Assembly: GCA_964600985.1 (NCBI GenBank)
Contig: CAZRJR010000001.1
Location: 235,534-299,533, forward strand
Length of the DNA: 64,000 bases
Direction of reading: 5' to 3'
Origin: an uncultured Candidatus Saccharibacteria bacterium
GTDB taxonomy: Bacteria > Patescibacteriota > Saccharimonadia > CAILAD01 > JADZBC01
Part shown: positions 1 through 64,000 of the stretch, piece by piece
Position numbering within the stretch: the first letter of the stretch is position 1
How the letters are laid out: each line of letters begins with the position of its first letter
Made by a program: the position numbers and the translations under genes
The notes under the pieces: model-generated
The model's input: the letters and a program-made list of their open reading frames with translations, nothing else
What the model was told of the DNA's origin: nothing
The model's database searches: none

Positions 1-488
1 CTGCCGCCATATACTAAACCAAAGAGCATGGGCCCCACAAAGTGGCAAGCCGAATTCAGGGAGTCGAGGAACGGGATCTCTTTAAACCGTAAACCTTTTA
101 TACTATAGCTTATACATAAGAACACGACGAATGCTAGAGCTATGCGGCTGGCCGTGGAACCATTAAACACAAAGTACGTGAGGAAAGGCAGGTTGAGTCC
201 GATGATCGCGTACCAGAGGGTTCTTCGCTCACTCGGTGCAACTATGCCGCCCTCGATTGAATCCTTGCGAGGATTCTTAATATCAGACTCGTAATCATAA
301 ATGTCATTAATTCCATATATAGCCAAGTTATACGGCAAGAGGAAGTAGCCAACTCCCACCCAAAAACCAATATCAAGCTTGCCGGTGGCGAGCAGATAGC
401 CAGCTACAAAGGGCGCGGTGGTATTGATCCAGCTAAATGGCCTCGATACCTTGAGAATTTGCTTGGTAGTAGTTAGGAAATTCTTCAT
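1..488 (-). CDS. UbiA-family prenyltransferase, partial (C-terminus lies beyond the window start); lycopene elongase CrtEb-like
   Basis: Minus-strand translation from ATG (RC of 486-488) gives MKNFLTTTKQ...GINDIYDYESDIKNPRK with the Asp-rich NDxxDxxxD motif and a multi-TM profile. The start overlaps the stop of the upstream cyclase subunit as ATGA. Its position after crtYe/Yf matches the Corynebacterium crtYe-crtYf-crtEb order. Confidence 0.55.
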   Translation of the reverse strand, partial: MKNFLTTTKQILKVSRPFSWINTTAPFVAGYLLATGKLDIGFWVGVGYFLLPYNLAIYGINDIYDYESDIKNPRKDSIEGGIVAPSERRTLWYAIIGLNLPFLTYFVFNGSTASRIALAFVVFLCISYSIKGLRFKEIPFLDSLNSACHFVGPMLFGLVYGG

Positions 489-787
489 GATTTTGATTGC
501 TCCTTGGTGCGGAGTCGAGCATAAAGTGATGGCGTCAAAATAGTCGCGACCACTAAATAGCAGAAGTCTTCGACCGGCATAGTGCCGATGTGAATACCAA
601 GAATACGTTCACTATTGTAGCGCACAATCGGCAGAGCTGTAAGGTAGGTATTAAAAACCAGCATGCATGCGCCCAGTATACCAAAGGTAATTATCAAGGC
701 TTTTAAGTTGAGTTTTGGTTTCAGCAAATATACTAGTACCGCACTCGTGGCCATAAATACCAGATTGATAGAAGTGTAGGTGAGCAT
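485..787 (-). CDS. lycopene cyclase domain protein, small subunit (CrtYf/CrtYd-like)
   Basis: 100-aa hydrophobic multi-TM ORF in a carotenoid cluster, translationally coupled (TAATG and ATGA overlaps) with the neighbouring 110-aa paralog and the UbiA gene. Confidence 0.5.
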   Translation of the reverse strand: MLTYTSINLVFMATSAVLVYLLKPKLNLKALIITFGILGACMLVFNTYLTALPIVRYNSERILGIHIGTMPVEDFCYLVVATILTPSLYARLRTKEQSKS

Positions 788-1119
788 TACGCTGGTTCTC
801 CGAGAAATTTCACTACCACTCTATAGCAAATGAGGGATACATAACTGAGCATGGTGAGGAACAGAAACTCTTCAATTGGCAAGTCGGGGGTGGCAATCCA
901 CCAGCCAATTACGTAGCTTTGGTTGGTAAAAAACACGCGGAATAATATGCCGGCGATATCCCAGCAAATAAACAGTCCGATAGTGGCGAGAATGGTGTAT
1001 ATTGCCGCTCGTGGCTGGTCGAAGATCACTAGCTTATAGTGATAGTCGGCTAAGCTAAGGCCAAATAGGCTTACAAGCAAGATGACCAAGTATGAGTAGT
1101 GGGTGGTGAGTAAATACAT
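787..1119 (-). CDS. lycopene cyclase domain protein, small subunit (CrtYe/CrtYc-like)
   Basis: 110-aa membrane protein divergent from crtI. The pairing with a second ~100-aa membrane ORF is typical of heterodimeric lycopene cyclases. Confidence 0.5.
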   Translation of the reverse strand: MYLLTTHYSYLVILLVSLFGLSLADYHYKLVIFDQPRAAIYTILATIGLFICWDIAGILFRVFFTNQSYVIGWWIATPDLPIEEFLFLTMLSYVSLICYRVVVKFLGEPA

Positions 1120-1173
1120 CCTGATCTCAGTATACTACCCAGCGCTCATTTTGTTGTGTTAAGATATTGCTTA

Positions 1174-2664
1174 ATGGCAAGGCAGAAAACAGCAGTAGTA
1201 ATTGGCGCGGGCATTGGTGGCTTGTGCGCCGCTGCACGCCTGCAAAAAGACGGCTACCAGGTGACTGTGGTCGAAAAGGAACCAATCATTGGTGGTCGGG
1301 CCCATGTAATTAAGCAAGACGGTTATACCTTTGATACTGGTCCAACCATCCTCATGATGACCGATGTGTTGTATGAAACTTTTCGCTATTGTGGCAAGGA
1401 TTTTGATGACTATATTTCGCTTTCACAACTCGAGCCTAATTACCAAGTGCGCTGGGCTGATGGCAGTGGCGTGGAGGTTTCGAGTAACCTGCCGCGATTT
1501 GCAGCGTCCTTGAGCCAGATAGACCCCAAGGCTCCAGAGCAGTTTTATAAGTTCTTTGCTGAAATGGCCAAGATGTATCGCGTGGGGCGCAATAAGTTTA
1601 TCGACAAGAACTTTGATAAGGTGACGGACTTTATTGATGTAAGGGCTGGGTTGGAGTTGGCTCGCAGTGGTGGTTTGCGCAAGCTCTACAGCTATGTGTC
1701 GAGCTTTTTTGACGACCCTCGCTTGCGTATGCTGTTTAGCTTCCAGGCTATGTATTTGGGCGTATCGCCCTACGAGGCTCCAGCGGTATACGGCATGGTG
1801 AGCTATATGGAGACTGGCTTAGGTATATGGTATCCGCAGGGCGGCATGCACAAACTGCCCGAAGCTTTGGGTAAGTTGGTCGAAGACTTAGGTGGCAGCA
1901 TTCGTACTTCGACGGCGGCGGCACGGGTTATGATTGAAGGCAAGACTGCCCGAGGTGTGGTATTGGAAAACGGTGAAGAATTACGCGCCGATGCGGTGGT
2001 ATGTAACGCTGACTTACCCTACGCTTACAAGCAGCTTGTGCCAGAGCAGTATCGTCCGCATAGTAACGACTCCAAGCTAACTACGCTCAAGCAAGCCAGT
2101 TCTGCGCTATTGTTTTACTGGGGTGTCGATGACGACATGGCTGGCATGTTGCACCATAATGTTTATTTCTCTAAGAACTTTAAGCAAAATCTGGACCAGA
2201 TCTTCCACGAAAACAAATTGCCGACCGACCCGGCATTCTACATATATGTTCCTACTAAGACTGATCCTGGCCTAGCTCCGAAGGGCAAGAACGTAGTTTA
2301 TATTTTGGTACCGGTCCCTAACTTAGCTGCTAAGATTGATTGGGAAAAAGCAGTGCCAAAGATTAAAACACGCATACTTGAGCGGATGAAAGCCATTTAT
2401 GGCCTCGACATAGAACGTAAGATTGAGTCAGAGGCAATATTTACACCCCAAGATTTTCAGTCCAAATTCAACCTAACTGACGGTACAGCGTTTGGCCTGA
2501 GCCACCACTTCTTTCAATCGGGCTATTTCCGACCGTCCAATAAGGCCCGTGATATTGCCCGACTATACTTCGTGGGGGCAAGTACCTACCCTGGTAGTGG
2601 CGTGCCGATGGTTACCCTAAGTGGCAAATTGGTGGCCGAGCGCATTAGCCGGGAGCTCGTATGA
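1174..2664 (+). CDS. crtI: phytoene desaturase (FAD-dependent)
   Basis: N-terminal dinucleotide-binding motif VVIGAGIGGL, ~500 aa, CrtI-like length and conserved C-terminus. An upstream in-frame GTG at 1156 is an alternative start. Confidence 0.85.
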   Translation: MARQKTAVVIGAGIGGLCAAARLQKDGYQVTVVEKEPIIGGRAHVIKQDGYTFDTGPTILMMTDVLYETFRYCGKDFDDYISLSQLEPNYQVRWADGSGVEVSSNLPRFAASLSQIDPKAPEQFYKFFAEMAKMYRVGRNKFIDKNFDKVTDFIDVRAGLELARSGGLRKLYSYVSSFFDDPRLRMLFSFQAMYLGVSPYEAPAVYGMVSYMETGLGIWYPQGGMHKLPEALGKLVEDLGGSIRTSTAAARVMIEGKTARGVVLENGEELRADAVVCNADLPYAYKQLVPEQYRPHSNDSKLTTLKQASSALLFYWGVDDDMAGMLHHNVYFSKNFKQNLDQIFHENKLPTDPAFYIYVPTKTDPGLAPKGKNVVYILVPVPNLAAKIDWEKAVPKIKTRILERMKAIYGLDIERKIESEAIFTPQDFQSKFNLTDGTAFGLSHHFFQSGYFRPSNKARDIARLYFVGASTYPGSGVPMVTLSGKLVAERISRELV

Positions 2665-3743
2665 AGGACTACGAAGACTTCTTTAGCTTAAATGAGCGTG
2701 TAGCGCGAGAAGTCGATGTGTATATGGCGGAGTACTTGGCCCATAAAACCAGTCAAGCCGCAAACATTGACCCACGATTTAGGCGCCTTCTGGCAGAAAT
2801 AGAACGAGTAGTTCGGCTTGGCGGTAAGCGTCTGCGCCCAACCCTCGCTGTCGTAGGCTACAAGGCAGTCGGGGGCCAAAACGATGAGTTGGCTTTGCGC
2901 GCTGGGGTGGCGCTGGAGCTTTTGCATATATTTATGTGTATTCACGATGATATTATGGATCACGACACTCTTCGTCATGGCGGGCTCAATATAACGGGGC
3001 GCTACAACACGATACTGGACAACCTTGAGCCCATGCTGCGTCAGCACATAGCAGAATCAATGTCACTCCTCGCCGGCGATTTACTTTTGACGTTTACGTA
3101 TGAAGTAATTAGTGCACTCGATCTGCCAGCCGATACGCGCTTTACGCTCCTCGAACAGCTTACCAAGACCACATTTACTACCGTTGGTGGGCAGCTTCTG
3201 GATGTACTCTACCCGCTTGAGGGTGAAGTTAGTGTGGGGCGTTTACTCAAAATTCCGCATTATAAAACGGGCATATATACATTTGTAAGTCCCTTACTGT
3301 TTGGGGCGACCCTGGCTGGCAGTAAGCAGGCGCAGAGTATGGAGATCATGCAGGAGTATGGCGAAAACCTTGGCATTACCTTCCAGATAGTGGATGATAT
3401 ACTCGGGGTATTCGGTACTACTGAATCTACTGGTAAACCAATCGTGTCTGATATGCGAGAGAATAAACCGACGATTTTGCGTCATTATGCTTTTGAGCTG
3501 TCGAGCCCAGAAGAGCACGCGGTGCTTGAAGCTGCATTCGGTAATCCAATTGCCGGCTCAAAAGAACTGGATGCAGTGCGAAAGATTATGGTTTCAAATG
3601 GTGCTCGAGCTAAGACGTTTGCCCAAGCCGAACAATATGCTCATCAGGCCAAACAAGCGCTCCTTCCACTCAGTGAGGCTGCACCCGAGCAATATGGCCA
3701 GCTCGTACAGCTAGCGGACTTCTGCTTAACCCGGGATCACTAA
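2661..3743 (+). CDS. polyprenyl synthetase (geranylgeranyl diphosphate synthase)
   Basis: FARM-like DDxxxxD (HDDIMDHD) and SARM-like (IVDDILG) motifs. The start overlaps the crtI stop. Confidence 0.8.
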   Translation: MKDYEDFFSLNERVAREVDVYMAEYLAHKTSQAANIDPRFRRLLAEIERVVRLGGKRLRPTLAVVGYKAVGGQNDELALRAGVALELLHIFMCIHDDIMDHDTLRHGGLNITGRYNTILDNLEPMLRQHIAESMSLLAGDLLLTFTYEVISALDLPADTRFTLLEQLTKTTFTTVGGQLLDVLYPLEGEVSVGRLLKIPHYKTGIYTFVSPLLFGATLAGSKQAQSMEIMQEYGENLGITFQIVDDILGVFGTTESTGKPIVSDMRENKPTILRHYAFELSSPEEHAVLEAAFGNPIAGSKELDAVRKIMVSNGARAKTFAQAEQYAHQAKQALLPLSEAAPEQYGQLVQLADFCLTRDH

Positions 3744-3744
3744 G

Positions 3745-4593
3745 GTGAAACCAACAGCAACGGAGCTTAAGGCAAGCTTTGCTTACTGCCGTAAGGTAAC
3801 ACGGCGTGCATCATCGACGTTTTACCTTGCTTCGCGTATGTTCGCGCCTGGGGTGCGCAATGATTTATGTGCTATCTACGCGTTTTGCCGCATTGCCGAC
3901 GATATAGCCGATGCGCCAGGGCTCAAGCAGCAAGATCGTAGGCAAGAACTTAGTTTGCTTACCCATACGCTTAAATCGGAACGCTATAGTGAGGGCGACG
4001 AACTGTGGCCGGCACTATTAGATACACTAGCGCGACATAAAGTACCCAAAACGTATTTCTATGAACTCCTGGAGGGCATGGAGCAAGACATAGCGCCTTT
4101 CGAGGTTAAGACGTATCGGGATCTGGAGAGGTACAGCTACTTAGTGGCTGGTACAGTCGGGGTTATGTGCGTGTATGTACTTGGTCAGCCGAGCCAAAAG
4201 GCACTCGCGGCCGCAAAGCAGCTTGGTATAGCTATGCAAATTACCAACATTCTGCGTGATGTCAGTGCTGATGCGGCAATAGGGCGCGTGTATTTGCCGA
4301 GTGATTTGTTAGCCCGCCACAACTTAAGTCGTAAGCAAGTATTACAAGCTCAAAACCAAGCCGCTCTCGCCCAGGTACTAAAGGAATTGGCGGCTCGAGC
4401 CGAGCAAAAGTATGACCTAGCCGCAGCTGGGCTGCCATACCTTACACCGGCTAATCGCCGACCAGTACAAATTGCCCTAAACTTATATCGGTCTATTCTT
4501 CGCCGCATAGAACAAAAGCACTATAACGTTTATAATACAAGAATACGCTTAAGCTTGGTTGCCAAGCTCATGGTAGTTGTACGAACACGCTAG
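3745..4593 (+). CDS. crtB: phytoene synthase
   Basis: Squalene/phytoene synthase signatures (YAFCRIADDIAD, ITNILRDV...D). Confidence 0.85.
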   Translation: MKPTATELKASFAYCRKVTRRASSTFYLASRMFAPGVRNDLCAIYAFCRIADDIADAPGLKQQDRRQELSLLTHTLKSERYSEGDELWPALLDTLARHKVPKTYFYELLEGMEQDIAPFEVKTYRDLERYSYLVAGTVGVMCVYVLGQPSQKALAAAKQLGIAMQITNILRDVSADAAIGRVYLPSDLLARHNLSRKQVLQAQNQAALAQVLKELAARAEQKYDLAAAGLPYLTPANRRPVQIALNLYRSILRRIEQKHYNVYNTRIRLSLVAKLMVVVRTR

Positions 4594-4607
4594 TAAGTAG
4601 GTAATAC

Positions 4608-5960
4608 ATGGAGCAATCACCACAGCGCAGACATGGCATTGATGGGCTAAGTCACCGGCCTGTTTCGCCGCGTCCACAGGCTTCACGACCACCACAGATG
4701 GCCACCGAAAAACTTGTGAGCACTTCCTCGCATCGGCCAAAAGCGGTGCCTCGCAAGTATGGCATAGCAGAGCTGCCGAGTAACTCTGGGTTTGCCTTTA
4801 ACGAAGGCGTGTCTCATCCTGGTCTGCCACAGCAGCACGCACCACTACGAACTAATCAAGCCTCGAGCTTTAAACGCTTGGTTATGTATCCATTTGCTCG
4901 ACCATTCGATAACCGTATAGCACGGTTTGGACTTATCGCCACGGTGCTTGATATACGCTTCTGGCTGGTTTTGAGCCTGCCATTACTTATTCTTCGCTTG
5001 CATGAACTCGCCAAACTTGCACCCATTCAGGTGGTGCATAAGCTCAATGCGCTCCTGGTTGCCCATAATTATGGTTGGGGGGCAGCCTTGCTTGGCGGGT
5101 TGTACTTAGCGGGAGTGCTTTCGGTGCTGATAGTCGCTGTTGCCCTGCAAGTGATCACAGCCATCAAGATCCGAGCTATTGATCACCGCGTTAGTCGCGC
5201 CCATATTCTTGTGCGTCATGCGATCTCGAATATACTCAAGACTACACTCAATTGGCTCATTGACTCTACCTTTGCTCTGAGCATGATTATCCTCGCTTGT
5301 GCGGGCATCTATGGTCTCAGTATATCAACTACTCCTTGGGTGGTTATATGGCGTGATTATTTGGTAGGACTGATTGGACTAGTAAGCTTTCTAGTGCTCG
5401 GTGTGCTCTATGTGCGTCGTAAATTACAGCGGGCTATGCTCGCTACCACCCAGCTACCAGTACGATCTATTCAGGGTCGGTCACTCATGCTTGTGGTGCG
5501 TAATCTGCCCGTAAGTGCACTAGCCCTACTGCTAGCCCTCTTGCAGTTGACGGGGGCTATGGTTATTACGGCTGGAATCGGTGGCATAATTGTACATTAC
5601 TTGCCACTTACTACTACTATCCCCGGGCGTTTATGTCTGTGGCTGCTGGCTGCTATTGGTATGGGCTTGGTATGGTTAGTTACGGTCGTGTGGCAGGCTA
5701 TGCACTGGGCTGGCTTCTACCACCTCGTAGTTTTGCGTGGTAGCAAAGACACCGTGTCGGACTACCTTGTTCCGACAATGCCTTTGAAGCTACGGGTGTG
5801 GCCGGCATTGGTCGCAGCCGGGCTCACCTTGCTGGTATTTTGTACTTACGCCGGTGCAGTAATTGGGCTTCGGCCGCAGGTACGAAGTGTGGTGCAGCGA
5901 GCGAAGCAAGTTATTCCGTCCGATGCTCGTAATATCGTGCCAGGCATTGGTCAGCATTAA
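4608..5960 (+). CDS. polytopic membrane protein, function unknown (true start may lie downstream of the Pro-rich N-terminus)
   Basis: Long ORF with more than 8 predicted TM helices directly after crtB. The N-terminal 90 aa are low-complexity and Pro-rich. Confidence 0.4.
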   Translation: MEQSPQRRHGIDGLSHRPVSPRPQASRPPQMATEKLVSTSSHRPKAVPRKYGIAELPSNSGFAFNEGVSHPGLPQQHAPLRTNQASSFKRLVMYPFARPFDNRIARFGLIATVLDIRFWLVLSLPLLILRLHELAKLAPIQVVHKLNALLVAHNYGWGAALLGGLYLAGVLSVLIVAVALQVITAIKIRAIDHRVSRAHILVRHAISNILKTTLNWLIDSTFALSMIILACAGIYGLSISTTPWVVIWRDYLVGLIGLVSFLVLGVLYVRRKLQRAMLATTQLPVRSIQGRSLMLVVRNLPVSALALLLALLQLTGAMVITAGIGGIIVHYLPLTTTIPGRLCLWLLAAIGMGLVWLVTVVWQAMHWAGFYHLVVLRGSKDTVSDYLVPTMPLKLRVWPALVAAGLTLLVFCTYAGAVIGLRPQVRSVVQRAKQVIPSDARNIVPGIGQH

Positions 5961-6041
5961 CCTTGACGGATCCCTATCTGGTAGGGTATAATGCTAGCTA
6001 AGAAAGCCCCAGAGGCTTTTTTAGATTGACGAAATAATTGG

Positions 6042-6070
6042 TCAAACACTCACAACTAGGTATAATGGAG
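6042..6070 (+). promoter_or_regulatory. sigma70-like promoter upstream of secE (TTGGTC-N17-TATAAT)
   Basis: Hexamers read directly. A second TTGACG-N18-TATAAT lies at 5963-5992 and is followed by a small hairpin plus T-tract. Confidence 0.35.
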
Positions 6071-6074
6071 GGAT

Positions 6075-6266
6075 ATGAATAAGCTTATTACTTACATTTC
6101 GCTTTCCTATGCTGAGCTTCAGAAGGTAACCTGGCCCACTCGCAAGCAGGCCATCCAGCTTACCCTGATAGTAATTGCCTTCTCGGTAGTCCTGGCTGTC
6201 ATAGTTGGCGGGTTTGATACGATTATTCGCTCATTCTTGCAGCAAGTAATCTTAAAGGTGAAATAA
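6075..6266 (+). CDS. secE: preprotein translocase subunit SecE
   Basis: 63-aa single-TM protein immediately upstream of nusG, with the conserved secE-nusG-rplK-rplA order. Confidence 0.75.
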   Translation: MNKLITYISLSYAELQKVTWPTRKQAIQLTLIVIAFSVVLAVIVGGFDTIIRSFLQQVILKVK

Positions 6267-6806
6267 ATGAGCAAAGACAGCACCCCACAGGCTTGGTATG
6301 TAATCCATACCTACTCAGGCTACGAAGACCAGGTGGCCGACAACTTGCGCCAGCGCGTTGAGTCAATGGGCATGAGCGACAAAGTATTTAGCGTAATTGT
6401 ACCTAAAGAAAACCAGATCGAAATCAAAAACGGCAAGCGTCGTGTAGTAGAGCGCAAGATATTCCCCGGCTATATTCTAGTCGAAATGATCGTAACCGAA
6501 GACTCTTGGTATGTAGTGCGTAACACACCAAATGTAACGGGATTTGTTGGTACCGGCACCACACCATCACCGATTAGTGACGATGAAGTAAAGGCAATTC
6601 AGAAGCGTATGGGCGTGGAAGAGCCAAAGTACAAGGTTGACTTCTCGATTGGTCAGTTGGTAAACATAACCGATGGTCCGTTCAAGGGCTTTGATGGCGC
6701 AGTCAGTGAAATCGATGAAAGCAAAGGTAAGCTCAAAGTATTGGTTAACATGTTTGGTCGCGAGACTCCAGTGGAACTAGATAGCTTACAGGTAAAGAAA
6801 GTATAA
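6267..6806 (+). CDS. nusG: transcription termination/antitermination factor NusG
   Basis: NGN domain (WYVIHTYSGYE) plus C-terminal KOW motif (GQLVNITDGPFKGFDG). Confidence 0.9.
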   Translation: MSKDSTPQAWYVIHTYSGYEDQVADNLRQRVESMGMSDKVFSVIVPKENQIEIKNGKRRVVERKIFPGYILVEMIVTEDSWYVVRNTPNVTGFVGTGTTPSPISDDEVKAIQKRMGVEEPKYKVDFSIGQLVNITDGPFKGFDGAVSEIDESKGKLKVLVNMFGRETPVELDSLQVKKV

Positions 6807-6818
6807 AGAGGCTACACT

Positions 6819-7250
6819 ATGGCAGAAGCAAAAAAAGTAAAAGCACGACTTAAAATGGTTATTCCTGGTGGGGGTGCTACACCGGCCCCTCCCGTAGGCT
6901 CGGCCCTCGGTCAGCATGGCGTGAATATGATGGACTTTATTAACGCATTTAATGATCAGACTAAGGATGTTAAAGGCCAGCCGGTACCAACGAAGATTAC
7001 CGTGTACGAAGACAAGAGCTTTACTTTTACTACTAAATCAACACCAGCTGCAACTCTGATTAAGCAAGCTGCTGGTTTGCAAAAAGGCTCCGGCGTACCA
7101 CACAAGGAAAAGGTAGGTACCTTGTCTCAGGCTCAGCTTGCGCAGATTGCTGAGGCTAAGCTACCTGACTTGAGCGCCAACGATATTGAGGCTGCCAAGA
7201 AGGTGATTGCTGGTACAGCCCGATCGATGGGTATTGAAGTAGAGAAGTAA
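6819..7250 (+). CDS. rplK: 50S ribosomal protein L11
   Basis: Canonical L11 sequence ([23 protein letters not shown]). Confidence 0.95.
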
Positions 7251-7315
7251 CAACATATAACTAAGTGGGAGGCGCCTGCCGAGCAGACGCCGCTACAACC
7301 ACCAAGGAGAAAACT

Positions 7316-8272
7316 ATGACAACCAAACAGAAGAACGAAGTCCCAAAAAATGAAGACACAAAAGAGAAAGTAGAACAAGAAGTAGTCGAAGCCCCAGAAG
7401 CTACTATACAAGAATCACCGGTTACCGCTAAGCCTAAGGCAACTACCAAGGCTGGCAAACAATCAGCTAAGGCACAGCGCGAAGCCGAGGAGCTTGAGCG
7501 CAAAGAAGCTCGCAAGGAAGTTGCTGCACACCAAGAACCAGCCCCAAGGCCAAAAGCTAAACCACGAGTTAAAACCTACAGCAAGAAGCAAAAGGCTGCT
7601 CGCGAGCTTGTAGACAAAGCTAGGCTCTATACACTCCAGGAAGCCGTGGAGCTGGCGCCAAAACTTTCACAAACTAAGTTTGATGCCAGCGTGGAGCTTC
7701 ACATAGCCCTCGGTATTGATCCACGCCAAGCGGATCAGCAGTTTCGTACGGGCGTAGTACTGCCTGCAGGTACTGGTAAGTCAGTTCGTGTAGCTGTACT
7801 TGCGGAGCCAAAATTAGCCGAAGCTGCCAAGCAAGCTGGCGCTGACCTAAGCGACAGCGATCAAATCCTGGCCGATATCGAAAAAGGTAAGTTTGATTTT
7901 GATATTCTGGTAGCTACACCGGCTCAAATGGCAGTACTCGGACGCCATGCCAAGGCATTGGGTCCAAAAGGCCTCATGCCATCACCTAAGAGCGGTACCG
8001 TAAGTGCTGATCCAGCCAAGGCAGTTAGTGAGATCAAAAAAGGTCGCTTGGATCTTAAAAACGATGCCAACGGCATCATTCACGTAGCCTTTGGTAAGGT
8101 TAGCTTTAAGCCAGCTGATTTACTTGCGAACGCTCAGGCGGTAGTTACTACCGTGGTGCAGAATCGTCCTACGGGCGTGAAGGGTGTATACATTAAGTCA
8201 GCCTTTGTGGCTGCAAGCATGAGCCCCTCAATTAAGCTTGATACCAATAGCTTTACTACCGACAAAAAGTAA
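7316..8272 (+). CDS. rplA: 50S ribosomal protein L1 with a ~100-aa K/E/A-rich N-terminal extension
   Basis: C-terminal 230 aa align to bacterial L1 (GTGKSVRVAV, LGPKGLMPSPK, GVYIKS). AAGGAG sits 8 nt before the ATG at 7316. Confidence 0.9.
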   Translation: MTTKQKNEVPKNEDTKEKVEQEVVEAPEATIQESPVTAKPKATTKAGKQSAKAQREAEELERKEARKEVAAHQEPAPRPKAKPRVKTYSKKQKAARELVDKARLYTLQEAVELAPKLSQTKFDASVELHIALGIDPRQADQQFRTGVVLPAGTGKSVRVAVLAEPKLAEAAKQAGADLSDSDQILADIEKGKFDFDILVATPAQMAVLGRHAKALGPKGLMPSPKSGTVSADPAKAVSEIKKGRLDLKNDANGIIHVAFGKVSFKPADLLANAQAVVTTVVQNRPTGVKGVYIKSAFVAASMSPSIKLDTNSFTTDKK

Positions 8273-8297
8273 ATTCCCAGCTAAGCCAACTTACTGC

Positions 8298-8334
8298 AAA
8301 AAGCGCCGTATACAATAATAAGCGGCGCTTTTTG
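8298..8334 (+). terminator. rho-independent terminator after rplA
   Basis: AAGCGCCG/CGGCGCTT 8-bp stem, 14-nt loop, followed by TTTTGT. Confidence 0.6.
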
Positions 8335-8352
8335 TAGGATTGTGCGTATATA

Positions 8353-9225
8353 GTGTCTTGCCAGGGTAGCCTACCGCCATATACAATGGTACAAAAGGGG
8401 GTGTGTGTGGGTGAGCAGACAAATGGTCGTGCACAAGCATGGTTTCGTGAGCAGGTAAATTCCAGTGACTTTGACCTTGCGGCAATCGAAATGTACCAAC
8501 GCAAAGTTGGCAGGCCATTTTCGGGTGTAATGGGAGATGGTGAGATCCAAGCTGCTTTGCGCTCGGGCCAGATAGTAATAGATCCGTTTGATCCGGATTT
8601 ACTCCAATCATCTAGTTATGACGTCCGTCTAGGTGGCTGGTTCTACTCGGCTGAACGACTTGGGCATAGAGTCGACTTCTCACCATATGCCGAAAGTGAA
8701 GTACGCGAATACTACTCTGGGCCGCACAAAGCCATTAGTCACAAGCAGTGGTGTAGTGACCACCAGCGCCAGCCGTTTAAAGGTATTGGTGAGGATGAGC
8801 TGGTAATTGTACTGGCGCCCGGAGAGTGTATTTTAGGCCACACGGTAGAATACATTGGTGCGGCATACGGCGCTACCACTATGATGAAAGCTCGCTCGAG
8901 CTTGGGTCGAATAAATATCTCTACCTGTGATGATGCTGGGTGGGGCGATGTTGGCTACATAAACCGTTGGACTATGGAGATCCGTAATAAGAACCAAGAT
9001 GTATGGGTGCCATTGGTGGTTGGTATGCCGATTGGGCAGCTGATATTCCTGTGGGTGGCCGGCTCAACTAAGGACTATAGCGACGGTGGTCACTACCAGT
9101 CGGGAGTAGATGTAAAATCACTCAAGCAATCGTGGAAGCCGGAATCTATGTTGCCGCGTATCTGGTCGCCCAAGAACACGGAGATTCGTTCGCGTTTGCT
9201 CAAAAACTCGAAGCAGGTTTTTTGA
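8353..9225 (+). CDS. dcd: dCTP deaminase family protein (start uncertain; core domain begins near 8527)
   Basis: Motifs GQIVIDPFDP, SYDVRLG, SSLGR and DAGW(G)D(V)GY of the dCTP deaminase/dUTPase superfamily. Confidence 0.75.
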   Translation: MSCQGSLPPYTMVQKGVCVGEQTNGRAQAWFREQVNSSDFDLAAIEMYQRKVGRPFSGVMGDGEIQAALRSGQIVIDPFDPDLLQSSSYDVRLGGWFYSAERLGHRVDFSPYAESEVREYYSGPHKAISHKQWCSDHQRQPFKGIGEDELVIVLAPGECILGHTVEYIGAAYGATTMMKARSSLGRINISTCDDAGWGDVGYINRWTMEIRNKNQDVWVPLVVGMPIGQLIFLWVAGSTKDYSDGGHYQSGVDVKSLKQSWKPESMLPRIWSPKNTEIRSRLLKNSKQVF

Positions 9226-9301
9226 ACGCTAAGTAAGCTCCCCTCTGACAAAGAAGGGGGCTTTGAGGCGAAAGTCAAAGAACCTTGAAAGGAATTTGAT
9301 C

Positions 9302-10939
9302 ATGAATAGTAGAGCGGCAAGTCCTTACACGGTTGAGGAATTCACGGCCGATGAGGAGGTGATTCTTCGACGATTCTTCACGAACGTTGATCTGCCAGTT
9401 TTTGCCATCAGCGGTCTACCTGAGGTGGTGTCCGCAGCGCTATTTGCTCGGTACTCGCGTACTCCGAAGAGTCTCCGACGTCTCTTCCTGGATGAGTTCT
9501 ACGAGAATCTCACTCATAATGACGAGACACCCGCGGTTGCGGCTGGTCTGCGACGTGCAAGTGAGTTGTTTGACAAAGTTTTCTTCGAGTATGGAGACGA
9601 CTCAGTTGGGCAGCTGGGGGGCGTGCACTTGGCGTGTGAACAGGCAAGCAACTTGCTTACCAAGATCCTTGAGTGGGGCCGGCTCATGGCGTATTTGGAG
9701 CAGTCCACTCGCTATATCTCCTACGGAGATCGAGTTGACGGCCAGTTCCGCTACTACCGAGATCCAGAGATTCTTGCTCACCCCGTGCTTGGTCCGGATT
9801 ACCTCAGCGTGATGGATGCCACATTCGAGGACTACATCTCCTTGGCGGCTGATCTGTTGCCGGCCTGTATGGAGCTGCATCCCCGCAAGGAAGGAGACAC
9901 CGACGCGGCACATCGTCGGGCGATGCAAGCAAAGGTTCTGGATAACGTCCGGGGGTTGCTGCCCGCAGCAACCGTCTCGAACATGGGCATCTATGGCACT
10001 GGTCAAGCATTCGAGAACATGCTCATGCGTATGCGCAGTTTGGCATTGCCAGAAGCACGCACGTATGCGGACATGATGCTCGCGGAGCTTCGCAAGGTGA
10101 TTAGCCCATTCATGAGTAGGGTTGATTTGCCGGATCGGGGCAACCTCACCAGTGCCTACCTCGAGAGAAATAGAGAGGAAACAAGGCGCTTAGCCGAGCA
10201 GCTTTTGGCCGAGGAAGCAATCGAACCAACGCCTGAAGTCGTGCTGCTTGATTTTGACCCCGACATCGAAGTCAAACTGGTGGCCGCAATTTTGGCTGAG
10301 TCTACCCACTATGGGGAAGCCCAGCTACGTAGTCGTGTTGCTCAAATGTCAGTACAGGATCGACTCGCTGTGCTGATGACCTACTTCGGCGACCGGTCTG
10401 TAAACCGTCGTCATAAGCCGGGTCGGCATCTTGAGCTGGGCATGTATCGCTTTGAGGTGCTGAGCAACTACGGTGCTTTCCGCGACCTCCAACGTCATCG
10501 CATGATGACGATTACCTGGCAGTCGCTTACACCGGTTCACGGTTTTGCAATACCAGCATTGGTTGAGGTGGCTGGGAAGCAAGATCAGTACGTGGCTGTG
10601 TTGGAGCGACAAGCCGGTCTGTACGAACGCCTTGCAGACTCGTTTCCAGAGGACGCTCAACCTCAGTACGCACTCGGGTTTGCCTTCAATATGCGGTACG
10701 CAATTGAGATCAACGCTCGAGCATTGACACATATGCTCGAACTTAGAACTCAAGCCGCTGGTCACGACGACTATCGGCGGGTTTGCCAGGAAATGCATCG
10801 ACAAATCGCACAGTTGCCTGGTCACCAGGCGATTGCAGCGATGATGCGCCATGTTGACTATGACCGCTACGACTTAGGTCGGCTCGCTGCAGAAGAGCGA
10901 CTCGAAGCCAAGCGTGCGGCGCAACTGGACGGCGAGTAG
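9302..10939 (+). CDS. thyX: FAD-dependent thymidylate synthase ThyX, double-length (tandem/fused) form
   Basis: C-terminal half carries the ThyX signature RHRMMTITWQS (RHRX7S). The N-terminal half is ThyX-like but degenerate. 545 aa versus ~230 for a typical ThyX. Confidence 0.75.
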   Translation: MNSRAASPYTVEEFTADEEVILRRFFTNVDLPVFAISGLPEVVSAALFARYSRTPKSLRRLFLDEFYENLTHNDETPAVAAGLRRASELFDKVFFEYGDDSVGQLGGVHLACEQASNLLTKILEWGRLMAYLEQSTRYISYGDRVDGQFRYYRDPEILAHPVLGPDYLSVMDATFEDYISLAADLLPACMELHPRKEGDTDAAHRRAMQAKVLDNVRGLLPAATVSNMGIYGTGQAFENMLMRMRSLALPEARTYADMMLAELRKVISPFMSRVDLPDRGNLTSAYLERNREETRRLAEQLLAEEAIEPTPEVVLLDFDPDIEVKLVAAILAESTHYGEAQLRSRVAQMSVQDRLAVLMTYFGDRSVNRRHKPGRHLELGMYRFEVLSNYGAFRDLQRHRMMTITWQSLTPVHGFAIPALVEVAGKQDQYVAVLERQAGLYERLADSFPEDAQPQYALGFAFNMRYAIEINARALTHMLELRTQAAGHDDYRRVCQEMHRQIAQLPGHQAIAAMMRHVDYDRYDLGRLAAEERLEAKRAAQLDGE

Positions 10940-11002
10940 CCGTAAGTGGCCCTGGGGGAAACTCCGGGGTCACAGCCATTCCTTATACTGTATACTTAGA
11001 CT

Positions 11003-12256
11003 ATGAACAAAATATTCAGTCTTACCAAAAGTGAGTTTGCTCGTCAGCGCGACACCCTTAATTTGATAGCGAGCGAGAACTACCCTTCGCAAAAAGTACT
11101 CGATTTGCTAGGGTCGGTTTGGCAGAATCGCTATAGCGAAGGCTACCCGGGTAAGCGTTACTATGCCGGTCAAGTATATACCGACGAGCTCGAAACATAT
11201 GTGCAACAGTTAGCACTGCGCGCATTCGATCCTACGGGCGAGTACGGCGTAAATGTGCAATTGCTTTCTGGCTCGCCGGCCAATGCCATGGTGTACATGG
11301 CGGCCCTGAACCCCGGCGACACCATATTGAGCATAAAGCTGAGTAATGGTGGGCATCTGAGCCACCTGCATGAAACCAGTGCCTATAATAAGTTTTATAA
11401 ACATGTTACCTACGATGTGGTGGAATCTTCCCCTGGCGTATTTGAGATAGATGTAGCTGACTTCGAAGCCCAGCTTAAAAAGCACAAGCCCCAACTAACT
11501 ATCATTGGCTTTTCCGCTTACCCACGAGCATACGACTGTGCTCGGCTTTGCCGCCTAGCGCACGAGCATGGTAGCTTGGTACTGGCCGACATTGCCCACA
11601 TTGCAGGCTTGGTGGCGGCTGGTTTGCATAGTAGTCCGTTTAGGGCCGACCAAGACGGCGCGGACTACATTACCATGACTACGCACAAAACCTTGCGAGG
11701 TCCACGTGGTGCTCTCGTCTTTGGCAAAAAAGACCATATGGAAATGTTTAATAAGACGGTTTTTCCAGGTACGAGTGGCGGACCACATATGCACCAAGTA
11801 GCCGCTACCGGTCAGGCATTGCTCGAGGTTTTGGGAGAAGACCAGCACCCAGATGGGGTGACATTTGCAACCTACTGCGCGCAAGTAATTAAGAACGCCC
11901 AGGCGTTGGAGCGTGGAGTGCGTTCGGGGGGCCTAACGATCGTGAGCCCCACTCAGACTCACTTAAGCCTAATTCGCTTGCCTGAGGAAAGTGATAGCCT
12001 TGCCGCTCAGCAACAGCTCGAACAGCTGGGCATAGTTCTGAACCGCAATATGGTCTTTAACGATCCTAAATCAGCCTGGCGACCAAGTGGACTCAGGGTA
12101 GGCACAGCGGCACTTACGAGTCGTGGGCTAAACGAGATGCAGGCTGAAGCATTGGGCAGCCTCGTGGCTGGCGTGGTGCAGAGCTCACTAAGCGACAAGC
12201 AAGCTCGCGTCCAGGTGCAAAAGATGGTGAGTGAACTCGCTTGGTGGTACATCTAG
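11003..12256 (+). CDS. glyA: serine hydroxymethyltransferase
   Basis: LIASENY and TTHKTLRGPRG (PLP-lysine) motifs. Confidence 0.9.
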   Translation: MNKIFSLTKSEFARQRDTLNLIASENYPSQKVLDLLGSVWQNRYSEGYPGKRYYAGQVYTDELETYVQQLALRAFDPTGEYGVNVQLLSGSPANAMVYMAALNPGDTILSIKLSNGGHLSHLHETSAYNKFYKHVTYDVVESSPGVFEIDVADFEAQLKKHKPQLTIIGFSAYPRAYDCARLCRLAHEHGSLVLADIAHIAGLVAAGLHSSPFRADQDGADYITMTTHKTLRGPRGALVFGKKDHMEMFNKTVFPGTSGGPHMHQVAATGQALLEVLGEDQHPDGVTFATYCAQVIKNAQALERGVRSGGLTIVSPTQTHLSLIRLPEESDSLAAQQQLEQLGIVLNRNMVFNDPKSAWRPSGLRVGTAALTSRGLNEMQAEALGSLVAGVVQSSLSDKQARVQVQKMVSELAWWYI

Positions 12257-12270
12257 GCAGCGCCTGGGCA

Positions 12271-12299
12271 TTGACCACAACATAGTAATCTGGTACTAT
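12271..12299 (+). promoter_or_regulatory. candidate promoter (TTGACC-N17-TACTAT) ahead of a ~230-nt rplJ leader
   Basis: Hexamers read directly. The long untranslated leader before rplJ is consistent with an L10(L12)4 autoregulatory leader. Confidence 0.4.
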
Positions 12300-12533
12300 A
12301 CTTGCAGTGAACCAAAGACCGTAGCCGGCAAGCGAACATCGTGTTAGAGCGCTGCCTTAATCTGCTACGAGAGGCGAGAAGCAATATATAGTGTGTAGTA
12401 TGTGATCATATATACACTTAAGGAAGCATTTCAACTCTTTGGTGAACGCCAAAGTTTTTTTGTTTTGTTGGCGCGAGCGCGCTGGTCGAAGGCAAACAAA
12501 GCACCTATCACTATTAACAAAAGGGTTTTCAAT

Positions 12534-13070
12534 ATGGCAAAAACTCGCGAACGAAAAGAAGCTGACGTAGCCAAAATGTCCGAACTCTTTACGAGCTCTA
12601 AGCTCGCAGTGCTAACCGATTACCGTGGCCTCGATGTCCCGGCAATTAACGAACTGCGCTCTAAGCTCAGAGATTCTGGCATTACCTACACAGTTGCTAA
12701 AAACACCCTGGTAAAGCTTGCCCTGGCTAATGCCCCGCAAAAAGACACCGATACTTCGGTACTCACCGGACCAATGGCGATTGCTTTTGGCGCCGACGAA
12801 GTGGTGGCGGCTAAGATTGTGGCGGAGTTTGCTAAGGAGTACGAGGCGCTCGATATTATCGGTGCGATCACCGACGAGGGTGTAGTGCTTACCAAAGCTG
12901 AAGTTAAGGCATTGGCCTCACTGCCAAGCCGCGAGCAGCTCATTGCTCAGTTGGTTGGCACAATTGCTGCACCACTATCTGGCTTTGTGCGAGTGCTTAA
13001 CGGCAACTTATCGGGTATTGTGTACGCAATTTCAGCAATCCAAGAAAAGAAAGCTGCTCAGGCTAGCTAA
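12534..13070 (+). CDS. rplJ: 50S ribosomal protein L10
   Basis: Start MAKTRERKEADV, L10 fold motifs, directly upstream of rplL. Confidence 0.9.
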   Translation: MAKTRERKEADVAKMSELFTSSKLAVLTDYRGLDVPAINELRSKLRDSGITYTVAKNTLVKLALANAPQKDTDTSVLTGPMAIAFGADEVVAAKIVAEFAKEYEALDIIGAITDEGVVLTKAEVKALASLPSREQLIAQLVGTIAAPLSGFVRVLNGNLSGIVYAISAIQEKKAAQAS

Positions 13071-13094
13071 CGAAATAACGTAAGGAGAAATATT

Positions 13095-13535
13095 ATGGCA
13101 GACGAAGTAAAAGAAACTGCAGAAGTAGTAGAAGAAAAAGCTAAAACCGAAGTTCCAGAAAAGTTCAAAGGCCTAGTAGGTGAGATCGAAAAGCTCAGCG
13201 TACTTGACTTATCTGAACTCGTTAAAGTACTTGAAGATCACTTTGGTGTAAGCGCTGCTGCCCCTATGGCTGTAGCAGCTGCCCCAGCTGCCGCTGGCGA
13301 AGCTGCCGCCGCGGAAGAGGAAAAGGCTAATTACGATATTGTTCTTACCGCCGCTGGCGACAAGAAGATCGAAGTGATTAAGGCTGTTCGAGAAATCTCT
13401 GGCCTTGGTTTGGCTGAGAGTAAAGCGCTTGTAGATGCTGCGCCAAAGACGGTTAAGGAAGCTGCTCCTAGGGCAGAGGCCGACGAAGCTAAGGCTAAGC
13501 TTGAAGCTGCCGGTGCTACCGTAGAGCTTCAGTAA
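13095..13535 (+). CDS. rplL: 50S ribosomal protein L7/L12
   Basis: Ala-rich hinge and conserved C-terminal domain ([24 protein letters not shown]). Confidence 0.95.
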
Positions 13536-13544
13536 GCTTTACGC

Positions 13545-13600
13545 AGTTCTAGCAAAAAAGAGGCCCTGGAGAGATCCGGGTCACTTTTTTGTGTTGACTC
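13545..13600 (+). terminator. probable terminator after rplL (GC-rich hairpin flanked by an A-tract and a T-tract)
   Basis: aaaaaagaggccctggagagatccgggtcactttttt. The exact stem was not resolved by eye. Confidence 0.4.
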
Positions 13601-13683
13601 AACTAGTGAAGAATAATCGCTCACCAGGTTGGCATTTTGTAACTAAAGTGTTACACTAAGGCAAATCAGATAAAACATATCTT

Positions 13684-14232
13684 ATGACAGAAAAAGACAA
13701 ACAACAGATAAATCTTCAGGCATTGGCTAACCAGCTTGAATCGGCCGAGTCAAGCTTACGTGAGGTGCATCGTCTCATTCAGGAGCTGGGGGTAAAGCCA
13801 GAGGATCTACCAGAGCCCAAGGCTGCTCGTGCACCACGGGCTCCGCAAGGCGTAACGGCCGTGGCAGGCAAGGTGATCGAGGGCAAGTTCGACGGACAGC
13901 ATATGATTGGGGCCGACAGTAAGTCTTACCCAGTGCCAGCCAACTATGCCTCTAAGTCAAAGCTCGTTGAGGGCGACACACTCAAGCTCACCATTGCCGA
14001 AGATGGCTCATTTATTTATAAGCAAATTGGTCCGATTGAGCGCAAAAAGTTGATCGGCAAGCTCATACTCGAAGATGGCCAGTACAGGGTAGAAGCCGGT
14101 GGTCAGCGCTATAATGTATTGTTTGCAAGCGTCACGTACTTTAAGGGCAATCCAGGAGACGAGGTAACGATCGTAACGCCAGCAAATGGCCAGGCATCTT
14201 GGGCGGCGATCGAAGCAATTATTGGTGCTTAG
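13684..14232 (+). CDS. hypothetical protein
   Basis: 182-aa ORF with an RBS-like context. No recognisable motif. Confidence 0.45.
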   Translation: MTEKDKQQINLQALANQLESAESSLREVHRLIQELGVKPEDLPEPKAARAPRAPQGVTAVAGKVIEGKFDGQHMIGADSKSYPVPANYASKSKLVEGDTLKLTIAEDGSFIYKQIGPIERKKLIGKLILEDGQYRVEAGGQRYNVLFASVTYFKGNPGDEVTIVTPANGQASWAAIEAIIGA

Positions 14233-14320
14233 CTGTCCGTTAAGCGCGTGCTTCACTTGTAGATGTGGCGCTCCGGGCGCTATAATAAGTATGACGAATT
14301 AGAAGTGAACTGGAGGGGTT

Positions 14321-15781
14321 TTGTCTCGTATTGCGTTATATCGCAAATATCGTTCGGCCGACTTTGCCGATGTGGTGGGCCAGCAGCACGTTACTCGCAC
14401 GCTCGAAGCTGCCGTGCAACGTGGGCTGATTAGCCATGCTTACTTGCTGACCGGTCCGCGTGGTGTGGGTAAAACAAGCATCGCGCGGATACTGGCTCGA
14501 CGAGTCAATGAGCTGCCGTTAGACGCCGACATAGGCCGCGAGCTAGACATCATCGAGATCGATGCTGCCTCTAACCGTGGAATAGACGAGATGCGTTCAT
14601 TGCGCGAAAAGATCGTGAGTGCACCAACGACTTTGCGATACAAGGTATACATAGTCGACGAGGTACATATGCTCACGCGCGAGGCGTTCAATGCCCTGCT
14701 CAAGACGCTCGAAGAGCCACCAGCTCATGCGATTTTTATCCTTGCTACCACCGAAGCACACAAGTTACCCGAGACTATCATCTCGCGCACCCAGCGCTTT
14801 GATCTGCGGCCCATTACCGAGGCTGACCTGGTGAGCCGACTTGCAGTAATTGCCGAAAGCGAGGGGATTAGCATAGAGCAGCCTGCTCTCAAGATGATCG
14901 CTCACGCTAGTAGGGGCGGCTTTCGCGATGCCATAAGCCTGCTAGATCAGCTGTCGGTTGCGAATGAGAGTATAGGTGTACAGCACGTGGCGGCTACGCT
15001 TGGCATGGTGGCAGAAGAGGATATTCAGGCACTGCTCGCTGCGATGGGCAAACATGATACAGTAACCTTATTCGCGCAGCTAGAAGCGATGATCGGTGCG
15101 GGCAATGATCCCCAGAGCCTTACAAGACAGCTTTTAGACGCGCTACGAATCAGTCTTATAGCGCGGGTCGGGAAGAAGTCTACAGATACTAAGTTGTCAC
15201 TGGACCAGATTGCTTGGGCTGTAAGCTGTTTAACCAAGGCCATGGCGGATTTTAAGATAACCCAGCATTATAGCTTGCCACTGGAGCTTGCCCTATACCG
15301 AGCTACTCAGCAGTCAGGGGTTGGTACTGCAATCCAGACGAAAGCTAAGTCGCACGTGGCGACTCAACCGTCCGCTTCGCCTACGCCCCAGACTACTTCG
15401 CCGTCACCACAAGCCAGCAAATCTAAACCCAGCCGGCAGCCCGAGGTGGTGAATGTTGACACCGAGAGTCTATGCACCAAAGGACTGAGCTTAATCAAGG
15501 AACGTAATAATTCGCTTTATGCGGTGATGCGCTCAGCTAACCCGCGGATGGAGGGTGATACCCTGGTTTTGGAATGTCGGTTTAGTTTTCATAAGGAGCG
15601 CATCGAGGAACAAAAGAACCGGATGCTGATCGAGCAGATTATGAGCAAAACCTTTGGCCACGACATCACGCTCGATTGTCGTTTGAGCAAGCCAGAAACT
15701 ACGCACAGTGAAGTTGATAGCGAAAAGGAGCTAGTGGCTTCAGCACTCGAAATATTGGGAGGTGAGGTGGTAAATGGCTAA
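14321..15781 (+). CDS. dnaX: DNA polymerase III subunit gamma/tau
   Basis: Walker A GPRGVGKTS, SRC-like motif and clamp-loader box order. TTG start. Confidence 0.9.
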   Translation: MSRIALYRKYRSADFADVVGQQHVTRTLEAAVQRGLISHAYLLTGPRGVGKTSIARILARRVNELPLDADIGRELDIIEIDAASNRGIDEMRSLREKIVSAPTTLRYKVYIVDEVHMLTREAFNALLKTLEEPPAHAIFILATTEAHKLPETIISRTQRFDLRPITEADLVSRLAVIAESEGISIEQPALKMIAHASRGGFRDAISLLDQLSVANESIGVQHVAATLGMVAEEDIQALLAAMGKHDTVTLFAQLEAMIGAGNDPQSLTRQLLDALRISLIARVGKKSTDTKLSLDQIAWAVSCLTKAMADFKITQHYSLPLELALYRATQQSGVGTAIQTKAKSHVATQPSASPTPQTTSPSPQASKSKPSRQPEVVNVDTESLCTKGLSLIKERNNSLYAVMRSANPRMEGDTLVLECRFSFHKERIEEQKNRMLIEQIMSKTFGHDITLDCRLSKPETTHSEVDSEKELVASALEILGGEVVNG

Positions 15782-17132
15782 GGCTGCTGCTACAACTAAG
15801 TCGGGCGATAAGCTCCCACCGCAGAATTTGCAGGCCGAGGCTAGTTTGCTTGGCTCCCTTATGCTGGACAAGGACGCTATTATTAAAGTGGCCGATGTCG
15901 TGCATGGTGATGACTTTTACGCCACCAAGAACCGACTTATTTTCGAAGCAATCTTGAGCTTATATGAAAAGCGTGAGCCACTCGATGTGGTTACACTTTC
16001 TAACAAGCTTGAAACCATGGGCGAGCTAGAAAACGTTGGTGGGGCTACCTACCTAACTAGTTTGGTTAATGGCGTGCCGTCGGCAGCCCATGTTGCCAAC
16101 TATGGCCAGATTGTGGCTCAAAAGGCTACACTACGTCGGCTGATCACGGCTGCCAACATGATTGGCAACATGGCTTACGATGAAGATCAACCCCTCGATG
16201 GGCTGCTCGACGGCGCAGAGCAGGTACTATTTGATGTGTCGCAAAAACATCTCAAACAGAACTTTACTTCGATGAAGGAAGTACTGGCTGATAGCTTTGA
16301 CCGACTTGACTCGCTCCACAAAGACAAAGGTAAGCTGCGCGGTTTGCCAACTGGCTTCCGGGGCTTGGACAACATCTTAGCTGGGCTGCAGAAGTCAGAC
16401 CTGCTTATATTGGCTGCACGACCGGCTATGGGCAAGTCTACCTTGGCGTTAAACATTGCCCAAAATGTGGCAATTAAGCAGGGTGTCCCGGTCGGGGTAT
16501 TTAGTTTAGAAATGAGTAAAGAGCAACTAGTAGACCGCCTATTGGCAGCTGAAGCAGGCATTGACTCATGGCGTTTACGCACGGGTAATTTGGAAGATAA
16601 AGACTTCGAAAAACTCAATAAAGCCATGGGTACCTTGGCGGAAGCACCGATATACTTTGACGATTCGGCGATGGCGAATGTAATGGAAATGCGTACCAAA
16701 GCACGACGCTTGCAAAGCGAGAATGATTTGGGCTTGATCGTTATCGACTATTTGCAGCTTATGAGTGGGCGCAATAACGGTGGCGAAAACCGAGTGCAGG
16801 AAATATCAGAAATCTCTCGTGGACTTAAGGGTTTAGCGCGTGAGTTAGACATCCCGGTTATTGCACTGTCGCAGCTGTCACGCGAAGTAGAGAAGCGCAG
16901 CCCACAAATACCCCAGCTATCTGATTTGCGGGAGTCGGGCTCGATCGAGCAGGACGCGGACGTAGTTATGTTTATTTACCGTGACGAATACTACCATCCG
17001 CAAGATACCGAGAAGCCCAACACGGCCGAAATTATCATTGCCAAGCACCGTAACGGACCGACTGGACATGTGGATCTTTACTTCAAAGCTGACGAAATGC
17101 GCTTTAAGAACCTCGACAAAGCTCATTCTTAG
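15774..17132 (+). CDS. dnaB: replicative DNA helicase
   Basis: DnaB N-terminal domain (LPPQNLQAEASLLGS) and RecA-like core (ARPAMGKST). Confidence 0.9.
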   Translation: MAKAAATTKSGDKLPPQNLQAEASLLGSLMLDKDAIIKVADVVHGDDFYATKNRLIFEAILSLYEKREPLDVVTLSNKLETMGELENVGGATYLTSLVNGVPSAAHVANYGQIVAQKATLRRLITAANMIGNMAYDEDQPLDGLLDGAEQVLFDVSQKHLKQNFTSMKEVLADSFDRLDSLHKDKGKLRGLPTGFRGLDNILAGLQKSDLLILAARPAMGKSTLALNIAQNVAIKQGVPVGVFSLEMSKEQLVDRLLAAEAGIDSWRLRTGNLEDKDFEKLNKAMGTLAEAPIYFDDSAMANVMEMRTKARRLQSENDLGLIVIDYLQLMSGRNNGGENRVQEISEISRGLKGLARELDIPVIALSQLSREVEKRSPQIPQLSDLRESGSIEQDADVVMFIYRDEYYHPQDTEKPNTAEIIIAKHRNGPTGHVDLYFKADEMRFKNLDKAHS

Positions 17133-17195
17133 CTCATTTACTAATTACTACGAATTCCAGTATAATGTGGAGTAACTAAAAGCATAAGGATTACG

Positions 17196-17672
17196 GTGGG
17201 TAAGAGGCAGGTTTTGCGAGCAAAGATAACAGGTGAGGTGGGGCGGTTTGGTCTAGTCGGAGTACTTAATACTTTGCTCGACATTGTACTGGTGAATATC
17301 CTGACACAAATTTTTGGAGTCGCACTCATTGCGGCTGGACTCATCTCTGGCACCGTCGCCATGATTAATAGCTTTATATTTAACCAGCGCTTTACCTTTA
17401 AGGTTCGCAAAGTGTCACCAGCTCGCACCCTGTACTTCTTCGCTATTACAATGTTCGGGCTATATGTAATCCGCCCGCTTATTCTGCAGTTCTTTACTAA
17501 GCAGTGGCTAAGTCCGGGTGAGCTTGTTTACAGCGTTACAAGTGCCCTACACTTGCCATTTAGTCATAGCTTTGATGTAAATAATTTTGCTTTAGCCATG
17601 GCAATCATTGTGGTGTTGGGTTATAACTTTATAATGTACCGCAAGTTTGTATTTATAAAGGACGAGGCGTGA
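17196..17672 (+). CDS. GtrA-family membrane protein
   Basis: Small 4-TM protein with a GtrA-like N-terminus (RFGLVGVLNTLLDI) heading a glycosyltransferase operon. Confidence 0.6.
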   Translation: MGKRQVLRAKITGEVGRFGLVGVLNTLLDIVLVNILTQIFGVALIAAGLISGTVAMINSFIFNQRFTFKVRKVSPARTLYFFAITMFGLYVIRPLILQFFTKQWLSPGELVYSVTSALHLPFSHSFDVNNFALAMAIIVVLGYNFIMYRKFVFIKDEA

Positions 17673-19216
17673 AGGGTAAATCAGCTCTCAGTGGTCTGAA
17701 TAAATGGCTCGGCACTGTGCTTCTGGTTGCAATAATGGTATTAGCTGCGACGTTTAGGCTGTATCAACTTTCGAGTTTGCCACCTGGTATACATCCGAGC
17801 GAAGCAGGCTGGGCAGTGGTCTCATTTAAGCTTGCCCAAAATCACTCATTCGGCACATTACTGGGTAACTCAATGACCGGCTTTGCCGCGCCAGTGGCTG
17901 CTGGCGCTATTGTAGCTAGTGTAGTGAAATCTTTCGTGGCCCTTCGGTATCTCAACGCAGTTTGGGGTGTCCTTATGGTGCTCGGATTGTATTTGTGGAT
18001 CAAAGACGGCTTTGGGCGTAGAGCGGCACTATTGGCAAGCTTGGTTGCTGCTATAAGCCCCTGGGCAGTAACCTTGTCGCGAAACGTCTGGCCCATTAAC
18101 TTAGCTCTCGCGGCTCTCGTTTGGCTGTGTTTCTTTGCTCAACGCGCATACAAGACTGGCAAATGGGGCTATACGTTGGCAGCAGCTGGCACCATGATCC
18201 TTGGCTGTTTTAGCGCACGAGTTTTTTGGGTGGTACCAGTACTATTTTTGCTTTATGCCATTATACTTTTAGCCAAAGGCAAGTTAGGTAAGCTTAAAGC
18301 CCAAAGCTCAGTAGTAACTGTGGCTTTTATGTTGTTCGCAGTAGTGCCATTAGTTGTACTGGGGTTCCTAGGCAAAGGTAGTCCTGCAGCTGGATTAGTG
18401 CGCACTAATTTATCTCATACCGAAGGGTCAGTGGGTGTAGTTAAGGTAAGCCTGGAGAACGCCGGCAAAACTGCACTAATGTTCTTTACCGCTGGGGATG
18501 AAGACTACAGTAGAAACTTGGGCGGCTTGCCAATGTTCAATACCTTCGCCGGGCTTATGCTCTTACTCGGCGTGCTCTTAGCAGTTAAATACCGTCACCG
18601 CTTCGGCTACATGTTTGTGGTAATGGGTTTTGGGGCACTACTGCTTCCGGCAATCATTGGCGTGGGTGTATCGGCGCCCGATGCCTATAGATCGGCCCTA
18701 GCTATGCCATTTGCCTTTGCGCTCGCAGGACTTGGCACTAACTACCTACTAACCCGCTGGTATATGATGTTCCCCATCAATACTACGGCCCGCAACCTTG
18801 GATTAAGCTTTGTGTTGCTCCTTATGTTGCTCTCGGCTTACCAGGGATACCGGCAGTACTTCATCGCCTGGGCGCAGGATCCTCTTACAGTTAGAGCATA
18901 TCGTGACGACCTAGTCTCGGTGGCGGACTATCAAAAGCAACAATCTGGCAAAGTCTATGTAGTGGCTACAGGCGAGGAACTAGCAGTTGTAGCGGCTCAT
19001 AACACCTCTGGGGTAGCAGATGGATTGGGCGGTAGTATAGAGGGCCTCGAGCAGCTGCCTCTAAGCTCAAAACCTCGTTATGTTGTAATTCCTCGCGGCG
19101 ATAAGCAAGCCAGTATAAAACAGCGTGTGGCGGCTAAATTCCCAGGCGGTAAGTTTGTGGCGCAAAATTCAACCTTTGACGATGCGCCGGCATTCGTGTG
19201 GTACAAAACACCATGA
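17669..19216 (+). CDS. GT-C fold membrane glycosyltransferase (ArnT/PMT-like, family 39/83)
   Basis: 515 aa, more than 10 TM helices. The start overlaps the GtrA stop and the end overlaps the GT2 start. Confidence 0.55.
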   Translation: MKGKSALSGLNKWLGTVLLVAIMVLAATFRLYQLSSLPPGIHPSEAGWAVVSFKLAQNHSFGTLLGNSMTGFAAPVAAGAIVASVVKSFVALRYLNAVWGVLMVLGLYLWIKDGFGRRAALLASLVAAISPWAVTLSRNVWPINLALAALVWLCFFAQRAYKTGKWGYTLAAAGTMILGCFSARVFWVVPVLFLLYAIILLAKGKLGKLKAQSSVVTVAFMLFAVVPLVVLGFLGKGSPAAGLVRTNLSHTEGSVGVVKVSLENAGKTALMFFTAGDEDYSRNLGGLPMFNTFAGLMLLLGVLLAVKYRHRFGYMFVVMGFGALLLPAIIGVGVSAPDAYRSALAMPFAFALAGLGTNYLLTRWYMMFPINTTARNLGLSFVLLLMLLSAYQGYRQYFIAWAQDPLTVRAYRDDLVSVADYQKQQSGKVYVVATGEELAVVAAHNTSGVADGLGGSIEGLEQLPLSSKPRYVVIPRGDKQASIKQRVAAKFPGGKFVAQNSTFDDAPAFVWYKTP

Positions 19217-19965
19217 CACAGCCCGAGCTTTCTATTATCATTCCTGCCTACAACGAGGCGGAGCGAATCGGCGAATCAATAGCAAGCTTAGCTAAGTTTC
19301 TGACGTCGCGTAACTACGGCGAAGTAGAGGTAATTATAATATCCCAGGATCCACATACTCACCGGCTGGCTGCGCTGGAGTGTAAAGATCATAAGGGGTT
19401 CCGTAGCATGGAGCTGCGAGAACGGGCCGGCAAGGGCGGTGCTGTGCGGATTGGTATCTACGAGGCCAAGGGTCGCTATAAGTTGTTTATGGATGCTGAT
19501 TTGGCGACGCCGCTACATCATTTAGATGAGGTGAGACAATACATGGAGAAGGGTAGCGATGTAATCATTGGTGTACGCCATATTAATGTAACCCATACGG
19601 GAGTACGTAAATTCATCTCCGAGTTTGGTAACTTACTTACGCGAGTGTTGCTTACGCCGGGGATTAAAGACACACAGTGCGGTTTTAAAGCCTTTGAGGC
19701 GGAGGTAGCAACCCAGCTATTCGGTCGCCAGCAAATTACTGGCTGGGCGTTCGATATGGAGATTCTCGCCATAGCCCATAAGCTTAAGTATAAGATCGAT
19801 GTTATTACTGCCGACGATTGGCATGATCCTAAGACCGAAGGTCTTGTAGGAGACAGCAACGCCAAGGCTGCTATTGAGTCAGGTATAGATATGCTCAAAA
19901 TTAAGTGGCGCATGATCACCGGGCAATACAAACGCATTAGCTTTCGCTATAACCCCAAAAATTAA
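19198..19965 (+). CDS. GT2 glycosyltransferase (polyprenol-phosphate sugar synthase-like)
   Basis: LSIIIPAYNEAERI, DADL (DxD) motif, ~250 aa. Confidence 0.75.
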   Translation: MVQNTMTQPELSIIIPAYNEAERIGESIASLAKFLTSRNYGEVEVIIISQDPHTHRLAALECKDHKGFRSMELRERAGKGGAVRIGIYEAKGRYKLFMDADLATPLHHLDEVRQYMEKGSDVIIGVRHINVTHTGVRKFISEFGNLLTRVLLTPGIKDTQCGFKAFEAEVATQLFGRQQITGWAFDMEILAIAHKLKYKIDVITADDWHDPKTEGLVGDSNAKAAIESGIDMLKIKWRMITGQYKRISFRYNPKN

Positions 19966-19972
19966 CCGAGGT

Positions 19973-21880
19973 TTACTGAACTTTGTAAATGTAGATCGAG
20001 TCACCAATCCGCTTAATCGGAGTCTTGTCTCGTAGCCACTGGTAGTTGTATGGTCGTGGTCGATACTTCTGGTAAAACAAGTCACTTACTAGGTACGTTT
20101 CAGATACAGCGATGTATTTGGTGTGGGGCTTACCGTAGTCTACGTGCCATTCTATGTATTTTGAGCCACCACAATCATACCCAGATGCATTCCGGATCAG
20201 CTGGCCCGACTTGTCATAGCGACGCTTGCACATATAGTAGTGCATGTCGGCGCCACCAAAGTAGTCTACAGCAATCTTGTCGATGTCGGGATTGTTGTTA
20301 ATGTACGTAGCGAGGCGTTTGGCATCCTGGCCCCAATCTACGTTAGAATCCGACAGGTATTTCGAAGCCTGCGATGAACCACCAAATGCCTCGTTAATGT
20401 AGGGCAGATAGGCCGGGAACTGCAAGAACGCCCCAATCACATACCAAGACATAAGTACGCCAGTTGCAATTGCTACGGCTTGTTTGTGCTTTGGTTTGCC
20501 CGCGTTGTGGTACAAGTCAACCGACTTCTTGGCGACCAGAATGAACACAAATGGCATCATCGGGAAGAGGTGACGAATACCGAGATTTAGATTACCGGTG
20601 ATCGATAAGTAGGAGTAGTAGGCAATAAACAGTAGGCACGTAAGCTCAGTAAAGTGGTCCTGTGCATAGCTACGGAAATTGCTCCATACTTTGAGCGGCG
20701 TTTTGTGCGCGTACCCCACAATTCCTGCACCAAGGGTGGCTAGTATAAGTATGAGCATCGGAAGAGGTGTCTTGAATACAAAGCTTACCGGGAAGTACCA
20801 CACGAAGCTTTGGTTGGTAACATCACCCAGTAAGTAGGTCACGTTACCGCTCTGCACGCGATTAATTACCATGAGTACACCAAGTATGTATTGTATGAGT
20901 GGCTTTAGAATGGCAATGTCGTTGTATTGGGTTAAGTATTTGCCATAGAGGTTATTGTAGCCCGATGGCAGTGAGCTCGTTATGAGCTTGTCTTGCATGC
21001 TGGCGGGCATGTGTAGGGTGTGGGGAATATAAAAGATCCACACCAAGAACATACCAAAGCCAAAAATAGCAGCTAAGCCCAGAGCGTAACCCCAAAAGGC
21101 TGTTTTAAATTCCTTTTTACTTCCTAATGTAGCCAGTTTAATGGCAACCAGGAGCCCAAAGAATGGTACCAGCATAACAGCGGAGAACTTAGCGACTTGA
21201 GCCAAGGCAAAGAACATAACTGCTATAGCTATGCGCTTGGGGGACTTTGGCTGCTTAAGCCAGGCCAGAAAACTCCAAACTGCAAAAAATATGAACGCTG
21301 CGATTCCCAGGTCGGTGGTGACAAAATGATCATGGGCTATAATGTTGGGCGAGAGAGCATAAAGCGTGAGCGCCATGAGTGCAGTAGGTGGCCCGTAGCG
21401 GCGGAGGCAGAATTTGTATATGCCAAAGCCAAGTAGCAAGCCAAGTAAGAGAATGGGCAGTCGGGAGTACAGTAAGATACTGTCGGCGTTATTACCAATG
21501 TGGTATATGAAGTTCCAGCCGGCCTCCCATTGGCCATTAGGGTCAGTAGTCCAGGCCGGAATTGTGTCAGGAAACTTGAGGTGCAAGAACAGGAGCGGAA
21601 AGGCAGCAATGTCTTTAATCAGTGGCGGGTGTTCAGGATTGAGCCGGTAGTCGCCATATTTGAGGTAACTATAACCAGCGGGAATGTGGGCTACCTCGTC
21701 GACTACCGCACTATCGTTCTTGAGTGTAAAAAAGCTTAGGCCAAGCATGAGTGCTAAGATCCCCAGGGCAATCGGCAGGTGGAATCGGTATACAATAGTT
21801 CGTAGCTTAGCTAACATAAGAACCATTATAGCGTATTGCTCGAGCTCGCAATAGCCTTGCGCTATTCGTTCGCCCGCCAT
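19973..21880 (-). CDS. GT-C fold membrane glycosyltransferase (dolichyl-phosphate-mannose protein mannosyltransferase-like)
   Basis: 635-aa polytopic membrane protein with a DE-containing first loop (VVDEVAHIPAGYSY). Confidence 0.55.
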   Translation of the reverse strand: MAGERIAQGYCELEQYAIMVLMLAKLRTIVYRFHLPIALGILALMLGLSFFTLKNDSAVVDEVAHIPAGYSYLKYGDYRLNPEHPPLIKDIAAFPLLFLHLKFPDTIPAWTTDPNGQWEAGWNFIYHIGNNADSILLYSRLPILLLGLLLGFGIYKFCLRRYGPPTALMALTLYALSPNIIAHDHFVTTDLGIAAFIFFAVWSFLAWLKQPKSPKRIAIAVMFFALAQVAKFSAVMLVPFFGLLVAIKLATLGSKKEFKTAFWGYALGLAAIFGFGMFLVWIFYIPHTLHMPASMQDKLITSSLPSGYNNLYGKYLTQYNDIAILKPLIQYILGVLMVINRVQSGNVTYLLGDVTNQSFVWYFPVSFVFKTPLPMLILILATLGAGIVGYAHKTPLKVWSNFRSYAQDHFTELTCLLFIAYYSYLSITGNLNLGIRHLFPMMPFVFILVAKKSVDLYHNAGKPKHKQAVAIATGVLMSWYVIGAFLQFPAYLPYINEAFGGSSQASKYLSDSNVDWGQDAKRLATYINNNPDIDKIAVDYFGGADMHYYMCKRRYDKSGQLIRNASGYDCGGSKYIEWHVDYGKPHTKYIAVSETYLVSDLFYQKYRPRPYNYQWLRDKTPIKRIGDSIYIYKVQ

Positions 21881-21916
21881 ACTGCACTCTGTCGGAAGCG
21901 AGTCATATCTGCTAAA

Positions 21917-22246
21917 ATGAGACTATTAAATGAGGTTATTAGAATGCTCGAAAAAGCAAAGATGGCAGCTCAGGCGCTAAAGATCCAAAAAGAGCTCAAG
22001 CGCTTAACAGCCGAAGCCGAAGCAGGTGATGGCGCCGTACGTGTAGTGGCTGGCGTAAAGATCGACCAAGCATCGTTTAGCATGGAGCTTCGCGAAGTAC
22101 GCATTGACCCCGCTCGGATGGAAGACGCCGACAGAGTTGGTAAATGGGTAGAATCGGCCGTAAACCAAGTGAGTAAGAAGATCATGCAGGAGGTTGCCGA
22201 AAAAATGCAGGCACTTGCAGGAGGTATGAACCTACCTGGTATGTAG
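21917..22246 (+). CDS. ybaB: nucleoid-associated protein YbaB/EbfC
   Basis: ~100-aa conserved YbaB sequence immediately upstream of recR. The 21836 start in the ORF track is an upstream extension. Confidence 0.8.
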   Translation: MRLLNEVIRMLEKAKMAAQALKIQKELKRLTAEAEAGDGAVRVVAGVKIDQASFSMELREVRIDPARMEDADRVGKWVESAVNQVSKKIMQEVAEKMQALAGGMNLPGM

Positions 22247-22860
22247 TGCGTGCAGGAGGGGATACTATGGATATATTGCCGCACAGCGTAGAGCGATTGA
22301 TCGATGAGTTTGCTAAGCTACCGAGCGTGGGGCCTAAGACCGCCGAGCGCCTTACGTTTCATTTGCTTCGCAGTGGGGGCGAGCAACAGTTAGGTGAGGC
22401 TGCTTTGGCGCTCAAGGAGGGGTTGGGCTACTGTAGTAGTTGCCAAAACTTCAGCAGCAGCGAGCTTTGCGCGCTGTGTAGTGACCCGCGACGCGACGAT
22501 AGTGTGTGGGCGGTAGTTTGTCAGCCGCTTGATGTAGTGGCGATCGAGAAAACAGGATTATTTAAAGGCAGATACCATGTGCTGCATGGGGTTATTTCAC
22601 CAGTGGATGGCATTGGCCCTGAGCAACTTAAAATCACCGAGCTTATGGCTAGGGTTGAGGCGGCGCGTCCAAGCGAGATTATTCTAGCTACCAATCCAAA
22701 TATAGAAGGCGAAACCACCGCACTTTATGTGGCCAAGAAGCTCGAACCACTTGGTATTAAAGTCACAAGACTCGCTCACGGACTACCGATAGGCGGAGAC
22801 TTAGAGTATGCCGATCAAATAACATTAGGCCAGGCGATTGATCATCGCCGAGAGTTCTAG
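22246..22860 (+). CDS. recR: recombination protein RecR
   Basis: HhH, C4 zinc finger (CSSCQN...CALC) and Toprim domain. Confidence 0.9.
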   Translation: MRAGGDTMDILPHSVERLIDEFAKLPSVGPKTAERLTFHLLRSGGEQQLGEAALALKEGLGYCSSCQNFSSSELCALCSDPRRDDSVWAVVCQPLDVVAIEKTGLFKGRYHVLHGVISPVDGIGPEQLKITELMARVEAARPSEIILATNPNIEGETTALYVAKKLEPLGIKVTRLAHGLPIGGDLEYADQITLGQAIDHRREF

Positions 22861-22916
22861 GCTCTCCGCGACTAGCAGCCGTGTAATAGTCAGTAATAAT
22901 ACCGTATAATACTCCT

Positions 22917-24284
22917 ATGTTACGTATATACAATTCGCTCTCAAAACAAATAGAAGACTTTAGGCCGATTCAGCCCGGCCACGTGAGTCTATATAGCTGT
23001 GGGCCTACTGTGTACGACCATGCACACATTGGTAACTTACGGTCTTTTATATTTGCCGACCTCCTGCAGCGCGTTCTGCGCCACACAGAGGACTACAAGG
23101 TCACCTGGGTAATGAACATTACCGACATAGACGACAAGATGATCGAGCGGTCTAAGCGTGATTATCCAGATGATGAACCTATGACGGCGCTTGGCAAACT
23201 AGCGGATACTTATACCGATGTATTCATTGAAGACTTAGGGAGAGTTGGTGTAGCGCGAGCTGACATTGCCAAGCTACCGCGCGCTACTGATCATATTGGC
23301 GAGATGCAAACAATTATTCGCCAGTTGCTTGCCGATGGAATTGCCTATGAGGTTGATGGTAGCGTGTACTTTAGTTTGGCCAAATACGAAGCGAGCGGGA
23401 AGAAGTACGGAGTCTTGAGTGATGTCGACTTTAGTGGCCAAGCGCGGATGATAGACGACCAGGATCAAAAAGAAGGTGTGGGTGACTTTGCTCTCTGGAA
23501 GGCTGCCAAGCCAGGTGAGCCGAGCTGGCAGTTTGAGTATGAGGGTAGGCAACTGCCTGGCAGGCCTGGTTGGCACATAGAGTGCTCGGCTATGAGTACC
23601 AAGTATTTAGGACAGGTTTTTGATATTCACACTGGCGGGATTGACTTACGCTTTCCTCACCATACCAACGAGATAGCTCAATGTGGTGGCGAGATGGCAC
23701 ATTACTTTATACACCACGAGTTTTTAAATGTGTCGGGTGGCAAAATGGCTAAATCAGCCGGGAACTTCTACACTCTCACGGATGTGGGCGATGGCATGGC
23801 GTTTAGAATGCTGGTGCTCGCCGCGCACTACCGCAGTAAGATGGATTTTAATAATGAAGCACTGAGTGCTGCTCGCCAGCGGGTCAACGCTCTGCGCGAG
23901 TTTGTCCGTAAGTGCCAATATGCTACTGATTTAACTCAGAATACCGAGGTGATAGATGAGTTCCGACGATCGTTTACAACTGCATTGCGGGACGACCTAA
24001 ATACACCGCAAGCCCTGGCTGCCTTGGCTGCTCTAGAGCGCGATGGTTTGCGCGTAGATGGAAGCGTAGAGGCAGTAGCGTGGGCAGATAGGGTGCTGGG
24101 GCTTGGCCTAGTGAGTGAAGTGAAGCCATTTAGTGATCAAGAACTAGCCTTGCAGCAGTTGCGTACCGAAGCACGACTAAATAACGACTACCAGACTAGT
24201 GATAAACTGCGCGATGAATTACTAAAGCTTGGCGTGGTAGGTGAGGATCTGGCGACTGGTTCGCAATACTGGCGTAGTATTTAG
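22917..24284 (+). CDS. cysS: cysteine--tRNA ligase
   Basis: HIGN and KMAKS (KMSKS) class I motifs. Confidence 0.9.
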   Translation: MLRIYNSLSKQIEDFRPIQPGHVSLYSCGPTVYDHAHIGNLRSFIFADLLQRVLRHTEDYKVTWVMNITDIDDKMIERSKRDYPDDEPMTALGKLADTYTDVFIEDLGRVGVARADIAKLPRATDHIGEMQTIIRQLLADGIAYEVDGSVYFSLAKYEASGKKYGVLSDVDFSGQARMIDDQDQKEGVGDFALWKAAKPGEPSWQFEYEGRQLPGRPGWHIECSAMSTKYLGQVFDIHTGGIDLRFPHHTNEIAQCGGEMAHYFIHHEFLNVSGGKMAKSAGNFYTLTDVGDGMAFRMLVLAAHYRSKMDFNNEALSAARQRVNALREFVRKCQYATDLTQNTEVIDEFRRSFTTALRDDLNTPQALAALAALERDGLRVDGSVEAVAWADRVLGLGLVSEVKPFSDQELALQQLRTEARLNNDYQTSDKLRDELLKLGVVGEDLATGSQYWRSI

Positions 24285-24312
24285 GCATACTCGTAAGAAT
24301 ATGTATAAACAG

Positions 24313-24346
24313 AAAGCCGCCTTCTAAGAAGGCGGCTGACTTGTTT
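24313..24346. terminator. bidirectional rho-independent terminator after cysS
   Basis: AGCCGCCTTC/GAAGGCGGCT 10-bp stem, loop TAA, T-run downstream. Confidence 0.6.
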
Positions 24347-24384
24347 AGAGAAGGGAATCCCTAAACAAGCATGGATTGAGTCGG

Positions 24385-24488
24385 TGGTGAGGGGAGGATT
24401 TGAACCTCCGCGTAGTTTTACGACCCGAAGGCCTTCATCGCTAGGCAGGTTTTCAACCCGCTCCATTCGTCCACTCTGGCACCCCACC
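24385..24488 (-). tRNA. tRNA-like gene, 104 nt, class-II-like (anticodon loop folds as TTGAAAA by hand; identity unresolved)
   Basis: Perfect acceptor stem (GGTGGGG/CCTCACC, one G-U), D-arm with a GG motif, 5-bp anticodon stem, and a canonical T-arm (GGAGG-TTCAAAT-CCTCC). There are 35 nt between the anticodon stem and the T-arm, too long for a normal variable arm. Confidence 0.45.
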
Positions 24489-24505
24489 AGACTCAATTGA
24501 AGGGT

Positions 24506-24587
24506 GGTCAGGATCGGGGTATTCGTCTCCCCAGGACCAGTGCAGTACTAGCCAGGCTAGTAATACGCTGATACCCCGATCCTGACC
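24506..24587. repeat. 17-bp perfect inverted repeat (GGTCAGGATCGGGGTAT / ATACCCCGATCCTGACC) enclosing 48 nt
   Basis: Read directly from the sequence. Lies inside the non-coding tRNA cluster. Confidence 0.8.
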
Positions 24588-24785
24588 TGGCCGCTGCATC
24601 ACGCTCGGATTCGATTCCGAGTAAGATGCTTGATCTCGTGCGCTGCGGCGCGATGGTGGAGTCGCTACCCGATGCCAGTTGCCTGGCGAGTCGGACGACC
24701 CCGAGGACGGTTGCCCATGACCCTGTCTTTGGTCCGACCTTGGCGGGGCCGAGACATGACCATATTTTGTTGACTTCCGTCTTCG

Positions 24786-24860
24786 TCGACCCGAGAGGAT
24801 TTGAACCCCCGACCTCCAGACTAACCGCCTGGCGCTCTGCACAAGCTGAGCTACGGGCCG
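24786..24860 (-). tRNA. tRNA, 75 nt (anticodon tentatively GTT/Asn; atypical D-loop and position 33)
   Basis: Acceptor CGGCCCG/CGGGTCG, D-stem GCTC/GAGC, anticodon stem CCAGG/TCTGG, T-loop TTCAAAT. The D-loop lacks GG and position 33 is G. Confidence 0.45.
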
Positions 24861-25004
24861 TGGGCGAGAAGCGCAGGACGTTACTCCCACAAACTCTCAG
24901 TTCACGTCTGAGCGCTGACTTACAGCTTCTTCTCTGATACTCATCTTTGCTTTTGTGTTCATGCTTTCACGTCGCACATACACTACTAATTCCAATGAGC
25001 CTTG

Positions 25005-25077
25005 TGGGGGCGAGAGGCATCGATCCTCTGACTTCTGGTTCTTCACGCCAGCGCTCTGCCAACTGAGCTACACCCCC
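25005..25077 (-). tRNA. tRNA, 73 nt (anticodon tentatively GAA/Phe; unusual T-loop ATCGATG and a C31-A39 mismatch)
   Basis: Acceptor GGGGGTG/CGCCCCC, canonical D-arm GCTC-AGTTGGCA-GAGC, T-stem AGAGG/CCTCT. Confidence 0.5.
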
Positions 25078-25169
25078 TTGCCTGATCCAGCTTGCCCGTT
25101 CGGACAAAACTTACTCGCGTCACCACGAGCGGCAAGCTGGATCAGAGACGTGTGTAATAATAGCAAATA

Positions 25170-25214
25170 AAAAGCCCCCTGTCAATCACTTGCGTGATCC
25201 TGAAGGGGCTTTTG
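25170..25214. terminator. bidirectional terminator (AAAAGCCCC ... GGGGCTTTT)
   Basis: 9-bp stem with a 26-nt loop, flanked by an A-tract and a T-tract. Lies downstream of the minus-strand DEAD-box helicase. Confidence 0.55.
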
Positions 25215-25226
25215 GCAGATGGCTAC

Positions 25227-26462
25227 TTAGCGAGCTACAAAGGTAAGGGCTTTGCCCTTTTTGCCAGCGCGGCCAGTACGACCGATGCGGTGTACGTAGT
25301 CTTGGTAGGTGTTTGGTTGGTCGAAGTTAATTACGTGGCTTACATTTGGAATGTCGAGCCCACGAGCTGCCACATCGGTAGCCACAAGTACCTTGGCTCG
25401 GTTGTCTTTAAACGCCTTAAGAGCTCGCTGGCGCTGCGGTTGAGTTTTGTTGCCATGGATCGCTTCTGATGCGTGGCCACTACGACTCAAGTCTTCGGCC
25501 AGCTTTTGCACACCCCACTTGGTTTCACCAAATACTAGGACTTTTTCGAACTCAGGCTGGTCGAGAAGCTCTTTGAGTACAGCAAACTTTTCGTCCTTGG
25601 TGTTGGCTCGGATAATGTCTTGCTCTACATGGTCACTCGTTTCGCGGGTACGGACCGAGATGGTTACAGGGTCGCGCAAAAAGTCGTGAATCAGTGATTC
25701 AATTGCCGGCGTAATGGTTGCGCTAAAGCAGAGTGATTGACGCTGTGGTGGCATTTGGCCGACTATAAAGCGGATGTCGGCAATGAACCCCATATCCAGC
25801 ATTTGATCGGCTTCGTCGAGCACCAATATGCTGGTGGCATCGAGCTTTAGGTTGCCTTGCTGAATGTGGTCCTTGAGTCGGCCAGGTGTGCCAATTATCA
25901 CATGCGGCTTGCGACGCAAGTCTTGGACTTGGCGATACATATTCATGCCGCCCACACACAGCGCGCTATATATGCGCATACCCTGAGCAAAGGCACGGAA
26001 CTCGTCATTAATCTGGTTGGCAAGCTCACGGGTTGGCGCCATAATGAGTACGGCTGGCTTAGTATGAATACTTGCAAGTCGTTCGATAATTGGCAGCACA
26101 AAAGCAGCAGTCTTACCGGTGCCAGTATTGGCAAGGCCAATAAGATCCCTGCCTTCTAGAATTGGCGGAATAGCACCGTCTTGGATTGCCGACGGCTGGG
26201 TGTAGCGGCGCATAGCTATGTTACGCTTTAGGGCGTCAGACAACGCGAAATCATTAAAGCTATGCACGGGCACGAAGACTTCTTCCTTAGGCACTACTGT
26301 GACTTTGTTTACAAATTTAGCTGGGTCTATATAGGCGCCCTTTTTGCCGCCGTTGCCATAGCGTCGGCCACCACCACTGTAGCGCTTAGAGCCGCCAAAG
26401 CTTCGATTATTACTAGTACTGCGCCCACGCGAATGTGCAGGGCGTGCATATGATTGGTTCAT
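25227..26462 (-). CDS. DEAD-box ATP-dependent RNA helicase with an RG/GG-rich N-terminus
   Basis: Q-motif, AxTGTGKT, DEAD (VLDEADQMLD), SAT and HRIGRTGR motifs. Confidence 0.9.
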   Translation of the reverse strand: MNQSYARPAHSRGRSTSNNRSFGGSKRYSGGGRRYGNGGKKGAYIDPAKFVNKVTVVPKEEVFVPVHSFNDFALSDALKRNIAMRRYTQPSAIQDGAIPPILEGRDLIGLANTGTGKTAAFVLPIIERLASIHTKPAVLIMAPTRELANQINDEFRAFAQGMRIYSALCVGGMNMYRQVQDLRRKPHVIIGTPGRLKDHIQQGNLKLDATSILVLDEADQMLDMGFIADIRFIVGQMPPQRQSLCFSATITPAIESLIHDFLRDPVTISVRTRETSDHVEQDIIRANTKDEKFAVLKELLDQPEFEKVLVFGETKWGVQKLAEDLSRSGHASEAIHGNKTQPQRQRALKAFKDNRAKVLVATDVAARGLDIPNVSHVINFDQPNTYQDYVHRIGRTGRAGKKGKALTFVAR

Positions 26463-26617
26463 ACTGGCCTTTCGGATTATTATTCTAGCTTGATGAACAG
26501 CGAGAATAATAGTTCCGGAATCGGACACTTGGCTCGGTATTCACCCATGTCATATGTGACAATCTAAATATACTAACACACATAAGCTTTTTTGTCCAGT
26601 ACCAGTAGGGATATCGA

Positions 26618-27289
26618 TCAGCTCTTTTTGCGGCGAACAGTTCGCTTGGCGGCCATATGGAGCCTGGTGCGCTGTTCTTTGTCTTTTAGTATATGAACCA
26701 CTGATGGTAGTACCGAAACACCTACAATGATAATTACGGCTGGCAAAATATATTGATCTACGTTGGGGATTGCGTTGCCTAAAAAGTAGCCGAGCGAAGT
26801 AATGCCTACGGCCCACAGTAAAGCACCGACTAAGTTGTAGACGAGGAACTTACGATAGTGCATATTACCAACTCCGGCTAAAATGGGCGCAAAGGTACGA
26901 ACTACTGGAGTGAAGCGGGCTAGTATGAGTGCCTTGCCACCGTGGCGCTTAAAGAAGTCTTGTGATTTTTTTATGTAGTCTTTGTTAAATACTAACGAAT
27001 CATCTTTTTTAAACACCTTGTCGCCATAGCGATGACCGGTGGCATAACCGACATTGTCACCCAGGACGGCGGCAATGAACACCACAATAAGTAGCACAGG
27101 AAAGTTAAGTACATTTTGCGATGCTAAAAAACCAGCGGTAAAAAGTAGGCTGTCGCCAGGCAGAAACGCCCCGACTAAGAGTCCGGATTCGGCAAACACA
27201 GCAGCAAAGATGCCGATGTAGCCAACTGAGCGAATGAGTGCGGTGAGATCGAAGTTCATAAGAGGTATTATAACACTATTATCCTGCAT
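26618..27289 (-). CDS. DedA/SNARE-associated family membrane protein
   Basis: DedA signature segments (FAESGLLVGAFLPGDSLLFTAGFLA, GKALILARFTPVVRTF). The ORF-track start at 27469 is an unlikely upstream extension. Confidence 0.8.
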   Translation of the reverse strand: MQDNSVIIPLMNFDLTALIRSVGYIGIFAAVFAESGLLVGAFLPGDSLLFTAGFLASQNVLNFPVLLIVVFIAAVLGDNVGYATGHRYGDKVFKKDDSLVFNKDYIKKSQDFFKRHGGKALILARFTPVVRTFAPILAGVGNMHYRKFLVYNLVGALLWAVGITSLGYFLGNAIPNVDQYILPAVIIIVGVSVLPSVVHILKDKEQRTRLHMAAKRTVRRKKS

Positions 27290-27367
27290 GGTATGGCTCG
27301 TGCTTGCAAGATAGGCTCGAATATTTGATAATACCTGAGTCCTGATCTGTCTCGTGCTAGGAGTAAC

Positions 27368-27748
27368 ATGCCAGAAGCAAAAGAGTGGTCGCCCGAGGAA
27401 GATCGTGAGATTGTCTTTGGGAAAGGCTCTCTGTCGGAGATCGCCGTTAGGATTAACAGGACGCCGCAAGCCGTCTATTCAAGGCTCTATGTGATTCGAG
27501 CTGCACTCAAGCAATCGGGTCGTCGTAAGGCAGTAGAAGTTTTGGGTAAGGCAGCACGTAGTAGGAAATATTACGGTTCGTGCTGCCCAAATCCCAAGAA
27601 TCACCGACGTGCGTGGGCACACGAGGAAGAACTGATGATCCTGGACCCTGATAGGCCTTCGGATCATTTACTGGCAGAACGTATCGGTCGGACAGTTCGA
27701 GCCATTCACGATCGACGCACGCTCATCAGATCGCGAGAGGAGGGGTGA
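27368..27748 (+). CDS. small HTH protein (sigma-70 region-4-like helix-turn-helix), GC-rich foreign-like gene
   Basis: SLSEIAVRINRTPQAVYSRLYVIRAALK resembles the region-4/LuxR-type HTH. ~58% GC against a ~49% flank. A terminator hairpin overlaps the stop (27738-27767). Confidence 0.45.
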   Translation: MPEAKEWSPEEDREIVFGKGSLSEIAVRINRTPQAVYSRLYVIRAALKQSGRRKAVEVLGKAARSRKYYGSCCPNPKNHRRAWAHEEELMILDPDRPSDHLLAERIGRTVRAIHDRRTLIRSREEG

Positions 27749-27871
27749 GGCGTCGGCCTCGCCCCTCCGGGCGCAACCCAATAATATGGGTTGTTTTTCA
27801 TTATAACGAGAATCGCCACCTCCAGGCGATGTTAGTCTCGCGCCAGAAGTGGCGAATGGTGTCTGATGGAG

Positions 27872-28498
27872 TCAGGCAGTGTAGGGCTTGGTGATGACCT
27901 GTGGGTGCCCCAGCTTGCTCCGCCAGCGTGCGCCACGGCCCTGGTAGATGAGTAGCAGGCTGAGCCCGTTTCGGGTCCAGGTACCGTAGATCGAGCTGAT
28001 GCTGTCGGTGACCTGCTCGGGCGTGTTCACCCTCTCGGGATGCAGGATGACGCCGACGATTTTCTCCACAGCTTCGATCCAGCTCCAAAGGGGCTGGGTG
28101 ATGAGGTACGCCCATCCATCGGGAACAAACCCTTCTTCGGCGAACATCCTACCCTCGATCGGGATCTTGGTCGTGTCAGACGCGATCTCGATCGCCTTAA
28201 TGGTCCAGGCGATTGTGGCCGTCTGGGGCAGGCGTCGCTGAATGGACGGAGCCAGCTTGTGACCGAGGCCCGGGAGCCACTTAGGCATCATGCCGACGCC
28301 AATGAAGTCCTGCCCAACCGTCCAGAACATGGCTTGGCCGATGAGGGAGAACCCTGCATCAGTTGCCGTTGCGGCCGGCTGCTCCCGCCAACGCCTCAGC
28401 CCGAGGCGAAGATTGCGTGTTGCTTGCTTGTGGACGAGTGGCCAAGCGGCCAGTACGGCAGCCGAAGCCACCAACTTACGGTTTCTACTTGGAGCCAT
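27872..28498 (-). CDS. hypothetical protein, GC-rich foreign-like gene
   Basis: 208-aa ORF with strong GC3 codon bias (atc, acc, gag, ctc) in this frame only. A 16-bp palindrome containing TATAAT sits ~40 bp upstream. Confidence 0.5.
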   Translation of the reverse strand: MAPSRNRKLVASAAVLAAWPLVHKQATRNLRLGLRRWREQPAATATDAGFSLIGQAMFWTVGQDFIGVGMMPKWLPGLGHKLAPSIQRRLPQTATIAWTIKAIEIASDTTKIPIEGRMFAEEGFVPDGWAYLITQPLWSWIEAVEKIVGVILHPERVNTPEQVTDSISSIYGTWTRNGLSLLLIYQGRGARWRSKLGHPQVITKPYTA

Positions 28499-28535
28499 GG
28501 CTCATCCTTATGTAGGCAATAGGACTAACATATAT

Positions 28536-28551
28536 TACAATTATAATTGTA
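28536..28551. promoter_or_regulatory. 16-bp perfect palindrome TACAATTATAATTGTA (candidate operator/-10 region) upstream of the GC-rich minus-strand gene
   Basis: Read directly. TTGACT (reverse complement of 28555-28560) lies 17 nt from a TAATAT on the minus strand. Confidence 0.4.
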
Positions 28552-28559
28552 AAAAGTCA

Positions 28560-28590
28560 ATTAAAAACACCCTGTTGACCAGGGTGTTGG
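28560..28590 (-). terminator. rho-independent terminator of the Spy/CpxP-like gene
   Basis: AACACCCTG-TTGA-CCAGGGTGTT hairpin followed by TTTTTAATT on the minus strand. Confidence 0.6.
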
Positions 28591-28608
28591 TTCATAGTTA
28601 ATGATTCG

Positions 28609-29115
28609 TTACCGGGCTTGCGAAGTGTCGTCAGCGTCACCATCGTGCTTCATGCGATCCATGCCCATGCCGACAGGACCATGCATGCCCCGCTTAGGCT
28701 GAATGGCGCCTAGGTCGATGCCATTATCCTTGGCCCACTGGTCCATCTCTGAGCGAATTGCGTCCATAGCAGCCTTACGCTTCGCCGGGTCCGTCTCATT
28801 GCGAGCTGCTTCACGCTTTGGCGCTAACTCGGCTTGTTTGGCTTTGAGCATGTCAGCTTGCGCTTGGGTTAGCTTGCCGTCCCTTACAAGCCGGGCTAAG
28901 TGCTCGCCCGCATGCCTCTGGTGATCTTGCTCGATTACCTTTTGCACCTCGGCTTTGTTTAAGTTAAATTTGTTGGCAATACTATCGGCTAACGAGGATT
29001 GGTTGGTATTGGCATACGCCGCAGCTCCAGTAGCTACAACCCCCATGGCAGCTACGCCTACGAGTCCACTTGCTAAAATGGCGCGCTTGGTAGTCTTCTT
29101 GATGTTTTTTCTCAA
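28609..29115 (-). CDS. periplasmic/extracytoplasmic LTxxQ-motif protein (Spy/CpxP family-like)
   Basis: Signal peptide, helical K/A/Q-rich sequence with an LTQAQ motif. Divergent from an OmpR-type two-component operon, as cpxP is from cpxRA. Confidence 0.5.
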   Translation of the reverse strand: MRKNIKKTTKRAILASGLVGVAAMGVVATGAAAYANTNQSSLADSIANKFNLNKAEVQKVIEQDHQRHAGEHLARLVRDGKLTQAQADMLKAKQAELAPKREAARNETDPAKRKAAMDAIRSEMDQWAKDNGIDLGAIQPKRGMHGPVGMGMDRMKHDGDADDTSQAR

Positions 29116-29281
29116 GTTATCCTCCTGGTAGTTATTGGTAGGGAGGTGTGCTGGCGTCTAAATTTGGCTAGACTCGCGCAGGCATTGCTACACCGAAGAC
29201 CATTTTCGCGCCAGCGCCTTAAGCTAGCCTGAAGGTGTCTACTCAGCGAATATTCAGTTTCGTTGGAGTATACTATAAGCT

Positions 29282-29956
29282 ATGAAGCTACTGGTTACAG
29301 AAGACGAGCCAAAGCTGGCACAGGCAATCAAGCGCGGATTAGAACAAGAGGGTTATGCGGTAGATTTAGCCTTTGATGCCGAGGAGGGTTTGGCTTGCGC
29401 TGATGCTGGTGAATACGATGCCATTGTACTGGATCGTATGTTGCCTGATGATAAAGACGGACTTGATATTTGTCGGAGCATACGCGAGGGTAGTGGCCCA
29501 AATAAGCTTACTCCCATACTCATGCTGACTGCGCGTGGCGAGGTGCGTGATCGGGTAGAGGGGCTCAACGGGGGGGCCGATGACTATCTCATGAAGCCAT
29601 TTGCGTTCGACGAGCTCTTGGCTCGTCTGCATGCTTTAATTCGCCGTCCAACCAAGAACTTGACAGCTACATTGCAGTTGGGCCGGGTTGCACTGCATCC
29701 ATCTAAAAAGACAGTCGAATTAGATGGCAAGCCAATTGCTTTAAGTCGCAAGGAGTACGCACTCCTTGAGTACCTGGCTTATAACAGTAGTCAAACGCTC
29801 AGTAAAGAACAGATTATTCAGCACGTGTGGGACTTCGATGCCGATGTACTCGATAACACTGTCGAGGTATTTGTGCGTAACATTCGCAAGAAATTGGGTG
29901 ATAGCATAATTCGTACGGTGCGCGGCTTTGGCTATCAGGTAGGCGAGGTGGGGTAG
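29282..29956 (+). CDS. OmpR-family response regulator
   Basis: Receiver (DLAFDAEEG...VLDRMLPDDKDG) plus a winged-helix output domain. Confidence 0.9.
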   Translation: MKLLVTEDEPKLAQAIKRGLEQEGYAVDLAFDAEEGLACADAGEYDAIVLDRMLPDDKDGLDICRSIREGSGPNKLTPILMLTARGEVRDRVEGLNGGADDYLMKPFAFDELLARLHALIRRPTKNLTATLQLGRVALHPSKKTVELDGKPIALSRKEYALLEYLAYNSSQTLSKEQIIQHVWDFDADVLDNTVEVFVRNIRKKLGDSIIRTVRGFGYQVGEVG

Positions 29957-29959
29957 AGC

Positions 29960-30979
29960 GTGAACAAAATGTTTGAATCGGCCGTACTGAAGCTCACCGT
30001 TTGGTATGTGGCGGTACTTATGCTTGTGTCGTTAGCCTTTAGCTTGCCGATATTTATAATCTCGTCTGATCGGTTGGCTAATAGCGCGTTGCGCCAAGCC
30101 GAGATTCTCCGCCGCAACTCAATGTATATGCGAGATTCACTTGTAGAAACGCTTAATGCACGTCGAGAAGAACAACTTGAACTTGATCGTCAACAGTTGC
30201 TTAATAATATCCTCCTAGAAAACCTGGCTATACTATTGCTGGGCTCGGTGGCAAGTTATTTGTTTGCCCGCTGGACGCTTAAGCCTATCGAAGAGGCGCA
30301 TGCGGCCCAGACTACATTTACGGCAAATGCCAGCCATCAGCTGCGTACACCGCTGGCTACTATGCAGGCTGAGATTGACGTTGCGCTCAGGGACAAAACA
30401 CTGAATGCCAAGGATGCTCGCGAAGTGCTCAAGAGCAACCTGGAGGAAATAGGTCGACTGCGGGCGCTCAGTGATCAACTTCTTGGCCTTACTCGCAGTG
30501 AGGAAGGTGAACTTTCGGGTGTCTTTGATGCATCGAAGCTGGTAGTGGTCTTTGTCTCCAAATATGCCAAGCAATACCAGTTGACACTTAAGCAAACAGA
30601 TTTACCTAAGGCAGTAGTTAATGGAGATGAGGTACTAATCAGTGAGGTACTAAAAGTCTTGTGTGAGAACGCAGCAATTTATAGCCAGGGCAAAGTAGTA
30701 GTACTTAATTACGCGCTCAGTCGAGGCGCAGTTCGTATTAGTGTTACTGATAAGGGTCCTGGCCTCGGCCCAGAGGAGCAGCGCCATGTCTTCGATCGTT
30801 TTTATCGGGCTAGAGCAGCAACTAAATTAAACCCAGCGGGCCATGGGCTTGGTTTAGCCTTAGCACGAGAAATTGTAGACCGTCATGGTGGTAATTTGAG
30901 TATGAAGAGTAAGGTTGGGTACGGATCTACATTTACTGTCGTGCTACCATGTGCCAGCAAAAGAGAGGTTATTCATTAG
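29960..30979 (+). CDS. sensor histidine kinase
   Basis: Two N-terminal TM helices, H-box ASHQLRTPLA, and N/G1/G2 ATPase boxes (GHGLGLALAREIV). Confidence 0.85.
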   Translation: MNKMFESAVLKLTVWYVAVLMLVSLAFSLPIFIISSDRLANSALRQAEILRRNSMYMRDSLVETLNARREEQLELDRQQLLNNILLENLAILLLGSVASYLFARWTLKPIEEAHAAQTTFTANASHQLRTPLATMQAEIDVALRDKTLNAKDAREVLKSNLEEIGRLRALSDQLLGLTRSEEGELSGVFDASKLVVVFVSKYAKQYQLTLKQTDLPKAVVNGDEVLISEVLKVLCENAAIYSQGKVVVLNYALSRGAVRISVTDKGPGLGPEEQRHVFDRFYRARAATKLNPAGHGLGLALAREIVDRHGGNLSMKSKVGYGSTFTVVLPCASKREVIH

Positions 30980-30988
30980 GCTTTCTGG

Positions 30989-31777
30989 TTAACAACGTAC
31001 GTTATAGTCAAGATTGTACTTAACATACTGCACGTAAAGAGCCTTTTTGCCGCCGAAGCTTTTACCACATTTAGCTTTTGCATCTCTCGAGTTTGTGGCG
31101 CCTGTGGCATACCACGCTGAACCGTTAAATGGCATATTTCCTGTAATTTGTCGCCACATTTGGTCAGTTGAGTAGTAACCAGCAAACCGCAAACCGCGCT
31201 GCATGCCATCGTGTAGGCCTTTTAGAAAGTTACGATTATTGACCTGAGTTGACCACGGTATGCCATGACCGCTCTCAACATCTATCCAAAAAGCACGAGG
31301 GTTAATTCGGGCTATGTTATTAATAACTCCTAGGTTAAAACTAGCCGCTTTGCGACCGCAATCATATGGCGACATACTCCTTGGGCACTGACTTGAGGGA
31401 TAATTTGCTCCCACATATACATCGTACGTTCGAAAGTGTCGTGTCTCAGCATTCAAGCACGGGTTAATCCCGAAGTTCATGTACGTGCCATTAAGGCCGA
31501 CGATGCCATAATTGTAGTTGCCGATTGAATTAAGCCTACCACACTGTGGAGACGATATATCAATAAAAGGTACCCCCTTGGTGTCATACTGCTTGGCGGT
31601 TTTGCCGCCCGCAAAACTGTATTGAACTACGAAGTAGCCGACGGCAGCTATCACGCAAACGGCGGTCAGAATCTGCCATGACTTGAATGAGCTAGTGCTC
31701 TTAAGTGATTGTTTAACAGAAAAACGACGCTTGAGTTTCTTGCGAGATGGTCTGTTTAGAGTCTTCTTTGCTGTCAT
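30989..31777 (-). CDS. membrane-anchored secreted protein, possible GH25/Rv2525c-like cell-wall hydrolase fold
   Basis: N-terminal TM anchor. DISSPQ and WIDVE resemble GH25-type DxSxxQ / DxE motifs. Weak evidence. Confidence 0.3.
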   Translation of the reverse strand: MTAKKTLNRPSRKKLKRRFSVKQSLKSTSSFKSWQILTAVCVIAAVGYFVVQYSFAGGKTAKQYDTKGVPFIDISSPQCGRLNSIGNYNYGIVGLNGTYMNFGINPCLNAETRHFRTYDVYVGANYPSSQCPRSMSPYDCGRKAASFNLGVINNIARINPRAFWIDVESGHGIPWSTQVNNRNFLKGLHDGMQRGLRFAGYYSTDQMWRQITGNMPFNGSAWYATGATNSRDAKAKCGKSFGGKKALYVQYVKYNLDYNVRC

Positions 31778-31883
31778 ATTGTTGACCTTGCTTTAAAGCA
31801 TAAGTTTTATGTTACTTATAGTCAACTTTTGTAACCAAGATGCGGTCACGTAAGGCCTACGTATGACATAGTTATTGCACCAA

Positions 31884-31909
31884 CTAAAAACTAAGTGCTG
31901 ATTAGCACT
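31884..31909 (-). terminator. rho-independent terminator after the SHOCT gene
   Basis: AGTGCT-GATT-AGCACT hairpin with a T-run on the minus strand. Confidence 0.5.
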
Positions 31910-31933
31910 CAGTTTCGTCTCGAGCCTTGGTGG

Positions 31934-32185
31934 TTATAGGCCGAGAATCTGTTGCTTCTTAGCGCTGAACTCTTCGTCTGTAATAATCCCTTGATTTTTG
32001 AGACCCTGAAGCTCTTCGAGCTGGCTGGCCATATCGCTCTGAGCTGGTCCAGCCACTTGGGGCGCTTGCTGTTCTGCCTCGGCCTGCCAACGGGCGGCTT
32101 GGCGACGACTAACGTTGTTTGATACGGCGGTGGCGGTCCCAGCTATTACGGCCGTGCGGGCCATTCCTCGTAGTAATCCTGGCAT
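31934..32185 (-). CDS. SHOCT-domain protein
   Basis: C-terminal QGIITDEEFSAKKQQILGL matches the SHOCT short C-terminal domain pattern. Confidence 0.45.
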   Translation of the reverse strand: MPGLLRGMARTAVIAGTATAVSNNVSRRQAARWQAEAEQQAPQVAGPAQSDMASQLEELQGLKNQGIITDEEFSAKKQQILGL

Positions 32186-32205
32186 ATTTCTTCTCCCTCC
32201 GTTTG

Positions 32206-32613
32206 TTATTTACTTAATTCTTCAGCTGCCTCAGGGTGTATGCGGCCCTCCGCTAGGAGCACGCCGTTGGCATCGAGTATAGCCTTCTTAAGCGGTTTAG
32301 CCCACAGCTGCTCGACTACCAACATACCGGCGGAGCAGTTGTTTTCGATTAAATCAGCTACTTCGTCAATATCGTCTTGGTCGGCTTTCTTTATGCCTTT
32401 ACCATATTTATTAACAAGCTCCACGAGGTAGTCATCACCGGTGTCGGCAATGTCCACGAGGGCAACGTTACCCTCGGCATTTTTAGTGAGGAGGCTTAAG
32501 CCAATGAGGCCAATCACACCCTGCTCTAGTGCGTCACCAATCGCCTTTAGAATACTACCGTCAAATTTATTACCTTCGAAGCCAACTATAATGTAGTCAA
32601 TTGGTCCACGCAT
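32206..32613 (-). CDS. hypothetical protein (probably co-transcribed with the SHOCT gene)
   Basis: 135-aa acidic soluble ORF 20 bp upstream of the SHOCT gene. Confidence 0.4.
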   Translation of the reverse strand: MRGPIDYIIVGFEGNKFDGSILKAIGDALEQGVIGLIGLSLLTKNAEGNVALVDIADTGDDYLVELVNKYGKGIKKADQDDIDEVADLIENNCSAGMLVVEQLWAKPLKKAILDANGVLLAEGRIHPEAAEELSK

Positions 32614-32657
32614 GGTCTTCTCCTTGTGTTTAGTGATGCTTTTATTATATACCGAGC

Positions 32658-34097
32658 GTGCTCGACGGGCTAGGCCACGCCTGGTGGTATAATGTCAATA
32701 TGAAGCGTAAGCAAAGAATAGCAAGTAGAGTAAAACTTAGTAGCCTTAAGTCGCATAAGCTCATCATTGCTCTGGGTGTATTTGCAATAACGCTCGGTGG
32801 CGCTTATGTGCTACGCGTTAGTCTAGCCGACGGGCCAACAACTATTAAAAGTGTAGAGAAGCTCGGACCAGTAAAGAACTATTCGCAGCCGCAAACGCTG
32901 TATCGCGACGGTGGATCATCGGTGCGGCTTGGTAATAAGGTGCTATGGCTGTTTGGGGATACGCTTTTTACCCAAAAGAGTGTGGACGGTACGAACGCGC
33001 GCAGCAACACGGCTGCTTGGGCAGATATCAGTCAGCCATATAGATTAAGTGAGCCCCTTGACGCTAACGGCGCCCCGAGCCAGTTCATTCCCTATAGCAA
33101 CGCGGAAGCTGCCTATAATGCTGCGAGTGGTGATCCGAATGACCGCTATGTTATTTGGCCGACCGAGGCGGTAAACACCGATGCCAATTCAGCCTACATA
33201 TACTATATGCGCCTTAAGTCTTCACCTAATCCTACCACACTGGTCAAAAAGGGCATTGGCCTCGCTATGGTGCGTACGGGGGATAGTAGCGCTCGCATTA
33301 TCAACGAATCAGTCTTTAGCGAGAACGAGGCTCAATACAGGCCGACAGCAGTACGAGGGGACACGGTGTACTTACGAGATTGTGTTCAGTCTGGTTTCGA
33401 GGCAAATTGCGCTATGGCGCGAGTGTCAAAGGCCAATATGGCCAATCGTAGTGCCTACGAATTCTGGGATGGCAATAAGTGGCAGCCCGATATTGCTCTG
33501 GCGCGCCACGATGTGCCTGGCTCACTCAGTACCATGGCAACTATGTGGAGCGAGTACGCCCATAAATTCGTTATGATTTCCGCCCCGGCGTTTAGTCGTG
33601 ACCTGACTATTCGTGAGTCTGAAGAGATCCAAGGGCCATGGTCAACACCGAAGTCTGCCTACACAGATACTACGTCGAAGTACCCTAGCATACTATATTT
33701 TCACCCAGAACTCTCCTCGCAAGGGGGGCAATCGTTTGTGCTGACCGCTACTCAGAACTACGATTCCTACCTAAGTGGTAATGACGGCATCATTGCCTTT
33801 CGCTATACCTTCGACGATAAATCTATAACTGCGGTAGCGCCATCGCTTGTGCAAGTACAATCTACGACTTCTGGCCAAAGTAGCAAACAAACTACAGCTC
33901 ATCCAACTAGCTTAGATGCGAGTGGAAATACAAAACCGCCAAAGACTCTCGCAAAAGCTAGTACTGGTAGTCAGAGGCTAGCTCTAAATCCTAACACAAT
34001 TACGAACTCGGTCCAGGCTAGCTGGTGGTTCTTTGTGTTATGTGCGGTTATTATTGCTACTGTTGGTACATTAGTTGTTTTGCGCAAACGGAGCTAA
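32658..34097 (+). CDS. secreted protein with a C-terminal TM anchor; beta-propeller glycosidase-like (LWLFGDT motif)
   Basis: Signal/TM N-terminus, VLWLFGDTLF motif as in DUF4185-type glycosidase-like proteins, S/T-rich linker, terminal TM plus an RKRS tail. Confidence 0.35.
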   Translation: MLDGLGHAWWYNVNMKRKQRIASRVKLSSLKSHKLIIALGVFAITLGGAYVLRVSLADGPTTIKSVEKLGPVKNYSQPQTLYRDGGSSVRLGNKVLWLFGDTLFTQKSVDGTNARSNTAAWADISQPYRLSEPLDANGAPSQFIPYSNAEAAYNAASGDPNDRYVIWPTEAVNTDANSAYIYYMRLKSSPNPTTLVKKGIGLAMVRTGDSSARIINESVFSENEAQYRPTAVRGDTVYLRDCVQSGFEANCAMARVSKANMANRSAYEFWDGNKWQPDIALARHDVPGSLSTMATMWSEYAHKFVMISAPAFSRDLTIRESEEIQGPWSTPKSAYTDTTSKYPSILYFHPELSSQGGQSFVLTATQNYDSYLSGNDGIIAFRYTFDDKSITAVAPSLVQVQSTTSGQSSKQTTAHPTSLDASGNTKPPKTLAKASTGSQRLALNPNTITNSVQASWWFFVLCAVIIATVGTLVVLRKRS

Positions 34098-34147
34098 ACT
34101 TAATTTGGTTTAGGTTTACTGGGTAATAGGACTCAAATAGTAGAGTA

Positions 34148-36163
34148 TTACACTTTTGGGGGGTCTGTCGGAGGCACTAGCTCATCGTCTGTTGCAGTAT
34201 TGGTTGGGTAATTGGAGGTATTTTGTGTCACACTCCTACGACGCATTAGCCACCATATTGCGCCACTAATTATCGCAATAAGTCCCAGCATAATTGCACC
34301 AACCAGTATAGGATACTTGCGCACAATACTCTTGACTGTTTCACTATAGCGCACGAGCAGGCTCTTATTCTGTGATGTGGGTGAGGCAAGCTTTGAAATG
34401 TCACTCAGGTCGTTTGTTTTGTCCTCAGACTTGCCTGAGTTACTACTTATGCTAATGGGGGCTGCTGTTTGGTTTGAGCTGGCAGCTGTACTTGCCGTGG
34501 CATAGCTTACTTGTCCCGGTCGTTGAGTGTTAGGGTTGCTATTAGGTGCTACTCCTTCTTGGGGTAGTACCACGAATGCAGCGAACTCGGGTGCAGTGTG
34601 GGTGTTTGGTATTTCTGGCACGCTGCCAATGAGGGGAGCGACTTCGGTTAGGTTCATGGGTAGAGTAATCACCCCGCCCTTATACACACCACTTGCGATT
34701 GGCTTGCCATAGTAGTTTTGGGCATCAAGCACTACGTAGCTTTGTCCAGGTTTTAGGATTGAAGATAGATCTGCTGACACACTTGGTCGGTTTTCCCAGT
34801 TGTAAACTGCAATGTTTGCTCGGCCAGGTTCATACTTGTTGGCGCGCACAAATACTCGATTGGTGGCTTGCGACATATCGCTGGTGATTACGGAATTACG
34901 ATCATAGCGCGATCCAGCTACCGAGGCACCTGGACACGAGTTTACAGGTCCACCACTCCGACCCTGAGTGTAGTCTTTGATAGTTTGAGTTGAAGAAGTA
35001 AAGTCGCATGCCCATACAGCATCTAGTCGCTGCTGTAGTTCTGTGTCCTGAAATGGTCGAGCAGCCCCCACAATATAAGTGTTACGATCAATATTAAACT
35101 GCGACATAGGGGTGGCGTTATCAATTCGCAGCGCACTGCCTTTCTTGGCCACTACAGTGTTGTTGGTAACTGTTACTTTATCCCAGTTTTTTATGTTATA
35201 GCCCACGCCATTAGTGAGGCCGATGTAGTTATTTTGGGCAATTATCTCGCCATGCTTAGGATTAAATAGCCCCGCAGTAAAGCCGGTCCCATTTTTGTCA
35301 GGACCAAGGTAGATGTAGTTATTACTCAACACAAGTTTATCTATCGGGTTATCTTGTGACTCTACAAACAAGCCAAGGTTGTCTGTAGCTTGCAGGGCAA
35401 TGTTGCCATCAAAAGTAAAGCCATTAGCCCAACTATTGGTGGCATAGGCTTTCATGGCGGTAGTTAGGTTTCGGAAGGTGATGTTGTCGCTAATTAGGCG
35501 CTGGCCTGTTTGGTTTTGTGCGTAAATTGGTGAGCCGCGCATCTCGCCTTTATACTGCGGGCTGGTGTCATATATACCCGCTCCCCAAATCAGTGTGCCG
35601 TATATTTCGCCGCCATCACCAACTGGCCGCCAGAACCCAATTGCCGGGTGTCCAGTGTCGTGCAAAACCATATTAATCACTTTGGTGCCCTCCCCGTACA
35701 GCTCAAGCCCACCCAGCCGATCCTTGCTGGCCACATGGCGTTCGGTCATAGAGTTGGTAATCTCAAAACCCCAGTACCAGTTGAATTTACCATTTACCGT
35801 TATATGGCCATTTACCGTTGCACGCTCTTTGGGAAATCCACGAACGACAATCGGCTTGTCTTTAGTTCCATTCAGGGAGCTGGTAAATGTGGTTGTGCCA
35901 CCGCTTCCATATACGCCGTCGCGAAGGTAGATTGTGTCGCCAGGCTTAACCACGGAAGACTTACTGAGAGCTGAGGTTAAGTCCCAAGGTTTATCGATAC
36001 TACCAGGGTTGGCAGAGTTACCGGCAGGGGAAACATAATACGTTTGTGGTGGTGTCTCGGCATGGCCGCCACGAAGGGTAATTAGGGCTACAACCATCAT
36101 GCATAGTCCTGCGAATACTGCAATCGCAAAAGGCAGTCTATTGGGTTGCTGAACAAGTTTCAT
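34148..36163 (-). CDS. surface-anchored right-handed parallel beta-helix (pectate-lyase-fold) protein
   Basis: Repeated NNxI/NNTV beta-helix rungs, N-terminal TM, S/T-rich region and C-terminal TM. Confidence 0.5.
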   Translation of the reverse strand: MKLVQQPNRLPFAIAVFAGLCMMVVALITLRGGHAETPPQTYYVSPAGNSANPGSIDKPWDLTSALSKSSVVKPGDTIYLRDGVYGSGGTTTFTSSLNGTKDKPIVVRGFPKERATVNGHITVNGKFNWYWGFEITNSMTERHVASKDRLGGLELYGEGTKVINMVLHDTGHPAIGFWRPVGDGGEIYGTLIWGAGIYDTSPQYKGEMRGSPIYAQNQTGQRLISDNITFRNLTTAMKAYATNSWANGFTFDGNIALQATDNLGLFVESQDNPIDKLVLSNNYIYLGPDKNGTGFTAGLFNPKHGEIIAQNNYIGLTNGVGYNIKNWDKVTVTNNTVVAKKGSALRIDNATPMSQFNIDRNTYIVGAARPFQDTELQQRLDAVWACDFTSSTQTIKDYTQGRSGGPVNSCPGASVAGSRYDRNSVITSDMSQATNRVFVRANKYEPGRANIAVYNWENRPSVSADLSSILKPGQSYVVLDAQNYYGKPIASGVYKGGVITLPMNLTEVAPLIGSVPEIPNTHTAPEFAAFVVLPQEGVAPNSNPNTQRPGQVSYATASTAASSNQTAAPISISSNSGKSEDKTNDLSDISKLASPTSQNKSLLVRYSETVKSIVRKYPILVGAIMLGLIAIISGAIWWLMRRRSVTQNTSNYPTNTATDDELVPPTDPPKV

Positions 36164-36179
36164 GATTCACCTAGGTTTG

Positions 36180-36728
36180 TTACTTATTATGCTTGCTGGT
36201 CTCCATAAGTTCAAGCAAGGTGCGGGTAGTGTTAATGTTGCGCACCGTCATATTGCTGTACAGATCCGATTTAATGAGTTTTATGCCACCACCACGAGCT
36301 ACATTTTGTCTACCAATGTTCCACACCAAGGCTCCTGGTATGTACAAAACTTGTTCGATAGTGGGGTTTACAGATACTTTTTGTAGTATGACTTTATTGT
36401 CTATGTTGCTCCATAAAAACATAACATCGGTTTTTTGCTCGGTGTCGTTTTTCCACTCTGTTGGTATAGAAGCACATATTGAACTCAGAGCTTGGTACGT
36501 ACGCAGCACTACGGGTACGGCAAATCCAAACTCAGTTTTTATGGCTTGTTCTATAATTTGGGTGAGGGCTTTTTCGCTCCGCGTATCTTCGAATATTACA
36601 TTACCGGAGTTAATGTAAGTTATTACATGCGTGCAGCCTAAGGACTCAAATAGTACTTTGAGCCTGGCCATCTCGACTCTAGCCTTGCCGCCCACATTAA
36701 TTCCTCGTAGTAGCGCTAGGTATTGCAT
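36180..36728 (-). CDS. DUF1697 family protein
   Basis: N-terminal LALLRGINVGGKARV motif characteristic of DUF1697. Confidence 0.55.
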   Translation of the reverse strand: MQYLALLRGINVGGKARVEMARLKVLFESLGCTHVITYINSGNVIFEDTRSEKALTQIIEQAIKTEFGFAVPVVLRTYQALSSICASIPTEWKNDTEQKTDVMFLWSNIDNKVILQKVSVNPTIEQVLYIPGALVWNIGRQNVARGGGIKLIKSDLYSNMTVRNINTTRTLLELMETSKHNK

Positions 36729-37655
36729 GTAAATATTATATCGAGCTTATGGCTACCGAGCCAATATAGTTGGTTTAGGCCGCTCCTGGGGTATACTATA
36801 AGCATGACAGGTTTGAGTAAAACAGAGCGAACAGCGTTGGGGGCTGGAATGATATTAAGTCTTCTTGTGGCCGTAGTGGGGGTTTTTGCATTTGCGCCCC
36901 GCGTGCAGGCAGCAAGTTGTACTACACCTTCTCCTAGCTACGGCAGTGTTACATTGTCAACTGTTAGTATTCCGAGCGATGGTACCTACAGTGTGTGGGT
37001 ACGCATGAAGCCAGCCACTACTCAGGATAATTCTGTGTTACTACAGGTTGACACATCTGATTGTTTTAATGTAGGCGGTGGTGTGGGCGTGCCGGCAGGT
37101 AATTGGACTTGGGTGCGCCATAAGGACGGTAATGCGAACACCGTTATTCAAAAGGAACTTAAAGCTGGCAATCATGACTTTAAACTGTTTGGGAGTAAGC
37201 CAGGGCTGGCTGTAGACACGATACTGTTAAGCACCGATGGCAATTGTATTCCAACTGGTTTTGGCGAGAATTGCAGCACAAACATTGTGCTGCCAGTGGG
37301 TTCTAGCTCGTCAAACGGGGTAGGTAGCTCGACCCCGCAGGCTAGTGGCACTACGAATAACAATCTCGCCGACAACACTCAAACTAAGCAGGACATCGTA
37401 ACGCAGGCTACTCGTTACGCAGCTCAAAACTTCCTATGGATTGTACTAGTGTTAGTTGGTGCCGTAGCATTGATTGGCTTCGGCATTCGCTTTTTATGGC
37501 GATATATGGCTGCAAGAAAGGGAGAAGTGCCGGAAAGGGCGACTAATACCAATAACACGCCACAGTCTCCTCAGCCCGGCGAACTTATCCATCCAATCCC
37601 TTCGAACCCTAGTGAAAGTGCATCCCAATCCATAAATGATGAGGTAGGGCTTTGA
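36723..37655 (+). CDS. secreted protein with a C-terminal TM anchor, function unknown
   Basis: N-terminal TM/signal, S/T/N-rich linker, C-terminal hydrophobic helix plus a basic tail. Confidence 0.4.
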   Translation: MHVNIISSLWLPSQYSWFRPLLGYTISMTGLSKTERTALGAGMILSLLVAVVGVFAFAPRVQAASCTTPSPSYGSVTLSTVSIPSDGTYSVWVRMKPATTQDNSVLLQVDTSDCFNVGGGVGVPAGNWTWVRHKDGNANTVIQKELKAGNHDFKLFGSKPGLAVDTILLSTDGNCIPTGFGENCSTNIVLPVGSSSSNGVGSSTPQASGTTNNNLADNTQTKQDIVTQATRYAAQNFLWIVLVLVGAVALIGFGIRFLWRYMAARKGEVPERATNTNNTPQSPQPGELIHPIPSNPSESASQSINDEVGL

Positions 37656-38902
37656 AGCAATTTGCTCCAAATACAGGAGTTAAGCGGCTGGATCGTAGCC
37701 AGTCTATCCTAATTGGGATTATTACCACAGTTGTACTGGCTTCAGTGGTAGGTGTGTACTTGCGTTATTTCTCACACGCCGCAGGGCCTGCTCTAACTAT
37801 ACGAGTCAGCACAGGCATGATTGCTGGCGGAGCTAGCGTTGTATCGGCAAACGATGCTAATGGAGGCAAATACATTGTATTTGGGAGTGGAGCACAAAAC
37901 CCTACCCAGCCTCCGCCACCCCCACCACCTGCTGCCTCAGCTCCGGCGCGCTTGTGGGGCGTGCAGATTCATTCGGTGCCACCCACTGATACTACTGAGA
38001 ACCTTATGCGTGACTTGGACGCAGCAAAGGACTTGGGTGCTACGGTTGTTCGAGCGCCGATCAGTTGGCGCGGTGTGGAATGGAGCGGCAAGGGGCAGTA
38101 CGACGAACGCTATCTTGCCGGTATGGACGCGCTTATGCAGGGAGCGTATGCCCGCGGGATCAAAGTAATTGCTACCATCGCCGATACCCCTACCTGGGCT
38201 TCTCCGGGCGGTACCTGGAATGCAATTCCAACCGATATGGGTGGAATTGGTGACTTCGCGCGATTTATGACGAGTCGGTACAAATCTCAGTACCCAGGCG
38301 TAATTGCGGCTACCGAAGCCTGGAATGAGCCCAATGTAAGTGGAAACCTACTCAGTAGCGATGTGCCCAGGGACTACACAGCTATGGTTAAGTCAGTTTA
38401 TACTGGCACCAAGGCCGGTGACCCTAGTGTCCCTGTATTAGCGGGTTCGCTCTCGTATGCGGATACAGGGTTTATGAGCCAGCTCTATGCCAAGGGTATA
38501 AAAGGCTCTTATGATGGTGTGGCAATTCACCCTTACTCCGACACATCTGACCCCACTAACATGAATATTGTACATAGCTTCAAGGGCGGTATCGAGAGCT
38601 TTCATGCCGCGCAGACTGCAGCGGGCGACGTTACACCGCTGTGGATTACCGAGTTTGGCTGGACTACCTCTTCGAGCGCAGGCGGAGTTACTCTACAGCA
38701 GCAGTCCGACTACAGTGTGGCTGCATATGATGTTATGAAGCCTTACTCGTATATATTGGCAGGCACTCTTTATCAGATCCGTGATCAAAAGGAAGACCCG
38801 GCTAGTCACGAAGATAACTTTGGCCTCATGCACAATAACTTCACGCAGCGCCCAGCCTATACTACGGTGAAGGCTAAGCTTCCAACAATGCCACGCCAGT
38901 AG
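37652..38902 (+). CDS. glycoside hydrolase, clan GH-A (GH5-like TIM barrel)
   Basis: Conserved WNEPN (acid/base Glu) and ITEFGW (nucleophile Glu) motifs. Signal/TM N-terminus and a poly-Pro linker. Confidence 0.55.
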   Translation: MKQFAPNTGVKRLDRSQSILIGIITTVVLASVVGVYLRYFSHAAGPALTIRVSTGMIAGGASVVSANDANGGKYIVFGSGAQNPTQPPPPPPPAASAPARLWGVQIHSVPPTDTTENLMRDLDAAKDLGATVVRAPISWRGVEWSGKGQYDERYLAGMDALMQGAYARGIKVIATIADTPTWASPGGTWNAIPTDMGGIGDFARFMTSRYKSQYPGVIAATEAWNEPNVSGNLLSSDVPRDYTAMVKSVYTGTKAGDPSVPVLAGSLSYADTGFMSQLYAKGIKGSYDGVAIHPYSDTSDPTNMNIVHSFKGGIESFHAAQTAAGDVTPLWITEFGWTTSSSAGGVTLQQQSDYSVAAYDVMKPYSYILAGTLYQIRDQKEDPASHEDNFGLMHNNFTQRPAYTTVKAKLPTMPRQ

Positions 38903-38915
38903 TTGCTGCGGAAAC

Positions 38916-39728
38916 TTACTTGCCGCGGATTGCCCGCAGCACTTCTTTGGCATAGGCTTGGTTGAACACGTGGGTGGCACGCACTGTGGTGAGTGATATA
39001 TTGTCGCCACTTTTAGTTAGCTCAATGAGGTTGGGCTTTATTACTACAGGGTCGAATGCGCCATGAATTATGTGTACCGGTATTGGCAGTGAAGCGGCAT
39101 CACGCATGGCAGTTTGGTTTATGATACTCGAACGCATACTAGCGGCATACATGGCAATATTGTCTCGTGTTATATCAAGACTTGGGTCGAGCTTAGACGA
39201 TTTGCCGAAGCCATACAGTTTGATTATGAGTTCGGGTGAATCGAGGAGCTTTGCGTAAGTAAGGCGTAAAAGCTGCTCGCGGCTTAGCTTGCTGGTGTCG
39301 CTAGCTGGTCGATATATCGGCGGGCTACAGAGTATAAGTTGTCGGGTAAAACGTGGATAGCGTTTGGCAAACTCAATTGCCACGAGCGCTCCGAGGGAAT
39401 GCCCCACAATTGTAACCGGCCCATAGAGTCGAAGCTTCAAATATGTAGCTAGGAGCGAGCGAGCTTGCAGACGAGCATCGTACGATTCCCAGTATGGGGC
39501 TGGCGATTTACCAAAGCCAAGCAGGTCTACCGCTACAACGTTAACGTTGGTTGGCAGTTGTTCGATGAGAGATTGCCACATGGCACCCGTGGATCCCAGG
39601 CCATGAATGAGTAGGAGGGTTTGAGGCGCTTTCTTACTGCGTCGAATATGGCGTACATGGAGGGTATATGGCACACGCAGCCATTTATGGAGAATAACGT
39701 TGCCGAGTTTTGCAGGTCTCTTGGTCAT
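38916..39728 (-). CDS. alpha/beta-hydrolase fold protein
   Basis: GHSLG (GxSxG nucleophile elbow), HG oxyanion-like motif, ~270 aa. Confidence 0.65.
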   Translation of the reverse strand: MTKRPAKLGNVILHKWLRVPYTLHVRHIRRSKKAPQTLLLIHGLGSTGAMWQSLIEQLPTNVNVVAVDLLGFGKSPAPYWESYDARLQARSLLATYLKLRLYGPVTIVGHSLGALVAIEFAKRYPRFTRQLILCSPPIYRPASDTSKLSREQLLRLTYAKLLDSPELIIKLYGFGKSSKLDPSLDITRDNIAMYAASMRSSIINQTAMRDAASLPIPVHIIHGAFDPVVIKPNLIELTKSGDNISLTTVRATHVFNQAYAKEVLRAIRGK

Positions 39729-39754
39729 ATCTTACATTTTAACGATTAAGCTTA

Positions 39755-40370
39755 GCTCGTACTAGGTTACTGGTGTTTAGGGCGTGAAACATACGGATTG
39801 TCCTTTATATAGAACCGCCAGGGAGTTTCGGTTGCTTTGGTTATGCCGATCCTAGTGGTTCGCACGATGTTACTAGGATTAAGAGGCTTTTCTACAGTGA
39901 GCTTGAGTGGGGGTAAAGTTATGTCATGATTGTTTAGACTCATGTCTATAGCAAGTGCCTGACAGATCTATAGCAAGTGCCTGACAGAGTTTTGCTGGGC
40001 CATTAGTCAAATTGGGTCCGCGTACATTTCTGAGTGAAAGCATAGTATTTAAACCTTCTATTGGCTGGACTGCTCGAATAAGCACGGCGGCGCCCTCATT
40101 GGCGCCGCCAGTGACTATATTGCAACAGTAATGCATGCCGTAGGTAAAATACACATAGAGCCTTCCCGCTGGCCCAAACATCACCTCATTTCTCATACTA
40201 GGTCCCTTAAAGCTGTGACTGGCTGCGTCAAGCTGATCGTAAGCCTCGGTTTCAACGATGGTAGCCCTGAGGGAGCGACCATTGTAGTTTCTTTCGAGTT
40301 GACAGCCTAAGAGTCGCCTGGCGACTATCGGCGCTGGCAAAGTAAGAAAGCTGAGTGCAGTGTGTTGCAT
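39755..40370 (-). pseudogene. mpg: DNA-3-methyladenine glycosylase (Mpg/AAG family) disrupted by a 22-bp tandem duplication (frameshift)
   Basis: N-terminal 140 aa carry Mpg motifs (IVETEAY, SHSFKG, MFGPAGRLYVYFTYGMHYCCN, VLIRA). The frame ends at 39924 just after the duplication. Removing one repeat copy restores a canonical C-terminus (AIDMSLNNHD...RIGITKATETPWRFYIKDNPYVS) ending near 39755. Confidence 0.6.
39946..39989. repeat. 22-bp direct tandem duplication (CTATAGCAAGTGCCTGACAGA x2)
   Basis: Read directly. Copies occupy 39946-39967 and 39968-39989 and differ only at the last base. Confidence 0.85.
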
Positions 40371-40440
40371 ATAGTACTCCTTGTCGATCCTACTATACCT
40401 GCATTAAGTACTATGATTCTAGAGCTTAGAGTATACTTAT

Positions 40441-40815
40441 ATGGATAACGACTGGAAGGCAATAATGACAAATCATCGCATATATTCCATGAGTGTGGCC
40501 AGCGTATACCCACTTTATGTGGCAAAAGCCGAGCGCAAAGGTCGCACCAAGGCAGAAGTCGATCAAATAATTCATTGGCTTACTGGTTATAGTAAGGATC
40601 AATTCACTAAGGTCTTGGACAAAGAAATAGATTTCGAAACATTTTTTATCCAAGCTCCAAAGCTCAACCCAGCACGAAAGCTCATTACGGGTGTAGTTTG
40701 CGGTGTACGAGTCGAAGACATTACTGAGCCGACTATGCAGGAAATCCGCTACCTCGATAAGTTAATTGATGAACTAGCCAAAGGAAAGGCTATGGATAAG
40801 ATCCTGCGAGCGTAA
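40441..40815 (+). CDS. DUF2200-like conserved hypothetical protein
   Basis: [37 protein letters not shown] pattern typical of DUF2200. Confidence 0.45.
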
Positions 40816-40827
40816 TACTATAGAGCT

Positions 40828-41229
40828 ATGCCAGAGAAGCCAGTTTCAGAGCAAATCGACGATATAATCACCAAGCACGCGGGCTGGAAGGGGGAGTTAC
40901 TTACCGATCTACGACAAGTTGTACTGGATGCCGATCCAACGATTACTGAAGAAATAAAGTGGCGCATGGCTACGCGACCAGAAGGCCTGCCCGTGTGGTC
41001 GCATAATAGGATTATTTGTTTTGCTGAGATGTGGAAGGACAATGTTAAGCTACTGTTCCCAAAAGGAGCTCAACTACAGGATCGCCACAAGGCGTTTAAT
41101 GCACGGCTCAAAAGTAAAGCTATACGTGCGATTGAGTATAAAGAGGGCGATAAAGTTGAGCCGGACTCCCTCAAGGAGTTGGTCCAGCAAGCAGCGAAAG
41201 CCAACGAAACTAAAAACAAGCCCTCGTAG
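40828..41229 (+). CDS. DUF1801 (YdhG/YdeI-like) domain protein
   Basis: Size and motif pattern (ITEEIKW...P.W, NVKLLFPKGAQL) match DUF1801. Confidence 0.45.
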   Translation: MPEKPVSEQIDDIITKHAGWKGELLTDLRQVVLDADPTITEEIKWRMATRPEGLPVWSHNRIICFAEMWKDNVKLLFPKGAQLQDRHKAFNARLKSKAIRAIEYKEGDKVEPDSLKELVQQAAKANETKNKPS

Positions 41230-41842
41230 TTGAGGGCTTGTTTTTTAGTAAAGCGCATCTGGCTAAAAGACCTGCGCTAAGATCCATGCTGTGACAGCTA
41301 GGCTGATAAAGAACAGGCCAAGTCCAACTGGCGATCCCCAGCTGAACCATGAGCCCCATGCTCGCCAATGTTTTTGCGAGCGTTCATACCAGTCAATCTG
41401 CTCTTCTTTGGACAGTTTTGTCATGGCTTTGACTCCCATAGTTAATGCTATAGTGGGTCTCTACTAGCTTGTTTGCCGGCACGTAAGTTGTTCCAAGAGA
41501 TGTGGCTTGCGTTAGATAGTCGGACTTAATAACAAGAGCTATTATAGCAGAATAGACCGATAAATGGCCGCATCTATGCTTGAATGCGCAAAACGTATTA
41601 TGCGGGTGATGCTGTAAGATTTCTTATAGTGGTCAATCTGGGATACTAGTAGTATGAATACGGGTTGTACGTATGCAGCTCTTGCTTGGGCCCCGTAGGG
41701 TTAATATGCTTACTCTCACGTTATGGGCATACCTTGTGTTACCTCGAGTCTTGTGCTCGAAACCATGCCTTTACGGGGTCCAACTTGCGATTATCTCCTG
41801 ATAGCATTTCGACCATGCCTGCTACGAGTTATATATTGAGTA

Positions 41843-41871
41843 TTGACAATGCATTATATTAATGCTATTAT
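41843..41871 (+). promoter_or_regulatory. consensus sigma70 promoter TTGACA-N17-TATTAT in native AT-rich DNA, driving the GC-rich gene
   Basis: Perfect -35, a 17-nt spacer and a near-consensus -10, read directly. Confidence 0.5.
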
Positions 41872-41926
41872 TCATGAGTTGCGCGGGAATCCGTCTCGCA
41901 CACGTAGACCCATAAAGGGGAAGAAA

Positions 41927-42415
41927 GTGAAGAAGATCCTCGAGTTCGTGCTCACCATCGCGAGCAAGATGAAGATCACCGGATCGATCGAGACGACCGA
42001 TGCCACCAAGGTGCCCGACGGGGCCATGAAGGAGCGGTTCAGCCGCCTCAGCGCCCCCCTCACCGTCTTCGGTCAGCACATCTTCGACATCGTGAAGCCC
42101 GGCGGCAACTTCGCCACCGACTGCGAGAAGCTCGCCACCGACTCCGGCACCTCCGTCGTCACGATGCAGATCCCGCTGTCCGAGGGCATGTGCTTCGCCG
42201 TCAAGATGGACATCACGACCGACGGCTACCAGCCGGCGCCTTCCGACCTGCACGAGCTGGTGGCCGAGAGCATCGACCCGGCGCTCGAGGAGATCGGCAC
42301 CATCTGGTTCGGGCCCGACACCGACTCCGAGATCATCGCCGCCTGGCAGATCGATGCGGGGGCGGCGATCCGCGAGCAGCTCGGCCTGGAGACCCGTCAG
42401 CTCGTCGGGAGCTGA
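41927..42415 (+). CDS. hypothetical protein encoded by a ~66% GC insert (actinobacterial-like codon usage)
   Basis: GTG start 6 nt after AAGGGG. The GC jump begins at ~41885 and ends at the terminator. GC3-rich codons. An in-frame ATG at 41843/41849 is an alternative start. Confidence 0.5.
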   Translation: MKKILEFVLTIASKMKITGSIETTDATKVPDGAMKERFSRLSAPLTVFGQHIFDIVKPGGNFATDCEKLATDSGTSVVTMQIPLSEGMCFAVKMDITTDGYQPAPSDLHELVAESIDPALEEIGTIWFGPDTDSEIIAAWQIDAGAAIREQLGLETRQLVGS

Positions 42416-42453
42416 CCTTCACGGCCGGGCCGGCCAACCCTCCCCATCACCGG

Positions 42454-42477
42454 CTGGGACCCCTTCGGGGGTCCCAG
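42454..42477 (+). terminator. GC-rich hairpin terminator (CTGGGACCCC-TTCG-GGGGTCCCAG), with a second hairpin plus T-tract at 42505-42526
   Basis: Perfect 10-bp stem without a U-tract (actinobacterial style), followed by AGAGG-TGGT-CCTCT-TTCGTT. Confidence 0.5.
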
Positions 42478-42603
42478 CAAGGGGACAACTTAAGGACTAC
42501 TTCGAAAGAGGTGGTCCTCTTTCGTTATAGCAAGAAGGCCACTTGTAGCCACATAACGATCAGTGGGCCATGTTTGTTTGCTCATGTGGTTAAGTGGTAG
42601 TAT

Positions 42604-42861
42604 ATGGGGGTATTTGGGTACTACACGATGAAGCAGGGTTCTAATAAGAAAAAGATCTATGGCTGGATTGGAGTACTTATGCTGCCAGTCTCCTTTGCTT
42701 TATATGTATTTGGTGGGCTTGCTTTGCGGGCCACAAACTTATCAGAGGGGATGAGTGTTCTGTCAAATGCTCTGAACGCGCTTATATTTATTACTAGCTT
42801 CGTGGGGTTCTTTGCACTTCCTGTTGGGGTAATCTTTTTAGTCCAAGCTTACCGCAAGTAA
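42604..42861 (+). CDS. small 2-TM membrane protein
   Basis: 85-aa ORF with two hydrophobic helices. Confidence 0.4.
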   Translation: MGVFGYYTMKQGSNKKKIYGWIGVLMLPVSFALYVFGGLALRATNLSEGMSVLSNALNALIFITSFVGFFALPVGVIFLVQAYRK

Positions 42862-42877
42862 GCACTGACTTCTTTTT

Positions 42878-43570
42878 CTAGCGTAGTTCCGGCTTATTCG
42901 AATTTATCTCGTCCCAAAATGCATCGGCCCAGTTCTTGTAGCTCAGGTTATTGGGGTGGAATAAGTCAGGCGCAAAACCAAAGATACTTTGATGGGCAGT
43001 AGTTTGCTTCTCGAGTTCTACCAGTCTAATATTTGGATCTTGCGCAACTAATTGTCGAATAATAGCCCCGGCAGCTTTTGCTGGTTTCGTCAGTGACGGA
43101 CGGCTGTTGAAGAGCGGTAAGTCACTAACGTAGGTGCCTTGGGGTAGCTTGGAAAGCAGTTGAGCAAACTCATGGCGAAAACGGTTCTCGCTAAAGTCTC
43201 GAACATTATTTGCACCAACTTCGATCGTTACATAATCGGCTTTAATGTCGGAGGCAAGTGGGAGCTGCTCATTCAAGACGTCAGAGATTCGAGCACCTGT
43301 GGAGCTAAGGTTGATCACCCTAACCTTCTTACCCGTACGCACTTCTAGTCGCTTGACTATTAACCCTACGTAGCCACGCATAGGGCTTGTCGCACCAATG
43401 CCTTGTGCGGCCGAATCGCCGAGTGCTAGGTAGGTAATTTCACCGGGCTGCTGAGCTTTCTCTTGCCAGAACGTCTTGTAGCGAGCGACGCTTAAGTATA
43501 ACCAAAATAGTGTCATAATCTCTATCGCAATGAGGCAGCCGATAAGACCTATAATGATCTTCAGGAGCAT
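42878..43570 (-). CDS. SGNH/GDSL hydrolase family protein
   Basis: Block I LGDSAAQG, block III GANN, block V DLFHPN. N-terminal TM. Confidence 0.7.
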   Translation of the reverse strand: MLLKIIIGLIGCLIAIEIMTLFWLYLSVARYKTFWQEKAQQPGEITYLALGDSAAQGIGATSPMRGYVGLIVKRLEVRTGKKVRVINLSSTGARISDVLNEQLPLASDIKADYVTIEVGANNVRDFSENRFRHEFAQLLSKLPQGTYVSDLPLFNSRPSLTKPAKAAGAIIRQLVAQDPNIRLVELEKQTTAHQSIFGFAPDLFHPNNLSYKNWADAFWDEINSNKPELR

Positions 43571-43957
43571 TTACTTGTCTTGCAATACAGATAGAATATT
43601 GCCAGCCGGATCTTTGAACCAAGCAATGTCTGGGCCTTGGTTGGCTCGGAGCCCACGAAGCACACCTTTTTCATCTTGGAGTGCGGGTAGGTTGTCGTAG
43701 TGCTCAAGCGTTACGCCTTTTTCGGTTAGCTCATCAATTGCCGCATCGATATTATCAACCACGAAGTTTAGAGTGGTAGAAGTTGGGGAAATGTAGTCGG
43801 GTTTAGCGTAAACGAATAGTTCATCCCTACCTGGTAATTCCAACCGTAAGCCCATGGTCTCATCTATGAGTGTAAGTCCGAGTGTTTTTGTATAGAATTC
43901 TTTAGCTTTTTGTAGATCGTCTACCGATAGTCCACTAAAGGCAGCTCGTATGTTCAT
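43571..43957 (-). CDS. VOC (glyoxalase/bleomycin-resistance/dioxygenase) family protein
   Basis: ~128-aa paired beta-alpha-beta-beta-beta module sequence (FYTKTLGL...FKDPAGNIL). The stop abuts the SGNH start. Confidence 0.65.
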   Translation of the reverse strand: MNIRAAFSGLSVDDLQKAKEFYTKTLGLTLIDETMGLRLELPGRDELFVYAKPDYISPTSTTLNFVVDNIDAAIDELTEKGVTLEHYDNLPALQDEKGVLRGLRANQGPDIAWFKDPAGNILSVLQDK

Positions 43958-44186
43958 ATCGGGGTCTCCTCTTTACTCTATATCTCAAGTATACTCTTAT
44001 ATTCTTACGAATGATGTGAACTTCGTTAGCAAGATTTAGAGTAAAAGCGAAACCCTCCCGAGCTCCGCGTATTGCTATGCGAAACCCAAGAGGGTATTTT
44101 GAAAGCTTCAAACATACGCTGGCCGCCTCAATGCCAATGCCCCGGAGCGCAAGTTCCGGGGCATAATTCGTTTTAGGGATAAATCA

Positions 44187-44213
44187 TAAAAAGAGAAGGC
44201 CCCTCGCGGGACC
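44187..44213 (-). terminator. terminator of the zinc-finger gene (GGTCCC-GCGA-GGGGCC plus T-tract on the minus strand)
   Basis: Read from the reverse complement: ggtcccgcgaggggccttctcttttta. Confidence 0.45.
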
Positions 44214-44246
44214 TCCTCACAGCTTGAGTGAAGAAGCCCGGAGGGG

Positions 44247-44567
44247 CTAGTTTGGTTGCGGATGCATGACTCGACGATGAACGCCGAGGCCGCGTTTGGT
44301 GAACTTGCGAGGGCAGTCCGGGCACTGGAGGTGCGGCTTGGCCTTGTGATGGTCGAGGACGTTCTCGCTCCCGAAGCTTGCCCCGCATCCACCGATGGTG
44401 CAGATGTGGCCCCTGGCTTGCTTGACGATGAAGGACTCACTCAGCGCCGCCCCACACTGGCCACCATGACCGTTTGGAGCAGGGCAGGCGTCCAGATCTT
44501 CTCCGTCCACCGAGATCAAGCCATGCCCCTCGGGGCATTCGCGAACCAGCCAAACAGGTGTGGTCAT
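44247..44567 (-). CDS. small protein with two tandem classical C2H2 zinc fingers (GC-rich foreign-like gene)
   Basis: C-X4-C-X12-H-X4-H (CTIGGC...HHKAKPH) and C-X2-C-X11-H-X4-H (CPDCPRKFTKRGLGVHRRVMH) with the conserved F and L positions. ~62% GC. Confidence 0.45.
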   Translation of the reverse strand: MTTPVWLVRECPEGHGLISVDGEDLDACPAPNGHGGQCGAALSESFIVKQARGHICTIGGCGASFGSENVLDHHKAKPHLQCPDCPRKFTKRGLGVHRRVMHPQPN

Positions 44568-44682
44568 AATGACCTCTCGAATGAATCTGTGGGGCGGCCA
44601 CAGCCGACGTCCGTTGGGGACGATAGTAATATGATATACTAACTTAGTATAAAAGTCAATATCTGACTAAACTAAGTAGGTT

Positions 44683-46752
44683 TTACTTATTAACCTCGCC
44701 TTTAACCAGATCTAACACAACCTTATTACCATTCTTGAGTACCTTGGTGGCATGCACCGTACCTACAATACAGGGGAGATTAAACTCACGGGCTACAATC
44801 GCTGCGTGGCTCATCATGCCTCCGTGATCAGTTACGAGCGCTGCAGCCTTGCGCATAATTGGCACATAGCTCGGTCCGGTGCTTGGTACTACCACAATCT
44901 TGCCGGGCGCAACTTGCTCAGCTGGATCATGCACTACCACAACTTCACCAGTCATGAAGTGTTTACCACCACGTGAGCTGACAATACCCTTAAGTACCGT
45001 ACTGGCGGCCTTATACTCAACATACCAATCCCAGCTGCGCTCCACGTCGTCTTTTGTGAGATCGATGTTCTTACCATTAATAAAAGTCCAACCATAGTAT
45101 TGCTGAGTATCGGAGTCCACTAAGTCTTCTAATCGGCAACGTTCAATAACGCTAAGTTCTGCATTTCGCTCGCGAGCCAAGGCTTGTGCCATCTTCTCAA
45201 TCACGGGCCGGGTTTGCATCATCCAAGCCTTACGGTCATCCATAAACTCAGCAATTCGACGAGCGAGATTGAGCTGATGTTGGATGTCTTCACTGAGTTT
45301 AAACTCTTGAGCGATCGCAGCACGATCTGCCTCTGAACCCAAGACAGCATCACTATTACCCTCAAGATCTTTGATGCGCTGGGTAAAGTAAGTAACAAGA
45401 CTCTCGCGTTTAGCCACCCCAGCATAGCTATTAAGCGCCCATCGAAACTCGTCGGCCAGCTTCTCGGGATCCTTCAAGCGTAGTACTTTCTCATCAATCT
45501 GATTAATAAAAGTTGGTTTATCCGGCAAGCTATACGCACCCCAAATGCGGTGAATATCTTTCTCATCAAAACCCTTGAGATGCTTGGCGATCGTAGCTTC
45601 AGCACCATAGAGGGAAAACTCGGCTGCGAAGGTGGTTTGCCAGACAGCAGTGAGAAGGGGAAGTAACTCACCTGGTTGATAGGTTTTACTCAGATCAATC
45701 GCATCGACGGCTGCTCGCCACTGGGCTTGATCGTCATCTAAGTCACCATGCTCGGCATACCAAGCAAACAGCGGCTCAGTAAACTCAGCAAAGGCCGCTT
45801 TCTTATTGAGCCAAAGGAACTTATCTTGATGCAGAAGGACGAGGGTCTTGGGTGGGTTGGGGTAGGTGGTGTCGGTGTGCCACTGGGTGAAGGTAGTACG
45901 CACCGCGGCCAGGAAGTCGCTCATATATAAGGTGCGGCCTTGGGCAGGACCCCAGTAGAAGAGATCGCCCGGATCACCGAGGTAGTGATAGCCCTCGCCG
46001 GTGCGCTCGATGTTGAGAGTAGTAATAGGGCGAGACTGGGTGATCCAGAGCTTACCGGACTTATCGATAGCCCACTCGATGTCTTGTGGGGCGCCGGCAA
46101 AGAGCTGTTCAATCTCCAGGCCAAGCCGGATGAGCTCGTCGGTTGCAAAGGGGATGGGGAGGGCAGAGGAGAGCTGCTTGGTGGTGCGGTCGTAGGTGAA
46201 GTCTTCGGGGGTGGCTTTGCCGCTGACGAGTTGTTCGCCAACACCCTGGACGTACTCGATGACGAGCTGGTTGGCACCGCTGACAGGGTTTTGGGTGAAC
46301 ATGACGCCAGCGTAGGCGGGGTCGATCATCTCTTGGACGACAACCGCGACCTGGATGGCTTGCTTGTTGTTAGAGGCTTCTGAGTAGGCCTTGGCACGGG
46401 CTTTGATAGCAGCGTGACACTGTTCGACCTTCTGGGGCACATCGGCCGCGGCGACATAGAGGAAGGTCTCGAATTGGCCGGCCCACGAGGAGTCGATGGC
46501 GTCCTCGACGGTGGCGGAAGAGCGGACGGCGAAGAGGGTGTCGGGCGCGCGGGTGGCGAGGAGGGTTGTGAGATGGGTGGCGGCTGCGGGGGTCAGGGTT
46601 GCGCTTTCTTCGTCTGTGAAGGCGTCGATGCTGATCGCTAAGCCGTCGGGGACGGGGAGCTTGGCTTGGAGCATTGAGGCGAGGTTAGTGGCCTTGCCAC
46701 CGTAGAGGGTGGAGGAGGTGGCGTTTTGTAGGGGATTGATGGTTTGTTGCAT
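44683..46752 (-). CDS. PEP-utilizing enzyme family phosphotransferase (PEP synthase / rifampin phosphotransferase-like)
   Basis: N-terminal ATP-grasp motif GGKATNLASM and C-terminal mobile phospho-His domain TDHGGMMSHAAIVAREFNLPCIVGT. 689 aa. Confidence 0.75.
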   Translation of the reverse strand: MQQTINPLQNATSSTLYGGKATNLASMLQAKLPVPDGLAISIDAFTDEESATLTPAAATHLTTLLATRAPDTLFAVRSSATVEDAIDSSWAGQFETFLYVAAADVPQKVEQCHAAIKARAKAYSEASNNKQAIQVAVVVQEMIDPAYAGVMFTQNPVSGANQLVIEYVQGVGEQLVSGKATPEDFTYDRTTKQLSSALPIPFATDELIRLGLEIEQLFAGAPQDIEWAIDKSGKLWITQSRPITTLNIERTGEGYHYLGDPGDLFYWGPAQGRTLYMSDFLAAVRTTFTQWHTDTTYPNPPKTLVLLHQDKFLWLNKKAAFAEFTEPLFAWYAEHGDLDDDQAQWRAAVDAIDLSKTYQPGELLPLLTAVWQTTFAAEFSLYGAEATIAKHLKGFDEKDIHRIWGAYSLPDKPTFINQIDEKVLRLKDPEKLADEFRWALNSYAGVAKRESLVTYFTQRIKDLEGNSDAVLGSEADRAAIAQEFKLSEDIQHQLNLARRIAEFMDDRKAWMMQTRPVIEKMAQALARERNAELSVIERCRLEDLVDSDTQQYYGWTFINGKNIDLTKDDVERSWDWYVEYKAASTVLKGIVSSRGGKHFMTGEVVVVHDPAEQVAPGKIVVVPSTGPSYVPIMRKAAALVTDHGGMMSHAAIVAREFNLPCIVGTVHATKVLKNGNKVVLDLVKGEVNK

Positions 46753-46795
46753 AAGGTTACTCTAGCGCTGGCTACGTTGTTAATTGGGGTTAAAA

Positions 46796-47452
46796 TTACT
46801 GTGCAGCAGTCAATTTATCGATTGGAAAATCCCGCCAATTATCAAAACTGGCTGTTACAGCTGGCTCAGACTTAAGTTGGCTCAAGTCGTAGAATAGATG
46901 GTGTTGTGGCGGTGCGAACAAGAAGAGGGGGACTTTAGCGTTCTGGGCAGCACCTGTATCCTTATCGGAGTCACCAACGAAGACGGTATTTTTAATCTCG
47001 CTACCTAGACGCTCAAGAGCAATAAAAAGCGGAGCTGGATCAGGTTTGTGTTTATCGGTATCACCAGCAGATATAATTACGTCGAACATGTGTTCTATCT
47101 TATTATTACTAAGGGCAGAAGAGAGCATCTTCGATGTTGATGTTGAGACAAGTCCAAGTTTGAACCCTTTTTCTTTTAACGACTTTAAGGTGTCTTCTGC
47201 ACCGGGGTATAACTCTACTTTTTCCAATCTTTCATAGACCGTCTCAAGGTGCTGGTTATATTCATCGACATCTTTTGGCTTAACACCTAAATCAATATAT
47301 GCATCCCATATACCAAATCTACTACTTATATCCTTATCAGAGGGGTGTACACCAACTTTGGCATACGCCTCCTTGAATGTTTGTAGCCACACTTCTAGGG
47401 TTTGTGCCAGAGTTCCGTCCCAATCAAAAAGAATAGTGTTAATCTTTTTCAT
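46796..47452 (-). CDS. HAD-superfamily hydrolase (beta-phosphoglucomutase/phosphatase-like)
   Basis: Motif I ILFDWDGTLAQT, motif IV GDSDKD. Confidence 0.8.
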   Translation of the reverse strand: MKKINTILFDWDGTLAQTLEVWLQTFKEAYAKVGVHPSDKDISSRFGIWDAYIDLGVKPKDVDEYNQHLETVYERLEKVELYPGAEDTLKSLKEKGFKLGLVSTSTSKMLSSALSNNKIEHMFDVIISAGDTDKHKPDPAPLFIALERLGSEIKNTVFVGDSDKDTGAAQNAKVPLFLFAPPQHHLFYDLSQLKSEPAVTASFDNWRDFPIDKLTAAQ

Positions 47453-47459
47453 ACATCTA

Positions 47460-47498
47460 TCATAACAAAAGTCCCACTCGCATTTCGAGCGGGACTTT
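47460..47498 (-). terminator. terminator after the 242-aa gene (13-bp stem AAAGTCCCACTCG/CGAGCGGGACTTT, one mismatch)
   Basis: Hairpin followed by TTTTGTTAT on the minus strand. Confidence 0.5.
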
Positions 47499-47582
47499 TG
47501 ACTTGTAGATTACATCTAATATAAGTGCCTGGCTGAGCATATGGGTCTAGTACCATTTATTTGATGCACTGCGATATATTTT

Positions 47583-48311
47583 TCAGTCGAAAGAAAAATA
47601 CGGATTATCAAGTTCAAATTCTAGTTCTACACCGCGAATAATCATGACCCGGGAGTGTTTATTAGTGCCATGAATAGATACCAACACTAAGATCTCACCA
47701 GGCTTTAATTTGTTCATGATTCTATGGCTAGCATAGAACTGAGCTATCTGAGTCGGAGGTGCGTCAACTACGAAATAGTAAACTTTAATATAGCCTGACT
47801 TATCATTTGTATTGTAATCCTGGTATTTTGAATGCTGTTCACGCTTTGTTTCGTAGAGTTTAGAGATTTTTACTGAGAGGTTGGTATTTTCACTAACTAT
47901 AAGAGTTCCATTTTCAGTTTTTCTTATCCAGACCTTCTCATCTGGAAACGATTTATTAAGATTAGTACCCTTCTTTACGTTTAAGGTTCTGTTAATTAAT
48001 GCCTTAGTATCATTAATGGTATCAAAACGATAATTAACAAATGCAACTTCTGCGATTCCTTGGTAGTCATGTCCGTTTGCACGAATGCTTATCTCTGCTT
48101 CAGGAGAAGACTCTTCATTTGAGCAGATCCTTGTTAGGAAACCGCTACGGTGAAGCTCAAAAATCGCTTTTATCTCAGCCTTTATATCATCTGGACAAGC
48201 CGTAAATCTACTATGTACAAAATGTTTAAAATCGACATACCCCTTAGTTGCGGCCAACGCCTCCAGCATCTCACAATAGGGGCTAGGTAGTAACTTATTT
48301 GGATTAGTCAT
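47583..48311 (-). CDS. hypothetical protein (AT-rich, ~37% GC) adjacent to tRNA-Gln
   Basis: 242-aa ORF with its own terminator. Composition is well below the backbone. Confidence 0.45.
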   Translation of the reverse strand: MTNPNKLLPSPYCEMLEALAATKGYVDFKHFVHSRFTACPDDIKAEIKAIFELHRSGFLTRICSNEESSPEAEISIRANGHDYQGIAEVAFVNYRFDTINDTKALINRTLNVKKGTNLNKSFPDEKVWIRKTENGTLIVSENTNLSVKISKLYETKREQHSKYQDYNTNDKSGYIKVYYFVVDAPPTQIAQFYASHRIMNKLKPGEILVLVSIHGTNKHSRVMIIRGVELEFELDNPYFSFD

Positions 48312-48376
48312 TTAGGCTGGTTTCCATACGCCACATTAGAAATAGGGACATGAGTCAGAAATTCTAGTATCGCGTC

Positions 48377-48451
48377 TGGCTGGGGCGGAGGGATTCGAAC
48401 CCCCGAATGGCGGCACCAAAAGCCGCTGCCTTACCACTTGGCGACGCCCCA
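48377..48451 (-). tRNA. tRNA-Gln (anticodon UUG), CCA encoded
   Basis: Hand fold: acceptor TGGGGCG/CGCCCCA, D-arm GCC-AAGTGGTAA-GGC, anticodon stem GCGGC/GCCGC with loop TTTTGGT, T-arm GGGGG-TTCGAAT-CCCTC. The architecture is near-identical to E. coli tRNA-Gln. Confidence 0.8.
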
Positions 48452-48563
48452 GTATCGAACTAAATAACAACCACAATCGTAGCTGAATTTGAGCGGTTTT
48501 TCAACCTGTAGATCTGCGCGAATGCATTCATAGTATGCTGCTTATGCTAAAATCCTAAGTATT

Positions 48564-49790
48564 ATGCCACAGTCTAAAACACTCAAAAGAAGTCTTGGCT
48601 TACCAATCGTCGCACTATATGGCTTGGGCAATATTCTCGGGGCTGGCATATATGTGCTGGTTGGTAAGGTTGCTGGCGAGGCAGGGCATAGTACCGTATT
48701 TGCCTTCTTGGTGGCTATGGTGATAGCGGGCTTAACCGCATTCTCGTATATGGAGCTCTCAGGCCGCTATCCGGCGAGCGCAAGCGTATCGGTCTACTTG
48801 CATAAAGCCTTTGGCAAAAAGTGGCTCTCAGTTGGAATAGGGCTGGCCATGGTGGCTGCGGGCATAACCTCGGCAGCTACGCTATCTAAGGGCTTTGCAG
48901 GCTACTTAAGCTCGCTTGTAGCGGTTCCAGAACTACTTGCCGGTATAGGTTTGCTTATAGTTCTTGGACTGGTAGCAGCAAAGGGAATAGGGGAGTCGGC
49001 TGCCTTGGCCGGAGTGTTTACAATTGTAGAGATAACTGGCTTAGCTTTAGTGATCTATGCGGGTCGTAGCTCGCTTGGCAGCATTGATGCGGCTAAGCTG
49101 CTATCCATAGACCCAGCGGTCGGTATAAGCGGGCTAATTGGCGGGGCTTTTCTGGCTTTTTACGCTTTTATTGGCTTCGAAGATATGGTTAACATTGCCG
49201 AAGAAACAAAGCGGCCCGAGCGCACTATGCCACTCGCAATACTTATATCGCTCTTGGTATCGACGGCACTTTACCTGATGGTTGCAGCTGTGGCCATAAC
49301 CGCAGTGCCACCGGCCGAATTGGCAAGTAGTAAGGCGCCGCTCTCGCTCGTATATGCGCGCGAGACTGGGGGAAGTGCTTTGTTTCTGACGATAATAGGT
49401 ATATCGGCTGCTATAAATGGGGTGATAGTGCAGATAATTATGGGTTCGCGAATACTGTACGGACTGTCGCGCCAGGGCTGGATCGATAAGCATCTAGCGG
49501 CCGTGAATAAGGAGACTGAAACGCCGCTGATCGCAACGCTGGTTGTGGTAGGCCTTATGATCGCAGCTTCTGCTTTTCTGCCACTCGTTTCATTGGCGCG
49601 GTTAACCAGCCTGATAGTATTGGCCATTTTCGCCTTGGTAAACATTTCGCTGATCATCATTAAGCGGCGGGGGGATAAACACAATGGGGCAATATCCACT
49701 CCGATAGTGATCCCGTATTTGGGAGCTGCAAGTTGCGTGCTGATCATTCTTTACGAACTCAGAAACATGCTTTTGGCTGGTGTGAGCTAG
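48564..49790 (+). CDS. amino acid permease (APC superfamily)
   Basis: 12-TM profile and an N-terminal GAGIYVLVG-type APC signature. Confidence 0.85.
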   Translation: MPQSKTLKRSLGLPIVALYGLGNILGAGIYVLVGKVAGEAGHSTVFAFLVAMVIAGLTAFSYMELSGRYPASASVSVYLHKAFGKKWLSVGIGLAMVAAGITSAATLSKGFAGYLSSLVAVPELLAGIGLLIVLGLVAAKGIGESAALAGVFTIVEITGLALVIYAGRSSLGSIDAAKLLSIDPAVGISGLIGGAFLAFYAFIGFEDMVNIAEETKRPERTMPLAILISLLVSTALYLMVAAVAITAVPPAELASSKAPLSLVYARETGGSALFLTIIGISAAINGVIVQIIMGSRILYGLSRQGWIDKHLAAVNKETETPLIATLVVVGLMIAASAFLPLVSLARLTSLIVLAIFALVNISLIIIKRRGDKHNGAISTPIVIPYLGAASCVLIILYELRNMLLAGVS

Positions 49791-49833
49791 GGGATCGTAC
49801 CTTCGAGGTGCTAAATAAGGTATAATACCAAGT

Positions 49834-50550
49834 ATGCAGAAAAAAAGATTAGCATTCGATATAGAAATGGTAGGCGAGGATTGGGATAAGCTTGATCCGT
49901 TGACGCAAAAGGACCTCATGAAGAGCCTGCCCAACAAGGAGCTAGAGCCAGTTGCTTACGAGCGCGAATTTGCCGAGCTCAAGCGCAAGCTGGTATTCTC
50001 GCCACTTACCGGCAAGATCATTGCCATTGGAGTCTATGATCCAGCCGAAGACAAGGGCGCGGTCTACTACGACGCTGGCCAAAAGCAGCCTGACGACCAA
50101 GAGGAAGACAATATAAAGTATGTTGCCATGACCGAGGCTGAAATGCTAACTAAGTTCTGGGCACTAGCCGAGATTACCGACGAATTCATAAGCTTTTTTG
50201 GTCGCCGCAGCGATGCGCCCTATATGGCGATTCGTTCGGCCATTCACGGCATTCGACCAAGTAAGGATTTAGTAAGTAATCGCTACAATTCATCGCATCA
50301 ACCAGGCGCGGTTCATTATGACCTCGCGGACCTATTGAGCTTTTATGGTAGTGCTATGTACAAGGGTAGTTTGCATCGCTGGTGCAGGGCGTTTAACATC
50401 ACGAGCCCTAAAGAAGCCGGCATGGATGGCGCCGATGTGGGCCAAGCTTACGCCGATGGTAAATACCTCGAAATAGCTCGCTATAATATGGAGGACGTCA
50501 AAGCCACGGCCAAGTTATTCGACTACTGGGATCGATATTTAAGAACATAA
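49834..50550 (+). CDS. predicted 3'-5' exonuclease (RNase H-like/DnaQ-like fold)
   Basis: Exo I-like FDIE, and later YNxxD-like (YNMEDV) acidic motifs. Confidence 0.5.
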   Translation: MQKKRLAFDIEMVGEDWDKLDPLTQKDLMKSLPNKELEPVAYEREFAELKRKLVFSPLTGKIIAIGVYDPAEDKGAVYYDAGQKQPDDQEEDNIKYVAMTEAEMLTKFWALAEITDEFISFFGRRSDAPYMAIRSAIHGIRPSKDLVSNRYNSSHQPGAVHYDLADLLSFYGSAMYKGSLHRWCRAFNITSPKEAGMDGADVGQAYADGKYLEIARYNMEDVKATAKLFDYWDRYLRT

Positions 50551-50568
50551 TTAACAACGGGAGGCAGT

Positions 50569-51033
50569 ATGCTAAAAGTTGGAGACAAGGTACCAAGCTA
50601 TAAGCTGCAAGATCAGGATGGGAACGAACACACCGAAGCGGAGCTAAAGGGTAAAACAACCTTGATTTACTTTTACCCAAAAGACAATACGCCAGGCTGT
50701 ACGGCCCAGGCGTGCCAATTGCGCGATAATCTTGAAGATCTAAACAAAGACGGCATAGAAGTAATTGGTGTAAGCGCCGATAGTGTAAAGAGCCACCGTG
50801 GTTTTGCCGACAAGTTTAAGTTGCCATTTACTATTCTGGCTGACCCAGATAAGCAAATGATCCAGACGTTTGGCGCTTGGGCAGAGAAGAGTATGTTTGG
50901 CAAGAAGTACATGGGGATTACCCGCTCCAGCTTCCTGATTGGACCCGATGCTCGTGTGCTAGCTGTATGGCCCAAGGTTAAGCCATTGCACCAGGTAGAA
51001 GACGTACGCGAGTTCTTAGCTGCTCAAAAGTAG
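50569..51033 (+). CDS. bcp: thioredoxin-dependent peroxiredoxin Bcp
   Basis: FYPKDNTPGCTAQAC active-site motif. Confidence 0.85.
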   Translation: MLKVGDKVPSYKLQDQDGNEHTEAELKGKTTLIYFYPKDNTPGCTAQACQLRDNLEDLNKDGIEVIGVSADSVKSHRGFADKFKLPFTILADPDKQMIQTFGAWAEKSMFGKKYMGITRSSFLIGPDARVLAVWPKVKPLHQVEDVREFLAAQK

Positions 51034-51036
51034 TCT

Positions 51037-51522
51037 ATGGGTTGGCTCCTGCTACTTGGGTTGGTGGTGGTAAGCGGCTTTCTGTACGCCGTATTCTTCG
51101 GTGCTCCCTACGTACCAGCCTTTCAACAAGATATTGATGAACTTTTAGAAATGGCTAGGGTAGGGAAGGGCGCTTACTTTGTAGACCTAGGTAGCGGCGA
51201 TGGCAAAGTGCTGCTGGCCGCAGCCAAACGTGGTGCCCAGGTAGAGGGCTATGAGATTAACCCTGTCTTGTGGCTGGTGAGTAAGTGGCGATTACGTAGG
51301 TTCAGGAGCCAAGCCAAGTTGCACCTAGGCTCCATGTGGCGAGCGAATGTAGGTAGTGCCGACGTCGTGTTTTTATACCTCCACACCAACTGGATGCACA
51401 AAATGGCAACCAAACTAAAGGCTGAGCTCAAGCCTGGTGCTATGGCGGTGTCCTATGTATTTAACTTTGGTGGCCTCAAGCCCATGCAGACTACTCGCAA
51501 TGCCTATATATATAAGTTTTAG
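51037..51522 (+). CDS. class I SAM-dependent methyltransferase (small)
   Basis: Motif I VDLGSGDGKVLL, acidic residue at the end of beta-2 (EGYEIN). Confidence 0.55.
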   Translation: MGWLLLLGLVVVSGFLYAVFFGAPYVPAFQQDIDELLEMARVGKGAYFVDLGSGDGKVLLAAAKRGAQVEGYEINPVLWLVSKWRLRRFRSQAKLHLGSMWRANVGSADVVFLYLHTNWMHKMATKLKAELKPGAMAVSYVFNFGGLKPMQTTRNAYIYKF

Positions 51523-51587
51523 CATGCAGTATATCTTTGACCGCGAGGCGGAAAATTCGTACAATAGAACTATAGTAAAGGAGGCGT

Positions 51588-52190
51588 ATGACCTACGTAT
51601 TTCAACCCCGAGAACCTCAGCCGCTTAAGTATAAGAGTGTAGAAGGTCTCAGCGAAAAACAGCTAGCGGAGCACCACGACGTGCTTTATGCTGGTTATGT
51701 AAAGAAGTATAACGAGATCATGGAGAAGCTGGGAAGCGTGGACCTGAGTGGTACCAATGCCACCTATTCAGAGCTACGGGAGCTGATGGTGGAGAAGTCA
51801 TTTGCTCTCAATGGACTCAAGTTACACGAACTCTACTTTGCCAACCTAACTGATAAACCAGCACCAATCGAGGGTAAGATTAAAGACCTACTCACTAAAC
51901 AGTGGGGGAGTTTCGAAGCCTGGCAGGACCAATTTGCCGCACTCGGCATCGCGTCACGCGGCTGGGTCGTACTAGCTTACGACTATGCACTTGGGCGATT
52001 TGACAACTACGTGCTCGATGCTCATAACCAAGGCAGTATAGTAGATACTGAAATCGCCCTGGTCATGGACGTGTATGAGCACGCGTACTTCCTCGATTAC
52101 GGTACCGCGCGTAAGGAATACATAGTGAGCTTTATGGCGGCGATTGACTGGGCCGAGGTCAACAAACGCGTAGCTCATCACGAAGTATAG
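51588..52190 (+). CDS. sodA: Fe/Mn superoxide dismutase
   Basis: HHDKHH-like N-terminus (LAEHHDVLYAGYV) and a C-terminal D...WEHAYY-like metal site (DVYEHAYFLDY). Confidence 0.9.
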   Translation: MTYVFQPREPQPLKYKSVEGLSEKQLAEHHDVLYAGYVKKYNEIMEKLGSVDLSGTNATYSELRELMVEKSFALNGLKLHELYFANLTDKPAPIEGKIKDLLTKQWGSFEAWQDQFAALGIASRGWVVLAYDYALGRFDNYVLDAHNQGSIVDTEIALVMDVYEHAYFLDYGTARKEYIVSFMAAIDWAEVNKRVAHHEV

Positions 52191-52209
52191 ATAACCCAAA
52201 GGAGAATAT

Positions 52210-52731
52210 ATGTTAAAGCTTAATCAACCAGCACCAGAGTTTACTCAGCCAGCCTACGTAGCGGGCAAGGATTTTAGCGAGGTTAGCTTAAAGGACTACA
52301 AGGGTAAATGGGTGGTATTGTTCTTTTACCCACGTGATTTTACTTTTGTGTGTCCAACTGAGATCCGGGGTTTTGCAAAAGCAGAGGATGAGTTCGCTAA
52401 AATCGACGCCGTAATCTTAGCAGCTTCGACCGATAGCGTGTACTCACACAAGGCATGGTTCGAGCAAGACCTTAAAGAAGTTAAATTTCCAGTACTCGCC
52501 GACACTGCACACACACTAGCTCGCGACTATGAGGTGCTTAATGAGTCCGATGGTACGGCTGAGCGCGGTACGTTCATCATTGACCCAGAAGGTAACCTGC
52601 GCTACGTAGTTATATCAGATGGCAATGTAGGTCGTAGTGTAGAAGAAACCTTGCGCGTTGTTAAGGCACTCCAGACCGGCGGACTCTGCCCAGTAGACTG
52701 GGAGCCCGGCCAAGATACGTTAAAAGGTTAG
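52210..52731 (+). CDS. peroxiredoxin (AhpC/TSA family)
   Basis: FFYPRDFTFVCPTE peroxidatic-cysteine motif. Confidence 0.85.
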   Translation: MLKLNQPAPEFTQPAYVAGKDFSEVSLKDYKGKWVVLFFYPRDFTFVCPTEIRGFAKAEDEFAKIDAVILAASTDSVYSHKAWFEQDLKEVKFPVLADTAHTLARDYEVLNESDGTAERGTFIIDPEGNLRYVVISDGNVGRSVEETLRVVKALQTGGLCPVDWEPGQDTLKG

Positions 52732-52740
52732 GAGATATTC

Positions 52741-53454
52741 ATGCCACCACTTGACCCCTCCATGCCAGACATGCCCACGCCAACTATGCCAGTCGAACAA
52801 CCGACTGGTGGTGGAAAGCACGGTGAAGAGCTCAAGAAATTCCAGATCATCGCCCTCGTACTCGGAGTGTTGGCTTTGTTATTCTTCGTTACAACTTTAG
52901 TGTACGCATCTCAAGCCTCTAAGCAAGCTGCGGCCAATGCTAGTAAGTATGCCGAAGGCCAAGAGGCAGGTAAGAAGGAACAGAAAGAAGCTGATACCTT
53001 GGCTTATAACAAGGAAGTTACCAGCAGTACCCGTACCTATACCGCGCCAGTTGTAAACGGAAGCTTCGAAATGAGCTACCCAAAGGCGTGGAGTTTATCG
53101 GTGGACTCCGATAGCTCGTACCCGGTCAATGGGTTTATTAACCCCGGCTTTGTAACGGTTACATCTCCTGAGCAGGCACTGCGCTTTACGCTCATCAATC
53201 AGCCATACGACAGTATCAAGAAGCGCTACGATGATAACGCTCGCAATAGCAAGGCTAAAAGTAAGGAAGTGACTGTGTCTGGCATAAAAGGCGTGCAGTA
53301 TACGGGCAACATCAACGACAAGAGCAAGACTGCGGTTGGTACGGTTACTATTGTGCCGCTACGCGATAAGACTATGCTGATGCAAACCGACAATAACAAG
53401 CTCTACCTAGACACCTACCAGCAGATGTTGGATACCGCCAAGCTTATTCAGTAG
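52741..53454 (+). CDS. membrane-anchored hypothetical protein
   Basis: Single TM after a Pro/Met-rich N-terminus, extracytoplasmic domain. Confidence 0.4.
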   Translation: MPPLDPSMPDMPTPTMPVEQPTGGGKHGEELKKFQIIALVLGVLALLFFVTTLVYASQASKQAAANASKYAEGQEAGKKEQKEADTLAYNKEVTSSTRTYTAPVVNGSFEMSYPKAWSLSVDSDSSYPVNGFINPGFVTVTSPEQALRFTLINQPYDSIKKRYDDNARNSKAKSKEVTVSGIKGVQYTGNINDKSKTAVGTVTIVPLRDKTMLMQTDNNKLYLDTYQQMLDTAKLIQ

Positions 53455-53524
53455 CTTTGTGCTGGCAAATTGAATACTGCTAATTCTGCTTATGCTTGCG
53501 ATGGGTTCTAAAACCACGTAGCGT

Positions 53525-54247
53525 ATGGGTATGACACGAAGGGTGAGTACTCAGGCTTTTGGCTCGACTGCCTCGCAGGCGGTGTATTTACACTGGCTCT
53601 CGCACTACTTGCAAAGTCCACTCACGGCGCTTACGGGCTATATAGAGATGATTGGTGATCGTACGTTTACGGGTAAGCAAACCGAGATGGTCGCCCAAGC
53701 GCGAGCGGGTGCGCAGCGCGCTCAGCAGGTACTTAATAGTATTGTGGCGCTCCATAGGCAGTTAGAACGAGGTAGTACAAACGACGAAGTTGTCTCGATC
53801 GATAGCTTGCTTAACCGTGTTGCTAGAGTGCTTAATGTAGAGTTTGCTGTGGAGCGCACACGGAGCTTACCGAGTGTATGTCTCGGCGAGGAAACGGCCT
53901 TCGATGGGATCTGCTTGCTTCTCGACGCCCTGCGCTTAGAGCTGGGTAGTAGAAAGTTTCACGTTACGTATAGACAAAGGAGTTCGGAGCTGGTAATACA
54001 TATTGGGATTAAAAAGCGCAAGCAAATGCTAGCCGACATACTAAAAGCCCTTAGTTTGTTGCCTACAGACCACTATCCACTCATTCCCGGTGAGTACATT
54101 GGATTGGCCACAGGTGTGGTATTGTTACGTGCTTCTGGTTGTGCCATGGTAGTCCGGCCCGCTTCTGCACGTTGTATCGATATGTATTTGCATGTACGGC
54201 TGCTTAGGCAGCTCAGCCTGGTTGATATCACTCCTGATCTCGGTTAA
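53525..54247 (+). CDS. HisKA-like phosphoacceptor domain protein (sensor-less kinase-like)
   Basis: LSHYLQSPLTALTGYIEMI resembles the H-box. No clear ATPase G-boxes seen. Confidence 0.35.
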   Translation: MGMTRRVSTQAFGSTASQAVYLHWLSHYLQSPLTALTGYIEMIGDRTFTGKQTEMVAQARAGAQRAQQVLNSIVALHRQLERGSTNDEVVSIDSLLNRVARVLNVEFAVERTRSLPSVCLGEETAFDGICLLLDALRLELGSRKFHVTYRQRSSELVIHIGIKKRKQMLADILKALSLLPTDHYPLIPGEYIGLATGVVLLRASGCAMVVRPASARCIDMYLHVRLLRQLSLVDITPDLG

Positions 54248-54259
54248 GCTAAAGATAAA

Positions 54260-54679
54260 ATGACTCAATCTAGCCCCATGCATCCACAGCCTAGTCCTAA
54301 GCAAAAAACCATCCTGATAGTCGAGGACGATGAGTTATTAGCACACATGTATCAGCTGAAGCTAGAGTACGCCGGTTACAGTGTAATCTTGGCCCATACG
54401 GCCGCCGAGGCTCAGCAAATTATCCGCAAGCAGCCGCTAGATTTAATAATTCTCGATATATTGTTGCCGAGGGTGAATGGCTTAGTAGTACTCAAGGATA
54501 TTCGCAAGGACGTACGCACCATGCACTGCCCAGTTATTGTGCTAACTAATCTCAGTAATACCGAGGTAGATATGCACGACGACGTGGCAGATGCGCTCGG
54601 GGTGGTGGCATACCTAGTGAAGTCGAAGGTAACTCCTGCTCAGGTGCTCAAGGCAGTAGCTGCGGCACTCAAGGATTAG
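54260..54679 (+). CDS. single-domain response regulator (CheY-like receiver)
   Basis: ILIVEDDELLAH...LDLIILDILLP receiver motifs. 139 aa, no output domain. Confidence 0.75.
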   Translation: MTQSSPMHPQPSPKQKTILIVEDDELLAHMYQLKLEYAGYSVILAHTAAEAQQIIRKQPLDLIILDILLPRVNGLVVLKDIRKDVRTMHCPVIVLTNLSNTEVDMHDDVADALGVVAYLVKSKVTPAQVLKAVAAALKD

Positions 54680-54682
54680 CTC

Positions 54683-55396
54683 ATGACAGCTCGACAGTAC
54701 AAGACTCAAGCGATTTTATTGCGGCGTCATAACTTGGGTGAAGCCGATAGAATCCTTACCTTGCTAAGCCCAGAATTAGGGAAGATTCGGGTTGTGGCTA
54801 AAGGTGTACGCCGAGGGCGCAGTAAGTTAGCGGGGCACTTGGAGCCTTTTGTGGTGACGAACTTACATGTAGCTAAAGGACGTAATCTAGATATCGTTAC
54901 CTCGGCACAGGGAGGGCGCTACTTTACACTGGCTTCTTCGCAACTTGAGAGGCTTGGACTTGCGCATTTACTCCTAGAAATATGCGACAAACTACTCGTG
55001 GAGCACCAGCCTCAGCCGGTGGCGTTTGCGTTACTCATAGAAGTGCTCGAAGCTATAGAGGTTGGGGTAGAAGTATCTTTGGCGCGCCATTACTTTTATG
55101 TTAAGCTCCTAGATTCATTAGGGCACCGGCCTGAAATCAATGCAGATCTTAGTGGGCAGGAGTACTATTTGCTACTACAGTCTGGTTCATTGGCTGTGTC
55201 TCGACCGGCAGAGGAGTCGGTGGTACTACCGGAGGATGTCGTAAAGCTATGGCGACTTATCTTTGCTAACTCGCTTGCGCAAGTGGCACGTGTCTCTACA
55301 GCTGTCGTTTTGGCCCAATCGGCCCAAGCAAGTGTGGAGCGGTTTTATGACTACCAGTTTGGTGTGCGCTTTTATTCAGAAACCATACTCGGCTGA
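54683..55396 (+). CDS. recO: DNA repair protein RecO
   Basis: N-terminal OB-fold motif (AILLRRHNLGEADRILTLLSPELGKIRVVAKGVRR). Confidence 0.8.
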   Translation: MTARQYKTQAILLRRHNLGEADRILTLLSPELGKIRVVAKGVRRGRSKLAGHLEPFVVTNLHVAKGRNLDIVTSAQGGRYFTLASSQLERLGLAHLLLEICDKLLVEHQPQPVAFALLIEVLEAIEVGVEVSLARHYFYVKLLDSLGHRPEINADLSGQEYYLLLQSGSLAVSRPAEESVVLPEDVVKLWRLIFANSLAQVARVSTAVVLAQSAQASVERFYDYQFGVRFYSETILG

Positions 55397-55434
55397 GATT
55401 CACGTATGGCCGCCTTTAGGCTATAATATTACAC

Positions 55435-56799
55435 ATGAGTGAGAGCAAAAAGCCAAGTTTGACCATGGAGGAGCTGGTTAGTTATGCCAAGCGCCGTGGC
55501 TTTGTGTTCCAGGCCAGTGAGATCTACGGGGGCTTAGCTGGATTCTGGGATTGGGGCCCTTATGGTGTTGAGCTCAGCCGTAATCTTAAAGAAGCATGGT
55601 GGAAGGCCTTTGTCTTTAAGCGACCTAATGTTGTCGGTCTCGATACGGCTATCATACAGAATCCTAAGCTTTGGAAAACCAGCGGTCACATCGATACCTT
55701 TGTCGACCCATTGGTCGATTGTAAACATTGTAAACACCGTTTTCGGGCTGACCAATTGACAGATTTTGAGACCAAGGATCTCAGTGAGTACGACACAGCT
55801 TTGGTGGCGATTGCTTGTCCGAACTGTCAATCGAAAGGCGAGTGGACTTCTGCACGTCAGTTCAACATGATGTTCAAGACATACGTAGGTCCGCTTGAAG
55901 TTGATGCTGCCGTAGCGTATTTACGACCTGAAACAGCGGGGGGCATTTTCGCTCAGTTCGCTAACGTGGTGGAAACGAGCCGCCAGAAGATTCCTTTTGG
56001 GATAGCACAGATTGGAAAAGGGTTTCGAAATGAGATTACGCCTGGCGATTTTATATTTCGCGTAAGAGAGTTTGACATGCTTGAGCTTGAGTATTTTGTC
56101 GAGCCAGAGCAGGGATCGAACGAGCATAAAGAATGGTTGGCATTCTGTCAGCAGTGGTTGATGGGATTGGGCATACCTGAATCTAGGCTAAGGCTATATG
56201 AACATAATGAAAATGAACGGGCTCATTATGCAGCAGCGAGTACGGATATCCAGTTTGAGTTCCCAATGGGCTTTAAGGAGCTATATGGAGTGGCGTACCG
56301 GACCGACTTTGACCTTAAGCAGCAATCACAGGGCAGCGGGAAAGATCTCAGTTATTTTGATGACGCTAGGGGAGAGCGCTATTTTCCTCATGTCGTTGAG
56401 CCTGCTATCGGCGTAGGGCGGTTGGCTCTCGCAGTACTACTCAGCGCCTACGATGAAGAAGAAGTAAATGGCGAAAAGAGAGTAGTGCTCAGATTGCACA
56501 AAGACCTTGCTCCGATAAAGGTAGCAATTTTGCCGCTCAGCAAGAAGCCTGAGTTAAGCGGTCTGGCCAAACAGGTCTTCAGTCAGATTAGCGGTGATTA
56601 TCGTATAGAATACGACGAAACCCAGTCGATTGGTCGCAGGTACCGTCGTCAGGACGAGATTGGCACACCATACTGCGTCACGGTGGACTTCGATAGCCTA
56701 GAAGACAAAGCCGTTACGGTGCGTGATCGTGACACAATGGTACAAGAGCGTATTGCAATCGCAGATCTGCCTGACTATTTGAAAGAAAAGCTAAGCTAG
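55435..56799 (+). CDS. glyQS: glycine--tRNA ligase (alpha2 dimeric type)
   Basis: Class II motifs and a C-terminal anticodon-binding domain. The Cys cluster CKHCKHRF...CPNC is typical of GlyQS. Confidence 0.9.
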   Translation: MSESKKPSLTMEELVSYAKRRGFVFQASEIYGGLAGFWDWGPYGVELSRNLKEAWWKAFVFKRPNVVGLDTAIIQNPKLWKTSGHIDTFVDPLVDCKHCKHRFRADQLTDFETKDLSEYDTALVAIACPNCQSKGEWTSARQFNMMFKTYVGPLEVDAAVAYLRPETAGGIFAQFANVVETSRQKIPFGIAQIGKGFRNEITPGDFIFRVREFDMLELEYFVEPEQGSNEHKEWLAFCQQWLMGLGIPESRLRLYEHNENERAHYAAASTDIQFEFPMGFKELYGVAYRTDFDLKQQSQGSGKDLSYFDDARGERYFPHVVEPAIGVGRLALAVLLSAYDEEEVNGEKRVVLRLHKDLAPIKVAILPLSKKPELSGLAKQVFSQISGDYRIEYDETQSIGRRYRRQDEIGTPYCVTVDFDSLEDKAVTVRDRDTMVQERIAIADLPDYLKEKLS

Positions 56800-56801
56800 G
56801 C

Positions 56802-57800
56802 ATGGCCGAGGATTCTCGCAGCACCAAGCGAGTCGTTCTTATCGGTGGCGGAACAGGTAGCTTCACACTCCTTACTGGTCTTAAGCGGCACTTCTCGGAC
56901 ATTACGGCGATTGTGAATATGAGCGATGATGGCGGTTCTACGGGCGTGCTTCGTGATGAGCTTGGCGTACTGCCACCGGGAGATATTCGCCAGTGCCTCG
57001 TGGCCCTTAGTAGGGATCAGGGTACCATGCGAGACTTGTTTAATTATCGGTTCGACAGCGGCGGTTTGCACGGGCATTCATTTGGCAACTTGTTCTTAAG
57101 TGCTCTCGAGAAGATCACAGGCAGTTTCTCCGAAGCAGTCGATCATGCCTCAAAGGTCCTTAACATTGAGGGGCGGGTTTTGCCGGTCACGCTGACCAAT
57201 AGCAATCTTGTGCTAACGCGACCAGATGGTACGAAGATAGAAGGCGAATATGCTGTCGCAAACCACAAGTTATCGCCCGGCGAGAGGCCACACCTTGAGC
57301 TTGCGCCGCGCTCAGTCATAAACCCGTTGGCGGCAGAGGCTATAGTTGCCGCGGATATTATCGTAATCGCCCCTGGGCACTTGTACGGTAGCATTGCGCC
57401 AGCCTTGTTGGTGGATGGAATGCAGCAGGCTTTTGAGGGTTCAAAAGCCAACATAATGTACGTGTGTAACTTGGTTACAAAGCCGGGGCAAACTGATGGG
57501 TTCATGGTGCACGATTACGCCAGTGAGATTGAGCGGTTTATTGGTGTAGAGTGCTTGGACGTGGTGTTGTACAGCAACGAACAACCGAGCGCAGAGGCTT
57601 TGCGTAAATACACTGCTGAAGGCGAACATTGGGTGGGGCACGATGTAGAGGTTTTAAAAGGCATGCATTACAAAGCGATTGGAGCAGACTTGCTCTCAAG
57701 CAAGGACGTAGTGCAGAAAGCATCGGATAAGCTGATAAAGCGAAACTTAATCCGTCATGATGGGGGCAAGATCGCAGGGTTGATTTCCTCCCTCGTATAA
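56802..57800 (+). CDS. YvcK/CofD-like (UPF0052) gluconeogenesis-factor family protein
   Basis: N-terminal VVLIGGGTG and family-typical length. Confidence 0.8.
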   Translation: MAEDSRSTKRVVLIGGGTGSFTLLTGLKRHFSDITAIVNMSDDGGSTGVLRDELGVLPPGDIRQCLVALSRDQGTMRDLFNYRFDSGGLHGHSFGNLFLSALEKITGSFSEAVDHASKVLNIEGRVLPVTLTNSNLVLTRPDGTKIEGEYAVANHKLSPGERPHLELAPRSVINPLAAEAIVAADIIVIAPGHLYGSIAPALLVDGMQQAFEGSKANIMYVCNLVTKPGQTDGFMVHDYASEIERFIGVECLDVVLYSNEQPSAEALRKYTAEGEHWVGHDVEVLKGMHYKAIGADLLSSKDVVQKASDKLIKRNLIRHDGGKIAGLISSLV

Positions 57801-57811
57801 GCAAAACGAAT

Positions 57812-57855
57812 GAGAGCCCCGGATGGAGCGTTTAGGCTCTCATCCGGGGCTCTTG
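57812..57855. terminator. bidirectional terminator (13-bp stem AGAGCCCCGGATG/CATCCGGGGCTCT) between convergent genes
   Basis: Read directly. 15-nt loop. Confidence 0.55.
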
Positions 57856-57874
57856 GTGTTGGGCCCTGTTTGGG

Positions 57875-58495
57875 TCAGGCCACCTCTGCCGGCCCGGTCC
57901 CGTCGAGGGCCTCCGCCTTCTCGGGCGGCCAGACGTCCTCGTCCGCGAGGACGATGCCGTTGAGGTACTTGGCCCCGATCGGGGCATCCTCGGTGCCACG
58001 GAGCTCATCCGCGGTCTCCTTGGCCTTCTTGCCGACAGCCTCGAGGAGCTCTCGGAGCTTGTCGATGCACTGGCAGTACACCGCCCAGTCGTCCTCCTTG
58101 GCGAGGCCGGACACGCCGCCGAGGAACTCCTCGTGCATCCCGGCTCCCTCCCAGGGGAAGTCGCCTGGACGCAGCATGACGTAGTCCGTCTCCGCCTCCA
58201 GGGAGGTGACGCTGATCGTGCGAAGCACGTACGTCAGCTTGCCGGCGACGTTGTTGTACGTGCCGCCGGGCTCGTTGCTGGCCTTGGGGTCACCGAGGAC
58301 GCCAACGAAGATCTCGTGGGCGAGTGGGTTGCGCCACTCGAGGCACGCCTGCATGAGGTTGTCGGGGTCGAGGATGACGAGCGTGATCCCCTTGTTGGGG
58401 AACCGCTCCGCGAACTCCGCGGCGAACTCGCCATGGAACCAGTCGTTGAAGCGACGCTTCACATCGATGCCGAAGTGGTTGGTGAGATCCAGCAT
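57875..58495 (-). CDS. hypothetical protein encoded by a ~65% GC insert (actinobacterial-like codon usage)
   Basis: 206-aa ORF. GC3-rich codons (ctc, gtc, cgc, gag, gac) only in this frame. Abrupt GC boundaries at the terminator (57855) and at ~58500. Confidence 0.5.
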   Translation of the reverse strand: MLDLTNHFGIDVKRRFNDWFHGEFAAEFAERFPNKGITLVILDPDNLMQACLEWRNPLAHEIFVGVLGDPKASNEPGGTYNNVAGKLTYVLRTISVTSLEAETDYVMLRPGDFPWEGAGMHEEFLGGVSGLAKEDDWAVYCQCIDKLRELLEAVGKKAKETADELRGTEDAPIGAKYLNGIVLADEDVWPPEKAEALDGTGPAEVA

Positions 58496-58597
58496 GAGCT
58501 GTCTCCTGTTCTCCCTTGTGGGGTTCGGACCGCCAGATTGCGATCAAGGGTGCTATAATAGCACTAAATAGGCTTTTTGTCAATAATTAACATTGCT

Positions 58598-59137
58598 TTA
58601 CTGAGGACGGAGCATAACGCCTACGGCAATCCCAATGCCGGCAGCTATGCCGCCAACTATAAACACCTTGAGGGCGCTTTTAAGCATGTTGCGATTGGTG
58701 ATCTTGCCTTTTGCTAAGCCCAGCACAAACAAACCAGCTAAAGCAGCTACGATGCTCACATAGAGCGATATGCTTGATGGCAGCAATACTATGGGGAGTA
58801 AGGGGATGAGTCCGGCTAAGAAGTACGATACGAGCATTATGAGTCCACCCACGAGCGGGTTGGCTTTGTCGTTTTTGTTCAAATCGTGCTCGGTTTCTTC
58901 GCTCAAGAACTCCCCAGCACCCATACTCACAGCCTCTACCGCAATACCTACTAGCCCGGCCAAGATCACAAACTTGGTGTCGTGCGAACCAACCGCCACG
59001 CCGGCGATTAAACCAGTAGTAGATACTAGGCTGTCTTCTATGCCAAAAAACGAGCTACGAACATAATCCCCATCGAGTCTGCGCTTCTTCATGCTAGCTA
59101 TTATACCGTGCGATGCCTCGAGAATAAAATCGTACAC
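58598..59137 (-). CDS. VIT1/CCC1-family membrane protein
   Basis: Hydrophobic C-terminal TM bundle and a soluble N-terminal segment, as in the VIT family. Confidence 0.6.
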   Translation of the reverse strand: MYDFILEASHGIIASMKKRRLDGDYVRSSFFGIEDSLVSTTGLIAGVAVGSHDTKFVILAGLVGIAVEAVSMGAGEFLSEETEHDLNKNDKANPLVGGLIMLVSYFLAGLIPLLPIVLLPSSISLYVSIVAALAGLFVLGLAKGKITNRNMLKSALKVFIVGGIAAGIGIAVGVMLRPQ

Positions 59138-59233
59138 ATTATGTGTTCACCAGCTGTTCGGTATATTTCTATTAAGGCTTATAATAAAGCAAAAACGTAC
59201 TAATAAACTTATGATTTCTTTGGTCTTAAACTA

Positions 59234-59287
59234 TTTACAGTGGGTAAGCACCAGGTATATAATGGTGTCAGTGGGTATAAGTGGGTA
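59234..59287 (+). promoter_or_regulatory. mra promoter region with three GTGGGTA direct repeats (MraZ-box-like; two spaced 10 bp apart) flanking a TATATAAT -10
   Basis: Repeats at 59240, 59271 and 59281. TTTACA-N16-TATATAAT. Confidence 0.45.
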
Positions 59288-59303
59288 ACACAAAAAGAGC
59301 AAA

Positions 59304-59654
59304 ATGGATTTCTTCGAACGCAAACTAGACGACAAGAACCGGTTAACCATACCGAAGGAATTGCACCAAGAATTTGGCCAAGAAGTTGTGATAACCCGAG
59401 GATTCAAAGCCTACCTGCACCTTTACCCGAAAACAGTTTGGGACAACGACATGGAAACAGCACTCCAAGGCAATATCCTTGACGAAGCAGTGGCTGACCT
59501 CAACGTTACCTTCCGAACTGGCAAAATAGTAGCAGCTCTCGACCAAAAGCAGGGGAGAGTCACGCTAGAAGCTCATCACTTGGCCTTTGCAGGCATTGCG
59601 CGCGACGTAGTTGCTGTGCGAGCTGGCAAATACTGGCGCCTCAGCGCCAAGTAG
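59304..59654 (+). CDS. mraZ: transcriptional regulator MraZ
   Basis: Duplicated DxxxR-type half-domains (KLDDKNRLTIPKE). Confidence 0.85.
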   Translation: MDFFERKLDDKNRLTIPKELHQEFGQEVVITRGFKAYLHLYPKTVWDNDMETALQGNILDEAVADLNVTFRTGKIVAALDQKQGRVTLEAHHLAFAGIARDVVAVRAGKYWRLSAK

Positions 59655-59945
59655 CGCACAGACCAGGTGATGCGTTTCTTGCACCAGCTAGAAACAGTAC
59701 TTTTACAAAAAACAAACACAAACATCAAAGTTAGCTATTCGGCAGTCAGTAAGCGAACCGTTGGGGAGCGCTTAACTGCCCCAGGTACCAACAAAACTCC
59801 ACCTCACAAACACTTTTCAAGGACTTATTTAGTACACTAAACAGGTCCTTGTCACACACTTATGAGCCAGGCAACTGCCAGCTCGTTACTCAAAAAACAA
59901 AAACAAAAATAGACAACTGGCTGCTGAATAGGTAACCTTGACAAT

Positions 59946-60851
59946 ATGGAACGACACACACCAGTGCTTTTAGAGCACGTAATTGAGGTACTAAAACCTT
60001 GTGAGGGCGAGAAATTTCTTGACCTAACTGCTGGTTATGGTGGCCACACTGCCGCGCTCCTAGAGGCAGTAGGGCCGAATGGATTCGGCTACCTGCTAGA
60101 CCAAGACCCCGAAGCCATATTGGCTTTGCGTGAACGGTTTGGTTCGTATAGCAACGTAGAGATCATACAAATGAACTTTGCGGATGTGAGCGAAGTAACC
60201 GGCTTGCCCAAGGTAGATATGATTCTGCTTGATATCGGTGTTTCGTCTGTGCAGATCGATAAGCCCGAGCGAGGCTTTAGCTTCTTGCACGACGGACCAC
60301 TGGATATGCGCATGGATCAAACTACTGGCAAGACCGCAGCTGATCTGGTAGCACAGTTGAGTGAAAAGGAACTGGCCGATACGATCTACCAATATGGCGA
60401 AGAGCGTCATAGTAGGCGAATCGCCAAGGCAATAGTGGAAGCAAGGAAGGTGAGCAATATTGCCACCACCACTCAGCTCGCTGGCATCATCGAAGCAGCC
60501 ATAGGTCGCAACCCAAGGTCCAAGATCCACCCAGCCACTCGCACATTCCAAGCACTGCGCATAGCGGTGAATGGCGAGCTAGAAGTACTGGAAGAGGTCC
60601 TGCCCCAGGCCGCGAGCTTACTCAAGCCTGGTGGGCGCTTAGCGGTAATTACCTTCCATTCTCTCGAGGATCGGATGGTGAAGCACTACTTTAAGCGCCT
60701 TACCACAGCCGAGAAGGACGCCATGGGCCAGGATGTGTCAGTTCCAGAATTCAGATTAGTTACCAAAAAGCCCATTACCGGCTTGGATGAAAAAGATTTT
60801 AACCCGCGAGCCCGGAGTGCTAAGCTTCGAGCCGTAGAATATATAAAATAA
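59946..60851 (+). CDS. rsmH: 16S rRNA (cytosine1402-N4)-methyltransferase
   Basis: SAM motifs (LDLTAGYGGHT, DIGVSS, SLEDR). Confidence 0.9.
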   Translation: MERHTPVLLEHVIEVLKPCEGEKFLDLTAGYGGHTAALLEAVGPNGFGYLLDQDPEAILALRERFGSYSNVEIIQMNFADVSEVTGLPKVDMILLDIGVSSVQIDKPERGFSFLHDGPLDMRMDQTTGKTAADLVAQLSEKELADTIYQYGEERHSRRIAKAIVEARKVSNIATTTQLAGIIEAAIGRNPRSKIHPATRTFQALRIAVNGELEVLEEVLPQAASLLKPGGRLAVITFHSLEDRMVKHYFKRLTTAEKDAMGQDVSVPEFRLVTKKPITGLDEKDFNPRARSAKLRAVEYIK

Positions 60852-60874
60852 AACCAAAACAAAAAGGAGACCCC

Positions 60875-60940
60875 ATGACTCTTAAGATCCAGAACAAGTC
60901 CCCACGAGCTATCAAGCTTGCAGTCCGCGTCGTACGCTAA
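60875..60940 (+). CDS. 21-aa micro-ORF (MTLKIQNKSPRAIKLAVRVVR) with a strong RBS between rsmH and ftsL
   Basis: AAGGAG 6 nt upstream of the ATG. Speculative. Confidence 0.25.
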   Translation: MTLKIQNKSPRAIKLAVRVVR

Positions 60941-61005
60941 TTAAGCGTGCGACTCCAAAAAAACAAAAACAAAAACACAAATTTTAAAACAAAAAAGGAG
61001 AGACG

Positions 61006-61335
61006 ATGTCTACCGCAACCGCTACCATGCGCCGCAACCAGAACTTTACCCGCAGCCAAACACAAATTACATCTGGCCCCCTTACCATTGCACTTATGTT
61101 GATTAGTTTGGTAATTTTGCTATCATTACTATATCTTTCACAGGTAACTAAGACCTCGACTTTTAACTATCGAATCTCTACATTGTCGCAAACTCGTGAT
61201 GATTTGCAGGCCAAGAAAGAGAAGCTTCAGATCGATGCAGCTCGCTTGCAGTCAATTGCTGCAGCTAAGCAATCAGCGGCTACGAAAGGAATGGTGGCGG
61301 TCGATAAGGTTACCTACGCAGACCAAGTAAAATAG
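61006..61335 (+). CDS. ftsL: cell division protein FtsL-like (single-TM, coiled-coil)
   Basis: Position between rsmH and ftsI, one TM helix, heptad-like C-terminus. Confidence 0.6.
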   Translation: MSTATATMRRNQNFTRSQTQITSGPLTIALMLISLVILLSLLYLSQVTKTSTFNYRISTLSQTRDDLQAKKEKLQIDAARLQSIAAAKQSAATKGMVAVDKVTYADQVK

Positions 61336-61343
61336 GGGGGAGC

Positions 61344-63089
61344 TTGAGTATTACGCGCGAAATACAGGCTAAGTGGCGTCTTAACGCCCTTTCTGTTTTT
61401 TTTGCCGTTTGTTTAGTCGGTATTCTGATTCGCTTGTTCCAGGTTCAGGTAGTACTTGGACAAGAGTACGAGGCAAAGGCCAACTCGCAACAGTCACGTA
61501 AGTTTGAAATCCCAGCATCACGCGGCCAAGTCTATTTGAGCGAGAACGGTGATCTTTACCCCGTGGCGCTCAATCAAAAGCTTAATATGCTCTACGTTGA
61601 CCCTAAGTTTGTTACCAAGCCCACTGAGGCGGCCAAGAACTTGGCGGCGGTTACTGGTCTTGATCAGGCCAAGCTCGAGCAGCAGCTAACTTACAAAAAG
61701 TCGCGCTATATTGAGCTCAAGCAGCGGGTGAGTAGCGACGAGGCCAACAAGATTCGAGCCCTTAAAATTCCTGGTATCGTGCTCCGACCCACTGACTATC
61801 GTTATTACCCTGAGGCCAACTTGTTCTCTCATGTGCTGGGCTATGTGAACGCCGACGGTGATGGTCAGTACGGACTCGAACAGTACTTAAATAACGACCT
61901 GACTGGCCGCAATGGTTTATTAAAGGCCGCAACCGATAGTATGGGCGTGCCAATTGTAAGCAATGAAAACACCATAGTTGAGCCTCAAAACGGCAAAAGT
62001 TATGTACTCACACTTGATCGCAGCATACAGGCTGTAGCCGCAACAGCCCTACAAACCGCCATAACTGAAAACAAAGCCGATTCCGGGAGTATCATCGTCA
62101 TGGATCCTAACTCAGGGGCGATAAAGGCGTTAGTAAATTACCCCGACTATGATCCTAATAATTACGCGAGTGTTCCCGCCAATAACTACAGTGTGTATCG
62201 GAATGCTGCAGTGAGTAATTTGTTTGAGCCTGGCTCTGGGTTCAAGGCGATTACCATGGCGGCAGGTATAGATACTGGCAAGGTCAAGGCTGATACCAAA
62301 TACACCGATACGGGGTCGGTCGAAGCAAGTGGTAAAACTATTCGTAATGATGCTAATAAAACCTTTGGCGTGCAGACCATGACCGATGTAATCCAAAAGT
62401 CGCTTAATACCGGTGTAGTTTTTGTGCTCAAGCAGCTAGGTGGTGACCCGAACAAGATTACTAAGGCCGGCAAGCAGGTGTTTAGCGACTATATTAAACG
62501 CTTCGGGTTCGGTACGCTTACTGGCATCGAGCAGTCTGGCGAGGCCAATATGCCGGTTAAAGATCCATCGACCTATGATATAGATTACGCCAACATGACA
62601 TTCGGGCAAGGTATTGCTGTTACATCGATTCAAATGATTCAGGCTATTGCAGCCATCGCCAACGGCGGTAAGCTCTACCAGCCCTACATTGTGGACGGTA
62701 CGGTGAAGCCAGATGGCACTTTGGCTAAGAATCAGCCCAAATTGGTAAATAGCCAGGTGATTAGTCCCCAGGCCGCGGCGACTGTGTCGACTATGATGAT
62801 TAACGTAGTACTGTATGGTACAGCGTATGCTACCAAAATGCCCGGCTACAACATTGCAGGCAAAACCGGTACGGCGCAGATTCCTAAGCCTGATGGTAGC
62901 GGCTACTACGAGGATCGTACTACGGGTAGCTTTGTGGGCTTTGCGCCGGTTGAGGATCCTAAATTCATCATCATGGTGCGGGTAGATAATCCGCGCCAGG
63001 GTGGTGACGCCGAGCGTACTGCAGTGCCAGCCTTTGCCACAGTAGCTAAGGCGTTGTTTAAGTATTATCAGATACCACCAAAGTCATGA
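61344..63089 (+). CDS. ftsI: penicillin-binding protein (FtsI-like class B transpeptidase)
   Basis: N-terminal TM, dimerisation domain, and transpeptidase SxxK (SGFK), SxN and KTGT motifs. Confidence 0.9.
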   Translation: MSITREIQAKWRLNALSVFFAVCLVGILIRLFQVQVVLGQEYEAKANSQQSRKFEIPASRGQVYLSENGDLYPVALNQKLNMLYVDPKFVTKPTEAAKNLAAVTGLDQAKLEQQLTYKKSRYIELKQRVSSDEANKIRALKIPGIVLRPTDYRYYPEANLFSHVLGYVNADGDGQYGLEQYLNNDLTGRNGLLKAATDSMGVPIVSNENTIVEPQNGKSYVLTLDRSIQAVAATALQTAITENKADSGSIIVMDPNSGAIKALVNYPDYDPNNYASVPANNYSVYRNAAVSNLFEPGSGFKAITMAAGIDTGKVKADTKYTDTGSVEASGKTIRNDANKTFGVQTMTDVIQKSLNTGVVFVLKQLGGDPNKITKAGKQVFSDYIKRFGFGTLTGIEQSGEANMPVKDPSTYDIDYANMTFGQGIAVTSIQMIQAIAAIANGGKLYQPYIVDGTVKPDGTLAKNQPKLVNSQVISPQAAATVSTMMINVVLYGTAYATKMPGYNIAGKTGTAQIPKPDGSGYYEDRTTGSFVGFAPVEDPKFIIMVRVDNPRQGGDAERTAVPAFATVAKALFKYYQIPPKS

Positions 63090-63135
63090 GCGGCGCATCT
63101 AAGCCCATATTTATGGTAAAATAGGAGGCAAGATT

Positions 63136-64000
63136 ATGGCAGTATCCGTTACATTCAATGAACTTTCTCATGTATTACTTCAGGCATTCCTAGGCTTTGT
63201 AGTTGCTATGGCGCTTACACCAGTGTATACGCACTTTGCTTTTAAGTACAAGGCATGGAAGCAGGCTAGGACTAACGCTGTCACAGGCGAAGCAGCGCCA
63301 GTATACCAAAGACTGCACGCTGCTAAACATAAGAGAAATATTCCTACAATGGCGGGAATTATAGGAATTGTTTCAGTTTCATTAATCACTCTCGCGCTAA
63401 ACTGGAGTCGTTCCCAAACCTATCTTCCGCTATTTGTTTTTGTTGCTGCAGGACTCGTGGGCTTGGCAGACGACTATCTAAATATACGTGGTGAGAATCT
63501 GGCAGTTGCAGGCATGAGGGCTAAGCTAAAATTCGTCTTGATATTTGGTGTAGCGGCAATAGCGGCGCTTTACTTCTACTTTAAGCTCGGCTTTAGTATT
63601 ATCCATATTCCAGCTATGGGTAACTTCGAGATTGGGCTGTGGTACATCCCACTCTTTATTTTGGTCATTATATCAACCGCAAACGCGGTTAATATAACTG
63701 ATGGTCTCGATGGGTTATCGGGTGGGCTACTTTCACTTGCCTTCGGTGCTTATGCTGTAATCGCATTGGCTCAGGGTAGCTATGGCATTGCTGGCTTCTG
63801 TGCTGCCATGGTAGGGGCTCTTCTCTCATATACATGGTTTAATATCTTTCCAGCTAGGTTCTTCATGGGGGATAGTGGTTCATTCGCTTTTGGTACCGCA
63901 CTCGGCGTAGTGGCGATGCTTACTAATACAGTGTTTGTATTGCCGATTATTGGTGCCGTTTTTGTAGCCGAGGCAGGCTCAAGCTCAATCCAGATTCTTT
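63136..64000 (+). CDS. mraY: phospho-N-acetylmuramoyl-pentapeptide transferase, partial (continues beyond the window)
   Basis: AGGAGG RBS, DDxxD-type motif (ADDYLN) and NITDGLDGL motif. Confidence 0.9.
   Translation, partial: MAVSVTFNELSHVLLQAFLGFVVAMALTPVYTHFAFKYKAWKQARTNAVTGEAAPVYQRLHAAKHKRNIPTMAGIIGIVSVSLITLALNWSRSQTYLPLFVFVAAGLVGLADDYLNIRGENLAVAGMRAKLKFVLIFGVAAIAALYFYFKLGFSIIHIPAMGNFEIGLWYIPLFILVIISTANAVNITDGLDGLSGGLLSLAFGAYAVIALAQGSYGIAGFCAAMVGALLSYTWFNIFPARFFMGDSGSFAFGTALGVVAMLTNTVFVLPIIGAVFVAEAGSSSIQIL

Follow-up and report, generated by a model that had tools for sequence, protein, structure and literature searches.

The left end of the window (the whole stretch of 64,000 nucleotides analysed here) carries two divergent operons between positions 1 and 4593: on the minus strand, genes for two cyclase-domain subunits and a UbiA-family prenyltransferase, and on the plus strand, crtI, a gene of GGPP-synthase type and crtB (Table 1). 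All six crt-type genes that a sequence-only reading had proposed for this edge were located there by profile matches far beyond chance, and family matches were obtained for 7/7 domains of the cluster. Both operons have overlapping start and stop codons throughout, as read from the sequence: TAATG joins cyclase subunits A and B, ATGA joins subunit B to the UbiA gene, and the start of the prenyl synthase gene overlaps the stop of crtI. The sequence-only reading had not included the last gene of the plus operon, which codes for a conserved membrane protein of 450 aa.

Table 1. Features at the left end of the window
Feature	Coordinates	Strand	Matches and remarks
UbiA-GT2 fusion, first 162 codons	1..488	-	PF01040, NF009608; continues beyond the window
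Cyclase subunit B, 100 aa, CrtYf/CrtYh/LbtB-like	485..787	-	PF18916, TIGR03462
Cyclase subunit A, 110 aa, CrtYe/CrtYg/LbtA-like	787..1119	-	TIGR03462
Putative divergent control region, 54 bp	1120..1173		palindrome AGTATACT, -10-like boxes
crtI, phytoene desaturase family	1174..2664 (ORF opens GTG 1156)	+	TIGR02734, PF01593
Short-chain trans-prenyl diphosphate synthase, probably GGPP synthase (IdsA/CrtE role)	2661..3743	+	PF00348
crtB, phytoene synthase, SQS_PSY family	3745..4593	+	PF00494
Polytopic membrane protein, 450 aa, no family match	4608..5960	+	conserved synteny

In the region separating the operons, a -10-like box lies a few nucleotides upstream of each start codon, and 15 related loci have a TATAAT/TATACT-like box 7-12 nt ahead of cycA. 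Because these boxes sit so close to the starts, the mRNAs of both operons are probably leaderless or carry short leaders.

The proposal that the cluster is a long-term resident holds up: the GC content of positions 1-6000 (0.475-0.507) matches the backbone (window range 0.459-0.532), and the cluster is conserved at syntenic Saccharibacteria loci. NusG is 79-93% identical to its counterparts in Saccharibacteria/Patescibacteria MAGs, as anticipated for a Saccharibacteria-like chromosome, and homologues of the UbiA-GT2 fusion carry the name Candidatus Saccharibacteria. These similarities support a Saccharibacteria origin of the stretch.

Desaturase, synthase and cyclase families

The crtI product scores 516.1 bits on TIGR02734 (cut-off 238.1), matches PF01593 (E 1e-42) and has the N-terminal FAD-binding GxGxxG motif (VVIGAGIGG). 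The ATG at 1174 is its likely start, as it gives the usual MxxK..VVIGAGIGG N-terminus. Across the syntenic Saccharibacteria loci, crtI is 63-77% identical. The prenyl synthase belongs to PF00348 (E 4.9e-49, 167 bits); its best NCBIfam matches are GGPP/GFPP/IdsA types, all under their equivalog cut-offs (GGPP_syn 161.7/500, IdsA 154.3/468). Its FARM (DDIMD) has no insertion, with F at -5 and M at -4, and its SARM reads DDILG. According to chain-length rules, a FARM without insertion and with Phe at -5 fits a type-I GGPPS, and the enzyme is probably a GGPP synthase.

Membership of crtB in the SQS_PSY family is certain, since PF00494 is matched with 248 bits (E 1.4e-73), and a profile search detected the gene in every syntenic locus. 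None of its NCBIfam scores reaches the cut-off (HpnD, the best, 214.7/278.6; cyanobacterial CrtB 167/550; CrtB 131.5/480), and a C40 role is suggested by the GGPPS-type gene to which it is coupled. The 450-aa membrane protein, with about 7-8 predicted hydrophobic segments, gave no match in Pfam or NCBIfam. Its gene is syntenic in 12/13 loci, is a constant neighbour of the UbiA-GT2 gene and is kept in lineages devoid of crt genes.

The two tiny coupled genes of the minus operon do code, as had been suggested, for subunits with a lycopene cyclase domain: they are separate membrane polypeptides of about 100 aa with one such domain each, as judged from profiles and hydrophobicity. On TIGR03462 the two score 53.0 and 48.7 bits (cut-off 39.4). 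Subunit B matches this model with E 3.6e-14 and PF18916 with E 1.5e-13 (51.6 bits); subunit A, with three predicted hydrophobic segments, matches TIGR03462 (E 8.4e-13) and has no Pfam match. Both carry the PxE(E/D) motif (PIEE in A, PVED in B), which is invariant in the alignment with the Labedella, Kocuria and Aquiluna homologues.

The UbiA-GT2 fusion gene

The 162-aa UbiA fragment in the window matches PF01040 (E 4e-11) and NF009608 (207.8 bits). The sequence-only reading had seen that this gene is cut by the window edge and had expected a glycosyltransferase to adjoin it. Contig L001, 100% identical over positions 1-1018, extends the left edge and, with L002 (likewise 100% identical to the window), supplies the full gene, a UbiA + GT2 fusion of 667 aa; the expected crtX is therefore fused to the elongase. 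The CrtEb-type elongase (UbiA) domain, residues 1-~290, is followed by a linker TM helix (~296-322), a GT2 domain of GT-A type (~335-550) and further TM helices (~572-655). In the AF2 model of the fusion (pLDDT 91, pTM 0.88), the UbiA part forms a helical bundle.

The full UbiA domain (PF01040 E 1.5e-21) scores 325.2 bits on NF009608 (cut-off 217), compared with 160.9 and 131.1 bits on the sister models NF010119 and NF009516, each below its own cut-off, and 17-21 bits on the MenA/UbiA/CyoE HMMs (UbiA 21, MenA 17). NF009608 is the best model for every elongase adjoining crtYe/Yf-type cyclases (Labedella 464 bits, Kocuria 440, Aquiluna 376); NF010119 is the best for the ubiA-crtD type of Microbacterium/Arthrobacter and NF009516 for the cyclase-less type of CPR/Acidobacteria. 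Both Asp-rich motifs are intact, the predicted NDxxDxxxD being NDIYDYESD at residues 61-69 and the second QDIAPDR at 188, and both are intact in 61/70 fusion homologues. In a tree built by NJ only (100 bootstraps, 78 sequences, 288 columns), the elongases split from E. coli UbiA/MenA/CyoE with a bootstrap of 99, and the UbiA domain falls among the cyclase-linked (crtYe/Yf-type) elongases, a clade with a bootstrap of 94, apart from the bacterioruberin (lyeJ) types. In place of characterised CrtEb, CrtE2, LbtBC and LyeJ sequences, the link of this tree to biochemistry is gene order together with proxies at the genus level, with Dietzia sp. PP-33, Kocuria, Labedella and Lysinibacter (44-49% identity) standing in for C. 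glutamicum cg0717, M. luteus CrtE2 and Dietzia CQ4 LbtBC. Scores and phylogeny together support the assignment of the UbiA domain to the cyclase-linked subfamily of CrtEb-type lycopene elongases.

The GT2 domain matches PF00535 (E 1.4e-11), and its GT-A fold was matched by structure to SpsA and PcManGT (E 1e-6 to 1e-8). All Saccharibacteria members have ASD/SAD in place of the canonical DxD. The HMMs that match best are HpnB (89.1, cut-off 379) and CruG (51.2, cut-off 600, short of equivalog level); among stand-alone homologues with a name, the top match is a 'chlorobactene glucosyltransferase' (28% identity, E 4e-19).

A complete pigment pathway had been regarded as unusual for this phylum; this view did not survive, as roughly 100 protein clusters (90% identity) contain the fusion. 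The order Memb450-crtB-idsA-crtI / cycA-cycB-ubiA::GT2 beside secE-nusG-rplKA was found in all 13 Saccharibacteria loci with enough flank (13/13), whose proteins are 40-77% identical. Some Saccharibacteria loci with unfused genes (L034, L040) show the collinear gene order of the actinobacterial C50 system. Fusions of cyclase B with the elongase occur in Dietzia, Kocuria and Lysinibacter, and elongase-GT2 fusions occur in Saccharibacteria and also, within crt clusters, in Chloroflexia, Anaerolineaceae and Dormiibacterota; one protein (P0106) is a triple cyclase-elongase-GT2 fusion. Such fusions across phyla support a tie between the cyclase, elongase and GT2 activities.

Proposed pathway and its alternatives

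What has been observed, namely which genes are present, their families, their coupling and fusion, and their conserved and syntenic arrangement, is best explained by a complete pathway, resident in the Saccharibacteria chromosome, to a C50 carotenoid that is glycosylated and probably cyclic. We give this reading a probability of roughly 60%; substrates, products, ring type, sugar and physiological role are all predictions. Weighing against it are the CrtB and prenyl synthase scores below every equivalog cut-off, the lack of a canonical DxD in the GT2 domain, the retention of this domain in crt-less lineages, and the C5 supply: freshwater Saccharimonadia reportedly possess isoprenoid steps from C10 to C20 alone, with no C5 pathway (PMC9166423), and the genes examined in 71 kb include no MEP, MVA or idi gene. 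The prenyl synthase would condense IPP/DMAPP to GGPP, CrtB would join two GGPP into phytoene and CrtI would desaturate phytoene to lycopene. The UbiA domain would then, as CrtEb does, extend lycopene at one end or both by a C5 unit from DMAPP, leaving a hydroxyl, and a heterodimer of the small cyclase subunits would close the end rings. Finally, the fused GT2 domain, placed on the cytoplasmic face behind the extra linker helix, would move the sugar of a nucleotide-sugar onto those hydroxyls. The product would be a bipolar membrane lipid that may protect against light or oxidants, stiffen the membrane, or both.

The same cyclase domain family yields C40 beta-carotene in other bacteria (CrtYc/Yd), and for this reason both the ring type and the C50 substrate are put forward here as predictions. 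Coupling to and fusion with the elongase suggest that the cyclases act on a C50 intermediate, and the cyclase-subunit::elongase fusions of Dietzia, Kocuria and Lysinibacter show that the two enzymes work together. The ring could be of epsilon, gamma or beta type. The decaprenoxanthin type named in the sequence-only reading is only one of these three options.

Among the alternatives, the one that fares best, though still unlikely, retains elongation and cyclization and makes the GT2 a glycosyltransferase for polyprenyl-phosphate or another membrane lipid (DPMS/GtrB/HpnB-like), with the UbiA-like bundle as a lipid-binding anchor. In lineages devoid of crtI, idsA and cyclases, both UbiA Asp motifs are decayed and the GT2 domain is kept with its motifs (ADQNK, SPLED/PEME, SQNH); identity in these lineages is 47-50% in the GT2 domain versus 35-41% in the UbiA domain. 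Since GT2 persists where crt genes and UbiA motifs have been lost, its acceptor may be something other than a carotenoid, or something in addition to one. The DPMS-like PcManGT among the structural neighbours and the distance from the CruG cut-off point the same way, as does the finding that no similar GT2 lies alongside the actinobacterial C50 clusters sampled. However, elongase-GT2 fusions lie inside crt clusters of Saccharibacteria, Chloroflexota and Dormiibacterota, the triple fusion exists, and the closest stand-alone homologue with a name carries a carotenoid glucosyltransferase annotation. Moreover, the hydroxyls to which sugars are attached in known C50 pathways are made by the elongase itself (PMC5401885, PMC10998873).

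It is improbable that the pathway stops at a cyclic C40 carotenoid such as beta-carotene, a possible retinal precursor for Saccharibacteria rhodopsins/heliorhodopsins, with UbiA-GT2 doing something unrelated. Heterodimeric cyclases of this domain family do form C40 rings elsewhere, the UbiA-GT2 gene persists in some lineages that lack crt genes, and Saccharibacteria rhodopsins have no known retinal source (PMC9296517, PMC9166423). These points are countered by the coupling of the cyclase genes to the UbiA gene, by the fusions to the elongase in Actinobacteria and in the triple fusion, and by the UbiA Asp motifs, which are intact exactly where crt genes are present and decayed where these are absent. 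Neither blh nor a rhodopsin was seen among the window genes examined, and Jaffe et al. detected no blh in Saccharibacteria that bear rhodopsins.

We consider an acyclic bacterioruberin-type C50 pathway (lyeJ + crtD + cruF) more improbable still. It was published for a homologous cluster of the Patescibacteria MAG Baikal-deep-G192: PMC9948471 reports lyeJ, crtD and cruF HMM matches in this MAG and in a Saccharibacteria MAG, and predicts bacterioruberin. Our locus L011 comes from the MAG treated there, and its cluster is the same as that of the window. The crtI product does reach 420 bits with CrtID, the bifunctional model, and 305 with CrtD, yet both scores are under the cut-offs (640 and 500). 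The cluster itself does not have the make-up of a LyeJ-type cluster with crtD and cruF and no cyclase: the elongase belongs to the cyclase-linked subfamily and not to the crtD-linked or cyclase-less ones, its gene is translationally coupled to those of two cyclase subunits, and the cluster proteins include a single CrtI-family member and no Caroten_synth/CruF-type match.

That the cluster is an inactive relic deprived of IPP/DMAPP is very improbable: Saccharimonadia reportedly lack C5 isoprenoid synthesis (PMC9166423) and the cluster has demonstrably decayed in some lineages, but all ORFs are intact with their catalytic motifs, the cluster is conserved in 13/13 syntenic loci over deep divergence and, where decay occurred, genes were deleted rather than left intact.

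The glycosylated C50 pathway that we favour would place a 50-carbon carotenoid gene set, with an elongase fused to a sugar-adding enzyme, in the tiny genomes of Saccharibacteria (CPR). Such a gene set is of note in bacteria believed to synthesize hardly any lipids of their own. A bolder scenario, which we regard as speculative and rather unlikely, is that environmental Saccharibacteria, with no fatty acid and reportedly no C5 synthesis, use precursors taken from a host to build a glycosylated C50 carotenoid that spans the membrane, by means of a previously undescribed bifunctional elongase-glycosyltransferase. In crt-less lineages the fusion would then survive as a glycosyltransferase, its dead prenyltransferase domain serving as a lipid-binding module, perhaps for carotenoids or polyprenols from actinobacterial hosts.

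Relation to known systems

The closest parallel is the actinobacterial C50 system, in which the same gene set (GGPP synthase, phytoene synthase, desaturase, two small cyclase subunits and a UbiA-family elongase) gives glycosylated cyclic C50 carotenoids (PMC5401885). The crtYe-crtYf-crtEb arrangement proposed earlier is correct for the gene set and not for the collinear operon, as the locus described here has two divergent operons, with the glycosyltransferase on the C-terminus of the elongase, in a CPR host. It also has an orphan membrane protein in place of the MmpL-type cg0722 and no CrtR regulator, and UbiA-domain identity to the actinobacterial homologues is only 38-49%. Dietzia sp. CQ4 LbtA/LbtBC (C.p.450, a beta-cyclic C50) and Micrococcus luteus CrtE2-CrtYg-CrtYh-CrtX (sarcinaxanthin glucosides), both cited in PMC5401885, have elongases that, placed by genus-level proxies, fall in the same cyclase-linked clade as that of the window. 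In Dietzia, Kocuria and Lysinibacter a cyclase subunit occupies the N-terminus of the elongase, whereas here GT2 occupies its C-terminus.

The bacterioruberin pathway LyeJ-CrtD-CruF of haloarchaea and Arthrobacter, earlier proposed for Patescibacteria (PMC9948471), likewise employs a UbiA-family lycopene elongase and a C50 backbone. Its elongases belong to NF010119 or NF009516, in contrast to NF009608 here, it has no cyclases, and it needs CrtD and CruF, which are absent from the cluster of the window. Finally, the GT2 carotenoid/hopanoid glycosyltransferases CruC/CruG and HpnB share the GT-A domain with C-terminal TM helices and act on hydroxylated isoprenoid lipids. The GT2 domain described here differs from them in scores far below their equivalog cut-offs (CruG 51/600, HpnB 89/379), in its reduced DxD and in its fusion to a prenyltransferase.

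A carotenoid cluster beside secE–nusG

At its left edge the window carries a carotenoid cluster that is real, intact and long resident; it is of the actinobacterial cyclic-C50 type and lies in a Saccharibacteria chromosome. ORF listing and translation resolved two divergent gene sets, and Pfam and NCBIfam matches confirm the carotenoid genes that the sequence-only reading had placed at 1–4593. On the minus strand, stop and start codons overlap as TAATG between cycA and cycB, the genes of two small lycopene-cyclase-domain subunits, and as ATGA between cycB and ubiA; on the plus strand, the ORF for a 450-aa membrane protein is followed by secE, nusG, rplK and rplA. The GC content of positions 1–6000 (0.475–0.507) equals that of the remaining window. 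Recent horizontal acquisition of the cluster is ruled out because its GC equals the backbone and synteny holds in 13 of 13 loci, and the long residence suggested earlier from the GC content thus stands.

Features of the cluster, of the contig L001 that extends it leftwards, and of other window regions
Feature	Position	Strand	Matches and remarks
cycA, 110-aa ORF	787..1119	-	TIGR03462, E 8.4e-13
cycB, 100-aa ORF	485..787	-	PF18916, E 1.5e-13; TIGR03462, E 3.6e-14
UbiA fragment, 162 residues	start 488, off left edge	-	PF01040, E 4e-11; NF009608, 207.8 bits
crtI, 502-aa ORF	from 1156; ATG at 1174	+	TIGR02734, 516 bits (cut-off 238); starting at this ATG yields the customary N-terminus MxxK..VVIGAGIGG
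Polyprenyl synthase, 360 aa	2661..3743	+	PF00348, E 5e-49; overlaps crtI stop
crtB, SQS_PSY enzyme, 282 aa	3745..4593	+	PF00494, E 1.4e-73
450-aa membrane protein	4608..5960	+	ORF; no Pfam/NCBIfam family
Fusion: UbiA domain	residues 1–~290 of 667		NF009608, 325.2 bits (cut-off 217)
Fusion: hydrophobic linker helix	residues ~296–322		followed by RRPKK
Fusion: GT2 domain	residues 339–451 (extent of the PF00535 match)		PF00535, E 1.4e-11
Fusion: C-terminal hydrophobic helices	after GT2 domain
282-aa orphan membrane protein	L001 2543..3391	-	past the fusion
MFS transporter, YGGT protein, K+ channel-like protein	L001		past the fusion
LeuA-like protein, 400 aa	L001 5903..7105	-	past the fusion
tRNA	24385..24488	-	Rfam, 46.6 bits
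Oxidative-stress genes	50569..52731

The two gene sets are separated by a spacer of only 54 bp (1120–1173), which holds the palindrome AGTATACT. A TATAAT/TATACT-like box lies 7–12 nt upstream of the cycA start in 15 related loci (crtI/cycA spacers of L003–L021), and these spacers carry a similar box on the opposite strand near the crtI start. That such −10-like boxes sit so near the start codons suggests that the cluster transcripts may be leaderless or have a very short leader. Sigma-70 promoter and terminator scans of positions 1–6400 gave background levels, and the consensus promoter scan was blank at the divergent spacer. Two fusion-type loci have an extra ORF of ~200 aa between crtI and cycA (L005, ~540–1185; L020, ~8600–9245).

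The elongase–glycosyltransferase fusion and its subfamily

Exact-protein look-up retrieved two Logan contigs, L001 (7,949 bp) and L002 (4,221 bp), which are 100 per cent identical to window positions 1–1018 and 1–2185, respectively, and in which the UbiA gene encodes 667 aa. This protein joins a CrtEb-type lycopene elongase (UbiA) to a glycosyltransferase family 2 (GT2) domain. A glycosyltransferase gene had been anticipated past the left edge; a glycosyltransferase domain is present there, but fused to UbiA and not as a separate gene. An assembly or frameshift artefact is ruled out as the origin of the fusion, because the homologue search found the same architecture in ~100 independent protein clusters (90 per cent identity); named homologues are titled ‘prenyltransferase [Candidatus Saccharibacteria bacterium]’. 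No earlier description of an elongase–GT2 fusion was found in the searchable literature.

The top NCBIfam models for the GT2 domain, HpnB (89 bits) and CruG (51 bits), are both under cut-off. AlphaFold2, given 70 homologues, modelled the fusion with confidence (pLDDT 91, pTM 0.88), and the GT domain of the model resembles GT2 enzymes of the GT-A fold (SpsA, DPMS-like PcManGT, cellulose and hyaluronan synthases), the PDB fold search returning generic GT2 neighbours only. Searching for GT2-only homologues gave seven matches in all; the closest named stand-alone relative is an annotated chlorobactene glucosyltransferase (28 per cent identity, E 4e-19). Canonical GT2 enzymes carry DxD, in place of which the fusion alignment has ASD/SAD in the Saccharibacteria domains. 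Further along L001, the LeuA/homocitrate-synthase-like HMGL protein is without the C-terminal regulatory domain and has 2-isopropylmalate synthase as its top model (237 bits, far under cut-off); such a gene is odd in organisms of a kind reputed to have no amino-acid biosynthesis.

Scanning the species genomes of GTDB yielded 80 loci, which were sorted by neighbourhood using tblastn and profile searches.

Types of elongase locus
Type	Taxa	Layout
a	Saccharibacteria with fusion	as in the window, adjoining nusG
b	Saccharibacteria, unfused UbiA	cycA-cycB-ubiA by crtI; two loci in the collinear actinobacterial order idsA-crtB-crtI-cycA-cycB-ubiA
c	Actinobacteria (Labedella, Kocuria, Aquiluna)	collinear idsA-crtB-crtI-cycA-cycB-ubiA
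d	Actinobacteria (Microbacterium, Arthrobacter, Cellulomonas, others)	ubiA, then CrtD-like gene
e	Other CPR (Paceibacteria, Parcubacteria, Uhrbacteria, Taylorbacteria, some Saccharibacteria) and Pyrinomonadaceae	ubiA by crtI-crtB-idsA, cyclase-less
f	Chloroflexia, Anaerolineaceae, Dormiibacterota	cycB-ubiA::GT2-crtI-crtB

NCBIfam models of elongase subfamilies separate these types cleanly: NF009608 is best for all cyclase-linked UbiA proteins (253–464 bits), NF010119 for type d and NF009516 for type e. In Dietzia and Lysinibacter, the UbiA protein is joined to a cyclase domain; these actinobacterial proteins are 47–49 per cent identical over the UbiA domain. A neighbour-joining tree of UbiA domains (100 bootstraps; outgroups UbiA, MenA and CyoE of E. 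coli; genus-level proxies in place of characterised elongases) supported the elongase family at 99, the cyclase-linked clade, window included, at 94, the ubiA–crtD clade at 100 and the Saccharibacteria fusion clade at 73. The scores and the tree rule out a MenA, UbiA or CyoE identity for the prenyltransferase, and both small ORFs match lycopene-cyclase-domain models; the initial interpretation as a C50 cluster with a lycopene elongase and a cyclase pair is supported. Bootstraps of the higher-order groupings of subclades tested were 3–15, too low to tell whether any transfer went from Actinobacteria to Saccharibacteria or the other way.

The cyclase-less layout (ubiA / crtI-crtB-idsA) constitutes a second CPR cluster type, found in L049, L053, L062, L076 and L080 as well as in the Paceibacteria, Parcubacteria, Uhrbacteria and Taylorbacteria loci. 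Its elongase, best matched by NF009516, clusters with that of Pyrinomonadaceae (Acidobacteria); Saccharibacteria therefore have elongase clusters of two or more unrelated types. In L037 (contig CAYHOF010000001.1, labelled as a Methanosarcinales archaeon MAG), an NF009608-type elongase (253 bits) belongs to a cluster of bacterial type, idsA-cycA-cycB::ubiA-crtI-crtB; either the contig is misbinned or an archaeon has acquired the cluster.

Conservation and decay at one chromosomal site

According to profile searches, the arrangement crtB-idsA-crtI / cycA-cycB-ubiA::GT2, where idsA is the GGPP-synthase-type gene, lies by secE–nusG in all 13 fusion-type loci with enough flank. Twelve of these 13 have the 450-aa membrane protein, and a 282-aa membrane protein is often found downstream. 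Both Asp-rich UbiA motifs are intact in 61 of the 70 aligned fusion proteins; the other nine (P0067, P0084, P0087, P0089, P0091, P0093, P0095, P0098 and P0099) are without both and retain the GT2 motifs. Genomic context was examined for three of the nine (L087–L089). All three occupy the same site (secE-nusG-rplK-rplA), with a detectable homologue of the 450-aa protein in two; none has crtI, idsA or either cyclase gene, and a crtB-like gene is all that L087 keeps of the set. Identity to the window protein at these motif-less loci is higher for GT2 (47–50 per cent) than for the UbiA domain (35–41 per cent). The reverse is true of motif-bearing loci (UbiA 51–61 per cent, GT2 40–48 per cent), except for the closest relative, L003 (66 and 70 per cent).

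We conclude from these comparisons that the carotenoid cluster is ancestral at the secE–nusG site and is lost as a whole, a pattern linking the catalytic motifs of UbiA to the crt genes. We further conclude that the GT2 moiety has a function able to outlast carotenoid synthesis, which lowers confidence in a carotenoid as its sole acceptor. The series from intact cluster through crtB remnant to GT2 fusion alone gives a handle on the true GT2 substrate.

Two of the motif-less fusion proteins recur across numerous contigs (33 and 38 index blocks) and therefore come from abundant organisms. The polytopic 450- and 282-aa membrane proteins are regular neighbours of the UbiA–GT2 gene and adjoin it also in loci stripped of all crt genes. 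Searches of Pfam (to E 5) and NCBIfam gave no family for either, and they are candidate partners of the glycosyltransferase.

Predicted product and relation to known systems

The PxE(E/D) motif, invariant in actinobacterial homologues, is preserved in each cyclase subunit (PIEE, PVED). The FARM of the prenyl synthase is DDIMD, which lacks an insertion and is preceded by Phe (−5) and Met (−4), a pattern that by established chain-length rules we take to be that of a type-I GGPP synthase; the enzyme scores under every NCBIfam equivalog cut-off. Among NCBIfam models, HpnD scores highest for CrtB (214.7 against a cut-off of 278.6), above the CrtB models, and the predicted C40 role of CrtB therefore rests on context. 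Across loci, crtB is the fastest-evolving gene of the set (25–55 per cent identity, against 63–77 per cent for CrtI).

The proposed route would form GGPP and convert it to phytoene and then to lycopene, to which the UbiA domain would add C5 with hydration; the cyclase heterodimer would close the rings, and the fused GT2 domain would glycosylate the newly made hydroxyls. In C. glutamicum and M. luteus, this route is known to yield cyclic C50 carotenoids that are glycosylated (PMC5401885; PMC10998873). Fusions tying these elongase, cyclase and GT2 activities occur in several phyla (cyclase::elongase, elongase::GT2 and one cyclase::elongase::GT2). For a glycosylated cyclic C50 carotenoid as the product, its ring type left unspecified, we place the probability at about 0.6. 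Putative synthesis as far as lycopene can be assigned with high confidence and the putative elongation step with good confidence; putative cyclisation of the elongated product is fairly probable, and putative glycosylation by the GT2 domain is somewhat favoured.

Only C10–C20 isoprenoid steps have been reported in freshwater Saccharimonadia (PMC9166423), and the genes examined over 71 kb included no rhodopsin, no blh and no gene of a C5 pathway. Since a C5 pathway was neither reported nor seen, the source of IPP/DMAPP may be the host. Jaffe et al. (PMC9296517) discussed the fact that Saccharibacteria with rhodopsins lack retinal synthesis, but did not discuss carotenoid genes. Elsewhere in the window, clustered genes for a Bcp-like peroxiredoxin, an Fe/Mn superoxide dismutase and an AhpC-like peroxiredoxin, recognised by their N-terminal sequences only, would fit an oxic, possibly sunlit habitat. 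The Rfam tRNA at 24385–24488, not reported by ARAGORN, has a 32-nt insert at the variable-arm position and the anticodon loop UUGAAAA, making it a candidate Ser-UGA or second Phe-GAA tRNA.

HMM hits for lyeJ, crtD and cruF in Patescibacteria Baikal-deep-G192 and a Saccharibacteria MAG have led to a proposal of bacterioruberin (PMC9948471). The Baikal-deep-G192 contig (L011) has the cluster as in the window, including cyclases and GT2 fusion. In contrast to the bacterioruberin reading, the window type possesses cyclases and an NF009608 elongase; elongase subfamily and tree lead us to reject bacterioruberin for it and indicate that the clusters of the window and L011 belong to the predicted cyclic-C50 subfamily. 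The cyclase-less CPR type (NF009516) is a better candidate for acyclic products. The sole published reading of the cluster is thereby refined; the searchable literature held nothing relevant on decaprenoxanthin in CPR nor, judged by title and abstract, on carotenoid biosynthesis in Saccharimonadia.

At least seven genes would serve a specialised membrane pigment in a minimal episymbiont, and the retention of the cluster at one site over deep Saccharibacteria divergence argues that the product matters, be it for the envelope or for light or oxidative-stress biology. To our knowledge, CPR bacteria are viewed as metabolically minimal episymbionts without lipid synthesis of their own; the origin of C5 isoprenoid units in Saccharibacteria cells now becomes a testable question. 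Actinobacteria are known hosts of Saccharibacteria, and the kinship with actinobacterial clusters bears on gene flow between the two. The compact fusion is a possible tool for engineering glycosylated C50 carotenoids. Compared with known systems, what is new is the fusion of elongase and glycosyltransferase, the arrangement as divergent operons accompanied by two orphan membrane proteins, the breadth and fixed position of the cluster in Saccharibacteria and its natural decay series.

Follow-up and report, generated by a model that had tools for sequence, protein, structure and literature searches.

The stretch of DNA analysed here (the window, 64 kb in full) probably carries a lineage-typical cluster for dTMP/dTTP synthesis in the gap between rplKA and rplJL, in which a reciprocally degenerated tandem ThyX would form a composite active site and the occupants of the slot have been exchanged among relatives. 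ORF reading combined with Pfam and NCBIfam matches gave the following genes, all in one direction and in the order rplK, rplA, dcd, thyX, glyA, rplJ, rplL.

6819-7250, plus strand: rplK, upstream border of the slot (Pfam Ribosomal_L11_N/L11)
7265-8272, plus strand: rplA, upstream border of the slot (Pfam Ribosomal_L1; 335-aa ORF)
8407-9225, plus strand: dcd, dCTP-deaminase family, 272 aa (Pfam DCD, PF22769, 96 bits)
9302-10939, plus strand: thyX, 545 aa with two Thy1 domains (start ATG 9302, RBS AAAGGA)
11003-12256, plus strand: glyA, serine hydroxymethyltransferase (SHMT), 417 aa (Pfam SHMT, PF00464, 355 bits)
12534-13070, plus strand: rplJ, downstream border of the slot (Pfam Ribosomal_L10; start ATG 12534; gene call in L001)
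13095-13535, plus strand: rplL, downstream border of the slot (Pfam L12; gene call in L001)

At its N terminus the rplA product is extended by about 100 aa rich in Lys and Glu. No tmk was found in the slot or anywhere else in the 64 kb, and the ORFs and sequence of the window revealed no mobility genes or repeats flanking the dcd-thyX-glyA block.

The window's placement in the CPR follows from the taxonomic names attached to homologues of its Dcd and ThyX. Slot synteny was compared in L002, L003, L007/L008, L009, L011/L012 and L014. In these Saccharimonadia-like CPR relatives, representing at least six lineages, the rplKA/rplJL slot holds dcd-tmk-thyX(-glyA), and rplK-rplA precede the module in every relative compared. 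All four genes are present in L007/L008; the window has kept glyA and lacks tmk, and some relatives lack glyA. Occupied slots extend from 93% down to 69% NusG identity. An earlier note on this DNA described the block as inserted; as an event in this genome this does not hold, because the arrangement is common to at least six related CPR lineages. The synteny check which that note proposed located dcd-(tmk)-thyX-(glyA) in the same place, and thymidylate genes in this slot are the normal layout of the lineage, not a peculiarity of this genome.

The occupants themselves differ. The slot contains two deeply divergent tandem types and one single-domain type of thyX, as well as two types of dcd. ThyX of the window is 57-59% identical to Actinomycetota proteins versus 36-38% to the ThyX of CPR relatives. 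According to an unrooted NJ tree of the top matches to two queries (bootstraps 100/94/100), window-type thyX genes group in a separate CPR clade with 100% bootstrap, sister to and not nested in the Actinomycetota sample, in which thyX has an actinobacterial-style gene context. The slot's thyX has therefore been swapped among CPR lineages, and the sister position suggests that any such transfer would be old, whatever direction it may have taken.

These similarities could also be read as the trace of an island that this genome alone acquired recently by horizontal transfer and that broke a formerly contiguous rplKAJL operon. Horizontal transfer of glyA and thymidylate synthase genes has been reported in Patescibacteria, the window's ThyX is nearer to Actinomycetota than to CPR relatives, and thyX has a GC-content of 0.55 versus 0.49 for the whole window, in agreement with the value of about 55%, above its neighbours, given in the earlier note. 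However, thyX of L007, which belongs to the other type, is also GC-elevated (0.49 vs 0.42), so the rise is non-diagnostic and weak evidence of foreign origin. The occupation of the slot over the whole range of NusG identity, the lack of flanking mobility genes or repeats, the separate CPR clade and the signals that rplKA and rplJL each carry also speak against a recent island, which we consider very unlikely.

Those signals were located by RNA folding, consensus and terminator scans and an Rfam search.

8296-8335, plus strand: terminator-like hairpin followed by a U-run, closing the rplKA unit (RNA fold)
8358-8387, plus strand: promoter-like site TTGCCA-18-TACAAT upstream of dcd (consensus match only)
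9235-9263, plus strand: stable hairpin in the dcd/thyX gap, without a clear U-tract (RNA fold)
10946-10973, plus strand: stable hairpin in the thyX/glyA gap (fold -23.7 kcal/mol, z = -3.15)
12271-12299, plus strand: promoter-like site before the rplJ leader (consensus scan)
12294-12470, plus strand: probable rplJ (L10) leader (Rfam L10_leader, RF00557, weak match)
12437-12461, plus strand: weak hairpin with U-run inside the rplJ leader (terminator scan, fold)

The hairpin at 8296-8335 had a folding energy of -22 kcal/mol (z = -5.68), and none of 200 shuffled sequences was equally stable; the fold of 9226-9270 in the dcd/thyX gap reached -20.6 kcal/mol (z = -3.28). Promoter-like sites occurred in the region at the number expected by chance from the consensus scan, so each is weak evidence. 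The L10_leader match was full-length and directly upstream of rplJ, with 26.6 bits against a gathering score of 44 (E = 0.35). Since a hairpin follows rplA and rplJ is preceded by its own promoter-like site and L10-leader-like RNA, rplKA and rplJL are likely to be separate units. The splitting of rplKAJL by three genes was correctly recognised earlier with respect to genes and order; the thymidylate block would, however, mark the boundary between two transcription units and not interrupt a single operon.

Two domains are truly fused in the double-length ThyX, and proteins of this kind form a very large family, noted in 2009, that spans CPR bacteria, Actinomycetota, Chloroflexi and other groups. 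With 545 aa it is about 2.5 times as long as the 220-aa T. maritima ThyX, close to the earlier estimate of 2.4 times the normal length, and the proposed covalent tandem was borne out by a ThyX-fold domain in each half.

9302-10201, plus strand: N-terminal ThyX-fold domain, residues 1-300 (Pfam Thy1, hhalign, AF2, Foldseek)
10202-10939, plus strand: C-terminal ThyX-fold domain, residues 301-545 plus stop (Pfam Thy1, hhalign, AF2, Foldseek)

Pfam Thy1 (PF02511) matched the protein in two stretches with 98.6 bits, and each half separately exceeded the gathering score of 24.8 (50.7 bits for the N half, 55.3 bits for the C half). The score against the ThyX equivalog NCBIfam TIGR02170 was 39.1 bits, under the cut-off of 87.9. 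The whole protein had no significant sequence match to a solved ThyX in the PDB, and only the C half detectably matches solved ThyX by sequence. When the N half was modelled alone (AF2 pLDDT 83.8), its top 50 Foldseek matches in the PDB were all ThyX (E 5.7e-7), which together with the Pfam score establishes ThyX-fold similarity for this half. In the full-length AF2 monomer model, pLDDT was 80-97 over the C half and poor over the N half; the top Foldseek PDB matches of this model were ThyX/PolB (E about 3e-6, TMt 0.6-0.7), with PolB first.

Nothing but the unusual length suggests that an assembly or frameshift artefact has joined two adjacent thyX genes. thyX is one uninterrupted ORF, an identical 545-aa protein is present in an independent Logan assembly and on an NCBI contig, and the same architecture recurs in thousands of full-length homologues 510-580 aa long. 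An artefactual fusion is thereby ruled out for practical purposes. The family search gave at least 8000 scored matches, corresponding at 50% identity to 5,722 clusters at E <= 1e-3 and 1,657 at E <= 1e-30; nearly all of the best 150 representatives match end to end (profile positions about 1-533). A homologue from a Dehalococcoidia MAG is 47% identical to the window's ThyX. For the duplicated ThyX of Chloroflexi it was stated that it "contains a domain duplication... has not been characterized" (Valas & Bourne 2009, PMC3224940). As far as searched, no solved structure of a tandem ThyX was found, and neither PMC3224940 nor the other literature searched describes the residue pattern reported below or a half-of-sites enzyme.

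Each half was aligned with the verified T. maritima ThyX sequence (hhalign), and conservation was followed in three tandem lineages and in 115 diverse family representatives of 31-55% identity. The N domain retains R127, E133, S135, R137, Y138 and R217, equivalent to T. maritima R80, E86, S88, R90, Y91 and R147, and has no equivalents of R78/H79 and N163/R165. The C domain retains R398-H399-R400, N471-A-R473 and R482 (T. maritima R78-H79-R80, N163-A-R165 and R174); its E86-Y91 loop is deleted (hhalign gap over T. maritima 82-93) and the R147 equivalent is gone. Conservation in the 115 representatives follows the same division: R80 in 111, E86 in 110, S88 in 112, R90 in 113, Y91 in 109 and R147 in all 115 for the N half; R78 in 113, H79 in 110, R80 in 112, N163 in 103, R165 in 107 and R174 in 108 for the C half. 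The R78/H79 positions of the N half are variable across the family. Consequently, the ThyX signature RHRX7S(-x-RY) is complete in neither domain alone and only across both. The alignments thus point to reciprocal degeneration, with a different set of active-site residues retained in each domain. The window's protein shares the end-to-end profile match, the two Thy1 domains and this reciprocal pattern with the tandem family.

The earlier note had instead seen a C-terminal copy that keeps RHRX7S and a degenerate N-terminal copy, from which it would follow that the C domain is the working ThyX and the N domain a scaffold supplying only the dimer interface. The window's C half does read RHR-MMTITWQ-S, provides the sole detectable sequence match to solved ThyX and was modelled with higher pLDDT than the N half in the full-length prediction. 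RHR was indeed confirmed in the C half by alignment to Thermotoga ThyX, but the Glu-x-Ser-x-Arg-Tyr loop and R147 belong to the N half. The supposed Ser position is variable among the 115 members (P in 23, L in 19, D in 16, A in 11, R in 10, and others), the C half is gapped over the loop and has lost R147, and the N-half equivalents of E86, S88, R90, Y91 and R147, residues reported as critical, are present in 109-115 of 115. A domain that served merely as a scaffold would not be expected to be under purifying selection of this kind, which makes a C-domain-only enzyme very improbable.

Several subunits build each canonical ThyX site: the Ser88 loop comes from one monomer, Gln75 and the R174-equivalent Arg from another (PMC3498832); Ser88, Arg90 and Tyr91 are important for ThyX (PMC11940539). 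Because the canonical site is multi-subunit and its residues are here split between the domains, each tandem chain would supply one complete composite active site. The C domain would fill the first of the two monomer roles and the N domain the second, and the residue bookkeeping suggests an N-domain loop reaching the C-domain RHR/R174 pocket. A dimer of tandem chains would then resemble the ThyX tetramer but have two working sites in place of its four. It is conceivable, with chances slightly below even, that the whole tandem-ThyX family is an obligate half-of-sites flavoenzyme with subfunctionalised domains and two sites per tetramer-like dimer. If true, two vestigial pockets would be free for another role, such as NADPH or regulatory nucleotide binding.

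The score far under the ThyX equivalog cut-off, the lack of a significant sequence match to solved ThyX and the top Foldseek match of the full-length model to PolB, a UMP/dUMP methylase, raise the question of whether the tandem protein is a ThyX-fold methylase for another substrate (UMP, as in PolB, or a modified nucleotide) and not dUMP-specific. Against this, dcd and tmk are constant neighbours, fusion to Tmk is frequent and SHMT lies alongside, and every dUMP-contacting residue of canonical ThyX is conserved somewhere in the chain. Moreover, the duplicated form is reported to be the only thymidylate synthase of non-Dehalococcoides Chloroflexi (Valas & Bourne, PMC3224940), which implies dTMP as product. 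A different substrate is therefore hardly likely, and thymidylate synthesis remains the preferred function.

The neighbouring genes are in keeping with this function. GTG 8407 is the most likely dcd start and is called identically in the independent assembly; it is preferred over 8353 because the promoter-like site falls within the 8353 extension. Dcd scored 83.5 bits against TIGR02274, under the equivalog cut-off of 92.8, and its SSLGR motif and catalytic Glu align with PDB 2QXX, placing it in the dCTP deaminase family, the name carried by its homologues in Patescibacteria/Saccharibacteria. Its best solved relatives include 1OGH (named dUMP-forming), 2QXX, 4A6A and 4XJC, and no E. coli-type Dcd was among the solved-structure matches at E <= 1e-3. 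We take 2QXX/4A6A and 4XJC to be bifunctional dCTP deaminases, 2QXX being labelled only "Deoxycytidine triphosphate deaminase" in the output. The window's Dcd is thus probably of the dUMP-forming (bifunctional) type. GlyA scored 391 bits against NF000586 (cut-off 335), contains the PLP-lysine motif TTHKTLRGPRG, as expected of an SHMT, and is 59% identical to glyA of the same slot in L007.

Family membership and the textbook chemistry of ThyX lead to these pathway roles: Dcd would convert dCTP to dUMP, probably directly, ThyX would methylate dUMP from methylene-THF and release THF, and SHMT would recharge THF from serine. The earlier suggestion of a coherent pathway from dUMP to dTMP with methylene-THF regeneration agrees with these assignments. 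If Dcd is bifunctional, dUMP would reach ThyX without a separate Dut; as ThyX gives off THF that SHMT reloads from serine, no dihydrofolate reductase would be needed.

In function the module is ordinary and current understanding stands; the structure-function inference is of modest interest. For annotation, the rplKA/rplJL gap is a stable location of thymidylate genes across Saccharimonadia-like CPR bacteria, hosts that rely on a minimal nucleotide-metabolism toolkit, and the long ThyX found there is a genuine enzyme family rather than a mis-assembly. For evolution, the slot offers a compact case of conserved position with exchanged occupants (thyX and dcd types, presence or absence of tmk and glyA). 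For enzymology, reciprocal residue loss predicts that each 60-kDa tandem chain has a single site for FAD and a single one for dUMP. Humans lack ThyX, which is a target for antibacterials, so a subclass with a distinct structure deserves attention.

The E. coli rplKAJL-rpoBC region consists of two units, the L11 operon rplKA and the L10 operon rplJL-rpoBC with its L10 leader. The window resembles it in the terminator-like hairpin after rplA and the promoter-like site and L10-leader-like RNA before rplJ. Unlike in E. coli, its two units lie 4.2 kb apart with three metabolic genes between them, and a conserved 182-aa ORF, dnaX and dnaB follow rplL instead of rpoBC.

Canonical ThyX/FDTS (T. maritima TM0449, M. 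tuberculosis Rv2754c, PBCV-1 A674R) is homotetrameric, and its four sites lie where three subunits meet. Both halves of the tandem protein share its fold, the chain contains the same active-site residue set, and the same chemistry, FAD-dependent methylation of dUMP by methylene-THF, is expected. In contrast to the single-domain canonical enzyme (~220-270 aa), the tandem has two domains in 545 aa, is predicted to have half as many sites (two, not four) in a tetramer-like particle, falls below the TIGR02170 cut-off and lacks a significant sequence match to ThyX in the PDB. Bifunctional dCTP deaminase-dUTPases (M. tuberculosis Rv0321/2QXX; M. jannaschii DCD-DUT/1OGH) are the best solved relatives of Dcd and share its catalytic motifs; at 272 aa versus ~190 aa, the window's protein has an additional N-terminal extension of ~40 aa and an internal insertion.

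Tmk-ThyX-ThyX fusions of Candidatus Saccharimonadales/Patescibacteria (about 765-820 aa, annotated "dTMP kinase") occur in the same lineage and combine the tmk-thyX neighbourhood and tandem ThyX seen in the slot of relatives, whereas the window has no tmk and its ThyX belongs to another tandem subfamily, about 36-40% identical. The duplicated Chloroflexi ThyX of Valas & Bourne has the same architecture as the window's protein, which aligns end to end with the family; here, however, the host is a CPR bacterium and thyX lies in a ribosomal-protein slot.

Profile searches recovered all genes named in the earlier note on this DNA (DCD, Thy1, SHMT and the ribosomal neighbours). Gene order and identities were retained; the starts of dcd, thyX and rplJ needed slight shifts. 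For dcd, GTG 8407 is the most likely start, because independent gene calls use it and the longer ORF would take in a promoter-like site.

Genes between secE and rplJ in the window
6075–6266, + strand, secE
6267–6806, + strand, nusG
6819–7250, + strand, rplK
7265–8272, + strand, rplA, upstream border of the slot
start GTG 8407, + strand, dcd, 272 aa; DCD family, 96 bits
start ATG 9302, + strand, thyX, 545 aa; Thy1, 98.6 bits in two stretches; AAAGGA ribosome-binding site ahead
ATG at 11003, + strand, glyA (SHMT); SHMT 355 bits; NF000586 391 bits against a cut-off of 335
start ATG 12534, + strand, rplJ, followed by rplL, a conserved 182-aa ORF, dnaX and dnaB, all on the + strand

The three genes had been described as a module inserted between rplKA and rplJL. 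The slot between rplA and rplJ is likewise filled in the corresponding loci of CPR relatives, which does not support an insertion particular to this genome.

Occupants of the slot in CPR relatives (NusG identity to the window where given)
L002: dcd-tmk-thyX; NusG 93%
L003: dcd-tmk-thyX; NusG 81%
L007/L008: dcd-tmk-thyX-glyA, all four genes; NusG 83%
L009 (a Saccharibacteria MAG): dcd-tmk-thyX
L011/L012: dcd-tmk-thyX with extra genes; NusG 69%
L014: hypothetical gene-dcd-tmk-thyX

Three Tmk sequences, used as tblastn queries, detected no tmk homologue anywhere in the 64 kb of the window. The window is the variant of the slot without tmk and with glyA; the arrangement is ordinary for the lineage, and its location is lineage-typical. 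Outside CPR, the tandem thyX stands by itself in a tatC-helY context that is conserved and unrelated to this slot.

The genes do lie between rplA and rplJ, as reported, yet the signals appear to mark a boundary and not a broken rplKAJL operon. A strong hairpin (−22 kcal/mol, z = −5.7) and a U-run lie just behind rplA. Ahead of rplJ are a promoter-like site, although such sites occur in the region at the chance rate and are hence weak evidence, and a full-length but sub-threshold match to the Rfam L10_leader, which holds an attenuator-like hairpin with a U-run. Since rplA is followed by this hairpin and rplJ is preceded by its own signals, the module probably sits at a natural operon boundary and breaks no operon. 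E. coli likewise keeps rplKA apart from rplJL-rpoBC, as two units. Stable hairpins were also found between dcd, thyX and glyA. Within 10969–11003 (+ strand), a promoter-like −10 element, TATACT (consensus match only), ends only 6 nt ahead of the glyA ATG, and because of this short distance the glyA transcript might be leaderless.

Several features of the surrounding region were recorded. The L1 protein is extended at its N terminus by about 100 aa rich in Lys, Glu and Ala (7265–7600, + strand), the Pfam L1 domain beginning at residue 133 of 335; long L1 proteins (313–340 aa) likewise occur in all related loci. No rpoB or rpoC follows rplL in 13535–17132 (+ strand), which holds the 182-aa ORF, dnaX and dnaB. 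This ORF had no Pfam match and shares 65–90% identity with its counterparts in relatives; the order ORF-dnaX-dnaB is common to L002, L003 and L007. Just 5′ of secE, a carotenoid/squalene-like trio (1156–4593, + strand) encodes a phytoene-desaturase-like amine oxidase, a polyprenyl synthetase and a squalene/phytoene synthase, with synteny kept in CPR relatives, which is notable given such reduced metabolism. Rfam matched a full-length tRNA at 24385–24488 (− strand; 46.6 bits, 104 nt, variable region of 33 nt). Its anticodon loop UUGAAAA would give the anticodon GAA; ARAGORN made no call there, and a normal tRNA-Phe(GAA) lies close by at 25004–25077.

The Dcd protein scored 83.5 against TIGR02274, below the equivalog cut-off of 92.8. 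Among its nearest relatives of known structure are the M. jannaschii enzyme, named dUMP-forming, and two bifunctional enzymes, 2QXX (M. tuberculosis) and 4XJC. Both SSLGR and the catalytic Glu are matched in the alignment to 2QXX. The PLP-lysine motif is present in the SHMT. ThyX yields THF, not DHF, so ThyX and SHMT close a two-enzyme folate cycle, and the adjacency of thyX and glyA therefore makes functional sense. The pathway proposed earlier, with Dcd feeding ThyX and SHMT regenerating the folate, appears sound on the family matches and textbook ThyX chemistry. The closest named Dcd homologues belong to Patescibacteria and Candidatus Saccharibacteria/Saccharimonadia; taken with the named homologues of ThyX, they assign the window to a Saccharimonadia-like CPR bacterium. 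Niu et al. 2023 placed CPR and Chloroflexi Dcd beside the eukaryotic Dcd2 clade.

The occupants of the slot do not follow the organisms. As organisms, L003, L007 and L009 are about equally far from the window (NusG 81–83%, L11 72–79%), and their ThyX proteins range from 66% identity (L003) through 36% (L007) to unalignable (L009). The L009 protein (8576–9712 of that locus) is 378 aa long, with one Thy1 domain (residues 7–211) and a long C-terminal extension, and it could not be aligned to the tandem types. The next gene there is not rplJ; it encodes NHL/fn3 repeats in a protein exceeding 2,100 aa. The DCD-family protein of L003 (6274–7218, 314 aa) shares only 35% identity with the Dcd of the window versus 62–81% for the flanking ribosomal genes; dcd, too, has therefore been swapped within the slot. 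The ThyX of the window is 57–59% identical to Acidimicrobiia/Actinomycetota proteins. In an unrooted, bootstrapped neighbour-joining tree (69 sequences, the best matches to two queries; 517 columns), the window-type CPR clade was monophyletic (bootstrap 100%) and sister to the Actinomycetota-type sample (94%). Together they were set apart from the type common in CPR, in which fusion to Tmk is frequent (mean distances 0.66 vs. 1.22). Judged from these sequence comparisons, the incongruence between ThyX similarities and organismal relationships implies either replacement of thyX in situ or ancient paralogy. The higher GC-content of thyX was confirmed (0.55 vs. 0.49). It was rejected as evidence of horizontal transfer: L007 thyX, of the other type, shows a rise too (0.49 vs. 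0.42), and the difference is thus probably a matter of protein composition.

Proteins of this double form are numerous. Two word-indexed searches with ThyX each gave at least 8000 scored matches; among the matches listed, most were 530–545 aa long and labelled “FAD-dependent thymidylate synthase” or “thymidylate synthase ThyX”. The ThyX of Chlamydia may be of comparable length, about 529 aa. An exhaustive HMMER search through the representatives of 1.84 billion clusters returned 5,722 clusters at E ≤ 1e-3 and 1,657 at E ≤ 1e-30, and nearly all of the best 150 matches span the tandem profile end to end. A contig search with the window ThyX gave a single partial match (Dehalococcoidia, 47%). The PDB chains of ThyX returned were all single-domain (216–270 aa). 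For the tandem ThyX, a large and already known family, no structure has been solved. A phage origin was considered and rejected: 50,697 phage records, from which the tandem form is essentially absent, held one weak partial match. Triple fusions of Tmk-ThyX-ThyX (PF02223 and PF02511, about 765–820 aa) were also seen, many in Saccharimonadales/Patescibacteria (e.g., P0281, P0289, P0326 and P0328); they carry only the label “dTMP kinase”. A literature search on tandem, fused or duplicated ThyX and on CT632 found nothing beyond Valas and Bourne 2009 (PMC3224940), who reported a ThyX “with a domain duplication” in the Chloroflexi outside Dehalococcoides and wrote that it “has not been characterized”.

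The double length reflects a true fusion and not a frameshift artefact, as the identical 545-aa protein was found on the NCBI contig (486,810 bp) and in an independent Logan assembly. Pfam detected Thy1 separately in the N half (residues 1–300; 50.7 bits) and the C half (301–545; 55.3 bits), both above the gathering score of 24.8. PDB sequence searches gave no significant ThyX match, either with the window ThyX or with the tandem family profile (best E = 0.011), and the fold was therefore tested through models. The full-length AlphaFold (AF2) model matched ThyX and PolB structures; it was confident in the C half only, and its poor N half was replaced by a model of that half alone, built from a more diverse alignment (pLDDT 83.8, pTM 0.72). 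All of the best 50 PDB matches to this second model were ThyX (M. tuberculosis ThyX, E = 5.7e-7). The ThyX fold is present in the N half too, and neither objection foreseen in the earlier note, a missing fold or a frameshift, holds.

Profile–profile alignment of the two halves was insignificant (E = 0.18). As this divergence is too great for direct repeat detection, each half-profile was aligned singly to T. maritima ThyX (sequence identical to PDB 1KQ4/1O26); the alignments are statistically weak and were trusted because the motif anchors agree. The N half, which reads LEW-G-R127-LMAYL-E133-Q-S135-T-R137-Y138, retains the equivalents of T. maritima R80, E86, S88, R90 and Y91, as well as that of R147 (R217). 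It has W-G where R78-H79 is expected and Q-A-F where N163-A-R165 is expected. The C half has R398-H399-R400, N471-A-R473 and R482 (equivalent to R174), with an alignment gap over T. maritima positions 82–93 and the R147 equivalent gone. This reciprocal pattern recurs in three tandem lineages with a mutual identity of only 36–40%.

Conservation was assessed in 115 full-length tandem representatives (31–55% identity to the window protein). In the N half, R80 (111/115), E86 (110/115), S88 (112/115), R90 (113/115), Y91 (109/115) and R147 (115/115) are conserved, and the R78/H79 positions vary. In the C half, R78 (113/115), H79 (110/115), R80 (112/115), N163 (103/115), R165 (107/115) and R174 (108/115) are conserved. 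The earlier note had assigned an intact RHRX7S motif to the C copy and degeneracy to the N copy. The C-half position of that serine varies among the representatives (P, L, D, A, R, etc.) and the N-half loop is conserved, so this reading was a coincidence of one sequence. As aligned, the residues indicate that degeneration of the two halves is reciprocal.

Composite sites are known from single-domain ThyX: in the PBCV-1 enzyme, one monomer supplies Ser88 and Gln89, and a different one Gln75 together with the Arg equivalent to R174 (PMC3498832), and Ser88, Arg90 and Tyr91 have been called critical (PMC11940539). By this residue pattern, each tandem chain would hold one full set of site residues, and a dimer of such chains would resemble a tetramer in which two sites work. 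The entire family may work as such a two-site pseudo-tetramer. The ThyX of the window is a member of a known but uncharacterised family. The present analysis adds the corrected motif assignment with the reciprocal subfunctionalisation that it reveals, the evidence that genes were replaced while the slot itself was conserved, and the probable position at an operon boundary.

Follow-up and report, generated by a model that had tools for sequence, protein, structure and literature searches.

A class-II, tRNA-Ser-type gene with a copy of 16S rRNA helix 16 in its variable arm, from an irregular tRNA array of Saccharibacteria

The window, the whole 64,000 nt stretch of DNA analysed here, comes from an uncultured Candidatus Saccharibacteria bacterium and contains a tRNA gene in whose variable arm a normal tRNA-Ser stem is extended by an almost exact copy of 16S rRNA helix 16. 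Our search of the literature found no report of a natural tRNA with a conserved ribosomal RNA helix copy in its variable arm, and no earlier description of a Ser-type body, a Phe anticodon and a 16S-hairpin graft together. Our leading reading, to which we give a little less than an even chance, is that the gene may specify an accessory RNA of tRNA shape presenting an rRNA-helix mimic, with uS4 as the candidate partner.

Results

A full-length tRNA fold on the minus strand

The original prediction, made from the letters alone, described a 104 nt tRNA-like gene at 24385-24488. The gene is real and its coordinates were exact, because the tRNA family RF00005 matches it from 24488 to 24385 over the whole model (positions 1-71) with 46.6 bits (gathering score 29, E 8.4e-7). 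The covariance model also gives the same fold as the one drawn by hand, so the outcome that was named as a refutation, a normal class-II tRNA with a different fold, did not occur. The 35 nt region described between the anticodon stem and the T-stem lies at 24410-24444. To speak of an insert in place of the variable arm was imprecise: the basal variable stem (UAG/CUA) persists, and the loop of the arm has been replaced by approximately 25 nt. Likewise, the anticodon GAA is duplicated in a tRNA gene of normal length at about 25004-25077, which had been called downstream but is upstream in the direction of transcription. The prediction did not note that the gene is on the minus strand, that the insert derives from rRNA or that the gene is part of a syntenic array of irregular tRNA-like genes.

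The gene has a 7 bp acceptor stem (GGUGGGG/CCUCACC), a 5 bp anticodon stem (GCGGG/CCUGC) and the T-arm GGAGG-UUCAAAU-CCUCC. Its 7 nt anticodon loop, UUGAAAA, presents the anticodon GAA between U33 and a purine at position 37. The discriminator is A73, and CCA is not encoded, the gene being followed directly by CCG. The single-sequence folding energy is unremarkable (z = -1.2), with the cloverleaf at -32.6 kcal/mol against a minimum free energy of -38.4 kcal/mol. When ARAGORN was run on the window, this gene was left uncalled, and the program missed all three genes that carry the helix-16 graft. The orthologues that carry it, from the genomes L138 and L141, score 47.8 and 43.9 bits, respectively, against RF00005. 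An independent Logan assembly (L001) is identical to the window across the whole region. An open reading frame of 145 aa (24453-24890) overlaps the RNAs; it matches no Pfam family and was taken as spurious.

Table 1. Features of the array region, with positions in the window.
Feature	Position	Strand	Basis
Class-II tRNA gene, tRNA-Ser type, 104 nt	24385..24488	minus	RF00005 match, covariation, D-arm
Variable region, 35 nt	24410..24444	minus	Model alignment and folds of the window, L138 and L141 variable arms beside 16S helix 16
Copy or mimic of 16S helix 16 (E. coli ~406-436)	24414..24442	minus	blastn and Rfam SSU_rRNA_bacteria
5′ leader strand UUGAGUC, pairs with 3′ trailer	24490..24496	minus	Complementary to 24376-24382
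3′ trailer strand GACUCAA, pairs with 5′ leader	24376..24382	minus	Complementarity
cysS-to-helicase intergenic region with tRNA and tRNA-like modules	24285..25226	minus	Synteny, 12 distinct arrays
Sigma-70-type array promoter (TTGACA, 17 nt spacer, TATTAT, TG before the -10)	25157..25185	minus	11/12 consensus
tRNA-Phe(GAA), normal length, first cistron	about 25004-25077	minus	ARAGORN and Rfam calls
tRNA-Asn(GUU)-called module, loop CGGUUAG with G33, not the universal U33	24786..24860	minus	ARAGORN and Rfam
Intrinsic terminator of the array, shared with cysS on the opposite strand	24305..24337	minus	10 bp stem, 7 GC, U-run

The variable arm carries a copy of 16S helix 16

In the normal Saccharibacteria tRNA-Ser used for comparison the variable region is 16 nt, less than half the length found here. 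The variable region in the window begins with its 3 bp basal stem, which has 5 bp in L138 and L141, and continues through an asymmetric internal loop into GGCC-UUCG-GGUC. The graft that replaces the variable-stem loop consists of this hairpin and the GAUGAA/GUAAA internal loop. By blastn it has 22/23 identity to a bacterial 16S (E 1.6e-5) and 19/20 identity to positions 413-432 of E. coli rrsH, and its only matches in E. coli are to 16S genes. The grafts of the other two carriers also align with bacterial 16S (24/25 for L141 and 20/21 for L138), with E values for the three between 1e-4 and 1e-6. Among 4227 Rfam families, the best for the graft is SSU_rRNA_bacteria, at positions 404-432 and with the same secondary structure. 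The SSU model aligns the L141 graft with the helix-16 secondary structure as well, and the predicted folds of the three variable arms have the same shape as helix 16 of 16S. The graft lies inside the tRNA and outside any rRNA gene, and Rfam reports no rRNA match in the window. A K-turn or loop-E motif, judged by eye, was also considered for the internal loop and was set aside given the direct homology to helix 16.

Three genes are known to carry the graft, namely the window gene and its orthologues in the two other Saccharibacteria genomes. Twenty of 23 graft positions are common to all three, despite four-fold degenerate sites in cysS that are saturated among the carriers (26-34% identical) and acceptor and anticodon stems that differ throughout. 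Moreover, the apical stem of the graft co-varies (GGCC/GGUC versus GACC/GGUU). These observations argue that the graft is under selection. When the arrays were searched by blastn-short against 16S, 23S and 5S rRNA for other rRNA-derived pieces, helix 16 alone was significant. The leader hairpin matches 16S over 12-14 nt (E 0.016-0.24), which is at chance level, as are several further 10-11 nt matches in the array.

Free-standing copies of helix 16 were found between tRNA genes in Curtobacterium phage Yappy and in the IMG/VR contig L150, an arrangement for which we found no report in the literature and which supports the view that the hairpin functions as a unit tied to tRNA transcripts. A tRNA with helix 16 in its variable arm was not found in the IMG/VR search. 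Matches to the 17 nt helix-16 core in IMG/VR were mostly due to chance; one contig (L142) is a 16S gene fragment, and another (L143) has the core at the contig start.

A tRNA-Ser body with a Phe anticodon

The D-arm of the gene, UGCCAGAGUGGACGAAUGG, is that of ordinary tRNA-Ser genes, with a 3 bp stem containing C11-G24 and a long D-loop containing GG. A contig scan with the pattern UGCCAGAGYGGACRAAUGG returned more than 80 ordinary tRNA-Ser genes among the matches listed. Ordinary tRNA-Ser was present at 12 of the 13 loci sampled, and the thirteenth was a related array (L029), the only additional array among the matches listed. The pattern also matches the normal Saccharibacteria tRNA-Ser(UGA). 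By these sequence features, the body of the gene is of the tRNA-Ser lineage.

The long, paired variable arm expected of tRNA-Ser is present, but G73 and a Ser anticodon (NGA or GCU) are absent. Both other carriers have G73, and their anticodons are CGA (L141) and AGA (L138); another orthologue (L003) has GCU. Among the graft carriers, A35 and A73 occur together only in the window gene. The gene thus has the anticodon and discriminator of tRNA-Phe but lacks its class-I variable loop of 4-5 nt and a Phe-type D-arm. UUY codons specify Phe in this organism, since conserved Phe positions account for 18 of 19 UUY codons in cysS, which rules out a reassignment of UUY.

The gene is the last cistron of an irregular tRNA array

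The gene lies between cysS and a DEAD-box helicase gene, in a unit of approximately 870 nt from promoter to terminator. The promoter listed in Table 1 is the only promoter-like site in 24200-25300, and TTGACA sites occur at the equivalent place in the arrays of relatives. One promoter and one terminator bracket the modules, from which we infer that the array is co-transcribed. Its neighbourhood comprises cysS, recR, ybaB, the DEAD-box helicase, a DedA/VTT protein, glycosyltransferases, L10/L12, dnaX and dnaB.

Other modules of the array are also irregular. The tRNA-Phe(GAA) has defects in its anticodon arm that are specific to the window (C31.A39, G32 and G37), whereas the loop is CUGAAAA in all orthologues. 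Its Rfam score of 54.9 bits is the lowest, compared with 58-74 bits for the orthologues. The module equivalent to tRNA-Asn has 8 nt loops or a GCC anticodon in relatives. Further modules across the arrays have tetraloop hairpins for anticodon arms, or hairpin inserts in the D-loop, and these irregular modules retain acceptor and T arms. Four arrays (L005, L129, L133 and L160) are devoid of tRNA-Phe, which must therefore lie elsewhere in those genomes. A Ser-like tRNA with a long variable arm, non-Ser anticodons and other irregular tRNAs alongside thus occur together, as in known polycistrons of irregular tRNAs.

The array seems restricted to one clade, as judged from loci beside cysS. A metagenome scan with CysS returned four distant loci, none with the array, and the more distant relatives L007 and L008 (CysS 60%) have no tRNAs beside cysS. 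A permissive Rfam scan of the locus returned tRNA, a weak match to the end of tmRNA and the SSU helix-16 match, and nothing else; the T-box, GOLLD/ROOL, RNase P, SRP and S4-leader families were absent from that scan.

The cloverleaf is conserved, the anticodon loop is not

Covariation was assessed for 20 cloverleaf pairs in an alignment of nine orthologues and one ordinary Saccharibacteria tRNA-Ser. Standard pairs fill 99% of cells, and both sides have changed in 13 of the 20 pairs. None of 500 shuffles reaches this, and slid alignments give pairing of only 33-50%. On this evidence, the cloverleaf is judged to be under selection. The 7/5 composition of acceptor and T stems is found in all nine orthologues. 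The acceptor stem of the window gene differs at 4-5 pairs from that of each orthologue, yet the stem is fully paired. Since neutral sites are saturated, this indicates that pairing was selected along most of the lineage leading to the window. The leader-trailer helix co-varies as well, with GAAUC/GAUUC at the equivalent site in relatives.

The gene is nevertheless accessory, being absent from 3 of 12 related arrays (L133, L156 and L160) and having no fixed anticodon loop among its orthologues. Orthologues that do not carry the graft include loops with A33 (CAGCUAA, CAGUCAA, CAGUCUG and CAGACCG), the 8 nt loop CAUCUCAA and the loop CUCUUAA. In five of the nine orthologues the loop, with A33 or 8 nt, is unable to decode. 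In contrast, all three graft carriers have canonical anticodon loops, compared with one of the six others. The carriers keep Y32, U33, A36, A37 and A38, and their loops differ only at positions 34 and 35.

Discussion

A possible helix-16 mimic on a tRNA scaffold

According to our leading reading, the array would be transcribed as a single RNA from which the ordinary tRNA end-processing enzymes would excise the module, and the excised RNA would gain CCA and last as a stable, tRNA-shaped molecule. What selection maintains would be the body of the tRNA and the rRNA helix that it displays rather than any one codon, and the RNA would serve as a tRNA-scaffolded decoy or handle rather than as a housekeeping decoder. 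As a molecular mimic, the helix-16 copy would most likely bind the partners of the ribosomal helix. The prime candidate would be ribosomal protein uS4, because it contacts exactly this internal loop and the 3′ strand. In 16S rRNA, uS4 contacts nucleotides 410-412 of helix 16 and the backbone of 425-430, and deletion of 410-432 reduces uS4 binding by more than 380-fold (Bellur & Woodson 2009, PMC2665224).

Four points count against the proposed mimic. First, the graft is known from no more than three genes. Second, stable binding of uS4 requires the five-helix junction h3/h4/h16/h17/h18, h16 alone being insufficient (PMC2665224), and helix 16 is the sole element of this junction in the gene. 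Third, the anticodon loop is canonical in every carrier, and the L141 and L138 genes, with the anticodons CGA and AGA and with G73, resemble working tRNA-Ser isoacceptors. Fourth, the graft could be a tolerated expansion that is held 16S-like by gene conversion. An idea that the hairpin is a decoy for a toxin that cuts 16S at helix 16 found no support in the literature; the mycobacterial RelS paper concerns the anti-SD and not helix 16.

A more specific proposal, which we regard as possible but doubtful, is that the gene specifies a tRNA-rRNA chimera that binds uS4 or another helix-16 factor and belongs to an undescribed class of helix-16 mimics embedded in tRNA transcripts, both in Saccharibacteria and in phages that infect Actinobacteria. 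The members proposed on the phage side are Curtobacterium phage Yappy and the IMG/VR contigs L149 and L150. If such a class exists, its members could connect tRNA arrays with ribosome assembly or with antitermination, or alternatively subvert them.

Alternative readings

The gene may instead encode a tRNA that is active in translation, which we consider rather unlikely. In the window organism such a tRNA would read UUY, and two versions can be distinguished. In the first, a former tRNA-Ser(GGA) gained the two principal determinants for PheRS, A35 (which makes the anticodon GAA) and A73, and lost two determinants for SerRS, namely G73 and a variable stem that is solid; the resulting tRNA would back up or replace the decaying tRNA-Phe of the array. 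In the second, the tRNA is still charged with serine, which it inserts at Phe codons at a low level. The fully canonical loop (U33 and A37), the intact stems and the loop positions held constant in the three carriers despite saturated divergence all speak for decoding. The first version is consistent with the restriction of A35, A73 and the 3 bp basal variable stem to the window, a combination that would favour charging by PheRS over SerRS, and with the three lineage-specific changes in the otherwise invariant anticodon arm of the array tRNA-Phe. Moreover, tRNAs engineered to bear a hairpin aptamer at the variable-arm tip continue to function in translation (PMC7590224). Decoding is harder to reconcile with the orthologues whose loops cannot decode and with the genomes from which the gene is missing, and serine insertion would strike conserved Phe positions. 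Neither version gives the conservation of the helix-16 graft a role. We know of no class-II tRNA-Phe, and E. coli PheRS reportedly reads variable-loop and D-arm positions that differ in this gene.

Less likely still, the gene could be a recently disabled, redundant accessory copy of tRNA-Ser that has acquired G35A, G73A and variable-stem mismatches and is now drifting, transcribed only by virtue of the array. All three of these window-specific changes depart from the consensus for Ser that the nearest functional-looking relatives show; three genomes do without the gene, and ARAGORN rejects it. However, each of the four cloverleaf stems is intact, as is the graft hairpin, the anticodon loop is still canonical, the leader-trailer helix co-varies, and the acceptor stem has changed at 4-5 pairs while neutral sites became saturated and yet remains fully paired. 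The original prediction had listed a pseudogene among four possibilities. A long-dead copy is unlikely in view of stems that co-vary at saturated neutral divergence, and recent inactivation is the part of that suggestion that stands. An unusual class-II tRNA and a tRNA-derived non-coding RNA both survive from the same list.

The fourth possibility, an intron-like insertion, was rejected. It is very improbable that the 35 nt stretch is removed after transcription to leave a normal tRNA, a reading that draws on the excess length and nothing else. The extra piece lies at the tip of the variable stem, outside the anticodon loop, and its approximately 25 nt fall far short of a group I intron (core >200 nt). 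The bulge-helix-bulge motif is absent from the sequence. The piece shares homology with a helix of mature rRNA and is conserved in hairpin form, and its removal would not leave a variable loop of class-I length. An assembly chimera of a tRNA-Ser gene with 16S rRNA reads, suggested by the near identity of the insert to a highly conserved 16S segment, is the most improbable reading of all and was also rejected, because the graft occurs in the window and L001, in L138, L139 and L140 (three samples) and in L141 (a JGI sample), five assemblies by our count, with sequences that differ between assemblies, a compensatory change in the hairpin, and junctions exactly at the variable-stem tip in every case.

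Comparison with known systems

It is well established that one RNA can imitate an rRNA site and thereby bind a ribosomal protein, as the leader RNAs of ribosomal protein genes do. Those mimics reside in mRNA leaders, whereas the element described here, with the sequence and secondary structure of 16S helix 16, sits in a tRNA. The recombinant 'tRNA scaffold' is a laboratory tool in which a hairpin is inserted into the anticodon arm and gains tRNA-like processing and stability. The present gene likewise has a hairpin in a tRNA body, but its insert is natural and lies in the variable arm.

SerRS and LeuRS ignore the anticodon, and class-II tRNAs with foreign anticodons can therefore mistranslate. 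Nematode nev-tRNAs and anticodon-mutant tRNA-Ser mistranslators combine class-II bodies with the anticodons of class-I amino acids. G35A converts a Ser NGA anticodon to a Phe anticodon, and human tRNA-Ser-AGA with G35A reads Phe codons. Those tRNAs are eukaryotic, have variable arms of normal length and lack an rRNA graft, and in the window gene the anticodon change is accompanied by A73 and a weakened variable stem.

The allo-tRNAs have 8/4 or 9/3 acceptor/T composition, a tRNA-Sec-like D-arm and linkage to toxin-antitoxin systems or transposons (Mukai 2017, PMC5389517). Some can be charged yet are unused in translation, and suppressor or regulatory non-coding RNA roles were suggested by the authors (PMC5389517). 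They share with the present gene a Ser-like body, a long variable arm, many non-Ser anticodons and a setting in polycistrons with irregular tRNAs. Unlike them, the gene has 7/5 composition and an ordinary tRNA-Ser D-arm, and its array lies among housekeeping genes. An rRNA-helix graft was not described for allo-tRNAs (PMC5389517). In engineered aptamer-tagged tRNAs, a protein-binding hairpin takes the place of the tip of a long variable arm, and the molecules still fold and can be sequestered or recruited (Mukai 2020, PMC7590224). The design principle is the same, but those tRNAs are synthetic, with a 9/3 allo-tRNA chassis and phage or other aptamers, whereas the gene from the window is natural and bears a copy of a ribosomal helix.

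Implications

Because ARAGORN misses every graft carrier, tRNA censuses of Saccharibacteria and other genomes of the candidate phyla radiation may be incomplete. The array of irregular tRNA-like modules constitutes an unannotated, conserved non-coding locus. If the window tRNA is charged with Phe, it would to our knowledge be the first class-II tRNA-Phe, an alloacceptor switch caught mid-change. If, on the other hand, the hairpin binds uS4 or another ribosome factor, it would represent a new kind of molecular mimicry and a natural precedent for the aptamer-tagged tRNAs of synthetic biology. Such binding would tie RNAs of tRNA shape to ribosome biogenesis, both in organisms whose genomes are minimal and in the phages of their neighbours.

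Results

A long-armed tRNA gene within an array of irregular modules

The gene at 24385-24488 (RNA: GGUGGGGUGCCAGAGUGGACGAAUGGAGCGGGUUGAAAACCUGCCUAGCGAUGAAGGCCUUCGGGUCGUAAAACUACGCGGAGGUUCAAAUCCUCCCCUCACCA) aligns with the Rfam tRNA model over its full length (46.6 bits, against a gathering score of 29), and the alignment places an insertion of about 32 nt in the variable region. This match returns the fold put forward in the original prediction: a 7-bp acceptor stem, a D-arm, a 5-bp anticodon stem with loop UUGAAAA (anticodon GAA, U33, A37), a long variable region and a canonical T-arm, followed by discriminator A with no encoded CCA. Folded on its own, the sequence does not stand out in energy (z = -1.2; cloverleaf -32.6 versus minimum -38.4 kcal/mol), and therefore the structural case rests on comparison with relatives. 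ARAGORN reports three tRNAs in the window, this gene not among them. The program misses all three long-variable-arm tRNAs that we describe (window, L138 and L141, the latter two from related genomes) and calls several other members of the array oddly; in relatives, some modules are given 'anticodons' of 2 or 4 nt. Tallies of tRNA genes made with standard tools will consequently be incomplete for these genomes.

The array occupies a minus-strand region of about 870 nt bracketed by one promoter and one terminator. The wider neighbourhood is of housekeeping character (recR, ybaB, glycosyltransferases, L10/L12, dnaX, dnaB and a two-component system), and no mobile-element or toxin-antitoxin genes occur among the genes around the array in the window. 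Throughout the intergenic region the window agrees exactly with an independent Logan assembly (L001).

For comparison, the cysS-to-helicase interval was taken from genomes sharing 71-76% CysS identity with the window, and L029 was added by a DNA scan, giving 12 distinct arrays with the window counted. CysS homologues with a source name are labelled Candidatus Saccharibacteria or just 'bacterium'. The interval is syntenic, and all 12 arrays carry tRNA and tRNA-like modules in series on one strand, although the modules vary strikingly among genomes. Some have a tetraloop hairpin in place of the anticodon arm or a hairpin of about 37 nt inserted in the D-loop, and the scaffold GGUCCUG...CAGGACC-A, which bears GCC in one genome, bears GAA in a second. 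Even L141 and L005, with CysS 92% identical, differ in module number, anticodon loops and inserts. No annotation of such an array was found in the records examined, and none lies beside cysS in more distant relatives (CysS 60% or less).

Coordinates of array features, related arrays and phage copies of helix 16 (h16)
Feature	Locus	Position	Strand	Details
cysS	window	22917-24284	+	converges on array
Intergenic region with array	window	24285-25226	-	cysS to helicase gene
Intrinsic terminator	window	24337-24315	-	strong
Long-variable-arm tRNA gene	window	24385-24488	-	
Its variable region	window	24410-24444	-	35 nt
Reduced module	window	24506-24587	-	18-bp hairpin GGUCAGGAUCGGGGUAUC...GAUACCCCGAUCCUGACC, then ACC
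Structured spacers	window	24590-24649; 24865-24936	-	conserved
Conserved hairpin	window	24654-24702	-	GGGGnnnn...nnnnCUCC-ACCA-UCGC
tRNA-Asn-like gene	window	24786-24860	-	called tRNA-Asn(GUU)
tRNA-Phe(GAA)	window	25005-25077	-	normal length
Leader hairpin equivalent	window	25113-25130		flagged terminator-like
Sigma-70-type promoter	window	25185-25157	-	TTGACA, 17-nt spacer, TATTAT
DEAD-box helicase gene	window	25227-26528	-	other flank of array
Long-variable-arm gene	L138	3963-4067		105 nt; above Rfam threshold
Long-variable-arm gene	L141	1424-1528		105 nt; above Rfam threshold
Array interval	L003	4378-5370		
Array interval	L005	4369-5152		
Array interval	L029	150-990		
Array interval	L129	3869-4666		
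Array interval	L131	3872-4799		
Array interval	L132	3875-4787		
Array interval	L133	3869-4523		
Array interval	L138	3869-4816		
Array interval	L141	1335-2355		
Array interval	L156	1580-2338		
Array interval	L160	3797-4504		
D-loop hairpin, first module	L160	~4215-4255	-	~37 nt
D-loop hairpin, first module	L005	~4900-4940	-	~37 nt
Free-standing h16 copy	L150 (IMGVR_UViG_3300028588_000021)	4288-4322		between tRNA-Asp and tRNA-Glu, 17-tRNA phage array
Free-standing h16 copy	L161 (Curtobacterium phage Yappy)	1503-1539 (PQ868972.1 7422-7458)		between tRNA-Asn and tRNA-Trp
h16-like tip of longer non-coding hairpin	L149 (IMGVR_UViG_2935082893_000001)	2893-2940		
h16-like tip of longer non-coding hairpin	L162 (Curtobacterium phage Mantle)	~575-655		same in Thatch

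A tRNA-Ser body under selection

Orthologues of the gene form the last module, adjoining the terminator, in nine arrays; three (L133, L156 and L160) cleanly lack it. The family D-arm, UGCCAGAGYGGACRAAUGG, is an ordinary tRNA-Ser D-arm. Scanning reference genomes with this pattern yielded at least 120 stretches, with 80 loci among the matches listed. Of the 13 loci sampled, 12 have a standard tRNA-Ser gene at the match, among them a normal tRNA-Ser(UGA) of 86 nt in a Saccharibacteria genome, and the remaining one is the related array L029.

When the nine orthologues were aligned with this normal Saccharibacteria tRNA-Ser(UGA), 99% of cells at 20 cloverleaf pairs held standard pairs, and 13 of these pairs had changed on both sides. 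None of 500 shuffles reached this pairing, and slid controls gave only 33-50%. Four-fold degenerate sites of cysS are saturated (24-35% identity between most genomes, and only 58% for the closest pair). With pairing retained at such divergence, the stems, D-arm and T-loop of the family are under purifying selection. Covariation extends to a leader-trailer helix around the gene (UUGAGUC/GACUCAA in the window versus GAAUC/GAUUC elsewhere).

The variable arm carries a copy of 16S rRNA helix 16

The arms of L138 and L141 retain the 5-bp variable stem of short-armed orthologues (AUAGC-loop-GCUAU), with the loop replaced by G-AAUGAA-GACC-UUCG-GGUU-GUAAA. Sequence comparison identifies this replacement as h16 of 16S rRNA (E. 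coli rrsH 405-436, GUGUAUGAAGAAGGCCUUCGGGUUGUAAAGUAC; a second bacterial 16S, GUGAGGGAUGAAGGCCUUCGGGUUGUAAACCUC). Identity to 16S by blastn-short is 22/23 for the window (E 1.6e-5), 24/25 for L141 (E 1.1e-6) and 20/21 for L138, and the E. coli matches of the window arm are to 16S genes only. In the Rfam bacterial SSU model, 24414-24442 fall on model positions 404-432 with the same helix-loop-helix annotation, and every highly conserved consensus base (GA, GAA, UU, G, GUAAA) is matched. This is the best match among 4227 Rfam families, yet it is weak locally (9.1 bits, E 0.24); the L141 arm gives the same result. The predicted folds of the three carrier arms share the shape of h16.

Among the carriers, 20 of 23 graft positions are conserved while the acceptor and anticodon stems differ throughout, and the apical stem of the graft co-varies (GGCC/GGUC versus GACC/GGUU). 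The carriers are not mutually closest relatives (CysS 73-76%), and L005 has a short arm despite its 92% CysS identity to L141. By these patterns the graft is selected, or repeatedly renewed, and is no neutral relic. An assembly chimera is ruled out by the presence of the graft in five assemblies from different samples.

Anticodon loops vary across the family

Anticodon loops and discriminators of the orthologues
Locus	Loop	Anticodon	Position 73
window (graft)	UUGAAAA	GAA	A
L138 (graft)	UUAGAAA	AGA (Ser)	G
L141 (graft)	CUCGAAA	CGA (Ser)	G
L003	CAGCUAA (A33)	GCU	A
L005	CAGUCAA (A33)	GUC	G
L129	CAGUCUG (A33)	GUC	G
L029	CAGACCG (A33)	GAC	G
L132	CAUCUCAA (8 nt)	none assigned	G
L131	CUCUUAA	CUU	G

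Decoding places no constraint on the family taken as a whole. All three carriers, however, keep a decoding-type loop (Y32, U33, A36, A37 and A38). Relative to L138 and L141, the window gene has A35 for G35 and A73 for G73, and its variable stem is down to 3 basal pairs.

The array's tRNA-Phe has a C31.A39 mismatch, G32 and G37, all specific to the window in an otherwise invariant anticodon arm; its six orthologues all have the loop CUGAAAA. Its Rfam score, 54.9 bits, is below those of all its orthologues (58-74 bits). The T-loop of tRNA-Phe starts with A54 (AUCGAUG, AUCGAUA or AUCAAUA) in the window, L003, L131 and L138. UUY codons are not reassigned, as 18 of 19 in the window cysS fall at conserved Phe positions.

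Other structured elements of the array

The hairpin at 24654-24702 recurs in L003, L005, L029, L129, L133, L138, L156 and L160. The 8-bp stem is acceptor-like, bearing G3.U70, A73 and an encoded CCA; a short capped stem comes next, and there is no T-loop. The acceptor-like stem co-varies (GGGGUCGU/GCGACUCC versus GGGGCAGU/ACUGCUCC), and the only Rfam match is a weak one to the end of tmRNA (E 3.7e-4). By these features it is a tRNA-Ala/tmRNA-type acceptor minihelix, and possibly an AlaRS substrate.

The tRNA-Asn-like gene has the loop CGGUUAG, in which G33 replaces U33. Its positional equivalents have either loops of 8 nt (UCGUCAAG) or the anticodon GCC, the latter on a body without the glycine identity elements of bacterial GlyRS. 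In place of the hairpin at 24506-24587, relatives carry a tRNA-like gene whose acceptor is GGUCCUG/CAGGACC-A; the hairpin has the look of a tRNA module cut down to an acceptor-like stem. Of the structured spacers, one is a cloverleaf in degenerate form, with acceptor GAGAAG/CUUCUC and a D-arm-like GCUG...GCGC, and the other forms a three-way junction that includes a hairpin like a T-arm, CUCGGAAUCGAAUCCGAG.

Upstream of the first tRNA in L131, L132 and L156 (RNA ~95-111 of the arrays), a leader hairpin includes UAACACGUGAGUAA, which matches the 16S 5' domain exactly over 12-14 nt, at chance level (E 0.016-0.24). The D-loop hairpin core of L160, GAAGAGGCCUUCGGGAC, resembles the 5' half of h16, with an 11-nt exact match that is at chance level.

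Helix 16 copies in phages

A search of IMG/VR and deposited phage genomes recovered two free-standing h16 copies and h16-like tips within longer hairpins. In the cultured phage Yappy the basal stem GAGG/CCUC has become GCGG/CCGC, a compensated change. Downstream of its DNA polymerase gene, Mantle has a promoter-like site with the hairpin directly behind it. IMG/VR yielded no viral tRNA whose variable arm carries h16. The phage copies indicate that the h16 hairpin recurs in unrelated genomes as a unit tied to tRNA transcripts.

Discussion

Taking as established the gene, its lineage and dispensability, its array context, the rRNA origin of its arm and selection on body and graft, we weighed readings of its function. 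The one we favour, at somewhat under even confidence, is a tRNA-scaffolded mimic of h16 that is not a regular decoder. The whole array would be transcribed as one RNA, from which tRNA end-processing would free the module for CCA addition, and the displayed h16 would bind the same partner as h16 in the ribosome. Protein uS4 touches nucleotides 404-406 and 410-412 of h16 and the backbone of 425-430, and removal of 410-432 lowers its binding more than 380-fold, yet stable binding needs the five-helix junction (PMC2665224), leaving uS4 a candidate partner and not a conclusion.

A translation-active tRNA is a less likely reading. About two thirds of its share goes to a Ser-to-Phe identity switch, which would give one account for A35, A73, the weakened variable stem and the damaged normal tRNA-Phe, and one third to low-level Ser misincorporation. 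An old pseudogene is excluded by stem covariation at saturated four-fold sites, and we consider a recently disabled copy improbable. An intron or artefact takes the small remainder.

Among published systems the gene comes closest to the allo-tRNAs and the 'polycistrons of irregular tRNAs' described in Acidobacteria (PMC5389517). Unlike allo-tRNAs, it lacks the defining 8/4 or 9/3 architecture and has no toxin-antitoxin neighbours. Synthetic aptamer-tagged tRNAs (PMC7590224) are built to a matching plan, in which a hairpin that binds a protein caps a long variable arm. Because no natural tRNA with an rRNA helix appears in a review of non-canonical tRNAs (PMC7609411) or in the literature searched, we take the h16 graft and the phage h16 hairpins as the new elements, and the gene itself as belonging with the known irregular class-II tRNAs.
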